Shown here in pieces: positions 1-64,000 of a DNA stretch of 64,000 nt. A program made the translations under genes and the position numbers. Each line of letters starts with the position of its first letter. Position 1 is the stretch's first letter. The notes under the pieces were generated by a model, which was not told the origin of the DNA, searched no databases, and saw nothing but the letters and a program-made list of their open reading frames with translations. Source of the DNA: an uncultured Planctomycetota bacterium (GTDB lineage Bacteria > Planctomycetota > Planctomycetia > Isosphaerales > Isosphaeraceae); NCBI GenBank assembly GCA_963823665.1, contig CAWGMQ010000005.1, positions 1,728,001 through 1,792,000 on the forward strand, given 5' to 3'.

Positions 1-2
1 AC

Positions 3-692
3 CGTTGCGCGAGGGATTTCTTGAGCACAAGCGTTCACGGATTCGAGTGTGAACAAGACCGCCGCGGGTGCCACACCCCGGAGTATCAGCCTACGGCCGA
101 GTAGCTTCCGGGCGCGGGCAAGCCGGCCCCGGATCGTCGTCTCGGAAAGGTTTAGCTGCGAAGCAGCCTGAGCGTGCGACTGTCCTTGCAGATAGCACAC
201 CACGACAGCACAACGGTAGGCGCTGGGCAGGCGGTTGATCTCTTCGTGCAGAATTCGATAGAGATCGCCCTCAAAGCCCTCGCGTGGCGCGTCATCGACT
301 GCAACTTCTCGCCCAGCTACAGACTCGCGCTCACGTGCTCGTTGCTTCGAAGCAACTTTTCTCGCCTTTCGAGCAATCCGGGTGGCAACGCCATAGAGCC
401 AGTTACCCAGGAGCTCGCGCGATCCGAGCGTTCGCGCTTTCCGCGCCAGAACGAGAAAGGTCGCTTGAAAGGCATCCTCCGCCGCGTGGAGGTCACGGAG
501 AACCGTCCGGCAAGTTCGCAGGACCATTGGCCCATGGCGATCGATAATGGCCTCAAACGCAAGTGCGGCGGATTCGTCGTTTCCTCCGATGAAAATCTCC
601 AGCAACTGCGGGTCACTCACCGAACCGTCGGCACCCAGCCGGAACAACCGGTCAAGATCCCGACCGACAGCGGTTCGGCTCGCTCTCATCAT
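3..692 (-). CDS. ECF RNA polymerase sigma-70 factor, planctomycete type with C-terminal extension (runs off window edge)
   Basis: Manual minus-strand translation (absent from the ORF track because it has no stop in the window): M(M)RASRTAVGRDLDRLFRLG..SDPQLLE..AFEAIIDRHGPMVLRTCR..AAEDAFQATFLVLARKA..WLYGVA..LHEEINRLP..YRCAVVVCYLQGQSH..TIRGRLARAR. Paralogous to the ECFs at 7432 and 15286. Confidence 0.9.
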   Translation of the reverse strand, partial: MMRASRTAVGRDLDRLFRLGADGSVSDPQLLEIFIGGNDESAALAFEAIIDRHGPMVLRTCRTVLRDLHAAEDAFQATFLVLARKARTLGSRELLGNWLYGVATRIARKARKVASKQRARERESVAGREVAVDDAPREGFEGDLYRILHEEINRLPSAYRCAVVVCYLQGQSHAQAASQLNLSETTIRGRLARARKLLGRRLILRGVAPAAVLFTLESVNACAQEIPRAT

Positions 693-724
693 CCGTCCGT
701 GACCTCAACAGGCCCGATGGCTCT

Positions 725-774
725 CTTCAGAATGTACTGCCCGCCCGTCGCAGCAGGCTCACGCAACTTCCGCG
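725..774 (-). promoter_or_regulatory. Candidate ECF-type (autoregulatory) promoter, copy 1
   Basis: Minus strand CGCGGAA-n4-CGTGAG-n19-AGTAC..TGAAGA; nearly the same arrangement precedes the ECF gene at 7432. Confidence 0.5.
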
Positions 775-941
775 TTTTTTTGCGAACGCGGAGCTCGGCG
801 ACAGTATAACCCGTGTCACTCCAGTGCCAACTGGCTCAACGCTGCGCGTGGGAATTGCAATCCCGGCCCTCACTTGCATCGACCCTCTTTTCTGCCATAC
901 TCTTCGTGGCACCGGCTAGAAAACGCTGTGGAACCTCTCCC

Positions 942-2906
942 ATGCCACCTGAGCTCCCTGACGACCCCGTCGAGCCTGCGCTCGCGGTCAAGAGCGATCG
1001 TTATCTCCCTGCCTGGCAGATCGGCGATCTTCCCGAGCCGCCGCGCCCGGGCTGGAAGCTCTGGATCGGCTTGATCGGCCCCGGAGTCGTCCTGGCCGGC
1101 ACCAGTATCGGCTCAGGCGAATGGCTCTTCGGGCCGGCGGTCACTGCCCAGTATGGCGCCGCCCTGCTTTGGCTGGCGCTCGTCAGCATCATCTTTCAGG
1201 GTTTCTGCAACCTCACTATGATGCGCTACACCGTGTATAGCGGCGAGCCCATCATCGTGGGCGGTCTGCGCACCTGGCCCGGACCCTGGGCCTGGATGAC
1301 CTGCTGGGCCATCTTCGATATCGCCTCGGTCTGGCCCTACAACGCCTCGAACGCCGCCGTGCCCCTGGCCGCAGTCATCCTCGGCCACTTGCCCCAGACC
1401 GACGGCGATCGGGCGCTCGTCAAAGGGCTCGGAATGACCGTCTTCTTGCTGGCATTCGTGCCCCTGATCTTCGGCGGAACGGTCTACCGCATGCTCGAGA
1501 AGATCATGACGGCCAAGCTAGTGCTGGTGCTCGGCTACCTGTCGCTGATTGGCGTCACCATGGTCTCCTGGCCGGTCGTGCGCGATGTCTGGACTGGCTT
1601 CTTTCGGGTTGGCACCGTGCCGCTGCGAGCACAAACTATCATCCTCGAACGAGACTTCACTATCGAGCAGGCGGGCGGAGGCACCATCTACCGCGCCCGG
1701 GGAACCTGGGAGAAAGACGGGAAACCCACGGGCGAGTTCTCCGTCACAACTGGACCGAAGACCACTCGATTCGACCTCCGAAAGAGTGATGGCCTGACAC
1801 CCGAGCTCAAGGAGATGCACGATCGCCTGCTCGAGCGCGTGCAGAAGCTCGCCGCGCCTCAGAGATTTTTCGTCGAGACCGAGGCAAACGGCACAACGCT
1901 CGTTGCCTCAGGCGAAGTTGCGAACCACCACATCTGGAAAGCGTCGCGTCTCTCGCTGCGCGATTCAACCGGCACGCATGACTTCAGCGACCTTTCGCGA
2001 GTACCCGAGCCACAAGCGGCGCGCTTTCGCAATCTGCTATCGCACGAAGGGGTCGAATATGTCGGCCTCGTGAATTACGCTCGCGAGAACGGCGGTCTCC
2101 CCAGCCTCGACTGGGCCATGGTGGTCGCATTCATCGGGATCGCGGGAGCGGGTGGGCTCTCCAATACGCTGTTTTCCAATTACACGCGCGATAAGGGTTG
2201 GGGCATGGGCGCGCTCGTCGGCGCGATTCCCAGCGCCATCGGCGGCCGAACGATCAGCTTGTCTCACCTCGGGTGCGCGTTCGTTCCCGAGGGCGCCAAC
2301 CTCACGCGATGGCACGGCTGGATGCGCCACATTCGACGCGATCAGTGGATCTTCATCGCCGCCTCGATCCTGGGCATGGCGCTGCCTTGCATGATGTCGC
2401 TGGAGTTCATCCGGAATGTCCCGGTGACCGGCGATCGCGTGGCAGCCATGACGGCCGAAGGCATTGCCGTTCGTTATCCGAGCTTGGGAGCCCTTTTCTG
2501 GTTCACCACGCTTGCGTGCGGATTCCTGGTCCTGGCCCCAGGTCAGGTCAGTGTGTGCGACCAGATTGCCCGCCGCTGGACCGACATGATCTGGACGGCC
2601 GGCGCGGGGGTGCATCGTCTCAGCCGCGGCGAGGTGCGATTCATCTATTACGGAATCCTCGCGTTCTATGCGGTGCTCGGCATGGTGATCCTCTGGTTCC
2701 TGAGACCGATTGCCATCGCGGAGATTGGCGTGGTTCTCGGAAATCTTTCCCTGGGCTTCTCGACCTTGCAGGCCCTGCACGTTAACCGCAGTCTCTTGCC
2801 GCGCGAGCTCCGCCCCAGTTGGTTCCTGCAAGCCGGCACGCTCTGCTGCGGTATCTTCTTCCTCGCCGTCAGCATCGCCGTCATACTAACCTTCAAGCCG
2901 AAATAG
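942..2906 (+). CDS. Nramp/APC-superfamily membrane transporter with a large soluble insertion
   Basis: IGPGVVLAGTSIGSGEWLFGP N-terminal motif, many hydrophobic helices, DKGWGMG motif; likely start ATG 942 (MPPELPD) rather than 813. Confidence 0.75.
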   Translation: MPPELPDDPVEPALAVKSDRYLPAWQIGDLPEPPRPGWKLWIGLIGPGVVLAGTSIGSGEWLFGPAVTAQYGAALLWLALVSIIFQGFCNLTMMRYTVYSGEPIIVGGLRTWPGPWAWMTCWAIFDIASVWPYNASNAAVPLAAVILGHLPQTDGDRALVKGLGMTVFLLAFVPLIFGGTVYRMLEKIMTAKLVLVLGYLSLIGVTMVSWPVVRDVWTGFFRVGTVPLRAQTIILERDFTIEQAGGGTIYRARGTWEKDGKPTGEFSVTTGPKTTRFDLRKSDGLTPELKEMHDRLLERVQKLAAPQRFFVETEANGTTLVASGEVANHHIWKASRLSLRDSTGTHDFSDLSRVPEPQAARFRNLLSHEGVEYVGLVNYARENGGLPSLDWAMVVAFIGIAGAGGLSNTLFSNYTRDKGWGMGALVGAIPSAIGGRTISLSHLGCAFVPEGANLTRWHGWMRHIRRDQWIFIAASILGMALPCMMSLEFIRNVPVTGDRVAAMTAEGIAVRYPSLGALFWFTTLACGFLVLAPGQVSVCDQIARRWTDMIWTAGAGVHRLSRGEVRFIYYGILAFYAVLGMVILWFLRPIAIAEIGVVLGNLSLGFSTLQALHVNRSLLPRELRPSWFLQAGTLCCGIFFLAVSIAVILTFKPK

Positions 2907-2965
2907 TTTGTCCCTTGCCCGAAAGAAACCACCGGTCAATCCGCCTACCGAATGCGACCTGCATC

Positions 2966-4999
2966 ATGCTCACAGAATCACTCGCTGATCTAGAAAAACC
3001 CCAGCTTACATCCCTTTATCGATCGATGGTGCTCATCCGCCGCTGCGAAGAGCAGTTGGCCCGGTCGCATCAGCGCGGGCTCATTCACGGTGCGTGTCAC
3101 ACTTACGTCGGACAAGAAGCTGTAGCGGCCGGTGTGTGTGCGCATCTCCAGAAGGAAGACGTCGTCTTCAGTACCCACCGTGGTCACGGTCATGCTCTTG
3201 CGAAGGGGCTCGCGCCCCGGCGGTTGTTCGCGGAACTCTTCGGCCGAGCCACCGGCTGCTCTCAAGGTCGCGGCGGCAGCATGCATCTGTTCGCGCCCGA
3301 CGTCGGCATGATGGGCACCAGCGGCATCGTTGGCCCATGCATCCTTCAGGCAGCCGGCGCCGGATATAGCTTCATGCTGCTGAAGAGCGAACGTGTGGCC
3401 GTCGCGTTCTTCGGCGATGGAGCCGTGAACAACGGCGCGTTCCACGAGGGGCTGAACATGGCCGCCATCTGGAAGCTGCCCGTGCTTTTCGTCTGCGAAA
3501 ACAACCAGTACGCGACCGAGGTGCCGTTTGCATACGCGGCGGCCAATCCCAGCGTGGCGGGGCGAGGCGCGAGCTACGGAATGCCCGGAATTGACGTGGA
3601 CGGCAACGATGTGCTCGCCATCTACGAGGCGGCCGGCGAGGCCGTTGCCCGCGCGCGCAGCGGTCGTGGCCCAACTCTCCTCGAATGCCGAACTTACCGC
3701 ACCCGTGCTCACGCGGAGGGCATGGGTGACTACACCTACCGCACGCGCGAGGAAGTGGAAGGCTGGAAAACTCGTTGCCCGATCGCGTGCCTTCGCAGCT
3801 CGATTGTCGAAGCCCAGCTCGTGCCGGCGGCCGAACTTGAGGCCATCGAGGCGGAGATCGAATCGATCGTCCACGACGCACAAAAGTTCGCCGAGTCGAG
3901 CGCCTGGCCCGAGCGACAGTCGGCCGTTCGTTTCGTCTTTGATGAATACACCGCGGCCGATCCCAAGCAGGCTCCAGCAACCTCCACGCCGAAAAATGGC
4001 CCAGTTGGCTCGCCGGATACCCCTCGCCAGATCACCTACATGCAGGCCACCTTCGAGGCGCTCGCCGAGGAAATGGCGATCAATCCGGCGATTTTTGTCA
4101 TGGGTGAAGGCGTCGGCAAGCGCGGCGGCAATTTCATGACTACCACCGGGCTCTATGACCTCTACGGCCCGGCGCGGCTCCGCGACACACCGATCTGCGA
4201 ACGAGGCTTCGTCGGGCTCGGCTGCGGCGCCGCCATGACCGGCACCCGCCCGGTCGTTGACTTCATGTTCGCCGACTTCATTCTGGACTCGGTCGGTGAG
4301 ATCATCAATCAGATCGCCAAGATCTGCTACATGAGCAATGGCCGGCTCACCGTTCCATTTCTGCTCCGCGGCTGCATCGGCATCGGCCATTCCGCCGCCA
4401 CACACCATTCCGGCAATTACTACCCGATGTATGCGCATTTCCCCGGACTCCGCGTCGTGGTCCCTTCCACGCCCTATGACGCCAAGGGCCTCATGAAAAG
4501 GGCACTCCGGTGCAACGACCCCGTGATCTACCTGGAACACAGGGAGCTGCTGAACTTGAAAGGCCCGGTTCCAACCGGCGACTACGAGATTGACTTCGGC
4601 CGCGCCGCCGTGGTGCGCGAAGGCCGCGATGTCACGGTGGTCTCCCTGGCGCTCATGGTCCACCAGACGCAGAAGGCATGCGAACGGCTCGCCGGCGAAG
4701 GCATCTCGGTCGAGCTGATCGACCCGAGGACGGTCGCGCCTCTCGACCTCGACACGATCCGTCAATCGGTCGCGAAGACCGGCCGATTGCTGATTGTTGA
4801 CGAGGCGTTCGCGCCCTTCGGCCTGGGAGCCGAGATCGCCGCGAGCCTCGCTGACGCGGGATTTGACGATCTGGATGCCCCCATTCGCCGGGTCAACGGG
4901 GCCTACGCCCCGACTCCATACAGCCCGCCGCTTGAAGCGGCCGTGGTGCCCAACCCCGATACCATCGCCCAGGCCATTCGCGACCTGATGGCGGAATAG
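2966..4999 (+). CDS. Fused E1 alpha/beta subunit of a pyruvate/acetoin/2-oxoacid dehydrogenase-like complex (ThDP-dependent)
   Basis: HTYVGQEA, STHRGHGH and GDGA..ENNQYA ThDP motif in the alpha part; DTPICERGF, VELIDPRT and transketolase-like C-terminus in the beta part; start ATG 2966. Confidence 0.92.
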   Translation: MLTESLADLEKPQLTSLYRSMVLIRRCEEQLARSHQRGLIHGACHTYVGQEAVAAGVCAHLQKEDVVFSTHRGHGHALAKGLAPRRLFAELFGRATGCSQGRGGSMHLFAPDVGMMGTSGIVGPCILQAAGAGYSFMLLKSERVAVAFFGDGAVNNGAFHEGLNMAAIWKLPVLFVCENNQYATEVPFAYAAANPSVAGRGASYGMPGIDVDGNDVLAIYEAAGEAVARARSGRGPTLLECRTYRTRAHAEGMGDYTYRTREEVEGWKTRCPIACLRSSIVEAQLVPAAELEAIEAEIESIVHDAQKFAESSAWPERQSAVRFVFDEYTAADPKQAPATSTPKNGPVGSPDTPRQITYMQATFEALAEEMAINPAIFVMGEGVGKRGGNFMTTTGLYDLYGPARLRDTPICERGFVGLGCGAAMTGTRPVVDFMFADFILDSVGEIINQIAKICYMSNGRLTVPFLLRGCIGIGHSAATHHSGNYYPMYAHFPGLRVVVPSTPYDAKGLMKRALRCNDPVIYLEHRELLNLKGPVPTGDYEIDFGRAAVVREGRDVTVVSLALMVHQTQKACERLAGEGISVELIDPRTVAPLDLDTIRQSVAKTGRLLIVDEAFAPFGLGAEIAASLADAGFDDLDAPIRRVNGAYAPTPYSPPLEAAVVPNPDTIAQAIRDLMAE

Positions 5000-5013
5000 G
5001 CAAAATTGATCTC

Positions 5014-6231
5014 ATGGCAAGCGAAGTCACGATTCCGCGGCTTGGATGGAACATGGACGAAGGCATCTTCGTCGGCTGGCTCAAGGCCGACGGAGAGCCG
5101 ATCAAAGCCGGCGAGCCTCTTTTCAACCTCGAGGGTGACAAGGCAACTCAAGAAATCGAGAGCCTCGAAGCCGGTATTCTGCGCATTCCGCCGGACGGCC
5201 CTAAAGACGGCGAAAAAGTTGCGGTGGGCATCGTCATCGGCTACCTGCTCGCACCGGGCGAGCCGGCGCCGTTTGAGTCAAAGAGCGCGGCCGAACCGCC
5301 CAAGGTAGCGTCACAGTCAATCGTGAACGAAAGACCGAAGCAATACGTCTCTCCGCGCGCCCGGCGCACGGCCCGCGACCTGGGGGTCGATCCGACCACG
5401 GTCACAGGAAGTGGAAAGACCGGCCGTATCGTCGAGCGCGATATTCGTGCCGCCGCCGGGCGACAGCCAGCACGACCGACGCTGGTGGCGAACGCGCAGG
5501 AGCACAAGCCGGACCTCCCCCGCGAAGGCGCGTCACCCGAGTATCGTGAGCTTGCGGTCAGCTCGATTCGTAAAACGATCGCCCAGCGAATGGTGGAGAG
5601 CAAGCAGACGACGGCTGCCGTGACCATCACCACGACCGTTGATGCCACCAATCTGGTCAACCTCCGCCGCCAGTTCAAAGCTGTGGTCGAGGCCGGTGAG
5701 GCACCTGCGATCGGTTACACGGAGCTTATCGTCAAGTTGACGGCGCTGGCGCTCGAGAAGCACCCGATGCTGAATTCTCGCTGGGCTGGCGATCAAATCC
5801 AGGTTTGGCGCGGTGTGCACATTGGCATCGCCGTCGACACTGACTCCGGCTTGAAGGTGCCGGTAATCCGGGACGTTCCCCATCTCTCCCTCCGTGAGCT
5901 CGCCGCCCGCGCTCGTTCTCTCGCCGAGCGTGCCCGCAGTGGAACCCTTACTGCGGCCGAACTGTCGGGAAGCACGTTTACCGTCAGCAACCTGGGACAG
6001 TTGGGAGTCGAGATCTTCACTCCTTTGATCAACCCACCCGAATGCGCGATACTGGGCCTGGGTCGCATCCAGAGCGTGGTCGTGGTCGAGAACAAGCAGT
6101 TCGTGGAGCGCGATCGCATGTTCCTGAGCCTCACGTTCGACCACCGGATCGTCGATGGGGCCCCGGCCGCGCGGTTTCTGCAAGCGCTTGGTAGATTGAT
6201 CGAAAACCCCAGCCCCTGGCTGTTACCTTGA
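5014..6231 (+). CDS. Dihydrolipoamide acyltransferase (E2)
   Basis: Lipoyl domain (EGDKATQE), peripheral subunit-binding domain (SPRARR..GSGKTGRI..DI), catalytic DHRIVDG motif. Confidence 0.93.
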   Translation: MASEVTIPRLGWNMDEGIFVGWLKADGEPIKAGEPLFNLEGDKATQEIESLEAGILRIPPDGPKDGEKVAVGIVIGYLLAPGEPAPFESKSAAEPPKVASQSIVNERPKQYVSPRARRTARDLGVDPTTVTGSGKTGRIVERDIRAAAGRQPARPTLVANAQEHKPDLPREGASPEYRELAVSSIRKTIAQRMVESKQTTAAVTITTTVDATNLVNLRRQFKAVVEAGEAPAIGYTELIVKLTALALEKHPMLNSRWAGDQIQVWRGVHIGIAVDTDSGLKVPVIRDVPHLSLRELAARARSLAERARSGTLTAAELSGSTFTVSNLGQLGVEIFTPLINPPECAILGLGRIQSVVVVENKQFVERDRMFLSLTFDHRIVDGAPAARFLQALGRLIENPSPWLLP

Positions 6232-6254
6232 TGGATTGGGTGGGAGACGACGAG

Positions 6255-7037
6255 ATGCGCTGCGAATTATCGGGAAAAGTGAGCCTGGTCACAGGCGCCG
6301 CTCGCGGTATCGGCCAGGCCATCGCCGACCGCCTGGCCGCAAACGGTAGCACGGTCATCTACACCGACGTCGATGAGCCAGGTGCCCGCGCCGCGGCCGC
6401 GCGGACCTCGGGCGCGAGCGCATTTCAGCTCGATGTGACCAGGCCGCTCGAAATTCAGTCGGTTATCGACCAGGTCGTCTCCGAGCACGGCCACCTCGAC
6501 GTCCTCGTGAACAACGCGGGTGTCAACACGCTGGTCCACCGTGTCACGCTCGACGAGTTCCCGCGCGACGAGTGGGACCGAATCCTCGCGGTCGACTTGA
6601 CCGGTCTCTATGAAATGAGCAAAGCAGCGGCTCGCACAATGCGCGCCCGGGGCTCGGGGCGGATCATCAATATTGCCTCCATCGCGGGTCTGGTGCCTTT
6701 GCGGCTTCAATGCCCATTCGTGGCAGCGAAGGCCGGCGTCGTCAATCTCACCAAAGCCATGGCGCTTGAGCTGGCACCCTACGGCATCCTGGTGAACGGC
6801 ATCGCGCCCGGCTCGATCCTGACCGACGGCACGCGGCGCCTTTTCTACGCACCCGACGGTTCGTTCCACGCCCACGCCCAGCGCATGCTCGACCACGTTC
6901 CGCTGGGGCGGCCCGGACTTCCCGAAGAGATCGCCGTCGCCGCACTCTTCCTGGCAGATCCGGAAAACAGCTACACAAACGGTCACATCCTCACCGTCGA
7001 TGGCGGCTGGACCGCCGGCTATACCCGCGATTTTTGA
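6255..7037 (+). CDS. SDR-family NAD(P)-dependent oxidoreductase (FxxxK instead of YxxxK)
   Basis: TGAARGIG, NNAG, IINIAS, PFVAAK, VNGIAPG, VDGG motifs; start ATG 6255 (alternative 6228 overlaps the E2 stop). Confidence 0.9.
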   Translation: MRCELSGKVSLVTGAARGIGQAIADRLAANGSTVIYTDVDEPGARAAAARTSGASAFQLDVTRPLEIQSVIDQVVSEHGHLDVLVNNAGVNTLVHRVTLDEFPRDEWDRILAVDLTGLYEMSKAAARTMRARGSGRIINIASIAGLVPLRLQCPFVAAKAGVVNLTKAMALELAPYGILVNGIAPGSILTDGTRRLFYAPDGSFHAHAQRMLDHVPLGRPGLPEEIAVAALFLADPENSYTNGHILTVDGGWTAGYTRDF

Positions 7038-7056
7038 TCACCGAAACGAGGTTCCG

Positions 7057-7287
7057 ATGGCGACCGATGAAGAACTCAAACGAGCGCTGAAAGCATTCAA
7101 GAAGCGTTTCAAATTGATGAAGCTCGATGAGGAATCCGGCCTGAGCCGAGGGGGCGGAAAAAAATCGGGCATGACCGGAATCACGCCGCCGTCAGGTCAT
7201 CCCCCCGGAATCTGGGACGAGCTCGTCGCCAAGGGGAAGCTCAAACGCGACATGGGAAACACGTATGCGCTGGTCGAAGGTGCATAA
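7057..7287 (+). CDS. Small basic hypothetical protein (76 aa)
   Basis: GAGG RBS before ATG 7057; MATDEELKRALKAFKKRFKLMKLDEES..; protein-like composition; fills the gap after the SDR. Confidence 0.7.
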   Translation: MATDEELKRALKAFKKRFKLMKLDEESGLSRGGGKKSGMTGITPPSGHPPGIWDELVAKGKLKRDMGNTYALVEGA

Positions 7288-7355
7288 CCAATCGCCACAC
7301 GTGATGCGAACCCGAACTTGCGCGGGCGCGATGCTTGACCCAATTCGTTCGATCT

Positions 7356-7405
7356 CGCGGAATCTTCGTGAGGATTTCCGATGAGTGGGTACTACTCTCC
7401 GGAGA
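7356..7405 (+). promoter_or_regulatory. Candidate ECF-type (autoregulatory) promoter, copy 2
   Basis: CGCGGAA-n4-CGTGAG(7367-7372)-n18-ACTAC(7391-7395), shortly upstream of the GAGGAG RBS and ATG 7432. Confidence 0.5.
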
Positions 7406-7431
7406 TTCAAAACCGAGGAGCGCTGAGACCC

Positions 7432-10221
7432 ATGGCGAGCGGCTCGTTCGACCAGGCACTGAAGCAAGTGCACCGGCTCTTCCATGTCGGAGCGGTCGGC
7501 GGATTGTCCGATTCTCAGCTCCTGGACCAGTTTATTCTGCGGCGCGATGAAACTTCCGAGGTAGCGTTCGAAGAGTTGGTGATTCGTCACGGTCCGATGG
7601 TTTTCCGGGTCTGCCGCGGCATACTGAGCGATTCGAACGACGCCGATGATGCATTCCAAGCCGTCTTTCTGGTTCTCGCGAGCAGGGCTTCGTCCATCCG
7701 CCGCACTGCGTCGGTAGCGAGCTGGCTCTTCGGCGTCGCACAGCGCGTGGCCACACGCGCTCGGCGCTCGGCAGCACGGCAGCACAAACTCGCTCGCGAC
7801 ATCATGGAGCGGGCCGGCGATCGTGCTCTGCCCGAGCACGATGAACGCGTCTGCCAAATCTTGCACCAGGAGATTGATCACCTGCCCGAAAGTCTGCGGG
7901 GGCCCATTGTGCTTTGCTATTTCGAAGGGCTCAGTTATGGGGCGGCCGCGCATCACCTGCGGGTTTCCGAATCGGTGATTCGCGGCCGGCTGGCCCGGGC
8001 GAGGAATCGGCTGCGCCGCCGCCTGACCAGACTGGGCGCGACTGTCCCCGCTGGTCTTCTGATCGCCGGCGCCGCCGGCACGGCGCAAGCGGCGATCCCC
8101 GTCACACTGACTCATTCCACCACGCGTATCGCGCTGGGATTCGCGGCCGGCAAGACGGCCGCCGCGCTGGCGCGGGGGACTTTGAATTCCATGATACTTA
8201 ATCAAGCGAAGGTTGCTGCCATCCTCTTGTGTCTGGCCATTGGAGGCAGCTACTGGGCCTCGCACGGCCTTGCCGTTGCGGCTGGTACACATAGTCGGCC
8301 CCAAGGCGAGAACAGCGTGATGGCGCCGGCCAGACCGCCCGAACAGGCCGTGAAATCGCAGCCGGCTCCGGCGGCGACCAAGTATCGGCTCAAAGGCTCC
8401 GTCCGCTTACATGACACGGGCGAACCGGTCAAAGGCGGTAAATTCAGCGTTCTTCTCGGCGATTCGACGAATTCGCGCGAGTACGGGATGCGAAACGTGA
8501 CCAGCGGCGACGATGGCCGTTTCGCCGTCGATCTTCCCCCCGGCCTGGCGAGAGCATGGACTTTCTTTCCTCCGGTTGGATTCTGGGCACCCGGCAACGC
8601 CACTTCACAGGAGACGTTCGTCCTCAGCGCAGACCATCCGAGCCAGATCAAGGACTATCTCGTCCGGCGCGGCGTGATCTGGACATTTCAAGTTATTCGC
8701 GGTGCCAAACACGAGCCGGTTCGCGCCGCTTCTGTCCGAGCGTCGAGCGAGAAAGAAATCTTCATGACAGAATGCGATCAAGCCGGCCGAGCGCGCCTGA
8801 CTCTCCCGCAGAATGGGCAGAAGCTCACGGTCTACGCATCGCCCCACTCGGCATCATTACAGTCTTTTCTGGTCGCGCTCGAATGGGACACGCAGTTCAG
8901 CCCGGATGCAGTCAAGGCGATGAACAATCGCGATGGACGGTTTCACCTGACCGATGACGCCGGCAAGACGGCAACAATCGTCGAATCGGATGCGGTCCAT
9001 CCCACGATCGTCGACCGGAAACTCGTCTTGCAGGTTACATTGCCAGAGGATGACGTAAAGTCATTCGGCAGCCTGACCGGCCGCGTGGTCGACGGCCAGA
9101 ACCAACCCCTCGACGGAGCCAAGGTGGCCTTGGCCTTCGGTGGTCCTTCCGGCAGTGCGATGTCAGGCGATCCTGCGCATCAGGTAACCACCAACGACCG
9201 CGGTGAGTTTGTTATCGGGTCCATCCCTCGTCAGAGCGTGGACGGGAAGCCGATGAAGGCCTTCGCCGTGGTGACCAAAGATGGCTATGCGGGGGTTGAC
9301 TCGCAATCGATCACGCTGCCACCGAACGATGGCACCAAACCGCCGGTACTTGACGCGATTCGACTTGAACCCGGCATGTCTTTGAGCGGAACTGTGGTCG
9401 ATCCCGAGGGCCGGCCGGCCGTCGGGGTTTGGGTCGAGGTGCGAGGCGCCTATGCTCTGCGCGAGCAATTCGCCCGAACTGACGACAAGGGGCATTTCCG
9501 CGTCAAGAACCTGCCGAAAGGTGTCGTCAGTCTTTACTTTGAATACGACAAGCTCTTCCAGATGGGCAAGTACTTTGCCGAAGCCGACCCGAAAGCCAAC
9601 ACGATCGAGGTCCGGCTTCGTTCCGTCGATGAAGCGTTGGCCTCGTCGAAGAACCGGCCGGCAAGGCGTGCTCCTTCCCTCGAATTCGGCAAACCGGCGC
9701 CCGACTGGAAAGTGGCTGCCTGGACCGACGGCAAGACTCGCTCGCTCGCTGATTACCGGGGCAAGGTCATCCTCCTTGATTTCTGGGGCATCTGGTGCAG
9801 CGCCTGCATTAACGGGATGCCGAGCTTGGAGCGATTGAGAGAGAAGTTCGAGCCGCGCGGCGTCGTTTTCATTTCGATCCACACGCGCGAAGAGGAGATC
9901 GGCAAGATTCGTCGTTTCCTCGAGTTCAAAAAAACGAGCATGATCTCCGCTCTCGACGCCGACGACGGTCGGCACAGCAACGAGTACAGCGGTGTAACGT
10001 CTGATCGCTACGGTGTGAAAGGCTATCCCTCGTTCTTCATCATCGACCGCCAGGGAAACCTCGCCTATCCCAGCGGCGGCACAACTGAAAGTGTTGCCGC
10101 GATGAAAGCCCTGGGCAAGGAGATGGGCTTGAGCGAATCGACCATGACCGAGGCCGATTTCCATCGATTGTGGGAGGCATATTTCAGTCGGGAGATTGAG
10201 AAGGCCCTGGATCGCCGCTGA
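7432..10221 (+). CDS. ECF sigma factor fused to a TM helix, carboxypeptidase-regulatory-like beta-sandwich repeats and a C-terminal TlpA-like thioredoxin
   Basis: Sigma2 (DADDAFQAVFLVLA) and sigma4 (LCYFEGLSY..RGRLARAR); hydrophobic AKVAAILLCLAIGGSYW; repeats GRVVDGQNQPLDGAKV and GTVVDPEGRPAVGV; LDFWGIWCSAC redoxin motif. Confidence 0.88.
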   Translation: MASGSFDQALKQVHRLFHVGAVGGLSDSQLLDQFILRRDETSEVAFEELVIRHGPMVFRVCRGILSDSNDADDAFQAVFLVLASRASSIRRTASVASWLFGVAQRVATRARRSAARQHKLARDIMERAGDRALPEHDERVCQILHQEIDHLPESLRGPIVLCYFEGLSYGAAAHHLRVSESVIRGRLARARNRLRRRLTRLGATVPAGLLIAGAAGTAQAAIPVTLTHSTTRIALGFAAGKTAAALARGTLNSMILNQAKVAAILLCLAIGGSYWASHGLAVAAGTHSRPQGENSVMAPARPPEQAVKSQPAPAATKYRLKGSVRLHDTGEPVKGGKFSVLLGDSTNSREYGMRNVTSGDDGRFAVDLPPGLARAWTFFPPVGFWAPGNATSQETFVLSADHPSQIKDYLVRRGVIWTFQVIRGAKHEPVRAASVRASSEKEIFMTECDQAGRARLTLPQNGQKLTVYASPHSASLQSFLVALEWDTQFSPDAVKAMNNRDGRFHLTDDAGKTATIVESDAVHPTIVDRKLVLQVTLPEDDVKSFGSLTGRVVDGQNQPLDGAKVALAFGGPSGSAMSGDPAHQVTTNDRGEFVIGSIPRQSVDGKPMKAFAVVTKDGYAGVDSQSITLPPNDGTKPPVLDAIRLEPGMSLSGTVVDPEGRPAVGVWVEVRGAYALREQFARTDDKGHFRVKNLPKGVVSLYFEYDKLFQMGKYFAEADPKANTIEVRLRSVDEALASSKNRPARRAPSLEFGKPAPDWKVAAWTDGKTRSLADYRGKVILLDFWGIWCSACINGMPSLERLREKFEPRGVVFISIHTREEEIGKIRRFLEFKKTSMISALDADDGRHSNEYSGVTSDRYGVKGYPSFFIIDRQGNLAYPSGGTTESVAAMKALGKEMGLSESTMTEADFHRLWEAYFSREIEKALDRR

Positions 10222-10411
10222 GCCGAGCTCAGGCTGAGCCTCGGCTATCAACGTCTCAGGTGCGAAGAGGACGGGCTCGCCGCTCACCAGGCGCCCGCAC
10301 CGCGTTGACCGGCCGAGCCCGGAGCGGGACAATGACCTTGGCGACGCGAAGCCCGGCTGCGAGTCGCCTGGGCTCTCCGGGTTCCGGCACGACAATGGAA
10401 GGCTCCCCACG

Positions 10412-11223
10412 ATGAGGATTCCGTTCCCCGGCATGGATCCCTGGCTCGAGCTCCCAACTCTTTGGCTGGACGTCCACAACAGCTTGATCACGGCGATCCG
10501 CGACGATCTGGCTTCGCGAGTCGCGCCAAAATACCACGTCGGCATCGAGCAGCATACGTACCTGAGCGTTCTGGACGCCCGGTCGTTCATCGGCCGGCCC
10601 GACATCGTCAGGGCGCGGACCAAGTCGGGAAAGCGCGGCGGGCGGGCGCCGTGTCGGCGCACTCGACTGTGACCGGCACCCATATGCTGAAGCTGGACGT
10701 CGAGGTACCGATCCAGGACCGGGTCGAAGAGTGGTATCTCGAGATCCGGATCGCCGAGACCGGCAAATTGGTCACCGTGATCGAGGTCCTCTCGCCAACG
10801 AACAAGTCCGCGGGCCCGGGTCGGAGAAAGTACCTTCGCAAGCGGACTAAGAACCTCGACTCGAGGACGAGCCTCGTCGAGATTGACCTGCTTCGCGGCG
10901 GTAAACGGATGCCGCTCAGCTCGCCGGAGACGGTGGAGGGTGACTATCGCATTCTGGTCAGCAGCGGACGGATCAGGCTGCGTGCCGAGCTTTATGTCTT
11001 CGACGTACGCCAGCCGATCCCGGCGATCCCGATCCCGCTGCTGGCTAAAGACCCTGAGCCATCGCTCGACCTTAACGCGGTGCTGCACGCCTTGTACGAG
11101 CGGGCACGGTTCGATCTGGTGCTGGACTACTCCAAGTCGCCGACGCCCCCGCTCCGCGAGAAGGACGCCGCCTGGGCGAGAGAGTTCGTCTCGGGCGCCC
11201 GAGGGACCCGGAGAGCCCCATGA
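10412..11223 (+). CDS. DUF4058-family protein (PD-(D/E)xK-like), split by a frameshift at about 10600-10660
   Basis: N-part MRIPFPGMDPWLE..DVHNSLI in one frame; C-part YLEIR..VTVIEVLSPTNK..VEIDLLRGG..IPIPL..LDLNAVLHALYERARFDL in another. Confidence 0.8.
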
Positions 11224-11248
11224 TTCGCTCGCAATGAATACAAGGTGC

Positions 11249-13003
11249 TCAGAGCGTCTTCAAATACTCCAGTAGCCAGCTTCGTTCGTCGTCGCTCAGC
11301 TTCGCGCCGAATTCGTGACCGGCATTCGAGTTTCCCACAATCGGCGTGCCGTCTGGGTTTTGAACGTTGAATCGCGGAAAACCCGCGACGTCAGTCAGGT
11401 AGCCCACCTTCACCGGATCGAACGTCTTGACACCGATGCTAAAGGAAAGCGGGCGCTTGGCGGCGGGCTGAAGCAGAGCGTCCAGATTCGGCACCGAACC
11501 GTTGTGCAGATAGGGAGCCGTTGCCCAGATTCCGTTGAGCGGGCGCGCCTTGTATCGCGCCTCCTGCTGTACGATCGCCTGCGCAGGCGCGAGCCGCGCA
11601 CGCCCACCGCGGAAGTTCACAAGTCGCAGCTCGTCTGGTGGCGGAATCAGCAATTGTCCCAGAATCATCCCGATTACTTCGTTCGTGACCATCGAGTCAG
11701 CGTCTGCGACAGGCCCGATTTTCGGTGTGAACGGCGCGAAGTTGATGTTGACGCCGTTGAGTTTCCCGGACGGCCCCGTGCGATTGAAAAAATTAGTAAA
11801 TGCACGGGGGTCAGTACCGGCGTCGTTCATGATCGCGGTGACCTTGCGGTTGGGATCTGTGCGTGCGATCAAGGCGTGGCATTCGAGGCAGTTCGTTTTG
11901 TATAGCGCCGCTCCCTTCGCCGCCTTATCCTGGTCGATCTTGGGAAAGTCAACGGACCACTGTGGAGACCAGAGCGTCTTTACGAGATTCTCGAGAGCGA
12001 CGAGCTCGAGAAACTTGACCGACGAAGCATAGCCGATGCGCAGGATCGATCGCCGTTCGGGGATCGAAATCTCGCCGAAAACACCGAGGACTTCTCCGAC
12101 ATTGCGCGACAGACTGTCGATATCAAGCGGCCCGCCGCTTTTGGCGATACCCAACCACTGGACGAAGTCGTGCTGAGGAGTGTCCCACAAGCACGGATAA
12201 CTCACCGGCGCGTCGGCGAGCAACGCACCGACGATCGGAGAAGTCATGTCGGCCGCTCGGGTCGCATGGAAGTACGCCTGGTTCACAATGGCGCCCACGG
12301 CATCCAGCCGGGCATAGCGCGTCGGAGGGGGCTGCTGCGCCGGCCTCGGATCGTACCCCGCAAAATTGCGAAGGTTGTAACCCACGCGAGTGTTGATCAT
12401 GGTCGTGAGCTGATCCTGTAGGTCCGTCTGATTCGCGGCGTCGTTGTCCGGGCCCAGGATCTTTGCCGCGAACCGGGCAAACTTCTGCGGGTCGCTCTGC
12501 GTGCTTTGAAGGGCAACCGTAAGCGCGGCCAGAAACGCTTGCACATCGGCTTGCGCCGGTGCCCCGTCAACACGATAGCCAGTATCGCCCACTCGGATCT
12601 CCGCCGTGTGACACGCCGCACATGTCATCCCGAGCCAGGACCGGCCCAGCCCCCGCTTGCCCATGACAAACCCGACCGGAAGCCCGTCGGGGTTGAGGTT
12701 GCCGGGGTTTTGCGGAAGATACCGATACTTGAGAATGTTTTGATTATCGCGAAATGGCTTTGGTTGATCGACTTGTTCGAGCGCCAGGAACCAGTCGTAC
12801 GGGATGATCTGCGATCCCTGCTCCGTAAAATAGAATAGAAGGCTCTCCTCGGGCGACCAGTTCTGCGCAAGATAAACGACCTTGGTGACCGGCTCGCCGA
12901 GAGGATCTTGTGTTGCAACGAAGGCATCGCGGCTCGACGCCACCTGGGCAGCAGCCGGCTGCACACAACAGACAAGCAAGATAAACGCAGTAACGGGGCG
13001 CAT
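11249..13003 (-). CDS. Secreted di-heme c-type cytochrome (cytochrome c peroxidase/RoxA-like family)
   Basis: Signal peptide (MRPVTAFILLVCCVQPAAA), heme motifs CAACH and CLECH, YKARPLNGIWATAPYLHNGSVP, GNSNAGHEFG..LLEYLKTL; an alternative start at 13078 overlaps the HD gene stop (ATGA). Confidence 0.85.
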   Translation of the reverse strand: MRPVTAFILLVCCVQPAAAQVASSRDAFVATQDPLGEPVTKVVYLAQNWSPEESLLFYFTEQGSQIIPYDWFLALEQVDQPKPFRDNQNILKYRYLPQNPGNLNPDGLPVGFVMGKRGLGRSWLGMTCAACHTAEIRVGDTGYRVDGAPAQADVQAFLAALTVALQSTQSDPQKFARFAAKILGPDNDAANQTDLQDQLTTMINTRVGYNLRNFAGYDPRPAQQPPPTRYARLDAVGAIVNQAYFHATRAADMTSPIVGALLADAPVSYPCLWDTPQHDFVQWLGIAKSGGPLDIDSLSRNVGEVLGVFGEISIPERRSILRIGYASSVKFLELVALENLVKTLWSPQWSVDFPKIDQDKAAKGAALYKTNCLECHALIARTDPNRKVTAIMNDAGTDPRAFTNFFNRTGPSGKLNGVNINFAPFTPKIGPVADADSMVTNEVIGMILGQLLIPPPDELRLVNFRGGRARLAPAQAIVQQEARYKARPLNGIWATAPYLHNGSVPNLDALLQPAAKRPLSFSIGVKTFDPVKVGYLTDVAGFPRFNVQNPDGTPIVGNSNAGHEFGAKLSDDERSWLLEYLKTL

Positions 13004-13074
13004 CGCGTGAACTCCTCTACAGGCAAGCCGGAACGCCGGGTTCAAGTTTGACGATCGACTGGGGCGAGAGCTTG

Positions 13075-14436
13075 TCATACTCTTCTATTCGGTTTCAAGT
13101 GCTCCGCGGCGATCGAAGCAACCATCTCTCGAATTTGGCCCGGAAAGTAGTACCGCAACAGGCTGTATTCCTTTTGAATCGTGGCGACGCTCCGCGACGC
13201 TTGACTGAGCTCTTGCCATCCCCCGGCCGGTCCCGCGACCAGAATTTGGTTCACCGGTTTCTGAGCCTCCGGGTCATAGGGCTTGTACGGCGTGTCCGAA
13301 GGGCTGTCGGCTACAAGTGCGTAAGCTGGGTCGAGCCCCGCGCTGCGGATGCTGTCGATGGCGGCCACTTTGAAGTCGGCGGCAGCTCTTGGAGGTGCGA
13401 ACGTCACGTCGACCGCTTTGTAGAGTTTCCGATTCACTAATCCCTCCCCCAGCTCTTTGAGCAGCGGGTCTTTCCCGGCCGCACAGGCCTTGAACAGCTC
13501 GGTCAGCGTATGATCGTCGAGCGCCAGATAAACGTTCAGCGGCGGTCTGGCGGAAAAAACGGCAAGCACGCTCTCCGGAGCCCCTGGCGCGATCGCCTGC
13601 ACGTCCAGTCCGGGCCCGTCGAGCTCGACCAGTTGCTTGAATCGCTTGAAAATCAATCGCAGCATCACCTCGGCTGCACGGCTCGTCTTGTGAAAGTACA
13701 CCGTGCGATACATGTGATATCGGGCGAAGACGTACCGTTCTGCCTCGGCGAGCGCCTTCGCGTTCAGATAGAACCTCCCTCGGTCGCGGTCGATGTCCAG
13801 GTGATGAACCAGCCACTTCCAGTCAAACCTCCCATAATCGGCCCCCGTGGCGTGGCTATCGCGCTGCAGGTAATCGAACCGATCGGCATCAAGCTGGCTC
13901 GCCACTATCTGAATCAAGAACGACGGAAATTCACCGCACGAGAGGCGCTCGGGCTCTCTGGTCCCATCGAAAAACGCAGCAATCTTGCGAGGAAGCTCTC
14001 CGCGAGACTGGTAGCTTGCAAGGCACTGGTGAATCTCGGTGGAAGAATCCAGGATGATCTCGAGCGTTCGCGACTCGTGTCGATCGCCGGTGACCGACTC
14101 GAATGAATGAGAGAACGGGCCGTGGCCGACGTCATGGACGAGCGCGGCGGCGAGCACAAGAGTCTCTCGGTCTTCGTCGAGCAGCTCGGGCCACACTCGC
14201 CGTATCCTCGCCAGAAACGAGCGGGCGATATGCATCACGCCGATCGAATGGGCGAACCGGCTGTGGTTGGCTCCGGGAAAAACCAGCTCGCAGACACCGA
14301 GCTGCTTGATCCGCCGCAATCGCTGAAACTCGCGGGTGTTGATCAAATCCCAGAGCAGGCGATCGCACGGATCGTCCTCGAACGGGATCAGCTCATGCAC
14401 CGGATCTCGGATGACCTTGGGCCAGGTTCCCGCCAC
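13075..14436 (-). CDS. HD-domain phosphohydrolase (SAMHD1/YwfO-like dNTP triphosphohydrolase family)
   Basis: IRDPVH, FQRLRRIKQLG, HSRFAHSIGV, LVHDVGHGPFSH, LDADRFDYLQRD, MYRTVYFHK; GTG start 14436 with GGAGGGAG RBS. Confidence 0.88.
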   Translation of the reverse strand: MAGTWPKVIRDPVHELIPFEDDPCDRLLWDLINTREFQRLRRIKQLGVCELVFPGANHSRFAHSIGVMHIARSFLARIRRVWPELLDEDRETLVLAAALVHDVGHGPFSHSFESVTGDRHESRTLEIILDSSTEIHQCLASYQSRGELPRKIAAFFDGTREPERLSCGEFPSFLIQIVASQLDADRFDYLQRDSHATGADYGRFDWKWLVHHLDIDRDRGRFYLNAKALAEAERYVFARYHMYRTVYFHKTSRAAEVMLRLIFKRFKQLVELDGPGLDVQAIAPGAPESVLAVFSARPPLNVYLALDDHTLTELFKACAAGKDPLLKELGEGLVNRKLYKAVDVTFAPPRAAADFKVAAIDSIRSAGLDPAYALVADSPSDTPYKPYDPEAQKPVNQILVAGPAGGWQELSQASRSVATIQKEYSLLRYYFPGQIREMVASIAAEHLKPNRRV

Positions 14437-14893
14437 GGCGGCTCCCTCCGCGTTGCTCGCAAGCGCATCGGACGTCGTGCCGCATTGTCCTACGTGAAGC
14501 GTTCGTATGCAACAAACGGAGGCCGAAAAGGGAGAGAAGACCCTTTCTGATTTGTGCCGTCGATCGCCAAGATGCAACGATCAACTGAAGTACTTTAGCG
14601 ACTCGGAGTCGATCAGCACTTGACAGGGTGCCCAAGTTTCGCTGAACGCGATTCTTGGCGAGGGTTGCCAATTTGTGAAGACGGACAGTTGACGGCGCTA
14701 GGAGCCCAGCCAACTGCCAGTCAGAAATGGCGACGTCGAAATTGGTGTGCTGTGTCTGCGTCGTGATCCGGGCCAGAACTGTGTCGGCATCCCCGGTGTC
14801 GAGAATCACGAGCGCAGGGCGCGGTTTACCGGGCCCGCTTGCCGTGAACGGGAAGTCGACCAACACGATGTCACCCGGCTGATAGCTGGTCAT
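14393..14893 (-). CDS. PemK/MazF-family toxin, with apparent C-terminal read-through extension
   Basis: GDIVLVDFPFT..GKPRPALVI..ARITT..AGLLAPSTVRLHKLATL..LGTLS; typical domain ends near 14567 but the ORF continues to 14393. Confidence 0.82.
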   Translation of the reverse strand: MTSYQPGDIVLVDFPFTASGPGKPRPALVILDTGDADTVLARITTQTQHTNFDVAISDWQLAGLLAPSTVRLHKLATLAKNRVQRNLGTLSSADRLRVAKVLQLIVASWRSTAQIRKGLLSLFGLRLLHTNASRRTMRHDVRCACEQRGGSRRGGNLAQGHPRSGA

Positions 14894-15089
14894 AAACGGC
14901 ATCGGCGTCGGCATATCCTCGGCCAAACGCGTCGGCCGCTAAGTTCTCCCATTCTTCGTCCGCCTCGTTTTCGGGCACCAGAATCAGCACGCGGACTGCT
15001 TGTCCAACTGGGATCAATCCCATGAGGCACGCTGGAACAGCGAGAGTCTGATCGGGACTCACCTTCGATTGGAACTCGATGGCCTTCAT
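14871..15089 (-). CDS. Putative antitoxin (72 aa) of the MazF-like toxin
   Basis: GGAGG RBS; MKAIEFQSKVSPDQTLAVP..VRVLILV N-terminus and acidic C-terminus (ENEADEEWENLAADAF..YD); overlaps the toxin start. Confidence 0.72.
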   Translation of the reverse strand: MKAIEFQSKVSPDQTLAVPACLMGLIPVGQAVRVLILVPENEADEEWENLAADAFGRGYADADAVYDQLSAG

Positions 15090-15205
15090 TTGCAAATTCC
15101 TCCAAGACGAATTGTACACCGTCGATCTCATCGCTGTCAGAGGAAGCTGTCCGTCCGTCCGAACTGAGAACGCTTGCGTGGCAATCTGGAACACCACCAA
15201 AAATC

Positions 15206-15256
15206 CGCGGCACAAGTTTATGCGGAACATCGCCCCAGGCGACACTACACTGAAGA
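15206..15256 (+). promoter_or_regulatory. Candidate ECF-type promoter, copy 3 (more divergent)
   Basis: CGCGG..ATGCGG(15220-15225)-n18-ACTAC(15244-15248)ACTGAAGA upstream of ATG 15286. Confidence 0.35.
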
Positions 15257-15285
15257 AACAACCCAAAAGCGGGGCGGAGGTCGAA

Positions 15286-18200
15286 ATGAGAGGCACACCG
15301 GCGGATCCGTTTTTCAGGCACGTGCGGCGGGTTTTCAACCTGGGCGCAGTCGGGACGGTGTCCGACGCGCAGTTGCTCGATTGGTTTGTCTCCTCGCGAG
15401 ACGACTCGGCGGAGGCTGCCTTCGAGGAGCTGATGATCCGGCATGGTCCCATGGTGTTCGGCATTTGCAACCGTGTGCTGCGCGACAAGCACGACGCTCA
15501 GGACGCGTTTCAGGCGGTGTTTCTGGTGCTGGCAAACCGAGCGCGATCGATCCGCCGTAGAGACTCGGTCGCAAGCTGGCTGTTCGGCGTGGCCCAACGC
15601 GTCGCTGCACGAGCGAGAAACCGAGCCGCCCGCCGCCGAGCGATTGATCAGACCGCCGCTGCACAGGCGACCGATTGTTATGCCTTGCCCGAAGAGGATT
15701 CCGATCGAGAAACCGTTCATGAAGAGCTCGATCGATTACCCGAGCGTCTCAAGGCGCCGGTAGTGCTCTGCTACCTCGAAGGTCTGAGCTACGACGCGGC
15801 GGCACACCAGCTTGAGCTTACTGAGGGGGCGCTGCGCGGCCGGCTTGCCCAGGCACGAAAGCGTCTCCGGAGCCGGCTCGCCCGGCGCGGCGTTACGGTG
15901 CCTGCCGCACTCATCGCCGCCGGTGCATCCACCCAAGCTCAGGCGGCCATTCCCGAAGCTTTGGTCCGCTCCACGATCCAGATTGCGAACGGCCTGACAT
16001 CTGGCAACGGCGTTGCACTTCTCGCGAAAGGCGTCTTGAATTCGATGTGGGTGAGCCAGCTCAAGATTGCGGCAGGCGTACTGTTGATCACCGCGGCAAC
16101 GATTCTTACAGCCGGCATCGCCTGGGCACTGGCTCCGCGCGTCGGCATACAAACTGCCGCTGGCCAGCCTGGCACAACTCCGCACAAGACCGACGACATC
16201 ATTAAGAACCGGGTGAGGAGCACGTGCGAGTTCGGGGAATCGTGGTCGACGAGGCCGGACGGCCTGTGGCGGGAATAAATGTCCAGATCGGGGCGTACAC
16301 CAATCACGCTACCCACGGCGTGACGGACGCTGACGGACGGTTTGGAATTCCAACACGCCGAGCCGAGCTGGACGGCGCGTCGTTACTCGCGCGATCCAAT
16401 TCCTCCGATCGGGCGGGATTCTTCCGGTACGGCTGGGAGTTGACCGACGAACAAGTGGCCGCGCCGGTGCGCATCGTCCTGAAGCCGACCCGCGAAATCG
16501 AGATTCGTGTCACCGACTGGAACAAGAGCCCTGTGGCCGCTGCGTCGGTTCAAGCTGCCGGTCAGTTTTGCGTCTACGCCGATGCACTTTCGCGCGATGA
16601 TGGCTTTGCATGGCTACGGATCCCGGCCGATGCCGAGATCCAGTGGATCTTCGCGCTCAAATCAGGTCGTGGCTTCGATTACGCAGAGTACGGCCTGATC
16701 GACGACGCCGGCCGCTCACAAGGCGGCATGCCCGTGCGAGATCTGCCGTCGTCGGTCTCCCTGACACTAGGGTTTCCTCGCACAGCCCGAATCAAAGCCG
16801 TCGATCGCAGCGGAAAACCGATGGCCGGCGTCGCGTTCGAGCCCTGGCTTCTTCGCAAAGAGGGCCGGCGCAGCTTTCTCAATATCTCGACTCGAATCCA
16901 GGAAGTGGCGACAGGGCCCGATGGTATCGCGACGTTTGATTGGCTTCCGGCCGACAAGGACGACGTCACCTTCTGGCCTGTTTCCGGCGGCTACGCGCAC
17001 CGTCGGGTGCAGTGGAAGCTGAGCGAGGCCACGACAGCCACCGTCGTCATGACTCGGACCGAGTTGATTCGCGGTCGCGTACTCTTTCCGGACGGCCGAC
17101 CGGCTTCTCGCATAAACATTCGGGCGTACGGAACCGGCCACGGAATGGATAACGGCCAGGGTCGCGCTCGAAGCGCGGAAGACGGTTCTTACGAGATGCC
17201 GGTCAGCCCGGGCGAAGCCTATGCGGTGTATGTCGACGATCAAGACTGGGCAGCACCATCACGACTCGACGTGGTGGTTCGTGAAGGAAAGCCATTTGAA
17301 GGCGTCGACTTCAAGCTGAACCACGGAACAGTCATCCGCGGAATTGTGACCGTCGGTCCGGGCAACCGGCCGCAATCCGATCAGTTCGTCCGGCTCGACG
17401 AAGCCGGAGATCGGGCCCCGGAAGAAATCCGCGAACCAGGTGATCGATTGTGGCGCCAGGTGCGCCGTCAATTTGGAGCCATGACCGACGCGAAGGGCCA
17501 GTACTCGATCCGCGTCGGGCCCGGCACCTACACATTGATGGGCCCGCCGCGGACAAGCGACGAGAAGATTACCGTTACCGATCAAACCGACCTCGTGCGT
17601 AATTTCCGCATGCCCCGTCCCGAGAAAGGCACCTTGACCGGACGAGTGGTCCGTGCCGGAAAGGAAGGCGCGGGCGTTGCGGGCGCAAAGATTGAGATCG
17701 TTGCCGAGAATCCAATCAGTGTACCAATCGGTGTCACAGCAGACTCCGACGGACGATTCCAGGCCGAACGACAACTCGACCCTTTGGTCATCTTCGCGTC
17801 CACGCCTGATCGAAAGCTGGGTGCAATGGTCACACTTGGCGCTGAGAACACGGAAGTTGTCATTCCGGTCGCCCCCATGGCGACCGCCACGGGCGTTCTC
17901 ATCGACGAAAAGAAGCGTCCCGTCGCGAACACACCGCTTTATTGGGGCCGGCGTGTCTACCTCGACGAAGAGCGTCAGCAGATGATGACATGCTTTGGTC
18001 CCAATGTCGTTACCGACACGGAAGGCCGATTCACGCTGCCGGCACTCGTGGTCGGGCAGGAATATGAGATCGGCATCCAACGGGACAACACTTTTCCCGA
18101 GGCCGGTGCGGTTTGCCCAAAGAGTGCAGGGCCGATTGATCTCGGCATTCTTCAGCTTGGAGCGTATCACTCGAACTCGCCCGCTGATCCAGATGCGATG

Positions 18201-18665
18201 TCGTCGTTCACCAAGACTGCGTTGGGCCCGGGCGCAGTCGCCCCATCGATTGAGGCGACGACTCTTGACGGCAAGCCGATCACTCTTGCCGATTTCAAAG
18301 GCAAGTACGTGCTACTCGACTTCTGGGCGACCTGGTGCGGACCTTGCATCGCCGAGATTCCACAACTCCAGGCTGTCCACCAAGCGTTCGGCAAGGATAA
18401 GAACTTTGCGATTCTGAGCTTGAGTGTCGATGAACGGATCGACGAGCCCAAGAAGTTCGAGGAGAAGCGAAAGCTGCCGTGGGCGCAGGCTTTCCTGGGC
18501 GCCGGAATTCAAGGCCCGATCCCCGCCAAATTCGGCGTCCGGGCCATCCCCGCATTTGTCCTGGTCGGTCCCGACGGTAAGATTATTGCCCGAGGGATGC
18601 GAGGCGACGGCATCAAGAAAGAGGTCGAGAAGGCGCTTCAATCGCAGGCTTTGCCGGTCAAGTAG
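15286..18665 (+). CDS. ECF sigma factor fused to a TM helix, beta-sandwich repeats and a C-terminal TlpA-like thioredoxin; frameshift at about 16207
   Basis: Sigma part (DAQDAFQAVFLVLA; LCYLEGLSY) plus TM helix in ORF 15079-16278; ORF 16224-18665 has RGIVVDEAGRPVAG-type repeats and LDFWATWCGPC; one added A near 16207 joins them (..KKPGEEHVRVRG..). Confidence 0.82.
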
Positions 18666-19348
18666 GCCAGGCGGAGCTCTTTCGGAAAGCGCTCGATCGA
18701 ATACCTCAGCGCGGTTCGGGGCATGACTTTGCCGTGGCGTCGCAGGAAGCGCTCCAGGGTTGGCTGATCTCGCTTTCCCACTTCGCGGAGCATCCAGCCG
18801 ACGGCCTTGTGAATGAGGTCTTCCTTGTCGGCGAGAAGCAGCCGGGAGATTTTGAGCGTGTCGGCGAATTCTCCTTGCCGGATGAAGTAATGGGTTGCGA
18901 CGATGCTGATGCGTCGCTCCCACATGCTCGTCGAACGCGCGAGCTGCACGAGCGGCTCGCGGCTCTTGTCCGCCAGATGCCCCCCGACGATTTCTCGAGC
19001 CGAGGCATCCACCAGATCCCAGTTGTTGATGTAACGCGTGTGCGCGAGGTAGAGTTTGTAGATCTTCTCCTTCGCGGCCGCGTCGCCCTTCATGGCCTGA
19101 CGAACCAGGATCAGCAGCGCGATCGCCCTGTCCTCGTGCACGGCTGACCGCAAGAGCACCCGCAGATCACGCAAGGAAAGGCCGGCGTGCTCCTTGCTCA
19201 GCCGATGCATCGTCTGGGCGTTAAGCCCCAGGAAAATGTCGCCCTCGCCATACTGGCCCGGACCCATTCTAAAAAAACGGGCTGCCTGGGCCGTAGCCTC
19301 GGGAGAGCCAAGCTCGCGCAGTTGCTGTTGAATCTCGGAAGCTGTCAT
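18638..19348 (-). CDS. DNA alkylation repair protein (AlkD-like HEAT-repeat family)
   Basis: FF..GPGQYGEGDIFLG, NNWDLVDASA, WERRISIVAT, EDLIHKAVGWMLREVGKRD, MPRTALRYSIE; 28-bp convergent overlap with the ECF fusion gene. Confidence 0.88.
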   Translation of the reverse strand: MTASEIQQQLRELGSPEATAQAARFFRMGPGQYGEGDIFLGLNAQTMHRLSKEHAGLSLRDLRVLLRSAVHEDRAIALLILVRQAMKGDAAAKEKIYKLYLAHTRYINNWDLVDASAREIVGGHLADKSREPLVQLARSTSMWERRISIVATHYFIRQGEFADTLKISRLLLADKEDLIHKAVGWMLREVGKRDQPTLERFLRRHGKVMPRTALRYSIERFPKELRLAYLTGKACD

Positions 19349-19457
19349 GCGATGAACCCGATGCGTGATGGAAAGCATTGCCCTGGGCCGGCGAGGCCGG
19401 TACGCTGAGCCGTGCGGCTGACTTATTCTCTGCCATCAAACGATCGAGCGGAAGCCG

Positions 19458-20027
19458 ATGCCGATCACGTACGACGAAGCCGTTGCCAAGCTACACGAAT
19501 GGACCGATAGCCCCGCGTTGCGCTGCCATGCCCGCGCGGTCGAGGCGGCGATGCGGCTCGCATCGCACCGATACGGCGGCGGGCTGGACGAGAACCTGTG
19601 GGCGATGACAGGGCTCCTGCACGACGCAGATTATGATCGATGGCCCGATGAACATCCGAAGTTGATCGTTGCCTGGCTTCGTGAGCAGGGTGAGCCTGCG
19701 ATCGCCCAGGCGGTCGTGGCCCACTTCAATCCGGCCGATGTTCCCGAGCTCACAGCGCTCGACAAGGGACTTCTCGCCTGCGACGAGCTTGCCGGCTTCG
19801 TGATGGCCTGCTGCATGGTGCGCCCTGACGGAATTCATTCGCTCGCCCCATCGAGCGTGAAGAAAAAGCTCAAGGACAAAAGCTTCGCGGCCAAGGTCAA
19901 CCGCAATGACGTCTACCAGGGAGCCGAGCGTCTGGGCGTGAACCTCGACGAGCACATTCAGCTTGTGATCGAAGCCTTGAAACCACACGCTGAAGCACTG
20001 GGCATCGCGGGCACGGGACGGTCGTGA
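19458..20027 (+). CDS. HD/HDIG-domain metal-dependent hydrolase
   Basis: LRCHARAVE, GLLHDADY, AVVAH, ACDELAGFV, SVKKKLKDKSFAAKVNR. Confidence 0.88.
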   Translation: MPITYDEAVAKLHEWTDSPALRCHARAVEAAMRLASHRYGGGLDENLWAMTGLLHDADYDRWPDEHPKLIVAWLREQGEPAIAQAVVAHFNPADVPELTALDKGLLACDELAGFVMACCMVRPDGIHSLAPSSVKKKLKDKSFAAKVNRNDVYQGAERLGVNLDEHIQLVIEALKPHAEALGIAGTGRS

Positions 20028-20067
20028 ACTTGCCCGCCTGCCCCGCTCCACAAGAAACGAGTGCTCG

Positions 20068-20820
20068 ATGACTGCATCGTCAGAATGGTGGAAGAACTTC
20101 TTCTCCGGCGCCGCCGTCGAATCTTGGCTGATGATGCCCACGACGCAAATGACGGAGAGCGAGGCTGACTTCATCCAAAAATCGTTGGACGTGACCCCGC
20201 CGGCTCAGCTTCTCGATGTCCCCTGCGGCGGAGGCCGGCATTGCCACGCCTTGGCCGCACGCGGATTTAACATGACGGGCGTCGATCTGTCCGCCGAGTT
20301 TCTGACCGCCGCCCGATCACTTCCCGCCGACTCGTCAGGTCAGATTGCGTGGGAACACCGTGAGATGCGAGACCTTCCGTGGCCAAACCGGTTCGACGGG
20401 GCTTATTCCTTCGGCAACAGCTTCAGCTACCTGGATGACCATGGGAACGCCCAGTTCTTGAAGGCGGTCTTTAGCACGCTCAAGCGCGGCGGCAAGTTCG
20501 TGCTCGACACCGGCTATATCCTCGAGATCATCCTACCGACGTTGCAGGAACGAGCCTGGTACCCGGTCGGCGAGTTTCTGATGCTGGCACAACGGCGGTA
20601 CGAGCCAGCCGAAGGTCGCCTGCACGTGGAGTACACGTGGATCCGCGATGGCAAAACCGAAAAACGATCGATGTCGGCCCGGCTCTACAGCGTTCGCGAA
20701 CTGCTCCAGCTCCTCAAGGAGACGGGCTTTGCGGAGGTGCAACTTTTCTCGTCACTCGATCGGGAGGCGTTCCGATTCGGCTCCCACCGGCTCCTCGTGG
20801 TCGCAACCAAGCCATCATGA
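20068..20820 (+). CDS. Class I SAM-dependent methyltransferase
   Basis: LLDVPCGGGRH, TGVDLS, EMRDLP, FGNSFSY, LKRGGKFVLD. Confidence 0.9.
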   Translation: MTASSEWWKNFFSGAAVESWLMMPTTQMTESEADFIQKSLDVTPPAQLLDVPCGGGRHCHALAARGFNMTGVDLSAEFLTAARSLPADSSGQIAWEHREMRDLPWPNRFDGAYSFGNSFSYLDDHGNAQFLKAVFSTLKRGGKFVLDTGYILEIILPTLQERAWYPVGEFLMLAQRRYEPAEGRLHVEYTWIRDGKTEKRSMSARLYSVRELLQLLKETGFAEVQLFSSLDREAFRFGSHRLLVVATKPS

Positions 20821-21935
20821 ATCAGAATCAATCGAAGAACATTTACGCGAATCTCGGCATCAAGACGTTAATTAACGCCCAGGGGACGTACACGGCGCTG
20901 GGCGGCTCGCTCATGCCGCCGGAGGTGCTGCGAGCGATGACCGAGGCGGCCGGTTGGTTCGTGTCGATCCCTGACCTTCAGGAGAAGGTCGGAGCGCGGA
21001 TCGCCGGGCTGCTCAAGGTTCCCGCCGCGATGGTCACGGCAGGCGCCGCCTCGGCGATTACCGTTGCCACGGCGGCCTGCATGGCTCGCGATCATCCCGG
21101 CGCGATTGACAAACTTCCCGAGACCGAGGGGCTCAGGAACGAGGTTGTCATTCAGAAGAGCCACAAGTGCGGCTACGAGCCGCAAATGCTGTTGCTCGGT
21201 GCAAAGCTGGTCTGGGTCGAATCCCACGCCGAGCTCGAGAGATCGATCAACGCCCGCACGGCGATGCTCTTTTTTCTGAACCGCTATGAGCCGCTGGGGC
21301 AGATCAAGCGGCAGGATTGGATCCGTGCCGGCAAGAAACACACTGTTCCAGTTTTCAACGATGCCGCCGCGGATGTTCCGCCGGCCGGCCGGCTTTCAGA
21401 ATACGTCGACCAGGGCTTCGATCTAGTCGCCTTTTCCGGGGGCAAGGCGTTGTGCGGTCCTCAGGCCTCCGGCTTGCTGGTGGGGCGTGCCGATCTTATC
21501 GCAACGGCCCGCCACGCCTTGAGCCCGCAGATGGGCATTGGCCGCGGCATGAAAGTCGGCAAGGAAGAGATCATGGGCTTGCTCGCCGCAGTCGAGCGAT
21601 TCCTGACGATGGACCACGACGCACAGTGGCGGCTTTGGGAAACGCGCGTCGCCGAGATGATCGAGATGCTCGGCGGGATTCCAGGCGTCAATTTACGGCG
21701 CGACGTTCCCGAAATCGCCAACCATTCGCCGCACCTGTTGATTGAATGGAGTCGCTGGCACATTGCTCTACCAGCCGCGGAGGTCGTCCGCCAGCTTCGC
21801 GAAGGCGATCCTTCGATCGCGGCGCTCGCGGAAGCCGAGTACGGCCTGAGGATCGCCGTCTGGACACTCCGGGACGGCGAGCATCGCATCGTCGCCACGA
21901 GAATTCGAGACATCCTCGCCGGTAAGAAAACCTGA
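20817..21935 (+). CDS. SelA-like/DgaE-like PLP-dependent enzyme
   Basis: INAQGTYTALGGS, VTAGAASAI, DAAAD, FSGGKALCGPQASG (PLP lysine), IGRGMKVGKEEI; ATGA overlap with the methyltransferase. Confidence 0.85.
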   Translation: MNQNQSKNIYANLGIKTLINAQGTYTALGGSLMPPEVLRAMTEAAGWFVSIPDLQEKVGARIAGLLKVPAAMVTAGAASAITVATAACMARDHPGAIDKLPETEGLRNEVVIQKSHKCGYEPQMLLLGAKLVWVESHAELERSINARTAMLFFLNRYEPLGQIKRQDWIRAGKKHTVPVFNDAAADVPPAGRLSEYVDQGFDLVAFSGGKALCGPQASGLLVGRADLIATARHALSPQMGIGRGMKVGKEEIMGLLAAVERFLTMDHDAQWRLWETRVAEMIEMLGGIPGVNLRRDVPEIANHSPHLLIEWSRWHIALPAAEVVRQLREGDPSIAALAEAEYGLRIAVWTLRDGEHRIVATRIRDILAGKKT

Positions 21936-21961
21936 AATCCGAAATCCGAAATCCGAAATCC
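21934..21961. repeat. Heptamer tandem repeat (GAAATCC)x4 between convergent genes
   Basis: Exact GAAATCC GAAATCC GAAATCC GAAATCC starting within the TGA stop codon. Confidence 0.9.
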
Positions 21962-21979
21962 TCTCGCGCAGCTCAGGTC

Positions 21980-24679
21980 TCAGGGCGACCCGTCCGAAGT
22001 TGTGGCGGCACCGGCCGCATTGCTTGAACCCGCATCCGCGTCGGCTTGCTTCCGCCTGAGCTCGGCGATTCGATTCGACAGCTCGTCGTTCTTGCGCTCG
22101 AGCTCGCCAAGCTCTTTCTCGAGCTCGCCGAGCGCCCTGGCCCGCGCCGGTGCGAGGTTGCTGCGCTCTGGTTTCTGCCCCGCTTCCTTCAACTCCTTGA
22201 TCGTGGACTCCAGAAAGTCACTCGGGATCCCGCCAAAGCCGAGGTGGTCGCGGCCGAGTCGAGCCTCGAGCACCGGCAGGGCCTTCTTCAGCTTGAGCTG
22301 GCGAACCGTCATCCAGGCAATCAGCCGTACCATGCGATCCGGATCGTCGCAGCGATCGATGAGTGTTGCCTGGAGCGCGGGATCACTCCTGGCCAGCCGG
22401 TTGAATGCACTGATCGCTGTGGACCGAAGCACTGCTGGTTGACCGTGCTTTGAATAAAGTGCGGCCAGCTCGCGAGCCTTGGCTCCGGGAGTCTCGAGCG
22501 AGAGCTCGAGAGCGACCGCGGCAATGGTGTGGTCGCCTGCCGTGATCTTGAGGCCTTTCTCGACCAACTCCGGAGCGTCCTTCACTTTCCATCGCACCAG
22601 CCCGCGCAAGGCGGCCTTGCGCGAACTGTACGGCTGGCCTGGATCGTTCCACGCCGCGCGGAGAAGGGCTTCCGATTTTTCGGAACGCCGGAGCCTGGCC
22701 AGGCCTTCGACTGCCGCAGCTCGCACGCGGGGCTCATGGTCCGAGGCTCCTTCGACGAGCGCTGCACGAAACACCTCTGCGCCATTGCAGAGAATGGCGA
22801 AGAGCTCGTGCCGGGTGATGGGTGATTTCTCCCGTTTCCAGGCCAGGGACAGGGCCTCGGCAATCTTGGTGTTCGTCCTGGCCTTCTTGATCAATTCCGC
22901 CGCCGCGCTCAATCGGCCCAGCATGCACGCGGCGTGCTCGAGCTGGAACAGGTTCTCTTCGTCGGACTTTGCGAAGTTGATCTCCTTGAGCAGCCAGCCC
23001 CGGGGATCGATCTCGACCATCTTGGGGCGGGTTCGGCAGGGGACCACGAATTCGTGCGATCGGCCGTCGATCAAGATCGGAATCACGCGAGGTGCGCCGG
23101 CGCTCTCGGTGATCTCGAGTGTCGTCGGCAAGCGAAATAGTGGCGTCTGCTCGTCGGGGGCCTGGGTCTGCTGCACGCGCACCCGCAGCGTCTGGTCGGC
23201 ATCCTCGTAGTACCAGCGGACCTTGAGCTCGGGGTGACCGGCTTTGTAAACCCACTGGTCAAAGAACCATTTGAGGTCCTGGCCGGAGGCGGCCTCCATT
23301 GCTTTTCGGAAGTCGCCGGTCTCGACGATTTGCAGCTTATGAGCGGCGACGTATTGGCGGATCCCTTTCCACCACGCCGCTTCGCCCACCAGCCCTCGCA
23401 GAACGTGCAGCACGCAGGCTCCCTTCGAATAGGTCACGCCATCGAACATGTCCTCGGATGATCGATATCGCTCCTCAACAAGCGCACGACGGGAAAAGCG
23501 GTCTCCTGCGAGGTATTCGGCCGCAGTCCGGTGCATATCGAGGCGAAAGACGTCATCGCCTTTGTCGTCCTCGGTAAAAATCGCGGCGAAGTAGCTGGCG
23601 AAACCTTCGTTGAGCCAGAGGTGCGACCAGTCCTTGCCCGTCAAGTAATCTCCGAACCATTGATGCGCGAGCTCGTGGGCGACCAAGGAGTCGGAGTCGC
23701 CCTCGAGCGCACCGATCTCGTCGACGAGCACGCTATCGGTCATGGTGGTCGCCGTGATGTTCTCCATTCCTCCGGCGACGAAGTCGGGCACGCATACCTG
23801 CGCATACTTGTTGTAGGGGTAAGGCTGACCGGTCTTTTCGCTGAACAAGCGAATCATCCTGGGCGTGTGGCCCATGAAGCGCCGCGCGGTGGCTTCGTCA
23901 ATGTGCTTGGCGACGTAGTAATCGAGCGGCAGATCACCGACCCGGTCGTGATAAACCGCGAATTCAGCTCCGGCGAGTGAAATCAGATAGCTCACGTGAG
24001 GAACGTCCATTTTCCAGTGGTAAGTGGTCGTCGCGCCGGAATCCACTTTCTCGGCAAGCACGCCGTTGGACAGGACGAAGAGGGGTTTAGACACCGTGAT
24101 GATCATCTCGCTTGTGGCACGCTCATTCGGGTAGTCGTAGCATGGGAGCCAGCACCTCGTATCCTCCGACTCGCCCTGGGTCCAGAACGACAGCATCTTG
24201 TTGGGGTAGCCAGCGGCCGGGTCGACAAAATACAGCCCCCGCACGGGCTTGCCTGAATACTCGACGGCCACGTCGAGCGTGTCAGCAGGCCCGTACGGCC
24301 TATCGAGCTTGATCGCGAGTTTCTGCTCCTTGACGCCGAAAGTGCACTGTGCCGCACTGGTTCCCACGCGCACCCTGGCGATCTTCAGGTCCGGCCCGCA
24401 ATCCAGCTCAACTTCACTCAGGAGGGGGTGCAGCGGGCTGATCGTGTGTGTGACCACGCCGCTCACCTGGTGATTCACGGTATCTACGACCAGCTTGGCC
24501 TTGATATGCTTGACGTCGAAGAATCGGATCCGTTCTGGTTGGCGGGGCGTTCCGGCCTTGACGAACGGCGGACGCCTGCGTCCGACTTCCAGCGTCGTAC
24601 TCTGGGCGAGCGCGAACGGGCTGGCGGCAGCCGCCGCCAGGATCAAGTAAATTCCGATTCCTCGAATCAGCCTGGGCAT
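21980..24679 (-). CDS. M1-family aminopeptidase with signal peptide, HEAT repeats and C-terminal coiled coil
   Basis: WTQGE, GGMEN, HELAHQWFG..WLNEGFA (HEXXH-X18-E), YSKGA; signal peptide MPRLIRGIGIYLILAAAAASPFALA. Confidence 0.92.
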   Translation of the reverse strand: MPRLIRGIGIYLILAAAAASPFALAQSTTLEVGRRRPPFVKAGTPRQPERIRFFDVKHIKAKLVVDTVNHQVSGVVTHTISPLHPLLSEVELDCGPDLKIARVRVGTSAAQCTFGVKEQKLAIKLDRPYGPADTLDVAVEYSGKPVRGLYFVDPAAGYPNKMLSFWTQGESEDTRCWLPCYDYPNERATSEMIITVSKPLFVLSNGVLAEKVDSGATTTYHWKMDVPHVSYLISLAGAEFAVYHDRVGDLPLDYYVAKHIDEATARRFMGHTPRMIRLFSEKTGQPYPYNKYAQVCVPDFVAGGMENITATTMTDSVLVDEIGALEGDSDSLVAHELAHQWFGDYLTGKDWSHLWLNEGFASYFAAIFTEDDKGDDVFRLDMHRTAAEYLAGDRFSRRALVEERYRSSEDMFDGVTYSKGACVLHVLRGLVGEAAWWKGIRQYVAAHKLQIVETGDFRKAMEAASGQDLKWFFDQWVYKAGHPELKVRWYYEDADQTLRVRVQQTQAPDEQTPLFRLPTTLEITESAGAPRVIPILIDGRSHEFVVPCRTRPKMVEIDPRGWLLKEINFAKSDEENLFQLEHAACMLGRLSAAAELIKKARTNTKIAEALSLAWKREKSPITRHELFAILCNGAEVFRAALVEGASDHEPRVRAAAVEGLARLRRSEKSEALLRAAWNDPGQPYSSRKAALRGLVRWKVKDAPELVEKGLKITAGDHTIAAVALELSLETPGAKARELAALYSKHGQPAVLRSTAISAFNRLARSDPALQATLIDRCDDPDRMVRLIAWMTVRQLKLKKALPVLEARLGRDHLGFGGIPSDFLESTIKELKEAGQKPERSNLAPARARALGELEKELGELERKNDELSNRIAELRRKQADADAGSSNAAGAATTSDGSP

Positions 24680-24694
24680 GATGGTTTCCAATCG

Positions 24695-26710
24695 ATGAAC
24701 CGACACGGTTTCCTCCGCATCGCCTGCGCCTCACCCCGCGTGAGCGTCGCCGATCCGTCGGCCAACGCGGCCGAAATCATCCGGCTCATCGCCTTGGCGA
24801 CCGATAGCGATCTACTCGTGTTCCCCGAGCTCTGCGTTACAGGATACACCTGCGCCGACCTCTTCGGCCAATCGGTTCTCCTGGAAGGAGCTTGCAGGGC
24901 CGTGCGGCAGATCGCCCGCGCGACAACCGGCCGGCCGCAACTGGTGGTCGTAGGCTGCCCGGTTGCGGTGGGCAACGGACTCTACAACTGCGCGGTTGCG
25001 CTCTCGGACGGTGCGATCCTGGGCATCGTTCCCAAACAGCACTTGCCCAATTACAAGGAATACTACGAGAACCGCTGGTTCCAGCCGGCGAACGGGACCG
25101 AGCCAACTGAAATCGAGCTGGAAGACGTGCGGGCGCCGTTCGGCACGGATCTTCTATTCGCGGCAAGGACTGCGGGTGAGTCGAGGGCCGGTTCGGTCCT
25201 GATCGGAATCGAGATCTGCGAGGACTTGTGGGTTCCGATTCCACCGAGCTCGCTCCAGGCGCTGGCCGGGGCGACAGTCATTCTCAACCTCTCGGCCAGC
25301 AACGAGACTATCGGCAAGAGCCGCTATCGGACGGATCTCGTCGTGGGCCAATCCGGCCGCGCCATCGCCGGGTATGCGATGGCTGGGGCCGGCCCGTCGG
25401 AATCGACTACCGACGTGGTGTTCGGCGGCCATTGTCTGATTGCAGAGAACGGCCGCCTGCTGGCGGAATCGCCCCGTGTCGGCGACGGCCAACCCGTCCG
25501 GCGCGATTCGTACTTGATCACCCAGGATATCGACGTCGCCAAGCTTCTGTTCGATCGGCGACTCATGACGAGCTTCGACGGCACCGCAGCAAGCTCGAAG
25601 CGGTTTCGCCCTGTTGAATTCTTTCTCTCCGAAACAATGGATGGACTGAAGCGCGACGTGCCCGGCACTCCATTTGTGCCAGCGGAGGGTCCGGAGCTTC
25701 ATCGCCGATGCGCCGAGATCTTTGGCATTCAATGCGCAGGACTGGCCAAACGCATCGAATGCCTTCCCCCCGGCTCACGATTCTACATCGGCATTTCGGG
25801 AGGCCTCGATTCCACGCTCGCGGCATTAGTCACCGTCGCCACCTGCGACATGCTCGGGCTGGACCGGCGCCAGGTGCACGGACTCACGATGCCCGGCTTC
25901 GGCACGACTGCTCGTACCCGCGCGAATGCGCTTGCGCTCATGGAACATCTGGGGATCTCTGCAGAATCGATCGACCTGAGCGAGATGGCGCTCCAGGCGT
26001 TCCGCGAGCTGAGCCATCGCCCGTTCGGAATTGATTGCACGAACCTTGATCTCAAGTCGTTTCGTGCCGCGCTCGAACGCATTCCCAGAGAGGCGTGCAG
26101 CGACCTGGTCTTCGAGAACGTCCAGGCCCGTCTGCGCACGTTTCTGCTCATGTCCAAAGGTTTCGTCGTCGGCACCGGCGACCTCTCCGAGCAGGCACTG
26201 GGCTGGTCGACCTATAATGGCGACCACATGAGCATGTATAATCCCAACTGCTCGATCCCCAAAACGCTGGTGAAATTCCTGGTCAAGTACGTGGCTCTCT
26301 ACCAGTTTCCAGAGGGCCCCGCCCGGCGCACGCTGCTTTCCATTGTCGAGACGACGATTTCGCCCGAGCTCTTGCCGCCTGGGGCTGGCGGTGAAATCGA
26401 ACAATCGACCGAGGCAGCGCTCGGCCCCTTCGAGCTGCACGACTTCATCCTGTATCACGCGGTGCGCTGCGGATATCCGCCGGAAAAGATTCTGTTCCTG
26501 AGCCGCTTCGCCACATTCACCCAGTCGTATCCGCCCGAATTATTCGAGCGGACGATGAAGACCTTTTTCGAACGGTTCTTTCGTCATCAATACAAGCGGT
26601 CGTGCGTCCCCGACGGCCCCAAGGTCGGCACGGTCAGCCTGTCTCCTCGCGGCGACTGGCGAATGCCGTCTGACGCTCTTGTCGCCGAGTGGCTCAGATG
26701 GAAAGCGTGA
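24695..26710 (+). CDS. nadE: Glutamine-dependent NAD+ synthetase
   Basis: Nitrilase domain (FPELCVTGY, PKQHLPNY, EICEDLW) fused to synthetase domain (GISGGLDSTL, FENVQAR, GTGDLSE, ISPEL, QYKR..PDGPKVG..LSPRGDWRMPSD); start ATG 24695. Confidence 0.95.
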   Translation: MNRHGFLRIACASPRVSVADPSANAAEIIRLIALATDSDLLVFPELCVTGYTCADLFGQSVLLEGACRAVRQIARATTGRPQLVVVGCPVAVGNGLYNCAVALSDGAILGIVPKQHLPNYKEYYENRWFQPANGTEPTEIELEDVRAPFGTDLLFAARTAGESRAGSVLIGIEICEDLWVPIPPSSLQALAGATVILNLSASNETIGKSRYRTDLVVGQSGRAIAGYAMAGAGPSESTTDVVFGGHCLIAENGRLLAESPRVGDGQPVRRDSYLITQDIDVAKLLFDRRLMTSFDGTAASSKRFRPVEFFLSETMDGLKRDVPGTPFVPAEGPELHRRCAEIFGIQCAGLAKRIECLPPGSRFYIGISGGLDSTLAALVTVATCDMLGLDRRQVHGLTMPGFGTTARTRANALALMEHLGISAESIDLSEMALQAFRELSHRPFGIDCTNLDLKSFRAALERIPREACSDLVFENVQARLRTFLLMSKGFVVGTGDLSEQALGWSTYNGDHMSMYNPNCSIPKTLVKFLVKYVALYQFPEGPARRTLLSIVETTISPELLPPGAGGEIEQSTEAALGPFELHDFILYHAVRCGYPPEKILFLSRFATFTQSYPPELFERTMKTFFERFFRHQYKRSCVPDGPKVGTVSLSPRGDWRMPSDALVAEWLRWKA

Positions 26711-26747
26711 GCTCCCAGGTCTGACCGATCAAACCCTCGCCGAACCT

Positions 26748-28268
26748 TCAGGCGAGAAGCTCCTTGCGGATCTTGGCCTCGCCCTCGGGGCCGATGAGCT
26801 TCTGGTGTAACCCCTGGTAGGCGTAGGTGAGCTTCCAGGCGTCGAGGCCAAGCAGGTGAAGGATGGTGGCTTGCAGGTCGTGGATGCTCACGGGATTCTG
26901 GACGATGTTGTAACCCAGAAGATCGGTTGCGCCGACGGTGATGCCCGGCTTGATTCCGCCACCGGCGAGCCAGATTGCGAAGCAGTGTGGGTGGTGGTCG
27001 CGACCCAGGAACTTCGAGCCGCCGCGGGCCTCGTTCATGGATGTGCGGCCAAACTCGCCTCCCCAGACCACGAGGGTTTCCTCGAGCAGGCCGCGACGTT
27101 TGAGGTCTGTCAGCAAGGCGGCAATCGGCCGGTCGACTTCCCTGCACTTTTCCGGCAAGTGCTTGACAATGTCGTCACCGGCACCGGTTCCGTGACAATC
27201 CCATCCCCAATCGAAGAGCTGGACGTAGCGCACGCCTCGCTCGAGCAACCGCCGGGCCAGCAGGCAGTTATTGGCGAATGACGATGCCCCGGGGCTGGCG
27301 CCATACTCTTCCAGAATGGGCGCGGGCTCCTGTCTGATGTCCATCACGTCGGGAACGGCCATCTGCATCCGGAAGGCCAGCTCGTACTGGCTGATCCGCG
27401 TCAGAGTCTCGGGGTCACCGAACTGAGAGAGCTCAAATTCGTTGAGCTTGCGAAGTGCGTCGAGCGTGCGCCGGCGATCTTGACGCTCCATGCCCTTGGG
27501 ATCGTTGACGTAGAGCACGGGATCACCGACCGTGCGGCACTGTACGCCCTGGTAAACACTCGGCAGAAAGCCAGTGCTCCAGAGGGCCTTACCGCCGGTG
27601 GGATCCGTGCCCCCGCTGATCAGAACGATGAAACCGGGCAGGTCTTCATTCTCTGTACCCAGGCCGTACGTGATCCAGGATCCCATCGCCGCGGCGCCGT
27701 TGCGCGATGAGCCCGTGTAGAGGAACAGCTCGGCCGGCGCATGGTTGAACTGGTCGGTATACATCGACTTGACGATGGCGATCTCGTCAATCGTGCCGCG
27801 CAAGTGGGGCAAGAGCTCACTGACCAGCGCGCCGCACTGACCGCTTTTCTGGAACCGGTACGGCGTGCCCAGAAGCTTGGGATGCCCTTTGATGAAGGCG
27901 AACCGCTGATTCTTGAGCAGCTCGTCCGGGCAGGGCTTCATGTGATGCTTGACCAGCTCGGGCTTCCAGTCAAACAGGTCTTGCTGGGGTGGTCCGCCTG
28001 ACATGTGCAGGTAAACCACCCGTTTGGCCTTGGGCGCGAAGTGCGGAGGTCTGAGAGCCATCGGTGAAAGAGCCGAAGGAATCGCAGAGGACGGACCTGC
28101 CCCCCTGCTCTGCGTTACTCCCGGCTGCTCTGGCTTCCCGCCCCGCGCATTGCGATCGAGCAGCGAGGCCAGCGCAATGGCACCTAATCCCGCTTGCGAT
28201 GTCTTCAAGAACTGGCGGCGGGTGTGTGCACGCGCGAGCTGCAGGTTGAGGGGAAGATCGATATCCAT
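26748..28268 (-). CDS. DUF1501 domain protein (Tat-like RRxFL signal)
   Basis: TRRQFLK, PKAKRVVYLHMSGGPPQQDLFD, GSWITYGLG..LPGF, ARRLLERGVRYVQ, WGGEFGRT, GRDHHP. Confidence 0.92.
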   Translation of the reverse strand: MDIDLPLNLQLARAHTRRQFLKTSQAGLGAIALASLLDRNARGGKPEQPGVTQSRGAGPSSAIPSALSPMALRPPHFAPKAKRVVYLHMSGGPPQQDLFDWKPELVKHHMKPCPDELLKNQRFAFIKGHPKLLGTPYRFQKSGQCGALVSELLPHLRGTIDEIAIVKSMYTDQFNHAPAELFLYTGSSRNGAAAMGSWITYGLGTENEDLPGFIVLISGGTDPTGGKALWSTGFLPSVYQGVQCRTVGDPVLYVNDPKGMERQDRRRTLDALRKLNEFELSQFGDPETLTRISQYELAFRMQMAVPDVMDIRQEPAPILEEYGASPGASSFANNCLLARRLLERGVRYVQLFDWGWDCHGTGAGDDIVKHLPEKCREVDRPIAALLTDLKRRGLLEETLVVWGGEFGRTSMNEARGGSKFLGRDHHPHCFAIWLAGGGIKPGITVGATDLLGYNIVQNPVSIHDLQATILHLLGLDAWKLTYAYQGLHQKLIGPEGEAKIRKELLA

Positions 28269-28273
28269 GAGAA

Positions 28274-30850
28274 TCAGCCTTTGGTCAAGACGCCGTCCAG
28301 ATTCAAGAGCACGTTTGCAACGGTGGTCCAGGCAGCCAGCTCGGCTGCGCTCGTTCCTGCCGGAAGCGATTCCGGCGCGGCGGCGGATAGATTCGCCGCG
28401 GACTGGGGATCGCTCTTGAACCGCTCGAATTCCGCGTCGAACAAAGCGACGAGCGGCTCGATCTGTTCGGGCTCGGGCCTCCGGCACAGGCAGAGATAGA
28501 GGCCAAATCGCACTCGCGCTCTCGAATCCGGTCCACCTTCGCGCACAATTCGCCGCGCCAGTGCCCCCGCAGCCTCGACGTAGACCGGGTCGTTCATGGT
28601 TACGAACGCCTGGAGAGGCGTGTTGGTGCGCACGCGCTTGATCGCACAGATTTCGCGGCTCGGAGCGTCAAAGGCGGCCATCGACGGATACGGCACGGTG
28701 CGGCGCCAGAACGTGTAGAGCCCGCGGCGGTACCGGTCTCTTCCCTGGCTGGTTGCCCAGGTGCGCTGGCCGTTAAATGCCGCCTGCCAGAGACCATCCG
28801 GCTGAGGAGGAAAGACGCTCGGCCCACCGAGCTTGCGCGAAAGCAGCCCGCTTGAGGCCATCGCCTGATCGCGCACCATCTCGGCCTCGAGCCTCATTCG
28901 CGGCGCCCGCGCTAACAAGCGGTTGCGCGGATCCCGCTCGCGGAGCTCGGCAGTGACCTTCGACGACTGCCGATAAGTCGCCGAAATCACGATCAACCGC
29001 AACAGGGCCTTGGTATCCCAGCCCGAATCCTGATAGAAAATCGCCAGCCAGTCCAGCAACTCGGGGTGGCTCGGCGGCTCGCCCTGGGTTCCGAAGTCTT
29101 CTTCCGTCTCGACGAGCCCTGTGCTGAAGACCTGCGACCAGAGTCGGTTAACAGCCACTCGGGCGGTGAGCGGATTCCGGCGGTCGGTCAACCAGCGCGC
29201 CAGTCCCAGCCGGTCCGGCGAAGTTCCGGGCGAAAGGGCATGCAGCGACACGGGCACTCCGGGCGCAACCACGTCTCCCGGATCGAGGAAATTCCCCTTC
29301 CGCAGCACCCGCGTGAAGCGCCGCTTTGCCGGCGGCAACTCAGCCATCACCGGCACGGACGGACTCACCGGACGCGCCTTCTCGAGTGCGGCAATCTTGC
29401 CGCGCAGCGGAGCCAGCTCCGGCGCGATCGATGCGAAATATCGTGCCAGTGCGAGAGCTTGCGGCTTGGTCCGCTTGCTATCGGGCAAGTCCGCGAGATC
29501 GAGCACGTCTTTCGGAACACCCTTGCGCGCGGCGGCGTTCGCTCCACGGAGAGTGCCTTCCCACCTCGCCTGTGCGGCCGCGAGACTCGTGAGGGCGTTC
29601 TCCTGCTCCTTCCGAAGAGCGGCAATCTGGCTGTCGAACAACCGAGACCGCTGGGCGATCTCCGGAGTGGGCGCGGCGATGACCGGGCTCTCGTCCGGCT
29701 GGTCGTTGTCAGCCGTCTGGTTGAAGATCGCGTAAAACTTGTAATAGTCCTCATGTGTAATCGGGTCGAACTTATGGCTGTGGCACTTGGCGCAGCCCAT
29801 GGTCAACCCCATGAAAACCTGCATCGTGGTGTCGACCCTGTCCTTGATCGCCGCCACCCGGAATTCTTCGTCGTCAGTGCCCCCTTCGGTGTTTGTCATC
29901 GTGTTCCGATGGAAAGCCGTTGCGATCTTCTGTTCGAGGGTCGCATCGGGGAGCAGGTCTCCGGCCATTTGCCAGAGCATGAATTGATCGAACGGCAGGT
30001 TGCGGTTGAACGCGTCCACGACCCAGTCACGGTATCGCCAGATGCTCTCGCGCAAGGGGTCTGAACCGTAACCTGCCGAGTCGGCGTAGCGAGCCTGGTC
30101 CAGCCACATGCGGGCCCAGCGCTCACCAAAGCCCGGGTCTGCGAGGAGGCGGTCGACGGCTCTCTCGTAGGCGTCGCTCGATTGATCTGCGACGAATCGC
30201 TCGATTTCTTCGAGTGTGGGCGGAAGACCGCGCAGGTCCAGGCTCAGCCGGCGCAGAAGCAGCGCCCGGCTTGCTTCGGGCGAGGGTTTCAGACCCTCTT
30301 TCTCCAGGCGATCGAGGATCCAGAAGTCGATGCCGCTTTTCGGCCACGACCTGTCTGCGACTCTGGGAATCGGTTTCGCTTGCGGGGCGAGGAACGCCCA
30401 GTGCGGCGCATATTCGGCTCCTTGCTCGATCCAGCGGCGCAGAACGGTGACCTCGGCCGTCGTCAATCGATTGCCGGCCTTGCGGGGCGGCATACGCATC
30501 GTGTCGTCTTCCTCGGTGATCCGCGCGATCAGCTCGCTGGATTCCGGATCGCCTGGGACGAGCGCCAAATCGCCGTTCTTGAGGGGCTTGACGGCCGAGT
30601 CGCGGCGGTCGAGCCTCAAGCCCTTGGCTCGCTTTGCCTCATCCTGGCCGTGGCAGGCAAAACAGTTCCGCGCCAGGATCGGTCGCACGTCGCGGTTATA
30701 GTTGACCTTGCCGGCGGATGCAGCCTGTTCCTCAGCGGCACTTACCAGAACCTCGCTGGTTCGCAGAATCAATCCCAGCGCGATGAGACAGCAAGGCACC
30801 CACACTCTTGACTGAGTGTTTCCGGCACAGGGGCGAACGCTCGCTTTCAT
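28274..30850 (-). CDS. Planctomycete cytochrome c (PSCyt1) + DUF1549 + DUF1553 (PSD1) protein
   Basis: YNRDVRPIL..CFACHG, RMPP, GERWARMWLDQARYADS, GCAKCHSHKFDPI, ARVAVNRLW, RTNTPLQA, NLDGVLTK. Confidence 0.92.
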   Translation of the reverse strand: MKASVRPCAGNTQSRVWVPCCLIALGLILRTSEVLVSAAEEQAASAGKVNYNRDVRPILARNCFACHGQDEAKRAKGLRLDRRDSAVKPLKNGDLALVPGDPESSELIARITEEDDTMRMPPRKAGNRLTTAEVTVLRRWIEQGAEYAPHWAFLAPQAKPIPRVADRSWPKSGIDFWILDRLEKEGLKPSPEASRALLLRRLSLDLRGLPPTLEEIERFVADQSSDAYERAVDRLLADPGFGERWARMWLDQARYADSAGYGSDPLRESIWRYRDWVVDAFNRNLPFDQFMLWQMAGDLLPDATLEQKIATAFHRNTMTNTEGGTDDEEFRVAAIKDRVDTTMQVFMGLTMGCAKCHSHKFDPITHEDYYKFYAIFNQTADNDQPDESPVIAAPTPEIAQRSRLFDSQIAALRKEQENALTSLAAAQARWEGTLRGANAAARKGVPKDVLDLADLPDSKRTKPQALALARYFASIAPELAPLRGKIAALEKARPVSPSVPVMAELPPAKRRFTRVLRKGNFLDPGDVVAPGVPVSLHALSPGTSPDRLGLARWLTDRRNPLTARVAVNRLWSQVFSTGLVETEEDFGTQGEPPSHPELLDWLAIFYQDSGWDTKALLRLIVISATYRQSSKVTAELRERDPRNRLLARAPRMRLEAEMVRDQAMASSGLLSRKLGGPSVFPPQPDGLWQAAFNGQRTWATSQGRDRYRRGLYTFWRRTVPYPSMAAFDAPSREICAIKRVRTNTPLQAFVTMNDPVYVEAAGALARRIVREGGPDSRARVRFGLYLCLCRRPEPEQIEPLVALFDAEFERFKSDPQSAANLSAAAPESLPAGTSAAELAAWTTVANVLLNLDGVLTKG

Positions 30851-31081
30851 GGATCTGGATCCTCGGGCGATTCGATCGCCGAGTGGACGGCTGGAAGTTA
30901 GCCTCATTAGGAGGCGGGCGGCTGGTTCACAATCCAGGCGGGTGTACAGGTACGTGCGGGCGGTGCCTCAAGCTTATTCTCCTTTTTTCCCGATCCGCGC
31001 TCAAGACCGTGAGATCGGCTGCCCGGGTCTCCGAGGACGTTGCTTGATAACACACCGTGCTCGGACCGGGCGCAGCTCCGT

Positions 31082-31846
31082 TCAAGCCGAATGAATGAGC
31101 TTATTGCATGAATCAACGAGGCCGCGAGCTGTTCCGAGCAGCTCCGGGTTCGTCTCGGCTTCACCCGACGTTTCCAATCGAAAGATGGAGCTTTCAAGAA
31201 TCGGGATGAGCGATTTCAATTCCTGGTTCGACCCTTCCGCGCGCTGTTTTCCGGAGTGCTGGGATAGGATGTCAGCCGCCTTGAGGATCAGTCTCGGAGG
31301 GCTGTTCGCGGAGTTGGATAGAATTCTTCGTGATCGCTCAATCCCGGCGACGGGATCTGCGATCGACAGAGAGTGCAATGCCAGGTACGTGAAGTTCGAG
31401 TTCTCGGGGTCGAGATCGCTAGCCCTTTGCAGAAACGCTGAGGCGATACGATACTCGCCTGCGGCCATCCAGATTCTGCCGCGCAAGTAGGCCAAGCTTG
31501 CAGGTGGAATGTGCTGTGAATGCTTACGCAGTAATCGGAGCGCACTGTCGAACTCGCGCGACTCGCGTGCTTGCACCGCTTCATCGAGATCAGACATCAC
31601 GTCTGCCGTGATCGGTAACAGGGTCGGTATAATCTCATCCGTCAATGAATAGAAATCGGCAGAGATTCCATTGAGACTTACAATCTCCTCTCCGGAAAGT
31701 CGACTCCCCGGATCTTCCATCCGCTCCCGCAGTACCTCGCCCTTTGAACTCTCATCCCATCCTTCTCTGATGGCCACGTGAAGGTCATAGAGAAGGCGAA
31801 AATAATTTATAAAGTCCGGGTCGCTAAAGAAGCTGTCAGTTGCCAT
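31082..31846 (-). CDS. Hypothetical alpha-helical protein with a TPR-like segment; putative partner of the upstream ART-fold gene
   Basis: 254-aa ORF starting 3 nt after the upstream stop; LAYLRGRIWMAAGEYRIASAFLQRASDLDPEN resembles a TPR unit; AT-richer DNA. Confidence 0.65.
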   Translation of the reverse strand: MATDSFFSDPDFINYFRLLYDLHVAIREGWDESSKGEVLRERMEDPGSRLSGEEIVSLNGISADFYSLTDEIIPTLLPITADVMSDLDEAVQARESREFDSALRLLRKHSQHIPPASLAYLRGRIWMAAGEYRIASAFLQRASDLDPENSNFTYLALHSLSIADPVAGIERSRRILSNSANSPPRLILKAADILSQHSGKQRAEGSNQELKSLIPILESSIFRLETSGEAETNPELLGTARGLVDSCNKLIHSA

Positions 31847-31849
31847 ACT

Positions 31850-32281
31850 TCAAGTCTCGTCAATCACCCATTCGCCGTACGTCGCCGCAAGATCGTCCTG
31901 AAATTGCCGTACCTTCACTATTTGGATCGGCACGACGTTTCCGGCGCACGCGTTTCTTTCCTTAAGGACCAATCCGAGACAAGCATTCAACTGCTCTTCA
32001 GCGAACGGTCCGTGTCCAAAACGAAAGCACGCCAAGCCGTTCGAACCTGCGGCGCTGGGGGAAACTGATCGGAGCCTTTTCGGAATGAGATGGGGCAGCA
32101 ACCACCGCCAATTCTCGACCACCGACATTCCCTTTCCATTGCAAATCACATTTCCGTCTTCATCCAGGTCGACGCCTGAGCTCGGGTTCGGGGGGATTCG
32201 AACCCCGAGCTCCTTCGAGTTCGAGCCAATTACGGGCGACCCCTGGTCGTTCTGCTTCATCGCGCGATAGATCGTCGGCAT
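31850..32281 (-). CDS. Small protein resembling Tse2-like ADP-ribosyltransferase-fold toxins
   Basis: IYRAM, LGVRIP, GMSV, LPHLIP and VVP..FQDDLAAT..W pattern recalled for Tse2-like ART proteins; recognised by eye, not by search. Confidence 0.55.
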   Translation of the reverse strand: MPTIYRAMKQNDQGSPVIGSNSKELGVRIPPNPSSGVDLDEDGNVICNGKGMSVVENWRWLLPHLIPKRLRSVSPSAAGSNGLACFRFGHGPFAEEQLNACLGLVLKERNACAGNVVPIQIVKVRQFQDDLAATYGEWVIDET

Positions 32282-32413
32282 GTCTTGTTAGTTGCGACGT
32301 GCACCACAGAACCACTCGTTAGACCCCATTCTAGCACGCGCGGCACTCAATCACGAGGCTCGTTCGCGGACGTGCCCTCACATCCTGCCGTCGGTACGCT
32401 ACCAGCGCCAACA

Positions 32414-34183
32414 CTAAAGCGTCTTCAAGAATGCCACCAGTTCAGCGACCTCTTTCGGAGAGAGCACCAGTCCCCGCGGGTGCTTTTCCTTCTGGAAGAC
32501 TTCTTCGAGCGATCGGACTCGGCCGTCGTGCAAGAACGCATCCCTGCCGCTTACTCCCCGCAGCGAAGGCGGATTGAATTCGCGATTGCCCACCTCGTCT
32601 CGCAGGCCGACGTCGTAACGTTCTGGCGACGTGTATTCCGGCACGGCGTGGCACGCGCCGCACTTACGTTCCTGGAAACTGACCCGCCCGGCGGCAATCT
32701 CCGGCGATTCTGGTCTGTCGGCGCCGGTCGCCAATCGCGGCGGGGGCGAAAGCGTCTCGAGATAGGCCTTCAGGTCGGCAACCTGCGAATCCTTGAGCTT
32801 CGTGCCGTGCATGGTCGTCGCGATCGACTTGGCCACCTGGTCTTCGAGTCGCGCCATCGAGCCGGTCCATGTCCACGGGCCGGTCGCAGCCACACCAAGC
32901 AACGAGGGCACACGCTTGGGTGCGCCGTAAGATCCGTCACCGAGGGTATCGCTCAGGAGGTTGTTGGTGTGTCCGTCGGTGTGACAGCTATGGCAGCTCA
33001 TCCAGCCGTCGTGCGAAAGCTTGGCGTTATAGAACAACCGTTCGCCTCTCTGTGGGGCAGTCATGTCGGGCCTCGGCCCGAGCGAGATCGTCGCGGTGCG
33101 CATGCCAGTCGCGGTCAGGATGACCGAGACCGTGTCGTCCAGACGATTCGCCACGAAGACAGACGAGCCGTCGGGGCTGGAGGCCACCGCCGCCGGCCCA
33201 TTCCCCACAACGATTCGCCGCGGGCCCTGGTCGGGGCTTGGCGTGATCGCGATCTCGTCGACGCCAGGCAGTGCGACGACAAGGTTGCCGCCCGTCGAGA
33301 ACGCGACTCGGCCCGGGTCGCCCGCCGCGTAGCCGACGTCGCCCAGATCGAACAGCCGGCCGCCGTCCAGGAGCGTACTGGCTGAGCTTGCTCCAAAGAG
33401 TTTGTCGGTTGGAAGCATTCGCAGGTGGTTGCGGATGAGCAGGCCCCAGTGCACGTCGTCGAACGTGCTTTGCGCCAGGTGATTGAGGTATTGATGCGCG
33501 ATCACGAGTGATTTGCCGTCGGGCGCAAAGGCCATTCCGCGGATGTTATGCCCTGGGATCGTGCGCACCGATTCAATGGCATGGCGCTGGCTGTCAATCA
33601 CCGCCAGACCACCCCCGAAGGCGTCTGCGACCACGAGTTTCGACCCGTCGCCCGAGGTCGCCAGCTCGCCGGGGCAGAACGGCAGATCGAGACTGGCGAT
33701 GGCCGCGATGGCCGTGGCTTTGCCCATCGGCCCGTTGGTGATGGAGACGAACGTCAGCCGGCGCGACCAGCGCGAGACCACTGCACACGCCGCGCCGTCG
33801 CCCAGCACGGCCAGACGAACCGGATCGGGGCTTACCTTCAGCCGATCGAGCACCTGCACCTTGAGATCGTGGCAGTCCAGGAGTAGCAGCTCGTTCGATC
33901 CTTCGTCGACGGCCAGTAGCCGCTTCTCTTTGAGGGCAGCCAGATCGGTCAGGCTGCGGCCCAGATCGTGTTCAGCGACGGTCCTGGTTGTCGCCACGTC
34001 GATGATCGACAGACTGCCGCTACGCCGGTTGGCCGCGACGACCGTGTTGCCTGAATCGACAAAAACCAGCGCGACGGGCTGCCGCTGGCGGGGCACAAGC
34101 TCGCCGGACGTTGTCTGGGAAGTGAGGAGCATCGCCGCCGGCAACGCCCCAGCTAGAAAAAGACGGTCAAGCGGAATTCGCAT
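32414..34183 (-). CDS. Secreted beta-propeller (YncE-like) + di-heme cytochrome c peroxidase-like domain protein
   Basis: Signal peptide; propeller repeats (ANRRSGSLSIID, FVANRLDDTVSVI); SCHSCH and CGACH heme motifs; PPSLRGV..FLHDGR..LVAFLKTL. Confidence 0.85.
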   Translation of the reverse strand: MRIPLDRLFLAGALPAAMLLTSQTTSGELVPRQRQPVALVFVDSGNTVVAANRRSGSLSIIDVATTRTVAEHDLGRSLTDLAALKEKRLLAVDEGSNELLLLDCHDLKVQVLDRLKVSPDPVRLAVLGDGAACAVVSRWSRRLTFVSITNGPMGKATAIAAIASLDLPFCPGELATSGDGSKLVVADAFGGGLAVIDSQRHAIESVRTIPGHNIRGMAFAPDGKSLVIAHQYLNHLAQSTFDDVHWGLLIRNHLRMLPTDKLFGASSASTLLDGGRLFDLGDVGYAAGDPGRVAFSTGGNLVVALPGVDEIAITPSPDQGPRRIVVGNGPAAVASSPDGSSVFVANRLDDTVSVILTATGMRTATISLGPRPDMTAPQRGERLFYNAKLSHDGWMSCHSCHTDGHTNNLLSDTLGDGSYGAPKRVPSLLGVAATGPWTWTGSMARLEDQVAKSIATTMHGTKLKDSQVADLKAYLETLSPPPRLATGADRPESPEIAAGRVSFQERKCGACHAVPEYTSPERYDVGLRDEVGNREFNPPSLRGVSGRDAFLHDGRVRSLEEVFQKEKHPRGLVLSPKEVAELVAFLKTL

Positions 34184-34212
34184 GGTGACACCTCGAGCCC
34201 GCTAGCGGAGGG

Positions 34213-35730
34213 TCAGGATCTCTTGAGCAACAGCCGAATCTGCTCGACGGCTTTATTCACCGCAGCGTCGGGCACGGAGTCCGCCTTCTTGGAAGCCGCC
34301 GGGCCGAGCCGAAGCAAGGCAGCCTGGGCCGCTCGGTTCTCGGCGAGCTGGTGGTCGGGATGTACTCCGGAGTTTTTGTTCTCCGGCTGGTGTACCGGGG
34401 GGCCGAAAAATTGATCGAAGGCCGGCGCGCGGGTCGTTTGATCGAAAGCCGACACCGGCCGGCCGTCGCCGCGCTCGAGAATCCCGGTCGTCAGCGAGAC
34501 GGACCAATCGCTCTTTCCGATCCGGACGAATGACGTGGCCACCGCATTTCCGAAGTTCGCGCGGGCGCTTGACGTCGGACTCCCGACCACGATTCCCCGG
34601 TGATTATCCTGGATCGCAGCGGCCAGCCATTCCGCGGCACCGGACGTGTTGCTGTCCACGAGCACGGCGATCGGCCAGCCCCGGAAGATCGCATCGGAAT
34701 CTGCCTGGTAGACTGTCTCGCCCTGGCTGGTCTGCACCCGTCCGATCGTGCCGTGATCGAGTAGGCTGTCGGCCAGCAGGAGCGCGGTGTGGACCGAATT
34801 GCTCCTGCTTCTCCGCAAGTCGAGAACGATCGCCTTGATCCCTTGTTTCTCGAGCTCGAGCGCAATCTTGCGGAGCTCGTGGGGCGTGCTACCGGCCATC
34901 ATGTTGATTCGCAAGTAAGCGATGGGATCGGAATCACTGATCCGGAAGTCCCAGTCGCCGGCCGGCTGCTTGCGGCAGCCCGCGATCGTTGGAAGCGGGT
35001 GCTGCCCGCGCACGATGCTGTAGATCCGCGACTGCGCGGCGCCGGGCTGGCGGACCTTGATTGTCACGGTCGTGCCCTCGTCGCCGCGCAGGCGATCGAC
35101 TGCATCCCTCAATGGCATTCCCTTGGTGTCAACGCCTTCAATCTGTTCGACCAGATCATTTGACTTGACTCCGGCTCGGTCGGCGGGCCCTCCCTCGATC
35201 ACTTGTGCGATACTGGGCCGCTTCTCCGCTTCGTCCACGCTGAGAGCAATGTGAATTCCGACATAGCGATTTCCCGCATTCTGCTCCTGAACCTTGCGCT
35301 CCTTCTCCGGCACCAGTTGAGCGTTTCCGGAGACATTGGTCAGCAGCCCGTTCAGCAACGCCTCTTCAAGCTCCTTGGCCGTCACCGACTTGCTGGTCGA
35401 AGCCGGCCAGATGTCATCGAGCAAGCGCGCGAGTTGCTCAGGGGTGGTCACGCCGGACACGCGGCTGCTCAACCGGAGTGGGACCGGAGCGCCGGCGGCT
35501 TTGTAAAGCGCCTGGATGCCTGTGAGGATCATCTGCTGACGCGCCGGCGGGTCGATATGATGCTCCAGCACCGTGTCGACGACGCTTTCGACGAGTATTG
35601 CCAGGCCGGCAGGCGCCGATGACGGCTTTGACTGCTCGTTGGAAGGCACATCGGCGAAGGCCGTTCGTGGCCCGGTGAAGCCAACGGAAAGCGCAACCAG
35701 TCCCGCCAATGTCGTTTCAACTAGACGCAT
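34213..35730 (-). CDS. S41 (CtpA-like) PDZ peptidase homolog with degenerate active site
   Basis: Signal peptide, YVGIHIAL, PDZ (GGPADRAGVK..LRGDEGTTV), IAYLRI, IVLDLR, AVLVDSNTSGAAE, IQDNHRGIVVG. Confidence 0.82.
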   Translation of the reverse strand: MRLVETTLAGLVALSVGFTGPRTAFADVPSNEQSKPSSAPAGLAILVESVVDTVLEHHIDPPARQQMILTGIQALYKAAGAPVPLRLSSRVSGVTTPEQLARLLDDIWPASTSKSVTAKELEEALLNGLLTNVSGNAQLVPEKERKVQEQNAGNRYVGIHIALSVDEAEKRPSIAQVIEGGPADRAGVKSNDLVEQIEGVDTKGMPLRDAVDRLRGDEGTTVTIKVRQPGAAQSRIYSIVRGQHPLPTIAGCRKQPAGDWDFRISDSDPIAYLRINMMAGSTPHELRKIALELEKQGIKAIVLDLRRSRSNSVHTALLLADSLLDHGTIGRVQTSQGETVYQADSDAIFRGWPIAVLVDSNTSGAAEWLAAAIQDNHRGIVVGSPTSSARANFGNAVATSFVRIGKSDWSVSLTTGILERGDGRPVSAFDQTTRAPAFDQFFGPPVHQPENKNSGVHPDHQLAENRAAQAALLRLGPAASKKADSVPDAAVNKAVEQIRLLLKRS

Positions 35731-36023
35731 GACAACTTTGACTCCTCGAGCCAGCGGATCCGATGCTGTTCAAGTGACGTCGAGAGCCCGGTCCGCCAGG
35801 ATATCCGATCGCGCGTGCACTTAACAACGGCGCTCGCACCTGACCGATGAACGGTCAAGAGAGCGCTTTCGTTTCCATCTCCGCCTCTACGAGGCCGGAA
35901 AACCGTATCGTGAGCCGGTCCGCGGGCTCGCGCCGACCGCCGGGCATGTCGCTCAACGATCGTTTCAACATCCATCCGGTTCGTGGACCCGGATGTGCTC
36001 CAGACTTGGGTCGCGGATCAAGC

Positions 36024-38213
36024 TCAGGTGATGCGATTCCCCTTCGGCGAAATGGTGAGGATATCGGTCTGTGCCAGGGAAACGCCGGACGTATCATCCA
36101 CGCCACCGGCGAAGACCTGGATTCGTCCCCCTTTGGGAAATGTCTGTTTACCCGCAAGCAGCATGGTCACGGAGTTACTCGTCAGATCGGCTGCGGGAAT
36201 CGTGAAGCCGACACTCGCGTATACGGGTACTTTGGTCTTGATTTTCCGTTTGCCCACTTTCGTGGTCACCGTCTTGATGTTCTTGAGTACTTCAATCTCG
36301 TAATTTGCGCCATTAGCGAGTGACGTCTGATCCATGCCGGTGCTGAACGTGATCGTGTAGCCTGAGACCGTCGGCTTGCCGGTCGGTTTGTGGGTTTTCT
36401 TGTTAACCTTCTGAGTAAGGACGACCGATTCACTGACGATCGTTGGTGGCGGAGGAGGGGGCGGGGGCGGAGGAGCGGGCGGCGGCGGCGGTGGGGGCGC
36501 GACCGTCACGTTGAAGAGATTCGTCGTGGTCGAGCTCAATGACCCCGAGCTGATTCCTAGCGCGTAGCCGTCGCCTGGCTTGTTGAGCGATAACCCGCTA
36601 AACGTCACGGAGGCCGGCGTCGCACTCGCCGGTGAGATGCTGAGGCTGGTTGTGCCGCTCAATACAGTTCCGGCGCCCCCTGCATTAGTTGCCAGGGTTA
36701 CCCTCACGGTTCCTGCGAAATTCGGGTCGACGTTGTTGAAGGGATCCTCCGCGGCAACCGTGAAGTCAATCCCGCCGCCGGTGGAAAACGGGCCTGTCGG
36801 CTCGCTCGTCACGACCAGCTTGGTAGCCGCGGCCGCCGACACGCTGAACGCGCCGGTGGTCACGGCCAAGGGCGCTCCTGTCCCGGTGCTCGCCGCCTGG
36901 AGCGCGTAACCGGCAACTGCTTTATCAAGCGTCAGTGTTGAGAATGTCGCAACGCCCTTCACCGCCGGCACACTGAAATTCCCGCCCACCGTGCTCGAGC
37001 CACCGGTCGGCACACTGGCCACCGAGGCCGTCACGGTGCCATTGAAGAGCAGGTCGACGATACCCGCGCCATACTCGCCCGTGACCGTCATGCCAAAGTC
37101 TTGCCCGGCCGTGACACCCGCGGGCGGGGTCGTCACGACGAAGTGGGGCTGAACATTCAAGTTCACGACCCCAATCGCACCGCCGGCGTCGGCGAACCAC
37201 ACGTTCCCGTCAGGCCCGGCCGTGATCGCCACCGGATTGGGGGTTGTGACAACGTTAGTCGGGATGGAAAGCGTCTGCGTGATTGCAGGGGTGGCAGGGT
37301 CGATCTGATCGATCGTGCCCGCGGTCGTCCCGTTGCTGGTCACTGCAACCCAGATATTGCTGTCCGGCCCCGTCGTGATTCCGAACGGTTCAGTCGACGC
37401 CGGCAGTGGGATCTCTTGAACTGCGTATGGGGAGCTCTTGTTGACGATGCCGATGGCGTACGAGTTGTAAGCGGTCCCAGCAGAATTGCGGTTGCCCGCG
37501 ACATACCAGATGTTGCCGTCGGGACCGACCGTGAGATCAAACGGCTGTTCGCTCGTTCCGCCCGGAAGCGGCACCTGGTTTACGAGACTTCCGTTTGCCG
37601 GGTTGAATATCGCGATTCCGCCCAATTCCGCGGCCCAGAGATATCCGTCGGGCCCGAAAACGATTTGTGACTCGAATCCCGCTCCCATCCCCGCGGGCGC
37701 AGGAAACTCCGTGATCTGGCCGGTCGTCGGATTGAGCTCGGCGAGCTTGTCGGCCAATGCCTCCGTGAACCAGATATCGCCGTCGGCAGATGTGATTCCA
37801 ATCGGGCCTGCGTTCGCGCTCATTCCAGCGGAACTGCCGAAGTTTTGGATGGGTTGCCCGGTGTTGTTCGGATTGAACATTCCAATCGCATTGACCGTTG
37901 GGTTCGATTCCGTGAACCACAGGTCGCCGTTCGGCCCTGATGTGATCTGCGCGAGACTCGCGCTGGCCGGCAACCCGCTCGAAAACGTGTTGATCACATG
38001 AGTTGTGGCGTCAATCCTCCCGATGGCATTGCCGGTTTGCTCGATGAACCACACATTGCCGTCAGACCCGGTCGTGATCGCCGTCGGCAGAACGGTCGAG
38101 CTCGAAATAGGGAACTCGGTGATCGTGGCCAGCAGCGTGCGCGGCTCAAGCCACTCCAGTACGGGCCGGCGCCTTTGTCTCTTGGTCCACCGAGTCGTTC
38201 GCGCAGCGTGCAT
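36024..38213 (-). CDS. Extracellular Vgb-like beta-propeller protein with Ig-like domains and poly-Pro linker
   Basis: Planctomycete extracellular motif RRRPVLEWLEPRTLLA; repeated ITxGPDGNxWF units; AEDPFNN Ig-like repeat; long Pro run at about 36445-36500; start uncertain (38213-38282). Confidence 0.82.
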   Translation of the reverse strand: MHAARTTRWTKRQRRRPVLEWLEPRTLLATITEFPISSSTVLPTAITTGSDGNVWFIEQTGNAIGRIDATTHVINTFSSGLPASASLAQITSGPNGDLWFTESNPTVNAIGMFNPNNTGQPIQNFGSSAGMSANAGPIGITSADGDIWFTEALADKLAELNPTTGQITEFPAPAGMGAGFESQIVFGPDGYLWAAELGGIAIFNPANGSLVNQVPLPGGTSEQPFDLTVGPDGNIWYVAGNRNSAGTAYNSYAIGIVNKSSPYAVQEIPLPASTEPFGITTGPDSNIWVAVTSNGTTAGTIDQIDPATPAITQTLSIPTNVVTTPNPVAITAGPDGNVWFADAGGAIGVVNLNVQPHFVVTTPPAGVTAGQDFGMTVTGEYGAGIVDLLFNGTVTASVASVPTGGSSTVGGNFSVPAVKGVATFSTLTLDKAVAGYALQAASTGTGAPLAVTTGAFSVSAAAATKLVVTSEPTGPFSTGGGIDFTVAAEDPFNNVDPNFAGTVRVTLATNAGGAGTVLSGTTSLSISPASATPASVTFSGLSLNKPGDGYALGISSGSLSSTTTNLFNVTVAPPPPPPPAPPPPPPPPPPTIVSESVVLTQKVNKKTHKPTGKPTVSGYTITFSTGMDQTSLANGANYEIEVLKNIKTVTTKVGKRKIKTKVPVYASVGFTIPAADLTSNSVTMLLAGKQTFPKGGRIQVFAGGVDDTSGVSLAQTDILTISPKGNRIT

Positions 38214-38899
38214 CCACACGAAGAGATCACGGGGTAACCGCGATTGATCCGACGCCTTCATGACGAGCTCCGCGACAATCAAGCAACCGGGCCTCGTGGA
38301 CGTGGCGAAGAAAGGGATCCCGGTTCGCTTTCGAGCAGTTTGGAAAACTTAGAACGCCAATCCGCCATCATCGTAAGCGAATCTCTAGGCGCATGCAACC
38401 TACCATCTGAGCCACCCGCATTCCGACCGAGCCGGGCGTCACAATCGTTGTGCCCCTGAATGGATCGACCAAGCCGATTCCAACAGACATCTGCGACGTG
38501 TTGCAATAAATCGACGAGTGAGCGGCATGTCCCGTATTTTCAACATCGGGCCGGTTGCGCTCGAGCAGGCCAAAACCAGCCGCCTGCGCGCTACATCGCG
38601 AGTGAACTGCTCGCACTCGAACGCTCATCGCCCACACTGAATTCACGCATCCATGCTAGTCCTTTGCTGATCCTTAACCTCTTTTTGCTTAATGGCTTAG
38701 AGCATTTGTCGCAGCCAATTTCCAAAACCACATGGGGTGACGTATTCCATTGACGTCACGCCGAGCTGGGCCAGGCCGGCGGGATGAGCAGACCTGGAGA
38801 CAAGGTCGACTTGGACAACGTTCCCTTTTCCATAAAGTCTTGTGGAGTAGGCTTTGGGGGAAAGTCGCAGGTCTAGCCGGCGGCCGATTCTCCGAGGTC

Positions 38900-39760
38900 A
38901 GTCATTCGGATCGTCATCGATAATGACCACACGCACTGAACTCCGACTGCCACCCAACTAACGTAGTGCGTTGACTGGTAGCGGAAAGGCGCAGTCCTGA
39001 GAGCAAGACTCGTTCGTCTATCCAGGCTTCCGTGTGGTTTTCAACCAACAACACGCTTTTTTGTTTGAAATCCGAGTTCCGATTGGCTATCAGTAGAAGC
39101 CGCGATGTTCTGGCAGGCTGTAGTTTCCATCGAAAAACCGAGGATGTTACGTCTGTGGCCTTGGAGTCCAGGAGATGACCTGATATGATCTTTTCGCGAC
39201 TTTGAGCTAACCGCGCCGTACTCGTGCGGCACGGAGTTTCGGAGTCGCCGATTGTTCATGTTGACACGCATCTCCAGGCAATCCGGATGGGACACGGTAG
39301 GTGACGCGTAGCAGGACACCGCTCCTTCTCCCGGCGATGTTGACTCTTTGCCTCATGACCAATGAACCGGCCGGACAAGGATCACCTATGACCAAGCAAT
39401 ACCGAAATCGGGCGTCGGTCTGTTAGTGATCGTGGTGGAGCTTGGACGCGAGCCCGGGCGTCCTGTTGTCGTGATAGTCCCGGCGTCTTACTCCTGCTCA
39501 GCCGGAAACGGTGTTGTAACAACATCGGAGCGAGCGCAGTGGAGGAGTCAGAGAGGAACGGAAAACTTTCGCTCGTTGTTTCGCCCGCGAGTCCCATGCT
39601 GTTTGGTCTTACCTTCCCACCGTTTTTGGCTGGATCAGCCAGCATCAACGGTCACCGGCTACCTGGGACTGCAACTCGACGCTTGATGGGCAGCTTGCTC
39701 ATCGGGAAGCTTGGCGCCGGGATCGATCTGATCGAGTTGCGGCATTCCAAGGCAGATCAC
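38900..39760 (+). ncRNA. Candidate large multi-domain structured RNA or 5' leader upstream of the PEP-CTERM gene
   Basis: No convincing ORF. Nested helices: 38925-33/39031-39, 38945-50/38991-96, 39171-77/39269-75, 39196-205/39239-48, 39310-16/39492-98, 39353-59/39468-74, 39380-85/39426-31, 39444-49/39458-63, 39509-16/39520-27, 39531-36/39570-75, 39590-96/39664-70, 39671-79/39732-40. G-U wobbles favour the + strand. Confidence 0.55.
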
Positions 39761-39803
39761 TCCGTCCAAACCGTGTCGACATCAAACTTCTAGGAGTTCC
39801 GAA

Positions 39804-40502
39804 ATGAAGAGAAGAGTTTTATTCCTTGCATTAGCTGCGGGTTTTGTAGTTTTGGGCTTGGCTGCCCAAGACGCCCGCGCGGGACAAATCATTCTCCCAA
39901 CGACATTGGACACGTTGTTGCCATCCGGGAACTACGCCGTCGTCGTTGGCGCGGAGACGTTGACGTTCTCGAGCTTCACCTATGCGGCAAGCTCTGTCCC
40001 GACAGGCTCTGCGCCCGCGGCGTCGAGCATCACCGTCAGCCCCTTCGCGGTCGGGAACGAGACCGGGTTCAGCCTGAATGGAACATTGAGCGCACCGGCA
40101 AACACGTTGGTTGACCTGACGATTACTTACATCGTGACGGCGCCCGCGGGTCAGCTACTCAATGATGCTGTCTTGGTGACTGCCGGAGGTAGCTTTGGCG
40201 GTACCGGCACCTACACCGTCGACGAGACGCTTGCCAACCCAATCACCTTTGCGACGGTCGGGACCTTGAGTGCATTCACTGGGAGCCCCACCGACAGCAC
40301 GACGTTTGCGGGCATTAACTCGCTCTATGTTACCAAGGACATCTATCTCAGTGGCGGCACCAAAGGTGTATCGCTTTCTGCGGTCACCCAAGGGTTTTCC
40401 TCCACCGGTGTCCCCGAGCCCACCTCATTGGCGCTCCTCGGCATCGGCATGACCGGATTCCTTGCGTTCCGCCGTTTCTTCAAGAAGACTTCGGTCGCTT
40501 GA
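39804..40502 (+). CDS. PEP-CTERM sorting-domain surface protein
   Basis: AGGAG RBS (39792-96), signal peptide MKRRVLFLALAAGFVVLGLAAQDARA, Thr/Ser/Gly-rich body, C-terminal VPEPTSLALLGIGMTGFLAFRRFFKK. Confidence 0.93.
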   Translation: MKRRVLFLALAAGFVVLGLAAQDARAGQIILPTTLDTLLPSGNYAVVVGAETLTFSSFTYAASSVPTGSAPAASSITVSPFAVGNETGFSLNGTLSAPANTLVDLTITYIVTAPAGQLLNDAVLVTAGGSFGGTGTYTVDETLANPITFATVGTLSAFTGSPTDSTTFAGINSLYVTKDIYLSGGTKGVSLSAVTQGFSSTGVPEPTSLALLGIGMTGFLAFRRFFKKTSVA

Positions 40503-40526
40503 ATCAGGCACACTAACCCAAGGCGT

Positions 40527-40624
40527 TCACGGCAACCCTGACCGAAGAATCCGTGATCAGCCGACCCGCTAACTCACACCAAGTCGGTTCGGAAGCATCA
40601 CTTACGACCACCACGGACTGATGC
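40527..40624 (+). other. Three tandem stem-loops with 17-18-nt C/A-rich loops in the PEP-CTERM 3' UTR
   Basis: TCACGG/CCGTGA (40527-56), GCCGAC/GTCGGT (40560-88), GCATCA/TGATGC (40595-624). Confidence 0.55.
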
Positions 40625-40640
40625 GCCGACAAAGAGAAAG

Positions 40641-40683
40641 ACGGCAAGAGGGGTCTGAGCACCCTTCTTGCTGTTTTTTTTTT
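40641..40683 (+). terminator. Rho-independent terminator
   Basis: ACGGCAAGAGGGGT-ctgagc-ACCCTTCTTGCTGT hairpin followed by a long T tract. Confidence 0.85.
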
Positions 40684-40894
40684 CGTACGCCAGCGCAGCC
40701 TTTTTCTAACCCATCGAGCGCATTTTTAAAGAGCCATATTGAGTATTGGCTGAAGGCCCGTTTCCACAACCTTTTATAGCACAGGAATTCACCCCGCGAG
40801 TAGACTTGCTCTTGTCTTTCGGCTTGTCTCGCCATAAGTTTCCGTTCTGCTGATTTTGTTGATTTGCCCACATTTCCCACCTGTGGCATCAGCC

Positions 40895-42540
40895 GTGACC
40901 AAGGACGCCTACGAGGCCTATGCCGAGTTGATCCGTCGCGCCGCGAGATGGCCGTGCTGGGCTCGTGTTCCTCTCTGCTGGGATGGGACGAGCAGACCTT
41001 CATGCCCGACGGAGGGGCGGGCCATCGCTCTGCTCAGATGGGCCTGCTCGCCGGGTTGCATCATGAGCGGGCGACGGATCCCATGATCGGGGAGTTTCTT
41101 GCCGTTGTTGAGAGTTCGGACCTCATCGCCGAGCCCGGATCACCGGCTGCGGTGAACGTGCGAGAAATTCGCCGAAGCTACGACCGACGTATCCGACTGC
41201 CGCGCAACCTGGTCGAAGAACTGGCACGCACGACCTCTCTGGCGCAGCCTGAGTGGGTCGCCGCCCGGTCGGCTCGCGATTTCGCCCGGTTCCGGCCGTG
41301 GTTGGAGAAAATTATCCAACTAAAGCGCCAAGAATCGGCCTGCCTCGGCGGTCAGTTGGCAACTTCTCACCACGAACCCGGTCAATCTCAGCCAGCCCGT
41401 TCCGCAGTCAGGGCCGGCTCGAGTGCCGGTCTGTTCATTTACGATCCGCTTCTCGATGAGTACGAGCCTGGGACAACGACGGAGCAGTTGGCGGTCGTCT
41501 TCCAGGCGCTGCGGCGCGAACTCGTGCCGCTTGCCGCGAAGGTCGCTGAGGGGAGCCTGGAGCGCGCGCAAGCGCCGGCTGCTCCCGGAGCCAATTCCAG
41601 CAATATGGGGTCGCCGCGGTCGGCGGCGATTCTAACCCGCCTTTACCCGCGGGATCGCCAGCAAGTCTTCGGTGAAGCGGCCGCCGCCGCCGTCGGCTTT
41701 GACTTTCAGCGCGGGCGGCTGGACGTAACCGCCCACCCGTTTTGCTCGGGTATCGGGCCGGGCGATTGCAGAATCACCACGCGCTACGACGAGCACAACT
41801 TCAACGATGCATTTTTCGGGATCTTGCACGAAGTCGGCCATGGCCTCTACGAGCAGGGCCTTGATCCGAACCATTACGGCACACCGATGGGCGAAGCCGT
41901 TTCACTCGGTATCCACGAGTCGCAGTCGCGTCTGTGGGAAAACGCGGTTGCCCGGAGCCTTCCTTTCTGGAGCTACTGGTTCCCGATCGCGCGGCGAGTT
42001 TTTCACGAGGCCCTCGCCGATGTCACGCTGGACGAGTTCCATGCCGCGGTTAACCACGTTGCCCCGTCGCTGATCCGCGTGCAGGCGGATGAGGTCACGT
42101 ACAATCTGCACATCATCGTTCGCTTCGAGATCGAGCAGGCACTGTTAACCGGCGACCTGCCCGTCACCGAGCTTCCCGCGGCCTGGAACCAGAAATACGA
42201 AGAAGTGCTGGGAGTCAAGCCACTCAATGATGCGGAAGGCTGCCTCCAGGACATTCACTGGAGCGCAGGGCTCATCGGCTACTTTCCGACCTACACGCTT
42301 GGCAATCTCTATGCGGCCCAGCTTTTCGCCCAGGCCCAGGCCGAGCTGGGTGGGCTTGACCAAGGCTTCGCACAGGGTGACTATAGGGCACTGCTGGCCT
42401 GGCTACGAGCGAAAGTTCATCGCGAAGGCCAGCGGCGCCGGCCTGTGGACCTGATCGAGCACATCACCGGCTCGAAGCCCGACCATCGCCCGCTGATCGC
42501 GGCGCTCACGAAGAAATACTCCGAGCTGTACGGCATCTAG
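40895..42540 (+). CDS. Carboxypeptidase M32 (Taq-like); frameshift near the N-terminus (about 40942)
   Basis: [68 protein letters not shown]; likely true start GTG 40895 ([16 protein letters not shown]) is in another frame. Confidence 0.9.
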
Positions 42541-42544
42541 ATTG

Positions 42545-43780
42545 ATGAGCGAATCTTCAAGCGACCAGATGCCGCCCGTCCATGCTGACGAAGAAAAGCC
42601 GTCGATGTCGCCTGCGCCGCGGCTGGCTTCGATCGATGCCTACCGCGGGCTGGTGATGTTTCTGATGATGGCCGAGGTGCTCAAGCTTTGCCGCGTGGCC
42701 GGTAAACTGCCAGGTGAGCGAATCTGGGAGCTGCTCTGCCACCATCAGTCTCACGTGGAATGGGTCGGATGTTCGCTGCACGACTTGATTCAGCCTTCGT
42801 TCTCGTTCCTGGTCGGCGTGGCGCTGCCGTTTTCACTGGCCAACCGGCTGGCAAGGGGCCAGTCCAGAGCCAGAATGACGGCACACGCGCTCTGGCGTTC
42901 GCTCATCCTCGTTTTGCTGGGAGTGTTCCTCCGGTCGATGGGTCAGAAGCAGACCTACTTCACCTTTGAGGACACTCTCAGTCAGATCGGGCTTGGGTAT
43001 ACGTTCCTCTTCGCGCTGGCGCTTTGTTCTTCGCGCGTTCAATGGATCGCGCTTGGCGTCATCCTCGGCGGCTACTGGGCGGCCTTCGCACTGTACCCGG
43101 CTCCCGGCAGCAGTTTTGATTTCAGCTCGGTCGGTGTTCGACCCGACTGGACTCACCATCCGACCGGGTTCGCTGCGCACTGGGACAAGAACAGTAACCT
43201 CGCATGGGCCTTCGACACCTGGTTCTTGAACGTGTTTCCCCGTAAGAGCACGTTCTCGTCGAACGGCGGAGGTTATGCCACGCTGAGCTTCATTCCGACG
43301 CTGGGGACCATGATTCTGGGTCTGCTGGCCGGCGGAATACTGCGACGCGCCTGGCCGGGTTGGGCCAAGCTGCTCTGGCTTTGCGCAAGCGGCGCCCTCG
43401 GACTACTTGCCGGCTGGGGGCTGGGCGAGCTCGGTCTCTGTCCTGTGGTCAAACGAATCTGGACGCCGAGCTGGGTTCTCTACAGCGGCGGGTTTTGCTT
43501 CTTGTTTCTCGCCGGGTTTTACGCGTTGCTCGATCTGCTGGGCGTGCGCTTCTGGGCCTTCCCGCTGCGGGTTATCGGCATGAACTCGATTGCCGCGTAT
43601 TGCATGGCAGGTTTGTTCGAGGGCTTCGTCGTCAGCAGCCTCAGCACCCATGTCGGCGAGCGAATCTTCAAAATTCTCGGCGAGGCCTATGAACCCTTGC
43701 TCCGCGGCGCGGCGGTTCTCCTGGTGCTCTGGCTCATCCTGTTCTGGATGTACCGGCGCAAGTTGTTCTTGAAGATCTGA
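42545..43780 (+). CDS. HGSNAT-like (DUF5009-type) membrane acyltransferase
   Basis: [75 protein letters not shown]. Confidence 0.85.
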
Positions 43781-43910
43781 TGCGGTGAAGCCCGCTCGAG
43801 CATTCGTCGCTGTTCTACGACGATCATGATAAGATCGAGCTCGGGGATGCGGTCGTTGCCGGCTCACGCACCTGCTTGATTCCATCCCGATTTCGTTGGA
43901 GGGAAGCGTT

Positions 43911-44345
43911 ATGGAGACGCAGACGATGGGGAAGGTTGTCGTGACGGCGGTGATCGAGAACCTTGAAGATCTATACAACGTCAAGAGGGGCGAATTGCAG
44001 CCCGATCAGGTTCGGCGTATTGAGGTGCGTGATGCCATCGTCGACACCGGTGCAACGACCCTGTTACTTCCGAAAAGGATGATTGCCGCGCTTGGGCTTG
44101 AGCCCCTGCGCATGCGCCACTCCCGGGGATTAGGTGGCGATTTTCTTCTGCCCGTGTTTGGAACCGTCCGTCTGACGATTCAGGGGCGTGATTGCCCGCT
44201 CGACGTGGGCGAGATCGGCGATGAATTTCCGGTCCTGGTCGGCCAGATACCGCTCGAGGCACTTGACTGGGTCGTTGACACCAAGGGCCGGCGTCTGATC
44301 GGCAATCCTGAACATGGCGGCGAGTGGGGCATGGACGCGTATTGA
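43911..44345 (+). CDS. Retropepsin-like (clan AA) aspartyl protease
   Basis: AIVDTGATTLLLP, VRLTIQGR, LVGQIPLEALD; GGAGG RBS. Confidence 0.85.
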   Translation: METQTMGKVVVTAVIENLEDLYNVKRGELQPDQVRRIEVRDAIVDTGATTLLLPKRMIAALGLEPLRMRHSRGLGGDFLLPVFGTVRLTIQGRDCPLDVGEIGDEFPVLVGQIPLEALDWVVDTKGRRLIGNPEHGGEWGMDAY

Positions 44346-44402
44346 ACGAATCGTCGCGGCTGACTTTCACCCTTCCAGCGACAACATTCAGGCGCACTGC
44401 TC

Positions 44403-47394
44403 ATGCGTCTCACCAAGTTTCTCTGGCTGATTGTAATCGCGCTCTCGAACGGGCTCGCGGCGGTGGCCCCGCACGCACACGGCCAGGATCAGCCAGGACG
44501 AAGGGCGCGAGCCGAGGTGCGCCTGGATGTCACACGCGATGCCTGGATCTCGGAGGTTGCCCGGGAAGCCGATGGCAATAACGGCGGCGCCACTCGCCTG
44601 AAGCTCAAGAGCATTCAGGAGATGAGCCTGCTGGACTTCGATCCGACGGCTCTTCTGGGCCGGACAATCCGTTCGGCTACTCTCCATCTCAAAGTGGCTG
44701 GTGATGAGACCCTGAAACGTGTGACGGTCAGCTCTGTCGGCGCGGAGTGGGATGAGGGAACGGGGACAGGCTACGCAATCGCAGCCCGGCGGTGTGACAT
44801 TCCGTCACCGGCGACATCCGGACCTCGCGTGGTCGCTCAGCGGGGGAGACATTTGCCAGGTCGTGTTCGACAACGGCGGTACGATCTGGCACATGGCTGA
44901 GGCTTCCCAACCGGATCGCGATGGCTGGCAGCAGGTGGCGGTCGACGCGCGGGTCATCGCCGCCCGCCTGGCTGGAATCAGCCATGGCTTTCTCGCGTTC
45001 GATGACACTGGCTCGGAATGGACGCGGACCGGTGAGACGTTCAAATTCCGGCTCTTCCCCAATCGTTTCGTGTACAGCCGCGAGCAGAACCGTGCGAGTG
45101 CGCCCTACTTCACGATCGAGACCGGAGCAGAGGATCGCCGGCCGCCACAAGCTCCGTCCGGGCTGCGCGTGGAGTCCGGTACGTCGCTGCTGCCTGCGGG
45201 CGAGGCTCTCGTATCGTGGGTCACGCCCGCCGACGGTGGTCCCGCCGGCACGCTGGGGTTCTTTGCGACGCTTGACGGCACGCCTCTTCCTCGGGAGCTA
45301 ATTCCGGTCGCGCGCATTCCGGGTGCGCGAGTCGAGATGCATCTTCGCGACCTGAAGATTTCCAGCCAGTCGAGCCACAAGCTGGCGGTGCGAGCTGTCG
45401 ACGCGGCGGGCAACCGCGGGCCGGAAGCGATGGCAACGATCCGCGTTTCATCACGAGTGCCCGGCCGCCTGCCCGGGCTAAAGCCGGATGCGAAGCCGAC
45501 CGCTCGCTCATCCGTTCTGCCGCGGATTGGCGGTGTAGACGTGGCGATCATCGACGAGCTGGACAAGGTCAATCCTTCGACCGGCGAGTTGATTCCCGCC
45601 CAAGCCGAAGGATACCAGGCAGCCAACCATCTCTGGGATGCCGGTCGTCGTCGAGTCAGGCTTCAGGCCGCCCGAAACGAGTTTGTGGCGTTTCAGGTCA
45701 TGCTGCGAGGTGATTCCGCCGCCGGACCGCTCAACGCCGAGCTGATTTTTGACGGGCCCGCCGGCAAGACGATTCAAGTTGCGGTCGAGCGGTACCACCT
45801 CGTGCCGGCGCGCGGAGGACCGATCCCCGACCCGATCGTGCCCTTGAGCTTCGGCGCAGAAAGCGGGGAGCGAGCCAAATATCGGAGTCTACATATCGAA
45901 GTGTACGTCCCCCATGGGGTGGCGCCCGGTGAGTATAACGGCACGCTTGAGCTCAGCGCATCGGCCCGGGCCGGCGACGCATCGGCGTCCGGTCGAGAGA
46001 CGTTGCGCTTGCCGGTGAAACTTCAGGTGTGGGATTTCTCTTTACCGGATCACCTGAGCTTTCTGCCCGAGATGAACTGCTACGGCCTGCCCGAAGACGA
46101 ACTCGGCTATTACCGTCTGGCCCACCGGCATCGGACGGTGCTCAATCGCGTTCCATACAATCAGGCTGGGCGGGTGCAGGACGGCTGCGCACCGGTCTGG
46201 GACAAAACGCGATTGAAGCTCGACTGGTCGAAGTGGGATCGACGATTCGGTCCGCTGCTCGATGGGACGGCGTTTGCGGATCTGCCGCGGAAGGGCGTGC
46301 CGGTCGAGTGTTTTTATCTCCCGCTGCACGAGAACTGGCCGAGCCCGATGGAGGGGAATTACAACGGCGACTACTGGGCTGATCGGGCCTTTCCGGATTC
46401 GTACCGACGAGCCTTCGTCGCGGCTTCGAAGGAAATCGCGGCGCATCTGCGGAACAAGAAATGGAACGAGACGCTCTTTCAGGGATTCTTGAACAACAAG
46501 AACAACTTCAAGGCCAATGGCTGGTCGCGCGGGTCGTCCCCCTGGCTGCTCGACGAGCCGGCCAGCTTTCAGGATTACTGGGCTCTTCGCTACTTCGCCC
46601 GAGCTTTTCACGAGGGCATCAATCAGGCAGCGAGAGATGATCCACGGGCATCCGTACCGGCACCTCGGCTAGTCTTCCGCGCCGATATCTCTCGCCCTCA
46701 ATGGCGCAGGAACAGCCTCGACGGCCTGATTGATTATCACGTCGTCGGAAGTGCGATGCGCGAATATCCCCGGCTCGTCTTCGAGCGCAAGCGCACGCTT
46801 GGCGAGATCGTGCTCGAATACGGGTCTAGCAATTCCGTCGAGGGCTCGAATGTGCAGCCGGCCGCTTGGTGTGTGGACGTATGGTCTCAGGGCGCTGACG
46901 GCGTCATTCCCTGGCAGACGGTCGGCAATCCCGATTCCTGGAACAAGGCTGACGAGCTCGCGCTTTTCTATCCTCACCCGGCGAAAGACGGACCTGGTCG
47001 ATCGGGGCCGGGCATCACTCCCACGCCGATTCCGTCGATTCGCCTCAAGTCTTATCGGCGCGGCGAGCAGGACATCGAGTATTTGACGCTTTGGTCGCAA
47101 TTACACGGAGAGCCACGGTGGGCAGTCGGCCAAGCGGTCCGCTCGGCGCTCGCCCTTGCCGGCAAGCGCGAGGCAAGTGGCTTTGCCGGTGGTGAGGATG
47201 CTGGGAGGATCAATTACGGCCGTCTTCGCCCGCAGCAGTTATGGGCACTTCGTGTCGCGATTGGCGAGGCCATTTCACAAGCACATCCGTCCGCGAAGTC
47301 CAAGCTGGTTGACTTTCGCACGCCCCGGCGCGACCCCACTGCTGAGTGGGGACCCACTCGGAGTTCTGGCCGAGAACACGAGCAGCGAGAGTAA
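44403..47394 (+). CDS. Large secreted modular protein (DNRLRE-like + FN3 + GH123/DUF4091-like); frameshift at about 44779
   Basis: Signal peptide; DAWISE..NNGGATRLKLK..IRSATLHL; FN3-like VRAVDAAGNRG; RLQAARNEFVAFQV, VWDFSLP, LDEP, PSIRLKSYRRGEQDIEY; deleting one A at about 44779 joins the two ORFs. Confidence 0.65.
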
Positions 47395-47475
47395 GAGTAA
47401 GATTGAGAATAGGACTCGCTCCGGCATCCCTGCGGTACGTCACTTTCCTACTCTTAATCTCGATCTTGCCCTCTT
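47388..47475. repeat. Imperfect inverted repeat of degenerate hexamers between convergent genes
   Basis: AGAGTAAGAGTAAGATTGAGAATAGGA ... TCCTACTCTTAATCTCGATCTTGCCCTCT; a similar pyrimidine-rich hexamer run lies at about 52497-52550. Confidence 0.5.
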
Positions 47476-50400
47476 AGCCCTTTGCAACCCGGGCGATCGC
47501 TCGCTTGAGTGTCGCCTCGACTTCCGACCAGAACGCCCGCAGCGCCGTTCGCTCGGCGTCGGAAAGTCGCTCGAGGGCGTCGGTGTCACGGATGCCGGCA
47601 AGGTCCGGATCCGTCTTCCAGTGTTGAAGAGTTCGGATTACGGCAGCCATGGACTGCGGCGAACCGCCCTCGGCCGTTGTGCTCCAGTAACCTCGGTCTG
47701 CCCTGAGCCAATCGAGCGCCTGCTGGCGAAGCTTGCCTTGGGCCTCCGCGCTAGGCGGCGGATCTTCCTTACTCTTACTCGCGCCCGCCAGGGCCGCGGA
47801 GCATGCAGCGGTGTACCGGTTCTGGGCGGTCATGTCGTCGGCAAGTTTGGCCTCCGCTTGGAACGCTTCGGTCCAGAAGCGAGCCGCAGTTGCATGCAAC
47901 TGCTTGTCGTAACAAAACTGGGCGATTGCGACTCGCTCGGCAGCATTGGCCGGCTTGGCCTCGCCGCGGAGGATTGCGGGCAGCTTTTTTTCGATCGCAA
48001 CCATCTGCTCACAGTCGCGGACCCACGCCTCAGAGGGATAAGGCCAGCCGGGCCGCTTCGAGCCGAATTCGTGGCCGACGCGATATTCTGCGAGTGCCTC
48101 GACGTACAGACCCTTTTCACGCAGAAGCTGCCCAAGGTTGCAGTGCGCTTCGGCGTGACCGCGATCGAGCTCGGTGGCCTTGCGATAAGCCGCGATCGCG
48201 TCGTCCGGCTTTCCCAGGGAACTAACGGCATTGCCTAAGTGATAGTGGTACTGTGCCGAATTGGGGTGGAGCCTGATCGCCTCACGAAACTCGGCGGCGG
48301 CACCGCTGTAGTCGCCCGCTTGATTGAACAGAAGCGTGCCGAGATTGGAGTGAAACGCCGCGTTATCGGGTTCAAGCCGTGTCGCCATTCGGCATTCTTC
48401 GACTCCTTGGGCCAGCATACCTTGCGAAGCGAGCATCAAGCCGAGACTGGAGTGGGCCCACGCCGAGTCTGGCTTGAGCCGAACAGCGTCACGAATGGTG
48501 GCGACTGCCTCTGCCATCCTTCCCTCGTCCTTGAGGGCAACGGCCAGTCGGGTAAGCGACTGGACGTCGCGCTTGATTCGGATCGACTCTCGCAGCGCTC
48601 CCTCAGCCTCCCGGAGCTTTCCCAGCTTCACCAGCAGTTCGCCGAGTCGGCCATGCGAGTCCGCATCGTCAGGCTTGAGCCTTGTCGCCTCGCGAAACTC
48701 GGTGGTGGCCTCATCGAATTTACCCTGATTACTGAGTGCGATGCCGAGGTTGTGGTGTGTACCGGCGTCGGTCGGCTCGAGCCGGATCGCTAAGCGGAAC
48801 TCCGCGGTTGCCCCCGCATAGTCTTGTTTCCCGTCACACAACAGCGAGCCCAAGCTGTTGTGGGCGCCGGGGAACCACGGGTTGAGCCGGATTGCTTCCC
48901 GGAGCTCGGCGGCTGCTTCATCAAGCTTCCCAAGGCGGAACAATGCGTTCCCAAGATCGGCGTGGGCCACGGCGACTTTCGGCGCTAGCCGTGTCGCCTC
49001 GCGGAACTCCGCGCTGGCGCCTTGATAGTCATTTACGGGATCAAACAGCACCTTGCCGAGCGCAACGTGCGGCGAGTCGTCGTCGGGCGCAAGGCGAATG
49101 GCCTCACGAAAGGAGGCCATCGATAGCTCATATTCTCCTTTCTGTTCCAAGGCGATGCCGAGATTGACGCGCACGATAGACTCTTTGGGATCGAGGCGGA
49201 TCGCCTCTCGGTATGCCGCGATCGCCTCGTCGAGCTTCCGACGCGCAACAAGCGCCAGGCCCAAGCTGTTGTGTGCGCTGGCATCACCGGGCTTGAGGCG
49301 AACCACCTCGCGAAGTTCGGCGATCGCTGCAGATTTATTCCCAAGGTTTGCGAGAGCAGATCCTAGATATTGATGAGCCTCCGCGTTGTCCGGCTTGAGG
49401 CGAATCGCGTCACGAAATAACGCGATTCCTTCGTTCCGGTTGCCCTGCTTCATGAGAGCGCTGCCAAGGCCGAGATAGGCTCGAATGTGGTCTGGCGCAC
49501 GCCGGATCGCATCACGAAACTGGGCGATCGCCTCGTCCAGCCTCCCGCGTGCAGCCAGAGCGTTCCCAAGCTCTGTACGATCGGACGCATCCCAGGGGTC
49601 CAGCCGAACCGCCTCACCGTATTCAGCGATCGCCTCATCTGTTTTCCCCTGTTCCAGCAACGTGCGGGCAAGTACGGTGTGCGCACTCGGATAAGTCGGC
49701 AAGAGCCGGATCGACTCGCGACACGCGAAGGCCGCCTCTTCTAGCTTGTGTCTGCTTCGCAGGGCGCTGCCCAGGTTGCTGTATAATACAATCGAGCTCG
49801 ACCGATGCTTGATCCCTTCACGGTATTCAGCGATCGCCTCATCGTACTGTCCCTTTGAGCTGAAGGCCCTCCCCAGGTCGTTGCGTGCCCCGTCGGAACT
49901 TGGGTCTTGTCGCACTTTGTCGCGCAAGAGCTCGATCGCGCGATCCAGGACAGCGTCGGCCTCTTTGGTGCGGCCTTCTTCCTTGAGCACCTGTCCCAGG
50001 CAGACGAGGTAGGTGCCGCTTGAGGGCCTCAACCGTACCAGGTCCTCAAACACGCCAATCGCCCCCTTCGCCTCGCCTTTGGCGTCCAGATAATGCGCCA
50101 GCATGTGGCCGGTTTCCGGCCGGATGGAGCGAGCGGCTACGTAGTAGCGAATCCCCTCATCACGCCTTCCGATCCGCATCAAGCATCTTGCAAGTTCGTA
50201 GTTGATCCAGACGTCGCGCGGATAACGGTGCTGTGCATCTCGCAGGACCTTTTCGCCCAATTCCCGATCACCAAGACCCACGAGCGCCGTTCCCAGGAGC
50301 TCCAGGCTCACCGGGGGAAGTTCGTCGCCTTTGCTCGCACTTGCGAGATCTCTCAGCGTTCGAAGACGCGAGTCCGCTTTCGGTGAGTAAAGTGCAGCGC

Positions 50401-52285
50401 GGAGACGGTTGCGCCACGAGTCGGGATCGCCGATCCGGGCGATCTCGACGAGCCGCAAACTTCCCGATTGGTCATTCCGCTCGCTCCAGCGCGCTCGGGC
50501 CCAGTCATCGAGCGCCGCGGCCATCGCCGCAGTTACCGACGCGGGTCGGGCCTTGATCCTCGCCCCCGCCTCTTCCGGCGAAAGCGCCGCGATGTCGATT
50601 CCCGCTTCGCGGAAAGCGAATCCATACGCCGCGTCGGTGTTCGTACCGTCGGGATCGTCTTCCCTCGACGAGCGAATATCCACCAGTTTGTCGAGCAGCT
50701 TCCGGTCGTTCTCCGCAGCGGTCGCTGCCGCCGTCACGTCGCGGGCAAGCTTCCGCACCTTCTCTCGCGTGGCATTGTTTCGAGCATCTGCCGCCAGTCG
50801 CTCGACCGCATGCGCCGCCTCCCGGGCCTGCAACCAGCGAGACGCATCGTCACCCGCCCGCTCGGCCTCGGCCCGCAAGAGGTCCGCCTCGCGAAGTGCC
50901 AGATCGACGCGCTCGGCGCCAAGCCGGCGGTGCCGCTCATTCCAGAGCCAGCCCCCTCCGCCGACGACGATTATTCCGATGATCGAGGCCGCGAGCGCCG
51001 CAGTGAGCTTCCGCCGCTTGCGCTCCTCCACGGCGCGTGCACTGGCCTCCACACGGGCGAGTTCGGCTTGCCGCAGCCGCCCCAGCGCGCTTGCCTGGTA
51101 TTCAGCCATCGAATCAGCGACTTCGCGCGCGCTCCGTGGCCGATCTTCAAGCTCAGGCGCGAGGCAATACTTCGCGAGCGCGATCAACTCAGCCTCGGCG
51201 CCGGATTGGTCGAGCCGGGCAAATGCCTCGGCCACCTCGCCGCGACTCGACTTGCGCATGACTTCACCCGTCGACCTCCCGGTAAACGCTGGCTGACCTG
51301 TCAGCATCTGACACAGCATTGATCCCAATCCGAAAACATCGGCGCGTTCGCCGACGCGGTCGAGCTCGCCCCGCGCTTGCTCGGGCGCCATGTATGCCGG
51401 CGTCCCAAGCACGCTGCCGAATTCAGAAGCGTCCACGTCCGAGCCCGACCCGCTCCGAGCCGTTTGGATGACACTCACCTCGGGTCGAGGCGGTTCAGCC
51501 TCCCCAGGACCCGCCCCGCCGCGTGGCAAAACCTTGGCCAGCCCCCAGTCCATGACCTGCACCTCGCCGAACTTGCCGACCATGATGTTCGAGGGCTTCA
51601 AGTCGCGGTGAATCACGCCGCGCGTGTGGGCGTAGGCCATCGTCTGACACACCTGCTCGAAGATCGCCAGGAACCGGGAAAGGCCGTCGGCCGTGTTCTT
51701 CCGCATCTGGAGCTGCGAGGAAAGTGTCTGGCCTTTGAGCAGCTTCATCGTGAAAAACGGCCGGCGGTCAGCGAAGGTCCCCACGTCGTAGATCGGAACC
51801 ACTCCGGGATGCTGAAGCTGTCCCCCGATCTGCGCTTCTTCGACGAACCGGCGGATCAGGTCGGGTTTGTCGCGGTGCGATTCGAGCAGCACCTTGACGG
51901 CAAGGTCACGCCCCAGCTCGGTATCCCGACCGCGGAGCACGGCCCCCATGCCCCCCCGAGCAATCTCCCCAAGGAACTGGTAGCGGCCCAACCGATCCAG
52001 GGCGCCGGGCATTTCGGTCGACCCTAACTTCACCACCGGCGACGGTTCCTCGTCCACGTCCGTGTCGCGCAGCAGGATTCGTCGAGCTCCGCCTATCGAA
52101 TCGGCCAGCGCGGTGAACACACTGCTCCGAGCCCGTTCGACGGAAATGCTCACCTCGGGTGAATACGGTACCTGCCCCTCGGTGGTCATGGCGTTTTGAG
52201 GTTGGCAGCGCACGCAGGTACAATCGGGGTCATTCACCGCCAGAGGCGCTCCGCAAGACGCGCAACGTCGAGGTTCGTCTGCCAT
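47474..52285 (-). CDS. Hanks-type Ser/Thr protein kinase with TM segment and a long TPR array
   Basis: N-terminal CASC..CVRC, IARGGMG, AVK, HRDLKPSN, DWGLAK, GTPAYMAPEQ; TM helix; more than a dozen TPR units. Confidence 0.93.
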   Translation of the reverse strand: MADEPRRCASCGAPLAVNDPDCTCVRCQPQNAMTTEGQVPYSPEVSISVERARSSVFTALADSIGGARRILLRDTDVDEEPSPVVKLGSTEMPGALDRLGRYQFLGEIARGGMGAVLRGRDTELGRDLAVKVLLESHRDKPDLIRRFVEEAQIGGQLQHPGVVPIYDVGTFADRRPFFTMKLLKGQTLSSQLQMRKNTADGLSRFLAIFEQVCQTMAYAHTRGVIHRDLKPSNIMVGKFGEVQVMDWGLAKVLPRGGAGPGEAEPPRPEVSVIQTARSGSGSDVDASEFGSVLGTPAYMAPEQARGELDRVGERADVFGLGSMLCQMLTGQPAFTGRSTGEVMRKSSRGEVAEAFARLDQSGAEAELIALAKYCLAPELEDRPRSAREVADSMAEYQASALGRLRQAELARVEASARAVEERKRRKLTAALAASIIGIIVVGGGGWLWNERHRRLGAERVDLALREADLLRAEAERAGDDASRWLQAREAAHAVERLAADARNNATREKVRKLARDVTAAATAAENDRKLLDKLVDIRSSREDDPDGTNTDAAYGFAFREAGIDIAALSPEEAGARIKARPASVTAAMAAALDDWARARWSERNDQSGSLRLVEIARIGDPDSWRNRLRAALYSPKADSRLRTLRDLASASKGDELPPVSLELLGTALVGLGDRELGEKVLRDAQHRYPRDVWINYELARCLMRIGRRDEGIRYYVAARSIRPETGHMLAHYLDAKGEAKGAIGVFEDLVRLRPSSGTYLVCLGQVLKEEGRTKEADAVLDRAIELLRDKVRQDPSSDGARNDLGRAFSSKGQYDEAIAEYREGIKHRSSSIVLYSNLGSALRSRHKLEEAAFACRESIRLLPTYPSAHTVLARTLLEQGKTDEAIAEYGEAVRLDPWDASDRTELGNALAARGRLDEAIAQFRDAIRRAPDHIRAYLGLGSALMKQGNRNEGIALFRDAIRLKPDNAEAHQYLGSALANLGNKSAAIAELREVVRLKPGDASAHNSLGLALVARRKLDEAIAAYREAIRLDPKESIVRVNLGIALEQKGEYELSMASFREAIRLAPDDDSPHVALGKVLFDPVNDYQGASAEFREATRLAPKVAVAHADLGNALFRLGKLDEAAAELREAIRLNPWFPGAHNSLGSLLCDGKQDYAGATAEFRLAIRLEPTDAGTHHNLGIALSNQGKFDEATTEFREATRLKPDDADSHGRLGELLVKLGKLREAEGALRESIRIKRDVQSLTRLAVALKDEGRMAEAVATIRDAVRLKPDSAWAHSSLGLMLASQGMLAQGVEECRMATRLEPDNAAFHSNLGTLLFNQAGDYSGAAAEFREAIRLHPNSAQYHYHLGNAVSSLGKPDDAIAAYRKATELDRGHAEAHCNLGQLLREKGLYVEALAEYRVGHEFGSKRPGWPYPSEAWVRDCEQMVAIEKKLPAILRGEAKPANAAERVAIAQFCYDKQLHATAARFWTEAFQAEAKLADDMTAQNRYTAACSAALAGASKSKEDPPPSAEAQGKLRQQALDWLRADRGYWSTTAEGGSPQSMAAVIRTLQHWKTDPDLAGIRDTDALERLSDAERTALRAFWSEVEATLKRAIARVAKG

Positions 52286-52661
52286 GGCGCGTGTCTCCGC
52301 ATCGGGAATCAATCGTGCGATCGGCGTTTTGGCTTGCTAGCGGCGCGACGGCCGGGAAGATCAGGTTGGCGGCCTGCGTACGGAATCATCGTCACCAGCC
52401 GGTCGCCAGTAGCGTGAACTCTAACTTCCCAGCTTCGGCCGAGCCACGCCAGCCCCTACTCCGCCGCGATGAACTGCTCCATGAGCCTTCGGCCGCGCCT
52501 CATACTTAACCCTCTTCATGTTCTTCATCTATATCTTGGTCTTACTCTCGCCCGAGTCTTTCCACCATTAGCAAAGCTTTCGCGCGTGTATTAGATTAAC
52601 CAAACCGAATGAGAGCCTTTTTCCCTGTCACGCTCGAGAACACTCACGAAGGAGCGATCCC

Positions 52662-53237
52662 ATGTCCCTCACACCGTCCACAATGCTTCCCCTCGGAACC
52701 GCGGCCCCTGATTTCGAGCTCCCCGATACCGATGGCCGCACCGTCTCGCTCGCCGATTTCAAGAACGCGCCCGCCCTGATTGTGATCTTTCTCTGTAATC
52801 ACTGTCCTTACGTCAAGCACGTCCGTGCCGAGCTGGCCCGACTGTGCAAGGAGTATCAGGCGCGGGGTGTGGGCGTTGTCGGGATCAGCTCCAATGACGT
52901 GACGACTCACCCTGACGACAGTCCGGCCATGATGGCCAGGGAGAAGACCCAGGTTGGCTACACGTTTCCCTATCTGTACGACGAGTCTCAGGCCGTTGCT
53001 CAGGCGTACCAGGCCGCTTGCACGCCTGATTTCTTCGTGTTCGACAAGTCGCGGAAGCTGGTTTACCGTGACCAGATGGATGGCAGCCGGCCGGGGAATT
53101 CAATTCCGGTCACTGGAAAAGATCTCCGAGCGGCCCTGGATGCCGTGCTCGTGGGCAAGACACCGGCCGATGACCAGCGCGCGAGCATGGGCTGCAATAT
53201 CAAGTGGAAACGTGGGAACGAGCCGAGTTATTCCTGA
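52662..53237 (+). CDS. Thioredoxin-fold AhpC/TSA-family protein
   Basis: APDFELPD, CNHCPYV, ISSND, FPYLYDESQ, ACTPDFF, SMGCNIKW; GGAG RBS. Confidence 0.92.
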   Translation: MSLTPSTMLPLGTAAPDFELPDTDGRTVSLADFKNAPALIVIFLCNHCPYVKHVRAELARLCKEYQARGVGVVGISSNDVTTHPDDSPAMMAREKTQVGYTFPYLYDESQAVAQAYQAACTPDFFVFDKSRKLVYRDQMDGSRPGNSIPVTGKDLRAALDAVLVGKTPADDQRASMGCNIKWKRGNEPSYS

Positions 53238-53268
53238 ACGGCGGGCGGCGTTTTGGCGGCGTGGAATC

Positions 53269-55519
53269 TCAGTTTGATGTGGTCGCGGCGGCGGGAGCAG
53301 CGTTGAGCTCGCGCGTCACTTTTGCGTGCTGCTCCTCGACGGCCCGGGTCGTCGGATGATCGGCGCCCAGGAGCACCTGGGCTTCGCGGGCGGCTTGACC
53401 GTAATGGCGTTCGGCCTGGAGCAGATCGCCCTTGTCGCGGTAGACGTCGGCTTGATTCGTGAGCGCGACGATGTAGTCAGGGTGATTGCTGCCGAGCGAG
53501 CACTGGATGCTGTGGGCATAGGCGTAGGCAAACTGTTCGGCATCGGCAAACTGCTTGACGTCGCGCAGGACCCGGCTCAACAGGTACACGGACCGCAGCG
53601 TGTCAGGGTGTTCGGGCTTGAGCACACGGCGGCGGTCGTCGACGTTCTGCCGAAGCACGGCTGCGGCCTGGTCGTTCTTGCCCAGATGCCAGAGGATCAT
53701 TCCAAGCCGCTCGGCAGCTTCCATTGTGATTGGATCGGAGGCGCCCAAATTCGCGCGAGCCGTCTGGAGATTAGCCCGCGCGAGGGTCTCGGCCTGTGGG
53801 CCGCGTTGCGTGTGATCGAGCAGCAAGGCCATCAGGTTGCCGGCGCGAAGTGTGTCACGATGACGTGGACCGTAGAGCCGCTCATCGAGGCGAAGCGCGA
53901 TTTCCAAGTGCTCGGCGGCCTGACGGTTCTCGCCCAGGGAGAGGTATACACTGCCGATCGTCTCGCGGACTCGGGCCTCCACCTCGGGCTGATCCTGGAG
54001 CCAACCGTGGAGTTGTGCCGCGGTGCGATCGATCATGGTGCGCACCGTCAGCTTGGTGTCTCGGGGATCGAGATCATGCGACGCCCCGGCCAGCAGGCGC
54101 CGGGTCAGAAGCTCGTTTACGAGCCTCGGCCTGATTGCGCTGGCGATCGGCTTCTCGCCATTTCCAGGTGATGCCAGCCATACCGCTTGAGAGAGCCAGC
54201 AGCAAGAGCGCCGCCATGGCCGCGAGGGCAGGGTTACGCCGGCACCAAAAGATGAAGCGAGTCACCGCGCTGGCCGGCCGCGCGAGGATCGGCAAGCCGC
54301 TCAGCCAACGATCGAGATCTTCGGCCAATGCCTGCGCACTTTGATATCGCCTGTGCGGCTCCTTTTCGAGGCACTTGAGGCAGATGGTCTCGAGGTCTCG
54401 CGGCACTCGCGGGTTGAGTAGTCTGGGAGGCTCAGGCGTCTGGTTGCGCACCATCTCGAGCGTGTCGATCAGGGTTGTGCCGGCAAACGGTGCCCGGCCG
54501 GCAAGAAGTGCGTAGAGAATCGTGCCCAGGCCGTAGACGTCGGTCGACGTCGAGATTGCGCCTCGGGAACCGCTGGCCTGTTCCGGCGACATGTACGAGG
54601 GCGTGCCGAGAATGGCACCCGATTGGGTCGCGTCGGGGCTGCCATCGAGTCGCTTGGCCAGTCCGAAGTCTGTCACGTGCGGCTCGCCATCTTCGTCCAC
54701 CAGCACGTTCGCGGGTTTCAGGTCACGGTGAAGGATGCCTCGTTGATGGGCGTGGTGCACGGCCTGTGCCACCGTGGCGACGAGACGGGCCGATGCGCGA
54801 GGGTCACGGGCGAATTCCTCGAGCCGCCGGTCGAGGCTGGTGCCGTTTACCAGCTTCATGCTGAAAAAGTGCTGCCCGCGGCATTTGCCGACCTCATAGA
54901 TCGGCACGATGTTCGGGTGATCGAGCTGGGCAACCGCTTCCGCCTCGCTCTGGAATCGAATCAGCTCGGCTTCCGATGCAAAGGCACCCGATTTGACGAC
55001 CTTCAGGGCAACGGTGCGGTTGAGCGCGGCCTGGCGGGCTTTCAAGACCACCCCCATGCCACCACGCCCGAGCTCGCCCAGGACTTCGAAGCCGGCTGCG
55101 CCGAAGTCCTGAGGCTCGTGAAGGGAGAATCCGAGTTGATCAGTGCCTGGCGTGCCAGGAATCGCGGATGATCCGATGGTCGGAGAGCGAGACGCATTTT
55201 TGCCCTCGCCGAGAATGTTTGTCGACTGGGAAGGCAATGACGCGAGCGCGTTCGCCGCAGGCGCGGCAAACTCGGGAAACCGTTCACAGTACGAGCGAGT
55301 TTCGGGCTGCTCGCCAAGCCGGCGGCGATATTCGAGATCAAGGCTCAAAAGATCGCGAAACAACTGGGCTCGAGCATTGACCGGTACATCGGCGAGAAAC
55401 TCGGCGATATCCGGGCGCTGGCCGCTGCGCCAAGCCTTCTCAAAGCGGTCGCAAGCGGCATCGATTTCATGAAGGTCAGCCAGCGCCGGCCGACCGCGAC
55501 GCGTCTCCAATTGATTCAT
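53269..55519 (-). CDS. Ser/Thr protein kinase with TM helix and C-terminal TPR repeats; frameshift at about 54122
   Basis: IDAACDRFEKAW N-domain, LGRGGMG, HRDLKPAN, DFGLAK, GTPSYMSPEQ; removing one base gives ..AEAVNELLTRRLL..TKLTVRTMID.. joining TPR ORF 53269-54045. Confidence 0.88.
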
Positions 55520-56121
55520 CCCGACGTTCCCTCCTCCCAGATCACACGAATGAGCCGAAGTTTGCGTTCGACGGTCCTGGTCGACGCCCCGATCTCTGTT
55601 GCAATCTCCTCGACGCTGTAGCCTTCGAGCTTTCGCAGGGCGACCTTTTGGAGCGCTTGATCCTTCAATTGGTCGAGACGTCGTTCGACATCATCGGCGA
55701 ACTGAACCGCGTCCTCAGGCCTTGGCCCGTCCTCGAGCACTTCAGCAAGGCCAGCGGCTGTGCGATCGCCTCCTTCGAGCGCCGATTCGCCCATCACTCG
55801 GCCACTTCCTCGCTTGCGACGGGTCTGGTGCCGTATCGTGACAACCGCCTTCCGCAGGGTGAGGGTCAGAAGCAGCCGCCAGAGATCATTTCGATCACTC
55901 AGCTTGGGGAACTGTCCGCCCGCAGCGCGCTGGCAAAAACTCTGAAACGCGCTGATTGCCACGTCTTCCTCGTCATAGGCCCGACGGCAATGGCCAGGGA
56001 GCTTGCCGCGAGCGAGACGCACGAGACGCTCGAAGTAACGATGCCAAAGCCGCTCGATGGAGGCTTCGTCGCCGGCCTTGATGCCATCGAGCCACCGCGA
56101 GACTGAATGCTCGTTCGTCAT
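55516..56121 (-). CDS. ECF sigma factor, kinase-associated planctomycete type
   Basis: SVSRWLDGIKAGD, LWHRYFERL, DEEDVAISAF, DRNDLWRLL, KLEGYSVEEIA..RTVERKL; ATGA overlap with the kinase. Confidence 0.9.
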   Translation of the reverse strand: MTNEHSVSRWLDGIKAGDEASIERLWHRYFERLVRLARGKLPGHCRRAYDEEDVAISAFQSFCQRAAGGQFPKLSDRNDLWRLLLTLTLRKAVVTIRHQTRRKRGSGRVMGESALEGGDRTAAGLAEVLEDGPRPEDAVQFADDVERRLDQLKDQALQKVALRKLEGYSVEEIATEIGASTRTVERKLRLIRVIWEEGTSG

Positions 56122-56220
56122 CCCGGAGCTCCCACTTACTAGACGGCGCAAACCTCACTCAGGAACGGGTCGGAAACAACTTCCGCCGATTTACGTCAAG
56201 CGCGCCGCGGAGCGAGATAC

Positions 56221-56245
56221 CGTTCCGACGCGGAGCGTCGGAACG
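56221..56245. repeat. REP-like palindrome
   Basis: Perfect 11-bp stem CGTTCCGACGC-GGA-GCGTCGGAACG, preceded by a degenerate partial copy (CGCCGCGGAGCG). Confidence 0.65.
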
Positions 56246-56454
56246 AGGAACTTCTGCCCACTTCCGTGTGGCCGGGCGTGCGGACACCCATGGGTTAGAT
56301 TGCCGAATGGGAACGATTTCGGCCACGCAATCACAGCAAACAAAAACTTGCTGCGTGTCGGGTCATGTTCGCAGCCGGCTATTTCTACCCAGAGTCGTTG
56401 AATTATTTGTCAGCCACGGGCGGTCTTTGGCAATACCATTCTGGAGGTGTTGCC

Positions 56455-57478
56455 ATGCGACATTCGCGACGTGGTTTTACCCTGATCGAGCTTCTGGTGG
56501 TGATCGCGATCATTTCGATCTTGCTGGCTCTCTTGCTTCCGGCCGTGCAGTCCGCACGGGAGGCAGCCCGCCGCATGCAGTGCACCAACAATATGAAGCA
56601 AATCGGGCTGGCGATCCACAACTACCATTCCACTTTCGAGAGCTTGCCGCCGGTCGGAAGTGTCGATCTGAACGGTAATTCGACGGGGAGCGGGCGGGTT
56701 CCCCAGACAGCCTCGGTGCACCTACGCTTGACGAACTACCTCGAGCAGCGGGCTCTCTACGACGCGTACAATTTCATGCTGCCCGATGTGACGAATGGCA
56801 GTTCAGTTCCCGCCAACACGACCGTGATGGCGAATCTGGTGCCCGGTTATCTTTGCCCGTCGGACGGCAACCCCGGCAGCTCCGAGAATCTTGCCGTCGG
56901 CTACGGTGCCCGGGTTACCTGCGTGAATTACGCAATTAACGGCGGTGTGAACCGGCAGAATTCGGGTGGCATGGTGAGCGGTGTTGCCTGGTGGCTTGGT
57001 GGCAACGCGTTTTATGGAAACCGTGTTCGGCTGGCCAGCATCACCGACGGCACGAGCAACACGGCTGCGTTCAGCGAGTGGATCAAGGGAGATTCCGGTC
57101 AGAATTCGCCGGGGCTCAATCTGGTTTACTCGATTGCGCAGTATGCCAACGGCGGGCCGCTGAACGACTACAATCTCTGCAAAGCCTCGACGGCGCCGTT
57201 GTGGGATTTCAAGGGCGAGTACTGGACGCTTCAGGACACGGGCCGGGGCGGACCTTACTATCACGTCATGCCGCCTAATCAAACAGCATGTGCGATGTCG
57301 TCAGCGTTCGGGAACGTCGATTCGTTCATCGGGCCCAGCTCGTTTCATCCCGGCGGTGTGAATCTGCTGCTGATGGATGGCTCGGTGCGATTTGTCAAAT
57401 CGGGGGTTTCCCTCGACCCATGGAACGGCGCTGGGTACGCGGGCGGGTGGGGAAGTCTTGGGCGCCGACTCTCTGTGA
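56455..57478 (+). CDS. DUF1559 prepilin-type N-terminal cleavage/methylation protein (H-X9-DG); frameshift near the C-terminus (about 57427)
   Basis: [66 protein letters not shown]; canonical ending [16 protein letters not shown] is in a shifted frame ending at 57478. Confidence 0.9.
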
Positions 57479-57703
57479 CAAGAACGATTCCCTCAAGGCG
57501 ACCGGCGGTGTCGCCCCTGATCGAGCCCGGATCCACGACTTGATCAGGTTGAGATTCCCGCGGCGGGAGCGCGACGACGCTGATTGAAAGTCTGGGCCTC
57601 TTTCGATTGCGTCAAAGGAACTCTGAGACCAAGAATTTGACGGTTGACCGACGAGCTACCTGTACAAAGATTCACATAAGTCGCCTCTGCCCAGGCGTTA
57701 CGG

Positions 57704-57760
57704 TATAATCAATGCGTCGTCCAGCGTGGGTCTGAGCTCCGCCCGGTAGGCTGCTGGACG
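57704..57760 (+). promoter_or_regulatory. Putative sigma70 -10 box followed by a leader hairpin
   Basis: Perfect TATAAT at 57704-09; 8-bp stem CGTCCAGC(57718-25)/GCTGGACG(57753-60); no clear -35. Confidence 0.4.
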
Positions 57761-57787
57761 GCTCATCCTACCCACGATCGGGCCCAG

Positions 57788-60700
57788 ATGCTCCCTCAGG
57801 AGAAGCGGTCGATGCGCCAGCGAGATCACTGGTTGCTCGGGTCCCCTGCCCAGCGTTCGAATCACGAGTGGTCGAAGTTCAAGCGTGCAACTGTGGCGGC
57901 GTTATGTGTGATCGCGGCGCTTTCGGCCTCGGCGGCCACGGCGTTTGCCGGCGACAAGATCACGCTGCAGTACAACCGCGACGTCAGGCCGATCCTGGCC
58001 GAGAATTGCTTCCCGTGCCACGGGCCCGACAGTGCTGCGCGAAAGGGCGACCTTCGGCTCGACCAGCGTGACGCGGCAGTCAAAGCCGGCGCCATCGTCC
58101 CGGGCGACATCGAGTCGAGCGAGCTGATCGCGAGGATCACCGCCGCCGATCCCAAGGAGGTGATGCCCCCGCCGTCGACCACGAAGACATTGAGCCAGCA
58201 GCAAAAAGATGTGCTCAAGCAGTGGATTGGCGAGGGTGCGAACTATCAACTCCACTGGTCGTTCATCCCGCCGACGCGAGCCGAGTTGCCCAAGGTCAAG
58301 AATCGAGCGTGGGTGCGTAATCCGATCGATGGTTTCGTGCTGGCCAAGCTCGAGGAGAACGGACTGAGCCCCGCGCCGGAGGCCGATCGCCGCTCGCTTG
58401 CCCGGCGTTTGACACTCGACCTGACCGGGCTTTCCCCTGAGCCGGCCGACGTCTGAGGCGTTCGTTCGGGATCGCTCACCCGATGCCTATGAGAACCTGG
58501 TCTCGCGCTTGCTGGCCTCGCCGCGCTGGGGCGAGCACCGGGCGCGCTACTGGCTGGACGCAGCCCGCTATGCGGATACCAATGGCTTTCACTTCGACAA
58601 TTTCCGCGAAGCGTGGGCTTATCGCGACTGGCTGATCGGCGCGTATAACCGCAACCTTCCCTACGATCGCTTCACCGTCGAACAACTGGCTGGCGACCTT
58701 CTTCCCGGCAGCACGCTCGAACAGCAAGTGGCGTCGGGATTCAACCGATGCAACATGACCACCAATGAAGGCGGGTCGATCCCCGAGGAATATCAGGTTC
58801 TCTACACTCGTGACCGCACCGAAGCGGTCTCACAAGTGTGGCTCGGGCTGACCACAGGCTGCGCAGTCTGCCACGACCACAAGTTCGACCCGATCACCCA
58901 GCGCGAGTTTTACGAGCTATCGGCGTTCTTCAACAACACGACACAGCCGATTATGGACGGCAACATCAAGGATACGCCGCCGACGGTGCTGGTTCCGAGC
59001 GCGGCCGACAAGGCGCGGTGGCAAAGCCCTGCCAGGCGAGCTCGCGGAACTGCGAAAACAGCTTGATGCACGCAAGACGAGTGCGGTTGACGACTTCACC
59101 AAGTGGCTCTCGGCGACGGATTCGAATTCGTTGAATGCGATGACCCCCTCGGGCGGTGTCAAGCTGGCGGCCGTCGAATCGTCGGCACCGCTGACAGTCC
59201 GCCCCGATAAAGTAACCGAGTTCGCCGATGCAGGAGATTTTGAGAGAGATCACGCGTTCTCATTCGGAGCCTGGGTCAAGCTGCCCGCCGCCAATGTGAT
59301 CGGGTCGATCCTTGCCCGGATGGACGATCGCAACAATTATCGAGGCTGGGACCTCTGGGCCGAAAACGGGCGCATCGCGAGTCATCTCGTGAACCAGTGG
59401 CCGGCGAACGCACTCAAGGTCGTGACGAAGAGTCAGGTGCAGCCGGGCGTATGGACTCACGTGTTCGTTACCTATGACGGCTCGAGCCGGGCTTCCGGAA
59501 TGAAGATTTACTTGAATGGAGAACCGCAATCGACTGACACCCAAGCGGATAGTCTGTCGCAATCGATTCGCACATCTGTCCCGCTCAAACTGGGGCAGCG
59601 GCACACCACGGCGCGGGTTGACCAGACTGTGATGCATACCGTTCGGCTCTACGATCGGGGGCTCTCTCCAAGCGAGACAGGCATTCTCGCCGGGGCGGCG
59701 CGAGCTGCTGAGCTGCTGATCGCGCCCGCCGACAAGCGGGCAAATGAGGAGCGTGCCGCGGTCTTCGCCTGGTGGCGCGGCGCGATCGATCCGGCGACGC
59801 ACTCGCTGCGCGAACGATTAGTCCGTCTTGAAAAGGAAGAAGCCGGAATCAGACAGCGAAGCACGGTTGCACACGTCATGCACGAGCGGGGCGAGCCGGC
59901 CATGGCTCACTTGCTTTTCCGGGGTGAGTACGACAAGCGCCGCGATCCGGTGAAACCGGATACTCCCGACGTACTTCCCGGCATGCCGCCCGAGCTTCCG
60001 CGGAACCGGCTTGGCCTGGCGCAATGGCTGGTCAGAAGCGATCAGCCCCTCACCGCTCGTGTTGAAGTGAACCGGCTCTGGCAAGAGATCTTCGGCACCG
60101 GACTCGTGCGGACGACGGGCGATTTCGGGGTCAGCGGCGAGTTGCCGACTCATCCCGAGCTGCTCGACTACCTGGCGCTTGAGTTTCAGGCGTCGGGCTG
60201 GGACCTGAAACGTTTGGTGCGGCTCATCGTCGACTCAGCGACATATCGCCAGTCGGCCGCCGTCACCGACGTGAAACGCGAGAAAGATCCGCACAATCGT
60301 CTGCTCTCGCGCGGGCCACGGTTTCGCATGGATGCCGAAATGATTCGCGACGTGGCTCTTTCCTCGAGTGGAACGCTCGTCGCGAAGCTTGGGGGACCGA
60401 GCGTCAGGCCTTATCAGCCCGAGGGAGTCTGGGAAGCGGTCGCCATGCCGGAGAGCAACACCCATTTCTATCGCCCCGATCACGGCGACCAACTTTATCG
60501 TCGCGGTCTCTATACGCTATGGAAGCGGAGCGCGCCTCCCGCCTCGCTTGACATTTTCAATGCACCATCCCGCGAGGTTTGTACTGTGCGACGCGAGCGG
60601 ACCAACACGCCGCTTCAGGCGCTGGTCACGCTGAATGATCCGCAGTATGTCGAAGCAGCGCGGGAACTCGCCCAGTCGGCGCTCGAGCGCGGGGGCGAGA

Positions 60701-60951
60701 CTGCCGATCTGCGCATCGATTATCTCTCGAGGCGATTGCTGGCGCGCCCGTTCCGGTTCGAGGAGCTGGCCGTGATCAGGGTGTCGCTCGAGAAGTTGAG
60801 CGCCTACTATCAGTCGAACCCCGACGAAGCCGTGCGGTTGATCTCGGTCGGCGAATCGAAGGCGGACCCGGCAGTGGCCCCCGCGACGCTTGCAGCCTGG
60901 ACCATGCTTGCGAATGAGCTCATGAATCTTGATGAGTTTTTGAATAAATAA
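57788..60951 (+). CDS. PSCyt1 + DUF1549 + LamG-like + DUF1553 protein; frameshifts at about 58454 and 59029
   Basis: YNRDVRPIL..CFPCHG; GEHRARYWLDAARYADT; GCAVCHDHKFDPI; LamG-like FSFGAWV..WTHVFVTYDGS..IYLNG; RTNTPLQAL; NLDEFLNK; three ORFs join after removing single bases. Confidence 0.85.
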
Positions 60952-60955
60952 ATCT

Positions 60956-61024
60956 GTCAGTGGTCAGTTGCTGGTGAAAGGACGAAAAAGTGGGCGCGAA
61001 TTTAAGAGACAACGGACAACCGAC
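60956..61024. repeat. Imperfect heptamer-based inverted repeat in the PSD1-DUF1501 intergenic region
   Basis: GTCAGTGGTCAGTTG (60956-70) vs CAACGGACAACCGAC (61010-24), ending 1 nt before ATG 61026. Confidence 0.5.
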
Positions 61025-61025
61025 G

Positions 61026-62528
61026 ATGGACCAGCTCAAACAGTATGTGCGATACGAGACGCGGCGGCAGTTCTTGAGCCGCGGATCGAACGCGGTGAGC
61101 TGGGCGGCGCTCGCGGCACTTATAGGGCGGGACGGCCTGGCGGCGTCTGCCTTCGCCGGCGATGACGCTTCACGGGCCAAAGAGAAGGGCACGCCAACGC
61201 GTGAGAATGGACTCGCGGGCCGGTTGCCGTTTGCGCCCAAGGCAAAGCAGGTGATCTATCTGCACATGGTTGGCGGGCCGCCGCAGATGGACATGTATGA
61301 TTACAAGCCCGTCATGAACCAGTGGTTTGATAAAGACCTGCCGGACTCGGTGCGCATGGGTCAGCGACTCACAACCATGACTTCGGGGCAGAAGCGATTT
61401 CCGATTGCCCCGTCGAAGTACAAGTTTGCCCGCCATGGGCAGAGCGGCATGTGGGTTTGCGAGCTTCTTCCGTATACCTCGAAGATGGTCGACGAGATGT
61501 GCTTCATCCGCAGCATGCACACCGAGGCCATCAATCACGAGCCGGCCATCACGTACATGCAGACGGGCAACCAGGTCACGGGACGGCCGTGCCTTGGCTC
61601 ATGGGTTTCGTATGGTTTGGGATCGCTCAACGACAACTTGCCGACCTTCGTCGTGCTGGTCGCCCGCCCGACGAATACCGAGCAGTTGCAGGCCATATCC
61701 GCCCGGCTCTGGTCGTCGGGCTACCTTTCGGGCGAGCACGCAGGGGTGTCGTTCCGGAGCGGCGGCGACCCGATTTTGTACATCAACAACCCGGCGGGCG
61801 TTCCGCCGCATGTGCGCCGCGATACACTCGACGGACTCAAGGCGCTGAACGAGATGAATTTCAAGCTGGTCGGGGATCCCGAGACGCATACTCGCATCGA
61901 GCAATACGAGCTGGCGTTCCGGATGCAAGCCAGCGTCCCTGAGCTCACGAGCGTCTCGAGCGAGCCGGCTTCCACCTATGCTCTTTACGGCGAGGAGGCT
62001 CGAAAGCCTGGGACGTTTGCTCACAGCGCACTATTGGCCCGACGGATGATCGAGCGCGGCGTGCGGTTCGTCCAGATCTACCACAACAACTGGGACACGC
62101 ACTTCAACGTCGGCGGCCGGCTGCCGAGCCAGTGCCGTGATGTCGACCAGCCGTGCTGGGGATTGATCCGCGACTTGAAGGCACGCGGACTTCTCGACGA
62201 AACGCTGGTGATCTGGGGAGGCGAATTCGGCCGAACAATCTATTCGCAGGGCGGGCTGAGCCATGACAATTACGGCCGTGATCACCATCCCAGGTGCTTC
62301 ACCATGTGGATGGCCGGGGGCGGTTCGCGGCCTGGGGCCATCTACGGTGAAACCGACGATTTTTCGTACAACATCGTCAAGGACCCCGTGCATATCCACG
62401 ACTTTCACGCCACCGTGCTCAGGCTGATGGGCTTCGATCATCAACGATTCACGTTCCGGTATCAGGGGCTCGACCAGCGATTGACCGGCGTGGAACCGGC
62501 GCGGGTTATCAAAGAGTTGATCGCATGA
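61026..62528 (+). CDS. DUF1501 domain protein (Tat-like RRQFL signal)
   Basis: TRRQFLS, APKAKQVIYLHMVGGPPQMD, GSWVSYGLGS, ARRMIERGVRFVQ, WGGEFGRT, GRDHHP. Confidence 0.92.
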   Translation: MDQLKQYVRYETRRQFLSRGSNAVSWAALAALIGRDGLAASAFAGDDASRAKEKGTPTRENGLAGRLPFAPKAKQVIYLHMVGGPPQMDMYDYKPVMNQWFDKDLPDSVRMGQRLTTMTSGQKRFPIAPSKYKFARHGQSGMWVCELLPYTSKMVDEMCFIRSMHTEAINHEPAITYMQTGNQVTGRPCLGSWVSYGLGSLNDNLPTFVVLVARPTNTEQLQAISARLWSSGYLSGEHAGVSFRSGGDPILYINNPAGVPPHVRRDTLDGLKALNEMNFKLVGDPETHTRIEQYELAFRMQASVPELTSVSSEPASTYALYGEEARKPGTFAHSALLARRMIERGVRFVQIYHNNWDTHFNVGGRLPSQCRDVDQPCWGLIRDLKARGLLDETLVIWGGEFGRTIYSQGGLSHDNYGRDHHPRCFTMWMAGGGSRPGAIYGETDDFSYNIVKDPVHIHDFHATVLRLMGFDHQRFTFRYQGLDQRLTGVEPARVIKELIA

Positions 62529-63641
62529 ACGGCGTGGCTGGTCGCGAGATTCGAGGGGGAATCGTCAGGGAGAAGGCTGACCTACTTCGGAGGTTTGGCT
62601 GGGCGGTCGTGATGATCATCGGCGGCCTGGGCGTGTGGGAATTGTCAGGGGCAACCGCCGCAGAGCCATCACGGGAAACGGTGGCGCTGATTTTCGATAC
62701 GGACATCTGTGGCGATTGCGACGATGTGCTCGCGCTGGGCATGATTCACGCGCTCGAATCTCGCGGCGCCTGCAAACTAATTGCCGTGACGATCAGCGTC
62801 GATCACGAGCTGGCTGCTCCGTTCGTTGATGCGGTCAACACGTTTTACGGGCGCGGAGACATTCCAATCGGGGTCGTGGGCAAAGGCGGCGTGGTCGAGA
62901 AGAGCCGATATCTGGCACTGGTCGATGAGAAAGACGGCGATCGGTTCCGCTACCCTCACGATTTGCTTTCGGGTCGCGCGGCTCCGAGTGCGACGGCTGT
63001 ACTGCGCAAGGCCCTGGCGGCGCAGCCCGATCAGTCTGTTGTGATCGCGCAGGTCGGGTTTTCGACCAATCTTGCCCGGCTACTCGATTCTCCACCGGAC
63101 GAACATTCGGCGCTTTCGGGCCAGGCGCTCGTTGAAAAAAAGGTGAAGCTGCTGTCGGTCATGGCCGGGGCGTTTCAAACCATCGAGGGCAAAACGCCGC
63201 TATCTGGAATACAACGTTGCGAAGGATGTGCCGAGTGCGCGAGTTCTGGCCGAGCGCTGGCCGACGGCCTTGGTTTATAGCGGCTTCGAGATCGGCATCG
63301 CCTTGCCTTACCCTGCAATCAGCATCGAGCGTGACTACGGCTACCTTCCTCATCATCCGCTGGCGGAAGCCTACATCCGCTACATTCCGCCGCCGCACAA
63401 CCGACCGACGTGGGACTTGACCAGTGTGCTCTACGCCGTGCTCGGCGACCGCGGATACTTCGACCTTTCACCTTCAGGCAAGGTGACGGTGGAAGCTGAT
63501 GGTTTCACCCGGTTCGCGCAGTCACAAGAAGGAAGCCACCGTTACCTGGTCTTGCGGCCCGACCAGAAACCGCGTGTGCTCGAAGCCCTGGTGCAGCTCT
63601 CAAGTCAACCGCCGCAGACGATTGAAAGCAAGAAAAAATGA
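62525..63641 (+). CDS. Secreted nucleoside hydrolase-family protein; frameshift at about 63193
   Basis: IFDTDICGDCDDVLAL, DIPIG, VGFSTNLA, VMAG; second frame EYNV..SGFEIG..RPTWDLTSVL; one extra A in the AAAA run at about 63191-94. Confidence 0.82.
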
Positions 63642-64000
63642 CTCGGACCTGGCCTCGATGCTCGGGCTCACGTCGAGCGGTGTTCGCTCGTGCGTCTTGT
63701 ATCGCCGCGCTTCTCGTGCTAACCGGCTGCCGGGGAGATTCACCTGCGCCAAGTGTGCCGTCAGGGAGACCGAGGATCGCGCTCATCATGAAATCGCTGT
63801 CCAACGAGTTCTTCGCCACGATGGCCGAAGGCGCGAGGCGGTACGAGCGCGAGCACGCAGGTGACTTCGAGTTGATCGTCAACGGCATCAAGGACGAGCG
63901 TGACTTGAGCCGGCAGGTCGGCTTGGTCGATGAGATGATTGGTCAAGGTGTGAACGCGATCGTGATCGCACCGGCTGATTCCAAGGCGCTCGTTTCGGCA
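63638..64000 (+). CDS. Sugar ABC transporter substrate-binding lipoprotein (RbsB-like), truncated by window end
   Basis: Manual translation MTRTW..AALLVLTGC (lipobox)..IALIMKSLSNEFFATMAEGA..QVGLVDEMIGQGVNAIVIAPADSKAL; ATGA overlap with the nucleoside hydrolase. Confidence 0.88.
   Translation, partial: MTRTWPRCSGSRRAVFARASCIAALLVLTGCRGDSPAPSVPSGRPRIALIMKSLSNEFFATMAEGARRYEREHAGDFELIVNGIKDERDLSRQVGLVDEMIGQGVNAIVIAPADSKALVSA

What the first reader, a model, noticed from the sequence alone, without database searches (positions are those of the whole stretch)
38900..39760. About 850-nt densely base-paired non-coding region: candidate undescribed large structured RNA in front of a PEP-CTERM gene
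Seen: the roughly 1.5-kb gap between the Vgb-like gene and the PEP-CTERM gene has no credible ORF, and its last ~850 nt tile into successive nested domains. D1: GACCACACG/CGTGTGGTT enclosing GACTGC/GCAGTC. D3: a long rod, GGAGATG/CATCTCC > TGATATGA/TCATGTTG > GCGACTTTGA/TCGGAGTCGC > GCCGTA/TGCGGC. D4: a multibranch domain, AGCAGGA/TCCTGCT > GACT/AGTC > TCATGAC/GTCGTGA enclosing GATCAC/GTGATC and GGACGC/GCGTCC. Then hairpins CGGTGTTG/CAACATCG and CGAGCG/CGCTCG. Finally two domains that abut exactly at 39670/39671 (AGTCCCA/TGGGACT enclosing ACCGTT/AACGGT and TGGCTG/CAGCCA; GCAACTCGA/TCGAGTTGC enclosing GATGGGCA/TGCTCATC), as expected for coaxial stacking. Many non-Watson-Crick positions are G-T on the + strand, which suits an RNA read in the direction of the PEP-CTERM gene; the last domain ends about 50 nt before its RBS. 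Established: bacteria carry a few large ncRNA classes of this size (e.g. GOLLD, ROOL, OLE), but I recognise no landmark of these or of tmRNA, RNase P or introns. Inference: a new large ncRNA or an unusually long regulatory leader controlling a surface protein. Caveat: single 6-7-bp stems arise by chance; the nested tiling is the signal.
Basis: partly seen in the sequence, partly recalled or inferred. Interest (0 to 1): 0.85.

Follow-up and report, generated by a model that had tools for sequence, protein, structure and literature searches.

The report
Kissing-loop leader of PEP-CTERM mRNA
The stretch is mostly the long untranslated front end of the message for one cell-surface protein gene; it carries a small, strongly conserved knotted RNA core shared by many uncultured planctomycete relatives and matching no catalogued RNA family, and it most likely controls how stable or how well translated the message is, rather than being one giant free-standing RNA.

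Summary
The stems are present, but the region does not fold better than shuffles as a whole (z -1.6), and most of the proposed tiling is not conserved. What is real is a ~700-nt 5' leader (about 39100-39803) of the PEP-CTERM gene behind conserved tandem promoter-like sites. A long-range helix then closes a variable 7-300-nt domain about 80 nt before the start codon. The core occurs in 29 of 121 family genomes, nearly always before the same PEP-CTERM gene type. Contigs from RNA libraries join leader and gene. No Rfam match, no coding signal. D1 lies upstream of the promoter; D3, D4's outer stems and D7's outer stem are unsupported. Best reading: an mRNA-stabilising and translation-setting leader for an abundant surface protein; an orphan switch and 5'-3' UTR pairing remain open. 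The scan noted sequence-unrelated structured PEP-CTERM leaders in other genomes before.

The parts
39034..39047 (.).
   Evidence: Similar letters at this place in a few homologs, by eye; D1 pairing not conserved. Inference, weak.
39054..39093 (+). Promoter-like site P1: T-tract, -35 TTGAAA (39065-39070), 17-nt spacer, -10 TATCAG (39088-39093); predicted start near 39100
   Evidence: A -35/17/-10 pattern lies within 650 nt upstream of the core in 23 of 31 long loci, against 1 on the reverse strand and 1.0 in shuffles (pattern derived from these loci). The generic promoter scan did not flag it. Start not mapped.
39161..39189 (+). Promoter-like site P2: TTGGAG, 17 nt, extended -10 TG-n-TATGAT; 94-98 nt behind P1 in the five loci where both patterns matched
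   Evidence: activity not shown
39100..39803 (+). Predicted 5' untranslated leader, about 700 nt
   Evidence: Contigs of close relatives in an RNA library cover 39113-39325, 39302-39738 and 39453-39877; non-coding
39171..39275 (+).
   Evidence: local z -4.5; not conserved
39401..39419 (+). Core hairpin H1 (5 bp, 9-nt loop)
   Evidence: 4 of 5 pairs essentially invariant in 93 sequences; outer pair A-U or G-C
39408..39457 (+). Kissing-loop pseudoknot PK1: 39408-39413 with 39452-39457
   Evidence: 3 and 2 independent compensatory changes at two pairs; a third pair changed in one further copy; PK1 was not in the search model
39431..39438 (+). Core linker motif, complementary to 3' UTR loop 40608-40615; could also pair with the 3' arm of H3
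   Evidence: no clean covariation
39444..39463 (+).
   Evidence: 2 + 2 independent compensatory changes
39477..39723 (+). Long-range helix P3 (39477-39487 with 39713-39723) closing a variable domain
   Evidence: 8 bp or more in 59 of 88 leaders; kept with wholly different letters in diverged members and as a short hairpin when the domain is deleted
39509..39706 (+). Variable domain with partly conserved helices: H3 39509-39527, 39590-96/39664-70, 39619-24/39647-52, 39682-89/39699-706; purine-rich GGA cluster about 39538-39563
39792..39796 (+). Shine-Dalgarno AGGAG; a possible anti-SD at 39759-39763 is only weakly supported
39804..40502 (+). 232-aa secreted PEP-CTERM protein; one of at least 25 PEP-CTERM matches in the genome and the only one with this core
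   Evidence: PF07589 and TIGR02595 above cut-off
40522..40624 (+). Structured 3' UTR: hairpin U1 (about 40522-40562) and U2 (40595-40624) with loop motif at 40608-40615
   Evidence: recurrent in homologs by eye; not tested for covariation apart from the loop motif
40638..40681 (+). Intrinsic terminator-like hairpin and T-run
   Evidence: folds at -41.6 kcal/mol over 40621-40700, and homologous contigs end a median 139 nt past the stop; not flagged by the simple scan

Best explanation
A monocistronic, probably very abundant mRNA for a surface protein starts at tandem sigma-70-type promoters and carries a 600-700-nt leader. Shown by comparison: a two-hairpin kissing-loop core, and a helix (P3) that loops out a swappable domain so that the core sits at a nearly fixed folded distance from the ribosome-binding site (P3's 3' arm ends about 70-90 nt before the start codon in long and short leaders alike). 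Inferred: this compact fold, probably with a protein partner, shields the message from RNase E/G-type decay and sets the rate of translation initiation, as long leaders do for S-layer genes. Untested: any effect on half-life or translation.
For: Covariation of PK1 and H2 and of P3. The core is the one part kept in all members, even when only about 55 nt lie between it and the start codon. Association with a PEP-CTERM gene: 71 of 73 pattern hits and 22 of 23 newly inspected model hits. 68 short contigs end 4-279 nt (median 139) past the stop, at the terminator, and 11 of 13 with P2 begin no further upstream than P1's -10 box, as transcripts would. A relative's contig in an RNA library bridges leader and gene. 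No terminator-like site in the leader. RNase E/G is present. Analogy: Lactobacillus S-layer genes have two promoters and a long 5' UTR that gives 14-15 min half-lives (PMC3666127, passages read).
Against: No functional data. Whole leaders fold no better than shuffles (mean z -0.93 for 31 of 91 leaders). Near-invariance of the core's paired letters is more than a generic stabiliser needs and fits a specific binding partner. In this genome the core lies about 300 nt from the predicted 5' end, not at it. RNase J was not found (genome 92% complete), so a roadblock against a 5' exonuclease has no known target. RNA origin of the metagenome contigs is inferred from their ends only, and DNA can be present in RNA libraries. 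RNAalifold on 44 sequences found only H1 and H2, with no covariation.
Confidence: 0.5

Rival explanations
1. The core is the sensor of an undescribed riboswitch or protein-triggered switch. Binding fixes the kissing-loop state against an alternative hairpin (39412-39416 with 39445-39449), and the change is relayed through P3 to the ribosome-binding region.
For: Loop-loop pseudoknots of this size are typical of aptamers (established knowledge, recalled). The alternative hairpin is kept in all homologs of the alignment tested. Tandem cores with different kissing sequences occur in G001. c-di-GMP riboswitches precede PEP-CTERM genes in Methylophaga (PMC12530212, passages read).
Against: Few conserved unpaired letters for a pocket. 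No terminator in the leader; the anti-SD helix is weak (15 of 28 changes keep it, none compensatory). No Rfam riboswitch match even at loose thresholds.
Confidence: 0.2
2. Closed-loop mRNA: the core presents its linker (39431-39438) to pair with a 3' UTR hairpin loop (40608-40615), so that full-length messages are protected or translated differently.
For: In the 24 leaders that share the window's linker motif, 19 pair with their own 3' UTR better than with 90% of out-group UTRs. A second clade has a different linker and a matching 9-11-nt complement in a different 3' hairpin loop (L031, L069, L079). Precedent: icaR 5'-3' UTR pairing (PMC3868564, abstract and outline read).
Against: Among the other 53 leaders only 9 reach that level (about 5 expected). 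Flanking letters do not covary in the main group, and one member changed the linker without the loop (L104). The linker can also pair inside the leader. Kin are not independent.
Confidence: 0.15
3. The leader is mainly a CsrA/RsmA-controlled 5' UTR whose helices display GGA sites.
For: 10 CsrA matches in the genome; ANGGA 165 observed vs 120 +/- 10 expected over 91 leaders.
Against: CANGGA is not enriched (35 vs 31). The GGA cluster lies in the dispensable domain, not in the core loops; short members lack it.
Confidence: 0.07
4. An independent large ncRNA (processed out of the transcript, possibly forming multimers through the kissing loops).
For: Long-range helices and kissing loops are features of OLE, ROOL and GOLLD (PMC12286853, passages read). 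Length from core to start codon is near 400 nt in most members.
Against: Always attached to the same gene type, no own terminator, most of the length is dispensable, covariation is sparse outside a few helices, no tRNA nearby, none in viral contigs.
Confidence: 0.05
5. The conserved blocks are DNA sites (repeated GCGTC-type boxes or enhancer sites), not RNA.
For: Three similar boxes lie within 80 nt; proteobacterial PEP-CTERM genes have conserved upstream DNA motifs (PMC1569441, passages read).
Against: Compensatory changes between two separate loops and across 240 nt, and many G-U changes, have no DNA explanation. The blocks lie downstream of the predicted promoters.
Confidence: 0.03

Closest known systems
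Long stabilising 5' UTRs of Lactobacillus S-layer genes (slpA; PMC3666127)
   Same: Abundant surface protein, two promoters, long structured untranslated leader, single gene with its own terminator.
   Different: Those leaders are described as stabilising secondary structures; here there is a family-wide kissing-loop core, a long-range clamp and a swappable domain, and stabilisation is not shown.
c-di-GMP riboswitches before PEP-CTERM genes in Methylophaga (PMC12530212)
   Same: Cis-acting structured RNA before PEP-CTERM genes; two-hairpin tertiary fold.
   Different: No match to the Rfam models; Watson-Crick loop-loop pairing; no clear expression platform.
GOLLD, ROOL, OLE large ncRNAs (PMC12286853)
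   Same: Several hundred nt, pseudoknots and kissing loops.
   Different: Not a stand-alone gene, no phage or tRNA context, sparse covariation, most of the length dispensable, no Rfam match.
icaR mRNA 5'-3' UTR pairing, Staphylococcus aureus (PMC3868564)
   Same: [quoted passage not shown]
   Different: In icaR the target is the Shine-Dalgarno site and the pairing is proven; here it is 360 nt upstream of the SD and unproven.
PrsK/PrsR sigma-54 enhancer motif of proteobacterial PEP-CTERM genes (PMC1569441)
   Same: Conserved element in the long intergenic region before single PEP-CTERM genes; that paper states that other motifs remain to be found.
   Different: That element is DNA and proteobacterial; this is RNA behind sigma-70-type sites in one planctomycete family.

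Membership tests
Any Rfam 15 family (GOLLD, ROOL, OLE, riboswitches, ribozymes, tmRNA, RNase P, introns) | Covariance-model match | tested here: not met
   0 hits at gathering score in the window, 0 at E up to 10 in 38200-40900, 0 at E up to 1 in 19 homologous loci; no tRNA or tmRNA
Large ornate ncRNA (GOLLD/ROOL/OLE kind) | Extensive covarying structure over the whole length | tested here: not met
Large ornate ncRNA (GOLLD/ROOL/OLE kind) | Stand-alone transcript with its own 3' end | tested here: inconclusive
   No terminator before the gene, contigs bridge leader and gene; processing cannot be seen in contigs
Riboswitch | Conserved structured domain in a 5' UTR of one gene class | tested here: met
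Riboswitch | Expression platform (terminator or SD sequestration) | tested here: inconclusive
   No terminator; anti-SD helix weak
Riboswitch | Ligand binding | not testable with these tools
   needs probing
Stabilising leader of an abundant surface-protein mRNA (slpA kind) | Long structured 5' UTR co-transcribed with a surface-protein gene, behind tandem promoters | tested here: met
   promoters predicted, not mapped
Stabilising leader of an abundant surface-protein mRNA (slpA kind) | Longer half-life caused by the leader | not testable with these tools
   needs a decay assay
CsrA-controlled leader | GGA sites in hairpin loops, one overlapping the SD, and a CsrA homolog | tested here: inconclusive
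   CsrA present; ANGGA enriched, CANGGA not; loop position not tested
5'-3' UTR paired mRNA (icaR kind) | Covarying complementarity between the UTRs | tested here: inconclusive
Leader peptide or decayed protein gene | Conserved reading frame and codon-position pattern | tested here: not met

The most novel reading that the evidence does not exclude
The kissing-loop core is a functional module of a new kind: it organises a bacterial mRNA into a closed loop (core linker paired with a 3' UTR loop, P3 drawing the core to the ribosome-binding site) or senses an unknown signal, so that only intact messages for the cell's dominant surface protein are stabilised and translated; the domain inside P3 is an exchangeable regulatory cassette.
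Probability: 0.25. Interest if true: 0.85.

Novelty: new variant of a known kind. Interest (0 to 1): 0.6.

Why it matters
It gives a well-populated (about 90 distinct sequences, 12 genera), uncatalogued bacterial RNA motif with tertiary covariation, tied to one surface-protein gene of uncultured Isosphaeraceae-type planctomycetes. It answers in part the open point in PMC1569441 that non-proteobacterial PEP-CTERM genes have long upstream regions of unknown content. The 63-nt core is small enough for direct probing, ligand screens and structure work, and natural deletion variants mark what is essential.

Tried and rejected
Whole-region folding z-scores: not significant. RNAalifold on 44 leaders: only H1 and H2, whose pairs my search pattern had fixed, so no evidence. 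Column-pair G-test scan: top pairs mostly not Watson-Crick, dominated by kinship. Alignment-free cognate versus non-cognate scan of 4278 window pairs: PK1 ranked first and P3 third and sixth, but the tails were symmetric (-4.6 to +4.4), so not significant overall. Unconstrained duplex search for P3's partner was noisy (17 of 91 with z below -2). In one search the rows for P3, H8 and the SD helix were off by one; one search has the corrected values. A pairing of 39558-39563 with 39760-39765 looked covarying by eye but gave 74% paired and 16 of 41 changes kept: left open. Other copies in the own genome: none. Viral contigs: 0. Outside the family: 6 of 114 sampled genomes gave model hits at E up to 1e-4, none with both hairpins before a PEP-CTERM gene; model hits weaker than 1e-5 were not counted and only one (L128, coding, false) was inspected. 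L050 is a false pattern hit in a gene. No run held the window itself (best share 0.07); the lack of cover over 38561-39082 in both runs is not evidence. Contig starts are not clearly piled just before the core. A T-box-like reading of the linker was dropped: no Rfam match and the motif is not kept in diverged members. The protein atlas gave only unnamed PEP-CTERM clusters. Literature searches showed no description of this RNA; main texts of PMC11109978, PMC8632094 and PMC5737381 do not mention PEP-CTERM or planctomycetes (term searches), but the supplements of the first and last could not be read and that of PMC8632094 was not asked for, so a listing there is not excluded.

Full report
Observation. 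The tiling is not itself a signal: the 861 nt fold at z -1.58, and only D1 and D3 stand out among 41 windows. Rfam has no match.

Homologs. A DNA search of 60 relatives found a block at about 39394-39500 in four of them, each before a PEP-CTERM gene, plus one 25-nt chance match. A pattern for that block matched 6 of 121 family genomes, 73 metagenome contigs, 6 genome contigs, all titled uncultured Isosphaeraceae or Planctomycetota, and no viral contig. 71 of the 73 contigs carry a PEP-CTERM tail downstream. A covariance model built from 52 of these cores matched 29 of 121 family genomes at E below 1e-5, in 12 genera (my count). Of 23 new loci inspected, 22 precede a PEP-CTERM gene, often beside the same M32 peptidase gene (17 of 30 genome loci by a rough motif test). 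Six of 114 genomes outside the family gave weak hits, none convincing. The own genome has at least 25 PEP-CTERM matches and two exosortase matches but one core.

Boundaries. A -35/17-nt/-10 site (P1, 39065-39093) and a second one 96 nt behind it (P2) are conserved; diverged members have a TTGACA-type site about 75 nt before the core. Such a pattern lies upstream of the core in 23 of 31 long loci against 1.0 in shuffles; the pattern was drawn from these loci, and the generic scan did not flag it. D1 therefore lies upstream of the predicted start and does not covary; D3 overlaps P2 and is not conserved. Sixty-eight short contigs end a median 139 nt past the stop, where the terminator stem begins, and 11 of 13 that hold P2 begin no further upstream than P1's -10 box. 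I read them as transcript assemblies holding leader and gene; this is inferred from their ends. In one RNA run, contigs of close relatives cover 39113-39325 and 39302-39738 whole and another bridges 39453-39877; a second study covers 39180-39347. Contigs cannot show starts or prove a single transcript.

Structure. The core is H1 (39401-39419), a 17-31-nt linker and H2 (39444-39463). The loops are complementary over six bases. In 93 sequences aligned to a model that did not contain this pairing, two loop-loop pairs show 3 and 2 same-branch compensatory changes (0.29 and 0.21 expected; p 0.0013 and 0.010), and two H2 pairs show 2 each (p 0.004, 0.014). Seventeen pairs were tested, most are invariant and say nothing, only the first survives correction, and the tree is short. 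In the 27 model hits, which include the window, one false hit and one cut hit, 95.9% of cells pair and 17 show two-sided changes against 5.8 in shuffles. A further copy changes a third loop-loop pair. The tandem cores of G001 carry different, self-matching kissing sequences. Helix P3 (39477-39487 with 39713-39723) has 8 or more contiguous pairs in 59 of 88 leaders (some are local hairpins in short leaders), scoring 21.1 against 18.4 for non-cognate partners and 15.4 and 13.9 for control windows; among 40 diverged leaders 18.6 against 16.7 (kin are not independent). It persists with unrelated letters (L112, L120, L127) and shrinks to a hairpin when the enclosed domain is lost (L017, L074). Against a grand structure: RNAalifold found only H1 and H2, the global scan had symmetric tails and leaders fold at mean z -0.93 (31 of 91 folded).

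How it most likely works. Shown by comparison: an RNA fold on the + strand, in the leader, with a fixed core and a clamp that ends 70-90 nt before the start codon whatever the insert. Inferred: P3 brings the core near the initiation region, and the fold protects and tunes an abundant surface-protein message. The nearest tested precedent is the two-promoter, long-leader S-layer gene (PMC3666127, passages). RNase E/G is present, RNase J was not found. A switch is the main rival: an alternative hairpin that excludes H1 and H2 is kept throughout and c-di-GMP riboswitches do precede PEP-CTERM genes elsewhere (PMC12530212, passages), but no platform is evident. The linker's complement sits in a 3' UTR loop in the main clade (19 of 24 above 90% of out-group controls) and a different match occurs in a second clade, but only 9 of the other 53 pass; I noted this idea before seeing an earlier scan note with a similar claim, which is not independent support.

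Comparison and novelty. Not a member of any Rfam family, not a large stand-alone ncRNA by the tests above, not the proteobacterial sigma-54 motif (PMC1569441, passages). No paper describing it came up; supplements of the large motif surveys could not be read. Earlier scan notes describe structured PEP-CTERM leaders in other lineages with no sequence likeness to this one. Verdict: a real, undescribed cis-acting RNA family, a new variant of a known kind, smaller and differently built than first proposed; function untested. Interest 0.6.

Noticed in passing
window 40522-40624 and homologs: The 3' UTR of the same gene is also structured; hairpin U1 recurs across most of the family by eye, with changed pairs.
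   Followed up: partly
window about 40900-40950: The M32 carboxypeptidase gene seems to change frame near its 5' end compared with homologs; several long-read homologs show similar shifts in their PEP-CTERM genes, so assembly error is likely.
   Followed up: no
G000 genome: Ten CsrA matches above cut-off.
   Followed up: partly
window 36024-38282 (-): Divergent gene with Vgb-like propeller repeats, far below the streptogramin lyase cut-offs; a similar gene is divergent from the leader in G001, G008 and G033.
   Followed up: partly
L014 1501-1640 (G001): Two cores in tandem, 83 nt apart, with different kissing sequences; a third copy lies 14 kb away.
   Followed up: partly
L045 and L062: Leader preceded by about three tandem repeats of roughly 90 nt and followed directly by a PEP-CTERM remnant with most of the gene missing.
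   Followed up: no
L003 1894-2983 (G008), L141, L142: Tandem PEP-CTERM genes: in G008 the second has no leader; in G089 and G067 two cores lie about 1.6 kb apart.
   Followed up: no
window 39065-39093: The P1 spacer keeps a CGAT-like motif just before the -10 box in most homologs, possibly a regulator or methylation site.
   Followed up: no
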